From positions 1 to 10,697 of the forward strand of contig JBHLNT010000147.1 in NCBI GenBank assembly GCA_048941265.1: a stretch of DNA of 10,697 nucleotides, in the 5' to 3' direction. Position 1 is the first letter of the stretch; each line of letters starts with the position of its first letter. Source of the DNA: Promethearchaeota archaeon. Lineage in GTDB: Archaea; Asgardarchaeota; Lokiarchaeia; Sigyniarchaeales; SOKP01. The notes under the pieces were generated by a model, which made no database searches, was not told the DNA's origin, and worked only from the letters and a program-made list of their open reading frames with translations. Positions 1 through 10,697 of the stretch are shown here, one piece after another. Position numbers and translations under genes: made by a program.

Positions 1-194
1 TCTATTGCAAGCACCTGAGCTGCCACTTCAGATAATAAAACTGTATTTTTCCCTGTACCGCAACCAATTTCAATTATTTTTTTATTTTTAAACTGTTGAA
101 TGAGTTTTCTTACGATCAAATGATCTAGATCCCTCGTAGGATTATTATCTTGGTCGTAAATATCACTCCATAAATTATAATTTTCTTTTGTCAT
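1..194 (-). CDS. Class I SAM-dependent methyltransferase, N-terminal part (runs off the left edge)
   Basis: Not in the ORF track. Manual translation from ATG at 194 gives MTKENYNLWSDIYDQDNNPTRDLDHLIVRKLIQQFKNKKIIEIGCGTGKNTVLLSEVAAQVLAI(D), open to the edge. It has SAM motif I (IIEIGCGTG) and starts 2 nt after the trpA stop. Confidence 0.88.
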   Translation of the reverse strand, partial: MTKENYNLWSDIYDQDNNPTRDLDHLIVRKLIQQFKNKKIIEIGCGTGKNTVLLSEVAAQVLAI

Positions 195-196
195 AT

Positions 197-1033
197 TCAC
201 TTCAGACTCTTTTTTATACTAGATACAAATTCTACCATTTCTGTTTCCATTTTTGAATAATTATTAAGATTGGCCTTAATAATATTTACAATAGCCGAGC
301 CGATTATAACTCCATCGGCTCCGGCTTCAACAATTGTTTTTGCATGTTCGGGTTGAGAAATTCCAAATCCTACTAATATCTGGAGAATTCCGATTGTTTT
401 TTGTTTTATTCTTTTAATGGTATCTTTTGTTATTTGAGCTACAGTGTCTCTCGCCCCTGTAACGCCCATTAGAGATATCAGATATATAAATCCTTTAGCT
501 TTCTTTAATATCATTCTGAGTCTTTCTTCGGTTGTTGAGGGCGCAATCAGAAAGATCAGAAGAATATTATACTTTTCACATGCTTTTAAAGCTAAATCTG
601 CCTCTTCAATAGGAAGATCTCCGATAACTATACCCTCAACTCCGCTCTCTCTAAGCAATTTAAAAGTTCTGTCTAATGAGGCTTCAATTGTTTCTTCTCC
701 TTGTATAAGAATATTATAGTAGGTCAAAATTACTATGGGTTTTTTTGTTTGTGTTCTTATTTCTTTAATCGCATCCAATGCTAGTTTTGTATTTATTCCG
801 GCATTAAATGCTCTCACATTTGCTTCTTGGATGGTGGGACCATCAGCAATAGGATCAGAGAACGGAATACCAATCTCAAGAATATCTATATAAGGTTCAA
901 TTGCTAACGCCAATTTCTTGAATTGGATAATATCAGGATCTCCGGCTACTAAGAAAGGCATAAAGTATTTGTATTTATTATGCTTATTTTTCTCAAATAA
1001 TTCCAATAATCCGTTCTTTTTCATCTTTTCCAT
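197..1033 (-). CDS. trpA: Tryptophan synthase alpha subunit
   Basis: Motifs AGDP, ILEIGIPFSDPIADGPTIQ (catalytic Glu and Asp), TYYN, GVTGAR, VGFGIS and GADGVIIGSAIV. ATG at 1033 is preferred over GTG at 1036 because the paralogous copy starts MEK at the equivalent ATG. Confidence 0.97.
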   Translation of the reverse strand: MEKMKKNGLLELFEKNKHNKYKYFMPFLVAGDPDIIQFKKLALAIEPYIDILEIGIPFSDPIADGPTIQEANVRAFNAGINTKLALDAIKEIRTQTKKPIVILTYYNILIQGEETIEASLDRTFKLLRESGVEGIVIGDLPIEEADLALKACEKYNILLIFLIAPSTTEERLRMILKKAKGFIYLISLMGVTGARDTVAQITKDTIKRIKQKTIGILQILVGFGISQPEHAKTIVEAGADGVIIGSAIVNIIKANLNNYSKMETEMVEFVSSIKKSLK

Positions 1034-1069
1034 CACACTTTCTTAAATTTGTAATTTTTTGATTATTTT

Positions 1070-1079
1070 AAAAAAAAAA
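1070..1079 (-). terminator. U10 tract in the trpA 5' leader, candidate attenuator or terminator
   Basis: A10 on plus (T10 on minus), about 20 nt downstream of the 1099-1148 hairpin and 36 nt before the trpA ATG. The second copy has A7 at 3726-3732. Oligo-T tracts are established archaeal termination signals. Confidence 0.5.
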
Positions 1080-1098
1080 TAGATAATTATAATTTGAA

Positions 1099-1148
1099 TT
1101 AGAATTCTCTTATTGCAACTCATTTCTTTTAAGAAAGAGAAATTCTAA
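1099..1148 (-). promoter_or_regulatory. AU-rich stem-loop in the trpA leader
   Basis: Arms TTAGAATTCTCTT (1099-1111) and AAGAGA-A-ATTCTAA (1135-1148) form a 13-bp stem with a single bulged base. Confidence 0.5.
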
Positions 1149-1162
1149 ATATAAATAGACGC

Positions 1163-1190
1163 CATTGCGCACGTTCTATGCGTGCCAACG
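1163..1190 (-). promoter_or_regulatory. GC-rich stem-loop overlapping the last codons and stop of the leader ORF
   Basis: Minus strand reads CGTTG-GCACG-CATAGAA-CGTGC-G-CAATG: a GCACG/CGTGC stem extended by CGTTG/CAATG, with the leader stop TAG in the loop. It is a local GC island in a very AT-rich spacer. Confidence 0.55.
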
Positions 1191-1247
1191 CCAAATCCAA
1201 AACCAAGTTATTTTATAAAAATCGCAATTTTTATTCAATTCTGTCAT
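1176..1247 (-). CDS. Putative Trp-rich leader peptide (TrpL-like), 23 aa: MTELNKNCDFYKITWFWIWRWHA
   Basis: ATG ACA GAA TTG AAT AAA AAT TGC GAT TTT TAT AAA ATA ACT TGG TTT TGG ATT TGG CGT TGG CAC GCA TAG. Four TGG codons within 7 codons, on the same strand as trpA and ending 142 nt upstream of it. Confidence 0.8.
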   Translation of the reverse strand: MTELNKNCDFYKITWFWIWRWHA

Positions 1248-1280
1248 CAAATATTCAACTTGATTTGGTTTATTATTTGA

Positions 1281-1304
1281 TATTAAAGTTAGATTTTATT
1301 TATA
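1281..1304 (-). promoter_or_regulatory. Candidate TATA boxes for the leader-trpA transcript
   Basis: TTTAATA (1281-1287, minus) lies about 34 nt upstream of the leader ATG, matched by TTTATAT (3934-3940) at similar spacing in the second copy. An alternative is TATAAATA at 1297-1304, preceded by GCAAAA. The AT-rich background weakens both calls. Confidence 0.35.
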
Positions 1305-1501
1305 TTTTGCTTTAATTTAAGGATTATAAAATATTAAGGTTTTACGATATAATTTATTGACCTTTATACAGAGTATGCTTTTTAACTCAAATTTGTATAA
1401 TCTCTTCTAGTACAAAATTTAATTCTATTCTATTTTATATATATAAAAATCATTTAATAAATAATTATTAAATTAAGCAAGTTTCCAATTCCCTTATTTT
1501 A

Positions 1502-1530
1502 TTATGAAAATTGGACTCCTAATTTCATAA
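1502..1530. promoter_or_regulatory. Imperfect inverted repeat upstream of the ABC operon, candidate operator
   Basis: TTATGAAAATTGG-ACT-CCTAATTTCATAA: 11 of 13 positions are complementary. It ends 73 nt before the ATG at 1604. Confidence 0.35.
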
Positions 1531-1603
1531 ATATCAAATATCAATAGAATAATGTAATATCTATTTATTTAATGCAATTATAAACTTGAGTTGTATTTAA
1601 CCA

Positions 1604-2629
1604 ATGAAAGAACCAATAGTAAAATTCTTAAATCTTACAAAAAAATATCATGATCTAATAGCTGTGAATCATCTAAACCTAGAAATTTACAAGGGTGAGA
1701 TTCTTGGATTTTTAGGACCAAATGGTGCTGGAAAAACTACTACAATGAAAATTTTGGGAGGATTAGTGAAACCGACGTTAGGAAATATTGAAGTAAACAT
1801 AGGAAACGGAAAATTTATTGACACGAGGGAAGTTCCAACCGAATTATATAAAAGATTTGGTTTCCTTATTGATATTCCTGCTTTTTACGGCCAAGTTTCC
1901 GCAAGACAAATTCTTAAGTTTTATTGTCGTTTATTGGGGATCCCAAAAAAAGATATTAATAAACAAATTGATTGGGCACTTGATATTGTTGAATTAACGA
2001 AATGGGGAGAAAAAATTTTAAAAGAATACTCAAAAGGAATGATTCAAAGACTTGGACTTGCGCAAGCAATTGTTCACAATCCAGATGTATTAGTTTTAGA
2101 TGAACCTCAAACAGGTTTAGATCCTGGTGGGCGCTTACAAGTTCGAAATATCATAAAAAAGTTAAAGAAAATGGGTAAAACGATCTTTTTATCATCACAT
2201 TTATTATATGAAATTTCAGAAATCTGCGATCGCATAGCAATCATTAACCATGGTGAATTAATTGAAATAGATAAAATCGCTAATTTAGAACAAAGAATGA
2301 CTAAAAAAGAAGTTGCAGTAGAACTTTTAGAACCAATAGAAAGGTCTTCGCTCGATAAATTAATTGAAAATATCGTTCAAAAAATCGAACCTTATAGCGA
2401 GAAAGACGATAAAATCCCTGTTATTTATGATGATACTTTACCAGGATTCCATATATACTATGATGGTAAGCCAACTTCAAGAAAGGATATTCATGACATC
2501 TTATCTATGGACTTGAAACTTCCCATTATTGGGTATAGTAAAATTCGGACTTCACGTTTAGAAGATCTTTATATTGAATTAGTAAAAGAAGATAATGGAA
2601 AGATTTCTAAAGGCATGGAGGTGCGCTAA
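1604..2629 (+). CDS. ABC-2-type (multidrug/CcmA-like) exporter ATP-binding protein
   Basis: Walker A GPNGAGKTT, signature YSKGMIQR, Walker B VLVLDEP, H-loop LSSH, and the C-terminal LEDLY motif typical of this family. Confidence 0.95.
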   Translation: MKEPIVKFLNLTKKYHDLIAVNHLNLEIYKGEILGFLGPNGAGKTTTMKILGGLVKPTLGNIEVNIGNGKFIDTREVPTELYKRFGFLIDIPAFYGQVSARQILKFYCRLLGIPKKDINKQIDWALDIVELTKWGEKILKEYSKGMIQRLGLAQAIVHNPDVLVLDEPQTGLDPGGRLQVRNIIKKLKKMGKTIFLSSHLLYEISEICDRIAIINHGELIEIDKIANLEQRMTKKEVAVELLEPIERSSLDKLIENIVQKIEPYSEKDDKIPVIYDDTLPGFHIYYDGKPTSRKDIHDILSMDLKLPIIGYSKIRTSRLEDLYIELVKEDNGKISKGMEVR

Positions 2630-2633
2630 GAAA

Positions 2634-3392
2634 ATGACATTGAGTTTAAATATTAAGAGAAATTTAAATATGAGACAAATATACGAGATATATAAATTTG
2701 AACTCTTATTACAGAAAAAAAGATATATTATATTCTTAATCCTCTCCCTCCTAATTTATAATTTATTTGCAATTTTTTCAATAGTAGCTCCAAATGCACT
2801 ATCTTTTGTCGTTTCGGCCATAAATCAATTAGGATCATTTCTCATGCTAATATGTATCTTTTTTGTCGGAGGAATTATAGCTGAAGAATTTGATAAACGA
2901 ACAGCTCTAACTAACTTTACTAAAACCGGTAGGGATAACTTCTTTGTAGGAAAATCTTTAGCAGCTTTTACTGTAGTTTTATTTTGGATTGGTCCTGCTT
3001 TTATGGAGACTATAATATTCTGTTTAATTATATATGGCGAAGTACCTTTTCAACTTTTTATTTGGTTCGGTTATTACTGTTTAGTTGGAGGCATGTATAC
3101 CGGGCTCTATCTTTTACATAGTGCAATATTTCGGTCTGGTTCTCAAGCTATGGCAATTAGTTTTTTTACATTTATAACTTTAATAATTGCTTTTGGAATA
3201 TTAGGAGCATTCTTCGGACTCTGGTATTTATTTCCGATATACGCAGAAATAGCTGCATCAGCAATATTTAGTGGACCCATCTACGATGAAGATATCATGA
3301 TTAATGTCTATTTTGGCATAATTTTATCTTTAACTTATATGATTCCATGTATAATCCTCGCATTTATTCAGTTTAAAAGAAGAGATGTTTAA
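2634..3392 (+). CDS. ABC-2-type transporter permease
   Basis: About 6 hydrophobic segments, N-terminal IYKFELL and the IIAEEFDKRT...R...FVGK motif. It follows the ATPase. The start is more likely ATG 2634 or 2670 than the overlapping 2595. Confidence 0.88.
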   Translation: MTLSLNIKRNLNMRQIYEIYKFELLLQKKRYIIFLILSLLIYNLFAIFSIVAPNALSFVVSAINQLGSFLMLICIFFVGGIIAEEFDKRTALTNFTKTGRDNFFVGKSLAAFTVVLFWIGPAFMETIIFCLIIYGEVPFQLFIWFGYYCLVGGMYTGLYLLHSAIFRSGSQAMAISFFTFITLIIAFGILGAFFGLWYLFPIYAEIAASAIFSGPIYDEDIMINVYFGIILSLTYMIPCIILAFIQFKRRDV

Positions 3393-3395
3393 AAT

Positions 3396-3414
3396 TTCTT
3401 TTTTTCTTTTTTTT
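3396..3414 (+). terminator. Oligo-T terminator candidate after the ABC operon
   Basis: Runs of T7 and T8 separated by single C residues immediately after the permease stop. Confidence 0.5.
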
Positions 3415-3438
3415 AATAAAATATCAAAATAAAAATTA

Positions 3439-3686
3439 AATGCTAGTTTTGTATTTATTCCATCATTAAATGCTCTCACATTTACTTCTTGGATGTTGAG
3501 ACCATCAGCAATAGGATCAGAGAACGGAATATCAATCCTAAGAATATCTATATAGGGTTCAATTGCTAACGTAACTTTTTTGAATTGAGAAATATCAGGA
3601 TCTCCAGCTACTATGAAAGGCATAAAATTCTTGTATTTATTATGCTTATTTTTCTTAAATAATGCCAATAATCCGATCTTTTCCAT
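3439..3686 (-). pseudogene. trpA: Truncated trpA paralog (N-terminal ~82 codons)
   Basis: 65/78 aa identical to intact TrpA from GLL to TKLA. Homology ends abruptly at 3439. The catalytic motif has decayed (ILEIGIP to ILRIDIP, GPTIQ to GLNIQ). The ORF tail to 3330 is unrelated run-on sequence. Confidence 0.92.
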
Positions 3687-3828
3687 AAAATTTTCACTTT
3701 ATTTGTAATTTTTAATTATTTTAATAAAAAAATTGATTCTTATAATTTGAATTAGAATATTCTCAATAAAACTCATTTTTTTTAAGAAAGAGAAATTCTA
3801 CGTATAAATAGATGCCATTACGCACGTT

Positions 3829-3900
3829 TTATGCGTGTCAACGCCAATCCTAAAACCAAGTTATTCTTAAAAATCTAGTTTTTTCTACATTTTGAATCAA
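3829..3900 (-). pseudogene. Decayed copy of the Trp-rich leader ORF
   Basis: TTG ATT CAA AAT GTA GAA AAA ACT AGA TTT TTA AGA ATA ACT TGG TTT TAG GAT TGG CGT TGA CAC GCA TAA = LIQNVEKTRFLRITWF*DWR*HA*. Two Trp codons are now stops, there is no in-frame ATG, and the terminal stop is kept (TAG to TAA). Confidence 0.75.
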
Positions 3901-4099
3901 AATTGTTCTTTTACTTGGTTTTGATTATTATTGATATAAAAATTTTGTTGGATATTAGATCGTTAAAATATACTATAATGAGAATCTGAATTTCGTTATA
4001 TTAGTTAATGAGGAATTAAAAAACATTAAAAATTATTTCCTATAGTTAAACTATAACTTTTATTAATATTGATTTTATAGAGACTAGGTAATAAAATTC

Positions 4100-4930
4100 A
4101 TGATATTTGAAAGTGTATTTTTAATTAGAGGTGGTAGCTTTGGAAATGATTGGGGCCAAAAGCTAATTGTTGCTATAATAGGGATTATAGCTTGCATGTA
4201 CGATTATAAGACGAATGAAAAAAGGTTAGATTATTTCTGGGTTTTTATAACTGGAACAATCATATGGAGTGCTGTTGAGCTTAGTTTGCAATTAACAGGA
4301 GGGAGGGTTCTTCAAGAAAAATATCTCTTTGGACTTGTAGTAACTGATTGGTTATGGTTTACAATTCCTGTTCAAGCAATGTGTGAAGCAGGGACGATTG
4401 GTGTAATGGGGACGTATTTTGGCGATAGAATAATAAATAAAAAGACGAGGAAAAAAAATATATTTATTTTTGCATTAATTTTAGCGATAGTTACTCTATC
4501 GTTTCTGAGTAGTGGAATAAGCTATAGTGATGTAGATGTTGGTGGAGATGTTCCTTCTCGAAGAGAAATGTGGACTATAGGTGGATTTATTGCTCAGGCA
4601 ATAATAATTTTTCCTACTATTTATTGGCTTGGAACTACGGATTCTAAATCTCGAAAAAGAGGGTTATATATGATATTGGTTATGCTTGTTTGGGCTACTG
4701 TTTGGAATATTGGGCAATGGCTAATAGGAGAAAGATGGATTGAAGTAGGTATACAAAATTCCGATGGGAGCTACTCAAATTTACAGCGTGCTGATCCTAT
4801 GTTAGAATTTTGGGCGATGGTCTATGATACTATTTTTGAAATAACATTGGTCTATTCTCCATTCTTAGCGATACCCTATTTATTAGGACTAATCAAGAGT
4901 GAGGAAATAGTAGTGAATAATAAAGTTTGA
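4100..4930 (+). CDS. Uncharacterised polytopic membrane protein
   Basis: 276 aa with about 7 hydrophobic segments and 12 Trp. No family motif that I can confidently recognise. Confidence 0.8.
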   Translation: MIFESVFLIRGGSFGNDWGQKLIVAIIGIIACMYDYKTNEKRLDYFWVFITGTIIWSAVELSLQLTGGRVLQEKYLFGLVVTDWLWFTIPVQAMCEAGTIGVMGTYFGDRIINKKTRKKNIFIFALILAIVTLSFLSSGISYSDVDVGGDVPSRREMWTIGGFIAQAIIIFPTIYWLGTTDSKSRKRGLYMILVMLVWATVWNIGQWLIGERWIEVGIQNSDGSYSNLQRADPMLEFWAMVYDTIFEITLVYSPFLAIPYLLGLIKSEEIVVNNKV

Positions 4931-5079
4931 AAAATACATAACTCCTTTTTAGCAATGTTAAAATTAATGTGTTTGATATATAAAAAAAAGCAGAACCCAA
5001 CAGTAAAATTTATTACAATAACCTCCAAATTTATATTTTAGTGTAAGAATGTTTATAAAATTCAAAATTTTGTTTAAAT

Positions 5080-5107
5080 TAATTTTAAGCTTTTAATTTT
5101 AAGCTTT
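5080..5107. repeat. Perfect 14-bp tandem repeat (TAATTTTAAGCTTT x2) upstream of the histidine kinase
   Basis: Units at 5080-5093 and 5094-5107, each containing the palindrome AAGCTT. It runs into a TATA-like TTTAATATATA at 5105-5115. Confidence 0.7.
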
Positions 5108-5132
5108 AATATATACAAAAATAGAAGATAAA

Positions 5133-7769
5133 ATGAATGAATCTGAAATATTATATAAAGATATATTTAATTCTTCACCTTTTTTGATTGGATTAATTAA
5201 TAAAGAAGGGATTTTAATCAATATTAATGATAAAGTTAAAGATTTCCTTTCTATCCATACGAAACAACAAATAATAGGGAAAAATTATATTGATATTCTA
5301 AGTTTAAATGAAAAAAATAAACCCCTTATTCCAATCTTTAAAGATTATTTTGAGAAAATCTTTAAAGGTGAAAAACAAGATTCTTTCGAATTTAAACTCT
5401 ATAGATCAATAGAAGGATATTTTTGGTGTAGATTTGATTGCTCCTTAGTGAAAATTGAAGAAGTAGAAATCATTCAATTTATGGTTCAAAATATTACAGA
5501 ATATAAAAAAATCGAAAATAATTTAAGAAGATCGGAAGATAGATTTAGAAGTTTGTTTAAAGGAAGTCCATTGTTTACTATAGCTTGGCAAAAAGTTGAC
5601 GATGATTTTATTTTACTTGATTATAATAATACTGCTGTGAATATGTATGGTCAAGTAAAGGATGATTTGGGAATAACTGCTTCTGAAATGTTTTTAAAAC
5701 GACAATCTCGACCAGATCTTTTTGAAGAACTAAATCGATGTTTCGAAGAAAAATCCACTTTTATAAAGGAAAAAAAGATTTACGTTCACTTTTTGAATAG
5801 AGAACGGGATTTTAGAATAATATGGAGTTATGTTCCATCAGACTTAGTATTAACATATCTCGAAGACATTACTGGAGTGAAAAGACAAGAACAAAAGCTA
5901 AAAACCTCTGAAGAGAAATTTAGACGGTTATTTAAAGGAGCACTATATTTCGCAGTTGCATGGCAAAAAGAAAATGATGATTTTATTCTATTTGATTATA
6001 ATGAAGGTGCCGAAAAGATCACTAAGGGGCAGATAAAAGAATATATAGGTAAAAGTGCTTTTGAATTATTTATAAAAGAGCAAAATAGGTCAGATCTCCT
6101 TGAAAATCTAAAAAAATGTTTTCAAGAAAAAACGAATTTCACTGTAGAACAAACTCAATATCTCGACTTTCTAAACAGAGATGTAGATCTTAGAGTAAAA
6201 TATACTTATGTCCCTCCGAATTTAGTCTTAACTCATTCTGAAGATATAACCTCAAGGAAAAAGGCTGAACAACAATTAAAGGCTTCTGAAGAGAAATTTA
6301 GACGGTTATTTAAAGGGAGTCCATACTTCACTGTAGCATGGCAAAAAAAAAAAGATGATTTTATTATAATTGATTTCAATGAGGGTGCCGAAAAGCTCGC
6401 TGTGAGGGAGACTAGGGATTATATGGGTAAAAGTGCTTTTGAACAATTTGTAAAGGAGCTAAATAGACCAGATCTCTTTGAAAATCTAAAAAAATGTTTT
6501 CAAGAAAAAATGAATTTCACTGTGGAACTTACCCAATATATTTACTTTCTAAAAAGAAATGTAGATTTTAGAGTAAAATACACATATATCCCTCCAAATT
6601 TAGTCTTAGCTAATTATGAAGATATAACTGAAAGGAAAAAGGCTGAACAAAAACTAAAAGAATCTGAAGCGAAATTTAGATCTGCATTTAACAATAGTGC
6701 AATAGCAATGACAATCAGCACAATTGAAGAGGGACGGATTATCGAAGTTAATGATGTTTTTTTACATGATCTCGGATATCAAAGAGAAGAGGTTATTGGC
6801 AAGACATCTAAAGAACTGAATTTGTGGGTGGAACGCAGTCAACGAGGATTAATGATGAAAACTATTAAAGAAACGGGAAGCATTATTAATGCACAATCTC
6901 AATATAGAACGAAAACAGGCGAACTAAAATACGGACTTTTTTCCATTAATAAAATTACTATTAATAGAAAACCCTACCTATTATTTATAGTGAATGATAT
7001 AACAGATCGGGTTGCAAACGATATAAAATTAAAAGAATCTGAGAAAAATTTAAGAGAAGCATATAACCGTGCAGAATTTTATAAAGATTTATTTGCCCAT
7101 GATATCAATAACATGTTGCAAAGCATTTTATCATCAAATCAGCTTATATCAATGTTATCTCCCTCTAAGGTAGAAAAAGAAAAATTTGGTGTATTTTTAG
7201 ATATAATTAGTTCTGAGGTCAATCGAGGCAAAAAATTAGTTAATAGCATTAAAAAACTTTCTCTAATTGAAGAAAAAGAAATTCTTCTCGAAAAAGTAGA
7301 AATATTGAGCATTTTAAAGAAATTAATCGACAAGACAAAAGATTCTGTTAATGATAAAAATCTTATAATTCAGATTGATTGCATAAAGGAGCAATGTTAT
7401 CTGCAAGCGAATAAATTAATTAAAGATGTATTTGAGAATATTATAATAAATTCAATAAGACATAATAAGAATGAGAATGTGGAGATTATAATTAGAATAT
7501 CAAGTCTTAAAGAAAATGGCATTAATTATTGCAAGCTGGAATTTATTGATAATGGGATTGGAATAAAAGATATTAGAAAGAGCGAAATATTTTACCGCGC
7601 GTCTCCGGAGAGAAAGAAAATATATGGAATAGGTTTAGGCTTATCGCTTGTAAATAAAATCATCGAAATGTATAAGGGAAAAATCTGGGTTGAAGATAGA
7701 GTAAAAGGAGATTATTCAAAAGGAAGTAATTTTATAATACTAATTCCCGAGGTGCAAATTAATGGTTAA
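5133..7769 (+). CDS. Soluble multi-PAS (5 PAS) sensor histidine kinase
   Basis: Repeated PAS-terminal DIT linkers and SEEKFR starts. H-box FAHDINN, N-box VFENIIINSIRH, G1 FIDNGIGI, G2 GIGLGL. No transmembrane segment. Confidence 0.95.
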   Translation: MNESEILYKDIFNSSPFLIGLINKEGILININDKVKDFLSIHTKQQIIGKNYIDILSLNEKNKPLIPIFKDYFEKIFKGEKQDSFEFKLYRSIEGYFWCRFDCSLVKIEEVEIIQFMVQNITEYKKIENNLRRSEDRFRSLFKGSPLFTIAWQKVDDDFILLDYNNTAVNMYGQVKDDLGITASEMFLKRQSRPDLFEELNRCFEEKSTFIKEKKIYVHFLNRERDFRIIWSYVPSDLVLTYLEDITGVKRQEQKLKTSEEKFRRLFKGALYFAVAWQKENDDFILFDYNEGAEKITKGQIKEYIGKSAFELFIKEQNRSDLLENLKKCFQEKTNFTVEQTQYLDFLNRDVDLRVKYTYVPPNLVLTHSEDITSRKKAEQQLKASEEKFRRLFKGSPYFTVAWQKKKDDFIIIDFNEGAEKLAVRETRDYMGKSAFEQFVKELNRPDLFENLKKCFQEKMNFTVELTQYIYFLKRNVDFRVKYTYIPPNLVLANYEDITERKKAEQKLKESEAKFRSAFNNSAIAMTISTIEEGRIIEVNDVFLHDLGYQREEVIGKTSKELNLWVERSQRGLMMKTIKETGSIINAQSQYRTKTGELKYGLFSINKITINRKPYLLFIVNDITDRVANDIKLKESEKNLREAYNRAEFYKDLFAHDINNMLQSILSSNQLISMLSPSKVEKEKFGVFLDIISSEVNRGKKLVNSIKKLSLIEEKEILLEKVEILSILKKLIDKTKDSVNDKNLIIQIDCIKEQCYLQANKLIKDVFENIIINSIRHNKNENVEIIIRISSLKENGINYCKLEFIDNGIGIKDIRKSEIFYRASPERKKIYGIGLGLSLVNKIIEMYKGKIWVEDRVKGDYSKGSNFIILIPEVQING
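5532..6662 (+). repeat. Three tandem intragenic PAS-encoding repeats (375, 378 and 378 nt)
   Basis: Units 5532-5906, 5907-6284 and 6285-6662. Units 2 and 3 share long identical DNA, for example TCTGAAGAGAAATTTAGACGGTTATTTAAAGG and TTGAAAATCTAAAAAAATGTTTTCAAGAAAAAA. Confidence 0.9.
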
Positions 7770-8124
7770 GGTATTTATAGTAGAAGATGAACCCCATATT
7801 CAATTCTTATATAAACAGATAATATCAATTTTAGGTTTTGAGGTAGTTGGTACAGCAAGTGACGGTGAAGAGGCCATCAACGTGTATAAATCATTTTCTA
7901 CCGAACCAGATCTTATTCTTATGGATCATCGTATGCCAAAAAAAAATGGTATTGAAGCAACAAAAGAGATTTTAAAAATAAGCAATCATACAAAAATTAT
8001 TTTTGTAAGTGCCGATAGTAGTATTATGGAAGAAGTTCTCTCTCTAGGGGTTGTTAGCTTTAAAGAAAAACCATTTACTATTGAAAAACTAAGGAGAAAT
8101 ATTGAAAAATATGTTTCTCAATAG
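7762..8124 (+). CDS. Stand-alone response regulator receiver (CheY-like)
   Basis: VEDE acidic pocket, LMDHRMP phosphoacceptor Asp, VSA and KPF. No output domain. Overlaps the kinase by 8 nt. Confidence 0.95.
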   Translation: MVKVFIVEDEPHIQFLYKQIISILGFEVVGTASDGEEAINVYKSFSTEPDLILMDHRMPKKNGIEATKEILKISNHTKIIFVSADSSIMEEVLSLGVVSFKEKPFTIEKLRRNIEKYVSQ

Positions 8125-8172
8125 AACATTCTTACTTACAAACATCGAAAAAAAAATATAGTATCCTGTATA

Positions 8173-8189
8173 TTTTTCAATTTTTTTTT
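8173..8189 (+). terminator. Oligo-T terminator candidate after the two-component operon
   Basis: TTTTTCAA followed by a long T run, about 50 nt after the receiver stop. Confidence 0.4.
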
Positions 8190-8254
8190 AGCTCTATTCA
8201 ATGAATTTTTCTAAACAAATAATAAGAAAAAATAAGTAAAATTAGTATTAATTT

Positions 8255-8271
8255 TAGGATAAATTATCCTA
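8255..8271. promoter_or_regulatory. Perfect palindrome upstream of the corrinoid operon, candidate operator
   Basis: TAGGATAA-A-TTATCCTA, 8-bp arms with a 1-nt spacer. A TATA-like TTTATAAA lies at 8317-8324. Confidence 0.5.
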
Positions 8272-8385
8272 TAGTTAACTCTTTTTATCTAATGTTAAAA
8301 TATATTTAAGATAAGATTTATAAATGAAAGAAGGATAAGGAAATAATAAATATCCAATATTAAATAATAAATTCAAATTTTTAAA

Positions 8386-8391
8386 AGGAGG
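8386..8391 (+). promoter_or_regulatory. Shine-Dalgarno RBS
   Basis: AGGAGG 7 nt upstream of the TTG start at 8399. Confidence 0.8.
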
Positions 8392-8398
8392 AATAATT

Positions 8399-9031
8399 TT
8401 GTCTGAGGATTTAGTAAGTTTAATAGTAGATTTATATGAGAAAGAAGCGATAGAGCTGGTTCAAAAGCAGGTGGAAACAGGGGAAGATCCTTTGAAAATT
8501 TTAGATAAGGTAAGAGTTGCAATGTCCAAGGTAGGAGAAAAGTTTGAGAACAAGGAGTTCTTCCTACCAGATCTGATCATGTCCGGTGAGATTCTAAGAC
8601 AGATAACCGAAATTTTAGAACCTAAACTTAAGGCTGGACCTAAAGCTGAAAGTTTAGGAAAAATAGTTTTAGGAACGGTTTTCGGTGATTTACATGACAT
8701 AGGTAAGGATATCGTAAAATTTATGTTGGAAACAAATGGATTTGAGGTTTATGATCTTGGCGTAGATGTATCAAAAGAAAAATTTGTGGAAAAAATAAAG
8801 GAAGTCAATCCAGAAATTATCGCTCTGAGTGGATTCTTAACTTTAGCATATGACTCTATGAAGGAAACTATAGAGGAAATCAAAAAAGCGGGTTTAAGAG
8901 AAAAATCGAAGATTATGATTGGAGGAGGTCAAATGGATGAAAGTATTAGGAATTATGTAGGTGCAGATGCTTATGGAAAAGACGCAGTTGAAGCAGTGGT
9001 CCTAGCAAAAAAATGGGTAGGTGCTAGTTAA
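8399..9031 (+). CDS. Corrinoid (B12-binding) methyl-carrier protein, MtbC/MttC/MetH B12-domain family
   Basis: N-terminal cap domain (VGEKFENKEFFLPDLIMSG), DxHxxG motif GDLHDIGK, DLGVDV, ALSGFLT, IMIGGG and GADAYGKDA. Confidence 0.95.
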   Translation: MSEDLVSLIVDLYEKEAIELVQKQVETGEDPLKILDKVRVAMSKVGEKFENKEFFLPDLIMSGEILRQITEILEPKLKAGPKAESLGKIVLGTVFGDLHDIGKDIVKFMLETNGFEVYDLGVDVSKEKFVEKIKEVNPEIIALSGFLTLAYDSMKETIEEIKKAGLREKSKIMIGGGQMDESIRNYVGADAYGKDAVEAVVLAKKWVGAS

Positions 9032-9053
9032 GAATCCTCACGAAAAAATTTAT

Positions 9054-9059
9054 AGGAGG
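9054..9059 (+). promoter_or_regulatory. Shine-Dalgarno RBS
   Basis: AGGAGG 9 nt upstream of ATG 9069. Confidence 0.8.
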
Positions 9060-9068
9060 GAACAAAAA

Positions 9069-10406
9069 ATGGAAGATAAATGGAAAGAGTTATCTACAGA
9101 TGAGAAACAGGAGGAAATGTTTAAAAGGTGGCTTTCGCCCCAAGGCATAGAGTTTACTAATCCTGAAGCCGAGAAGGCATATAAAGAAAGAGTAACGAGG
9201 ATAAAAGATGCGATTCAATTGAAAAAGAACCCTGATAGAGTCCCAGTAATGTTAATGCTTGGTTTTTTCCCTGCCTTTTATAGTGGAATAACCCCCAGAG
9301 AGGCTATGTATGACTATGATAAACTCCTTATGGCATGGAAAAAAATGATTTTAGATTTTAAACCTGATGCACATATTGGGTGTTTCGTACCTGGTCCAGG
9401 AAAACTTTTTGATATTCTTGATTACAAATTATATGCATGGCCTGGCCATGGAGCTTCCCCTAACCATTCATATCAGTGCCTTGAGAGTGATTACATGAAA
9501 GTGGATGAATATGATGCTTTTATTCAAGATCCATCAGGTTACTTCAGAAGCGTATATTTACCACGTGTATTTGGAGCATTAGATCCCCTTAAACAGTTAG
9601 CACCTCTCACTAATATAGTCGAATTACCATTCACCGGTGGCAATATTCTACCATATGGCCTGCCAGACGTTCAAGAAGCCCTTAAGGCCCTTATGGAAGC
9701 AGGAAGTGAAGCACTGAAATGGGCAGGGACACTTGGAGCGTATGATAAGGAGATGGCAGAAGCAGGGTTTCCTAACTTTTTTGGTGGAGCTTCAAAAGCA
9801 CCATATGATACTCTTGGCGATACTCTAAGAGGCACTAGAGGAATAATGCTTGATATATACCGGCAGCCTGATAAGGTACTTGAAGCTCTTAGAGTGATAA
9901 CCCCTTTAATGGTCAATATGGGAGTATCTATGGCGAAGATGAATGGAAATCCAATTGTATTTATACCTTTACATAAAGGTGCTGATGGTTTTCTTTCTGA
10001 TGAACAGTTTAAGACTTTTTACTGGCCTACCTTTAAGAAACTCCTTATGGGGTTAATTGAAGAAGGATGTGTACCATTTTCTTACGTTGAGGGCGGTTTT
10101 AACTCTCGGCTGGATGTCATTAAAGATGTACCTAAAGGTAAGGTTATATGGGCCTTTGATACAACAGATATGACTAGAGCAAAAGAAATATTAGGTTCTT
10201 CTGCCTGCATAGGGGGTAATATGCCCATCGCATTATTAAATATAGGTACACCCCAAGAAGTAAAAGATTATGCAAAGAAATTAATAGATACTGCTGGTAA
10301 AGATGGGGGCTACATAATGATGAACGGGGCTGTAATCGATGAGGCAAAGCCTGAGAATATTAAAGCTATGATTGATTTTACTAAAGAATACGGAGTATAT
10401 AAGTAA
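9069..10406 (+). CDS. UroD/MtaA-CmuA superfamily protein, probable corrinoid-dependent methyltransferase
   Basis: Motifs PDRVPV, LRGTRGIMLDIYRQPD, FLSDEQFKTFYWP, CIGGNMP, GTPQEVK, GGYIM and AKPENIKAM. Adjacent to the corrinoid protein. Start moved from 9021 to 9069 on the basis of the RBS. Confidence 0.88.
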   Translation: MEDKWKELSTDEKQEEMFKRWLSPQGIEFTNPEAEKAYKERVTRIKDAIQLKKNPDRVPVMLMLGFFPAFYSGITPREAMYDYDKLLMAWKKMILDFKPDAHIGCFVPGPGKLFDILDYKLYAWPGHGASPNHSYQCLESDYMKVDEYDAFIQDPSGYFRSVYLPRVFGALDPLKQLAPLTNIVELPFTGGNILPYGLPDVQEALKALMEAGSEALKWAGTLGAYDKEMAEAGFPNFFGGASKAPYDTLGDTLRGTRGIMLDIYRQPDKVLEALRVITPLMVNMGVSMAKMNGNPIVFIPLHKGADGFLSDEQFKTFYWPTFKKLLMGLIEEGCVPFSYVEGGFNSRLDVIKDVPKGKVIWAFDTTDMTRAKEILGSSACIGGNMPIALLNIGTPQEVKDYAKKLIDTAGKDGGYIMMNGAVIDEAKPENIKAMIDFTKEYGVYK

Positions 10407-10436
10407 AGGATTAATTCCTGCTACTAAAACAGTTAG

Positions 10437-10697
10437 TCACTTTACTTTAAACTCCACATATTTTTTTATTATATCTAAATCTTTAGAGCCTGAACCAGAT
10501 AAATTTACAACAACAATATCTTTTTTATTAAAATCACTTTTGATTTTTTCTAAATATGCTAATGCGTGTGAGCTTTCAAGGGCAGGAATAATTCCTTCTA
10601 AAAGCGATAGTTTCTTAAATGCCTCAAGCGTTTCATTATCTGTTGCTTCTCCAACTCTTAATCGATCCATTTCTTTTAAAAAACAGTGTTCTGGTCC
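10437..10697 (-). CDS. trpB: Tryptophan synthase beta subunit (TrpB1-like), C-terminal part (enters from the right edge)
   Basis: The frame is open to the edge: GPEHCFLKEMDRL...EGIIPALESSHALA...VVNLSGSGSKD. GPEH and EGIIPALESSHA are TrpB1 hallmarks. Confidence 0.9.
   Translation of the reverse strand, partial: GPEHCFLKEMDRLRVGEATDNETLEAFKKLSLLEGIIPALESSHALAYLEKIKSDFNKKDIVVVNLSGSGSKDLDIIKKYVEFKVK

Follow-up and report, generated by a model that had tools for sequence, protein, structure and literature searches.

Is transcription of trpA in this archaeal genome governed by a ribosome that reads Trp codons in a short upstream ORF? The question is raised by a minus-strand ORF of 23 codons plus TAG (1247-1176; peptide MTELNKNCDFYKITWFWIWRWHA*) that precedes trpA in the window, by which we mean the whole 10,697-nucleotide stretch of DNA analyzed here. 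An initial annotation of the window had drawn attention to this ORF with its four alternating TGG codons, to a GC hairpin carrying the stop codon in its loop, and to a 13-bp AU stem and a U10 tract followed by trpA. All of these elements are found at the positions given for them, and RNAalifold extends the GC hairpin to 1192-1161. The host had been judged a probable archaeon; indeed, the closest trpA loci are titled Promethearchaeia or Promethearchaeota (Asgard archaea). The downstream gene (1036-197, minus strand) encodes tryptophan synthase alpha (Pfam Trp_syntA, 4.5e-76; NCBIfam TIGR00262, 266 bits with a cut-off of 102). Leader-peptide attenuation is the textbook proof of coupled transcription and translation in bacteria. 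The literature we searched contained no report of leader-peptide (ribosome-mediated) attenuation in archaea, and the only archaeal trp control known to us relies on a DNA-binding repressor. The arrangement in the window resembles amino-acid gauges that are read by the ribosome and have so far been known in bacteria alone. With somewhat better than even confidence, we favor a model, built on sequence comparison, in which the ORF is a Trp-sensing leader peptide gene within a cassette that drives trpA, and in which the folded leader transcript would be ended at the U10 tract when it is free of ribosomes.

The ORF begins with ATG at 1247-1245 and ends with TAG at 1178-1176. Trp codons 15, 17, 19, and 21 are UGG triplets at 1205-1203, 1199-1197, 1193-1191, and 1187-1185, respectively. 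TGG makes up 1.09% of codons in the host's long ORFs, and the probability of at least four Trp in a given 7-codon window is ~5e-7. Comparison of related copies reveals the signature of a preserved frame: the Trp frame is open from its ATG in all 22 intact copies, versus 2/22 and 0/22 for the other two frames. The C-terminal TWFWxWxWHA is kept across copies, the N-terminal part of the peptide is variable in sequence and length, and the residues between the UGG codons vary freely (I/V/D/A/F/K and R/S/P/H/C). The conserved non-Trp residues (T, F, H, and A) are exactly those with codons inside two helices, P0 and P1, described below. Only two UGG codons are left in some trpD-type copies (STWFCICCWHA). 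We consider it probable that the ORF at 1247-1176 is translated and acts in cis as a Trp sensor.

The conserved parts form one regulatory cassette of ~235 nt that comprises, in order, its own TATA box, a 5'-UTR that forms P0, the ORF, P1 with the stop codon in its loop, P2, and usually a T run. The TATA box (TATAAATA; 1304-1297, minus strand), which the initial annotation had missed, lies ~50 nt upstream of the leader ATG; TATAAATA or a one-base variant occupies the same distance in the related copies compared. Archaeal transcription starts ~25 nt downstream of the TATA box, and by this geometry the leader transcript would start ~25 nt downstream of 1304-1297. RNAalifold recovers all three helices on the minus strand. 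P0 pairs the 5'-UTR (AAAUCAAGUU; 1266-1257) with AACUUGGUUU (1209-1200), which covers codons 14-16 (Thr14-Trp15-Phe16). It lies at the extreme 5' end of the transcript as predicted and, in the GNAT and trpD subtypes, takes in the stretch immediately before the leader ATG. The 5' strand of the P1 hairpin (1192-1161) extends from Trp19 to Ala23 and its 3' strand is CGUGCGCAAUGGC; the inner stem (1185-1181 with 1173-1169) encloses a 7-nt loop, CAUAGAA, that contains the stop codon. P2 (1148-1099) is an AU-rich stem of 13 bp (UUAGAAUU-U-CUCUU/AAGAGAAUUCUAA) with a 23-nt loop, in which the arms 1148-1135 and 1111-1099 pair with one bulged U. The U10 tract (1079-1070, minus strand), a candidate archaeal oligo-U termination site, follows 19 nt after P2. 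The pairing of the 5'-UTR with codons 14-16 was not part of the initial annotation.

The helices are conserved among the cassette copies. In alignment, 91.6% and 94.9% of helix cells were paired versus 28-48% with slid partners, and for P1 the value was 95-99% (slid controls, 28-48%). The duplex between the UTR and the Trp block (P0) reached z <= -2 relative to shuffled UTRs in 19 of 21 copies. Across these 21 copies, which represent four subtypes, four pairs of P0 have changed on both sides, and the GNAT subtype forms P0 with other letters (AAUGAAA/UUCAUU). Both arms of P2 can be recognized in 27 of 35 copies, where the loop measures 24-78 nt; G-U compatible changes are seen, and in copy L206 another stem occupies this position. 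The duplex energy of P2 compared with shuffled arms is modest (z +0.9 to -2.6 in 20 copies), and AU-rich shuffles pair nearly as well. A T run of at least 5 within 25 nt after P2 is present in 21 of the 27 copies with a recognizable P2, and the other six (four GNAT-type, two trpD-type) have only T4. The distance from the end of P2 to the T run is 19-21 nt and is fixed in the trpA and trpE types. The initial annotation had suggested looking for covarying stems; the paired helices are indeed conserved, but covariation within the window's own leader type is weak, amounting to 2 pairs and 3 cells changed on both sides in 30 sequences. Most of the support for the helices comes from conservation and from comparison between leader types.

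Cassette copies are associated with trp genes, with short Trp-rich ORFs and the same hairpins kept upstream of orthologous trp genes in relatives, the conservation that a leader function had been expected to leave. Intact copies number 22 in 18 of 154 genomes of the order, counts that overstate independence because the copies are mutually related. They lie 139-214 nt upstream of their gene in the same orientation and precede trpE (6), trpA (5), a GNAT and methyltransferase gene (5), trpD (4), a probable trpE (1), or a 99-amino-acid ORF (1). Five of the 28 initial places (L032-L035 and L040) were left out as spurious owing to 2 mismatches, lack of a TAG, or location inside long frames. Sixteen further copies, on metagenome contigs, are found ahead of trpA, trpE, trpD, a GATase (TrpG-type) gene, and small unknown ORFs. 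When the bare pattern TGGTTTTGGNNNTGGNNNTGG was searched in the 161 genomes of the class, 24 genomes matched, compared with 26 matches for the reversed control; of the 11 new places obtained, only L053 is a leader. A genome-wide collection of dense-Trp short frames was rejected as a leader list; its 283 entries, mostly within genes, were too noisy.

Placement of the leader before trpA rather than trpE, which had been regarded as an oddity, is explained by operon breaks in the relatives. A genome of the same genus carries leader-trpDCFBA plus leader-trpE. Among 27 trpE loci, 6 have a leader directly upstream and 18 lie directly after trpA. To judge from these gene orders, the cassette in relatives is found to head whichever trp gene comes first after an operon break. 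The window contains the 3' end of trpB (10437-10697, minus strand), which runs off the contig and is 80% identical to residues 315-400 of a same-genus TrpB. Because trpB and trpA are thus split by 9.4 kb, the cassette in the window would stand before trpA as the first gene after the break.

The host genome contains three additional Trp leaders of other sequence types, designated C189, C307, and C293. C189 (peptide MVPVNNLAWRWQWTWRWR) lies upstream of trpB2, and C307 encodes MSTVKLFYFRWQWPWRA. In relatives, Trp leaders are present at 22 of the best 30 trpB2 loci. The window copy, the three additional leaders, and those of relatives share a common design: each has its own predicted promoter and at least three alternating UGG codons, is co-oriented upstream of a Trp gene, and ends its ORF in the 5' strand of a GC hairpin that holds the stop codon. 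The stop codon is again at the tip of this hairpin in the other types, a position kept in all types, and the stems are compensatory (GGCGUUG/UAACGCC, GGUCUUG/UAAGACC, GUUGGC/GCCAAC, and GGCGCG/CGCGCU). In the leader types that head trpB2 and trpD, conserved palindrome-like motifs (ATTGAATTCCAAT) lie close to the gene.

The window also contains a decayed duplicate of the cassette together with the first ~90 codons of trpA (3944-3330, minus strand), which is 81% identical over 244 nt. This second copy was absent from the initial annotation. It has no in-frame ATG, Trp17 has become TAG and Trp21 TGA, and it adjoins a broken trpA. The decay of the leader beside a broken gene may be viewed as a natural control that points to a cis role of the cassette.

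These features suggest the following model. RNA polymerase would start ~25 nt after the TATA box and run through the leader towards trpA, while a ribosome translates the leader during its transcription. When charged tRNA-Trp is scarce, the ribosome would stall at UGG codons 15, 17, 19, and 21. Since the UGG codons lie within the 3' arm of P0 and the 5' strand of P1, a stalled ribosome would hold both helices open. When Trp is plentiful, the ribosome would be released at the UAG in the P1 loop, upon which P0 and P1 could close. The two known routes of archaeal termination, oligo(dT) tracts and FttA, are described in PMC13681488. We infer that, on a leader that is folded and free of ribosomes, polymerase would stop at the oligo-U tract (1079-1070) with or without FttA; a stalled ribosome, by contrast, would let transcription, or the mRNA, continue into trpA.

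We searched for a switch that could connect the two states. In consensus folds with ribosome footprints blocked out over the individual Trp codons or over the stop codon, only P0 and P1 changed and P2 was untouched. In pairing with downstream sequence, the freed P1 3' strand showed no advantage over shuffled controls (z from -1.4 to +1.9 across 21 copies). The 5'-UTR reached z < -2 with downstream sequence in 1 of 21 copies (L031), and the N-terminal coding part reached z <= -2 in 0 of 18. In 6 of 9 trpA/trpE-type copies, the P2 loop carries what by eye is a GCAUG-like mimic of the 5' strand of P1; neither the window nor the trpD and GNAT types have it, and it was therefore dropped. A scan of 950-1400 for bacterial-type terminators yielded 0 sites and no hairpin abutting the U tract; downstream of P1 there are only broken U3 runs. 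The window had no Rfam match at gathering score, including Trp_leader (RF00513) and T-box, and at E <= 10 only leu-phe_leader (16 bits, cut-off 70) and an sRNA model appeared, which is chance level. Among the pairings examined, none was found that would let a stalled ribosome act on a polymerase 125 nt ahead. The order of elements had been taken to match bacterial TrpL attenuators; this likeness breaks down at the antiterminator, for which no pairing was found, and at P2, which ends 19 nt before the U tract. The initial reading as a Trp-tRNA-sensing attenuator or uORF switch is supported in part, by the conserved Trp ORF cassette, and not in its match to bacterial TrpL.

All evidence for a translated Trp sensor applies equally to a scheme in which the same stalling sensor has a post-transcriptional output, with no regulated termination at the T run. 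A stalled ribosome and the opened 5' helix might shield the leader-trpA mRNA from 5'-to-3' decay, or altered leader folding might change translation of trpA. Ribosome stalling in the ermC leader of Bacillus protects its mRNA, and archaea have 5'-to-3' exonucleases. The location of P0, right at the predicted 5' terminus of the transcript, fits this scheme, as do the six of 27 copies that lack a T run of at least 5 and the outcome that no switch touching P2 or the T run was found. It leaves unexplained, however, why P2 and the T run are conserved at 19-21 nt in the trpA and trpE types, and we regard it as unlikely. We assign a rather low probability to a scheme in which the AT-rich sequence that follows P2 (the T run and AAAATAAT) contains a separate promoter for trpA. 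The leader would then be a separate short transcript ending at the T run that supplies a small RNA or peptide in trans or influences the downstream promoter, and P2 might be a protein-binding site. TATA-like words in the host genome are spread from -90 to -20 of start codons, so that a promoter at this place would not be out of the ordinary; promoter-motif profiles around 2119 putative gene starts had no sharp TATA peak and spoke neither for nor against an internal promoter. No conserved TATAAATA-like box follows P2, however; the TATA-like TTTATA (1155-1150, minus strand), which had been flagged as potential evidence against an attenuator, exists at that site but is not conserved in relatives. 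As for an operator, the arms of P2 have a common palindromic core, AGAA(A/T)TTCT, L150 has changed both center bases without keeping the pair, the fixed spacing between the 3' arm and the T run would suit an operator beside a TATA box, and palindrome-like ATTGAATTCCAAT lies near the gene in the trpB2- and trpD-heading types. Yet the arms are complementary to one another rather than each symmetric (TT is on the left of the 5' arm only, AA on the right of the 3' arm only), their spacer ranges from 24 to 78 nt, and changes on the sense strand are mostly G-U compatible (11 G-U versus 3 A-C cells in 9 sequences). With 5 occurrences versus ~3 expected, the palindrome TTAGAANTTCTAA shows no genome-wide enrichment, and the inverted repeat 1148-1099 has no further genomic copies beyond the known cassettes. 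A separate transcript is also at odds with the finding that the cassette always shares the orientation of a nearby gene belonging to a single pathway.

The remaining alternatives deny the ORF its sensory role. The fixed 6-nt period of the UGG triplets with free spacers would suit a triplet-reading protein, and the repeats might therefore bind a Trp-responsive RNA-binding protein (TRAP-like) or tRNA-Trp itself (T-box-like), the ORF being incidental. An incidental ORF is hard to reconcile with a frame open from ATG in 22/22 copies as opposed to 2/22 and 0/22, or with a stop codon whose position in the hairpin is kept in all leader types. Moreover, the 91%-complete genome has no match to the TRAP (MtrB) family PF02081, for which the Bacillus subtilis control was positive, and no T-box or other Rfam match was obtained; such binding seems improbable. 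Conservation of the C-terminal TWFWxWxWHA might also be expected of a functional Trp-rich micropeptide whose adjacency to trpA has no regulatory meaning. We find this barely credible, given that the conserved T, F, H, and A codons lie precisely in P0 and P1 while the remainder of the peptide varies freely, and that a role in cis is indicated by the link to four trp genes and by decay of the copy adjoining the broken trpA.

The favored model, a leader peptide that senses Trp through the ribosome, resembles enterobacterial trpL (RF00513) in having a short Trp-codon-rich ORF, here predicted to be translated, directly upstream of Trp biosynthesis genes. Regulatory codons in a helix that a stalled ribosome can open, a U tract before the structural gene, and the expected logic (low charged tRNA-Trp leading to expression) are also alike. 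In contrast to trpL, the host is an archaeon, four UGG codons alternate (WxWxWxW) where trpL has an adjacent pair, and the Trp codons pair with the 5'-UTR rather than with a downstream segment. The loop of a hairpin holds the stop codon, several copies in one genome precede different genes, and we found no terminator/antiterminator alternative, no hairpin abutting the U tract, and no Rfam match. In E. coli, pairing hides the leader's start region after the first round of translation, a counterpart to P0. The leaders mgtL and tnaC act through a termination factor and not an intrinsic terminator. Like Salmonella mgtL/mgtA and E. coli tnaC, which depend on Rho, the archaeal cassette would use a translated leader to decide factor-driven termination in a long untranslated spacer. 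The tnaC leader responds to free Trp by way of a specific arrest peptide and switches on catabolism; here, by contrast, the genes downstream are biosynthetic and the residues between Trp codons are variable. FttA with Spt5 is described in PMC13681488 as a functional analogue of Rho with NusG, and by analogy with Rho-type attenuators FttA might take part in termination of the Asgard leader.

TrpY, a DNA-binding repressor of trp genes in Methanothermobacter, is the characterized archaeal trp control. Both systems would control archaeal trp genes in response to Trp; TrpY is a protein at promoter DNA, whereas the cassette would work through a translated leader with RNA helices. TRAP attenuation of B. 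subtilis trpEDCFBA, as outlined in PMC3064811 and PMC3913778, involves spaced triplet repeats and results in premature termination. The two systems share closely spaced triplet repeats in a trp leader, although TRAP binds 11 (G/U)AG repeats and needs MtrB, whereas the cassette has four UGG inside a conserved ORF. Cys-responsive leaderless short-ORF attenuators, which control downstream operon genes in mycobacteria (bioRxiv 10.1101/834739), are likewise short ORFs rich in codons for one amino acid in a lineage outside the classical models; as described there, they differ in being bacterial, in sensing Cys, and in having leaderless ORFs.

Whether Asgard archaea of the Promethearchaeia use modular leader-peptide cassettes as ribosome-read Trp gauges that lack the bacterial terminator/antiterminator switch, with the stalled ribosome deciding the oligo-U stop, is a proposition that we hold to be evenly balanced. 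It is tempting to speculate on what it would entail. The cassettes would have been copied before each fragment as the trp operon broke up, and non-trp genes (the GNAT-methyltransferase and small unknown proteins) would have been recruited into a Trp-starvation regulon. In the prokaryotes most closely related to eukaryotes, ribosomal amino-acid sensing would then also reach a Pol II-like polymerase. The cassette would offer a defined sequence for testing archaeal coupling, oligo-U termination, and the action of FttA. It may serve as a marker for Trp-regulated genes, including ones without an assigned role such as the GNAT-methyltransferase, in uncultured Asgard genomes, and as an example of a regulatory cassette that spreads by duplication upon the splitting of an operon.

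A minor observation concerns the structural gene itself: the true start of trpA may be an ATG near 1024.

The initial annotation described a short minus-strand ORF with four TGG codons, a stop-codon hairpin, a 13-bp AU stem, a U10 tract, and trpA in this order. All of these elements are present in the sequence, which confirms the observation. The leader ORF comprises 23 codons (ATG at 1247–1245 to TAG at 1178–1176, minus strand) and encodes MTELNKNCDFYKITWFWIWRWHA, in which codons 15, 17, 19, and 21 are UGG. Because TGG accounts for 1.09% of codons in long ORFs of the window's genome, the chance of four Trp in seven codons is approximately 5e-7 per position. Downstream on the same strand lie a GC hairpin (stem GCACG × CGUGC, 1185–1181 × 1173–1169) that holds the stop codon in its 7-nt loop, the AU stem (1148–1135 × 1111–1099), the T10 run (1079–1070), and trpA (1036–197; Pfam Trp_syntA, 4.5e-76; TIGR00262, 266 bits with a cut-off of 102). 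The leader region has a G+C content of 22% and matches no Rfam family; no tRNA genes were found within the window. The genome that contains the window (contig C147) spans 5.0 Mb in 361 contigs and is 91% complete. The initial annotation's guess of an archaeal host was correct: within the species collection, the seven trpA loci nearest to that of the window share 72–84% identity with it, and five are titled Promethearchaeia or Promethearchaeota archaeon (the other two, "uncultured archaeon"). Promethearchaeia is a class in the phylum Promethearchaeota, kingdom Promethearchaeati (Asgard archaea).

In two of these seven loci, a stand-alone trpA is preceded by a matching mini-gene (MTKKIISGLNKLTWFWVWSWHA, MNNKKEHHCFYKITWFWDWPWHA); in the other five, trpB is followed directly by trpA with no leader between them. 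All 154 genomes of the order were searched for the hairpin motif with up to 2 mismatches allowed; 21 genomes contained matches, and the reversed control pattern gave 5 matches. Five places were discarded as spurious owing to 2 mismatches, absence of TAG, or location inside long frames, leaving 22 intact leaders and one decayed copy in 18 genomes of one family only. The intact leaders lie 139–214 nt upstream of the next gene and are co-oriented with it without exception. That gene is trpA in 5 copies, trpE (Chorismate_bind and Anth_synt_I_N) in 6, trpD (Glycos_transf_3) in 4, a fusion of GNAT and SAM-methyltransferase in 5, and a 99-aa ORF without family in 1; in the remaining copy, a trpE-like start is visible with no long ORF called. 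The Trp-block pattern matched 112 stretches of metagenome contigs (80 loci listed), including at least 16 full leaders at 15 loci. Among the matches listed, full leaders stand before trpD (4), trpA (2), trpE (2), and a trpG-type gene for a class-I glutamine amidotransferase (1; Pfam, 5e-48); another 4 precede small ORFs that have no family assignment, and 3 are followed by the contig end. Retention of Trp-rich short ORFs upstream of trp genes, which had been proposed as a check, is thus found for trpA, trpE, and trpD of relatives. Small ORFs behind full Trp leaders encode ~100 aa (loci L015, L215, and L217) or 82–93 aa (L200 and L206) without a Pfam match and are candidate new members of a Trp-starvation regulon.

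An ATG lying 8–17 codons before the Trp block starts an uninterrupted Trp frame in 22 of 22 copies, compared with 2 and 0 of 22 for the two other frames; these copies are related members of four subtypes, and the counts are not independent trials. The part of the leader that precedes TWFW varies in both sequence and length. In the two codons that separate the UGGs, all three positions vary (I/V/D/A/F/K and R/S/P/H/C), and the remaining conserved residues (T, F, H, and A) are specified by codons within RNA helices. To judge from the sequences, this pattern looks like that of a regulatory leader, not a functional peptide. A duplicate of the cassette and the first ~90 codons of trpA (the N-terminal third) at 3944–3330 on the minus strand (81% identity over 244 nt) provides a natural control. 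Its Trp_syntA match is confined to profile positions 1–82, and the leader beside this dead fragment has decayed: it has no in-frame ATG, Trp17 and Trp21 are replaced by TAG and TGA, respectively, and the hairpin is one pair short. The Trp sensor can erode, as shown by some trpD-type copies in which just two UGG codons remain (STWFCICCWHA). We consider it likely that the leader is translated and acts in cis as a sensor of Trp.

RNAalifold analysis of nine trpA- and trpE-type copies predicted three helices. P0 pairs the 5′-UTR (AAAUCAAGUU, 1266–1257) with codons 14–16 (AACUUGGUUU, 1209–1200) on the minus strand; P1 corresponds to the stop-codon hairpin, lengthened to 11 pairs (1192–1161, minus strand); and P2 is the AU stem. 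The P0 duplex scored z ≤ −2 against shuffled UTRs in 19 of 21 copies. It is formed by other letters in the GNAT subtype (CAAAACC/GGUUUUG plus AAUGAAA/UUCAUU) and carries a two-sided change in locus L017. In 27 of 35 copies, both arms of P2 are recognizable; the loops measure 24–78 nt, and most of the changes are compatible with G-U pairing on the sense strand. Locus L206 has a different, longer stem in place of P2, and in L150 both center bases are changed and the pair is not kept. Each arm of P2 is complementary to the other instead of being symmetric in itself, a feature that favors a hairpin over two operators. Across 21 copies of the four subtypes, 91.6% of cells are paired versus 29–45% with slid partners, and two-sided changes occur at four pairs, all in P0, with a covariation score reached by no shuffle. 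Among 30 leaders that belong to the window's own type, 94.9% of cells are paired versus 28–48% with slid partners; two-sided changes are limited to 2 pairs (3 cells), and within this type the helices draw their support mainly from conservation.

Three additional Trp leaders were found in the window's genome. A ..SWFWVLHWHA* leader at the end of contig C293 (5565–5652, minus strand) belongs to a subtype found in five genomes (this copy and L026–L029) before the 385-aa fusion of a GNAT acetyltransferase with a class-I SAM methyltransferase; this protein matched no specific NCBIfam family above cut-off. Contig C189 carries MVPVNNLAWRWQWTWRWR* before a TrpB-like enzyme (NF009057, 640 bits), and contig C307 ends with MSTVKLFYFRWQWPWRA*. 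Among relatives, C307-type leaders are located at the head of the trpD operon (four genomes) or before trpB2 (other genomes); therefore, the C307 copy probably heads an unassembled trpD-C-F-B stretch. Most archaea of the order seem to keep only the TrpB-like trpB2, an enzyme of the last step or of salvage (present in 132 of 154 genomes, versus 36 of 154 for trpE), which likewise stands behind a Trp leader in many genomes: among the best 30 trpB2 loci, 22 have a short ORF with at least 3 Trp codons 197–235 nt upstream and 8 do not. All of these types have a GC hairpin that carries the stop codon at its tip and whose 5′ strand is made up of the Trp block. Stem sequences are compensatory between types (GGCGUUG/UAACGCC, GGUCUUG/UAAGACC, GUUGGC/GCCAAC, AUUGGC/GCCAAU, GGCGCG/CGCGCU, and GCGCC/GGCGC), and by eye the 5′-UTR of several types pairs with sequence immediately downstream of the hairpin. 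This recurring design is the strongest argument that the position of the ribosome on the Trp codons would control RNA folding. Leaders that head trpB2 or trpD (L130–L148; G000 C189:~14700) share the gene-proximal motif ATGTGCGTTATTA followed by the near-palindrome ATTGAATTCCAAT, which may represent a promoter, an operator, or an additional RNA element.

A T run of at least 5 follows P2 within 25 nt in 21 of the 27 copies with recognizable P2, at a spacing of 19–21 nt in the trpA and trpE types; the exceptions are four GNAT-type and two trpD-type copies. Similarity between cassettes that precede different genes stops shortly after this run. For archaeal polymerases, termination is described both at oligo(dT) tracts and by FttA together with Spt5 (PMC13681488), which makes U10 the likely site of attenuation. 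Premature termination at the U tract is our tentative proposal for the output: a ribosome stalled on the Trp codons, 125 nt upstream of U10, would spare the polymerase from termination. No route by which stalling would reach U10 emerged: the ribosome-masked folding suggested in the initial annotation altered P0 and P1 and changed nothing else. A duplex search against shuffles found no better-than-random downstream partner for the strands freed by stalling, and a terminator scan found no hairpin adjoining the U tract. Stalling could be relayed by the folded P0-P1-P2 array as a whole (kinetically or through tertiary structure), by P2 acting from ~20 nt upstream of the U run, or through access of FttA. 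A role for a hairpin upstream of a U run has been proposed for RNA polymerase III.

Protection of the mRNA by the stalled ribosome, a post-transcriptional output, is a serious rival to premature termination. It is also possible that a separate promoter after P2 serves trpA; the TTTATA flagged in the initial annotation is not conserved among relatives, and promoter-word profiles of the window's genome were too flat to point either way. TRAP-type control is unlikely: a search of the 91%-complete genome, with a control that was positive in Bacillus subtilis, found no TRAP family gene. The inverted-repeat palindrome is not enriched elsewhere in the genome (5 found versus ~3 expected).

The likeness to bacterial trpL attenuators noted in the initial annotation holds for the sensor, namely Trp codons in a short ORF whose translation would control RNA folding before trp genes. 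Unlike trpL, the Asgard cassette shows no alternative hairpins, no hairpin-plus-U intrinsic terminator, and no match to the Rfam model. With these three defining features absent, the cassette is not to be filed as a member of the trpL family; it is a new form of leader-peptide control in another domain of life. A search of full-text literature, with subscription journals and supplements outside its scope, found no report of leader-peptide control or ribosome-mediated attenuation in archaea, including Asgard archaea. With this cassette, the coupling of transcription to translation and the regulation of termination can be tested directly in Asgard archaea.

The position of the leader before trpA reflects the arrangement of trp genes. 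In one same-genus genome, the order is leader-trpD-trpC-trpF-trpB-trpA, and trpE, located 12 kb away, has a second leader in front of it. Among 27 trpE loci with an intact 5′ end, 18 stand immediately after a C-terminus that by eye resembles that of the window's TrpA, 6 have a leader directly upstream, and 3 have another neighbor; a leader-trpA-trpE unit occurs in three genomes. In the window, the 3′ end of trpB (10437–10697, minus strand; 80% identity to residues 315–400 of a same-genus relative) runs off the contig, and trpA lies 9.4 kb beyond it on the same strand. The operon is therefore split, and its new first gene has its own cassette, which behaves as a module copied to the head of each operon fragment. 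The decayed duplicate, located inside the trpB-trpA gap, is a relic of the duplication by which trpA acquired a leader of its own. A same-genus protein search of the 91%-complete genome found no trpD, trpC, trpF, or trpE. Contigs C293 and C307 each end in a leader cassette, and the assembly seems to break at these repeats. The place after trpA that trpE holds in relatives is occupied in the window by a SAM-methyltransferase gene (3–200, minus strand; motif EIGCGTGKNT), whose GTG start overlaps the end of trpA and which runs off the contig. The window also encodes an 878-aa PAS histidine kinase (5133–7769, plus strand) with three tandem ~125-aa repeats (SE(D/E)(R/K)FR(S/R)LFKG...YVP..LVL...EDIT..K), followed by a stand-alone receiver gene (7762–8124). 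At 8399–10406 (plus strand), a corrinoid-binding protein (B12-binding_2 and B12-binding) precedes a URO-D family protein, a gene pair typical of corrinoid-dependent methyltransferase systems.
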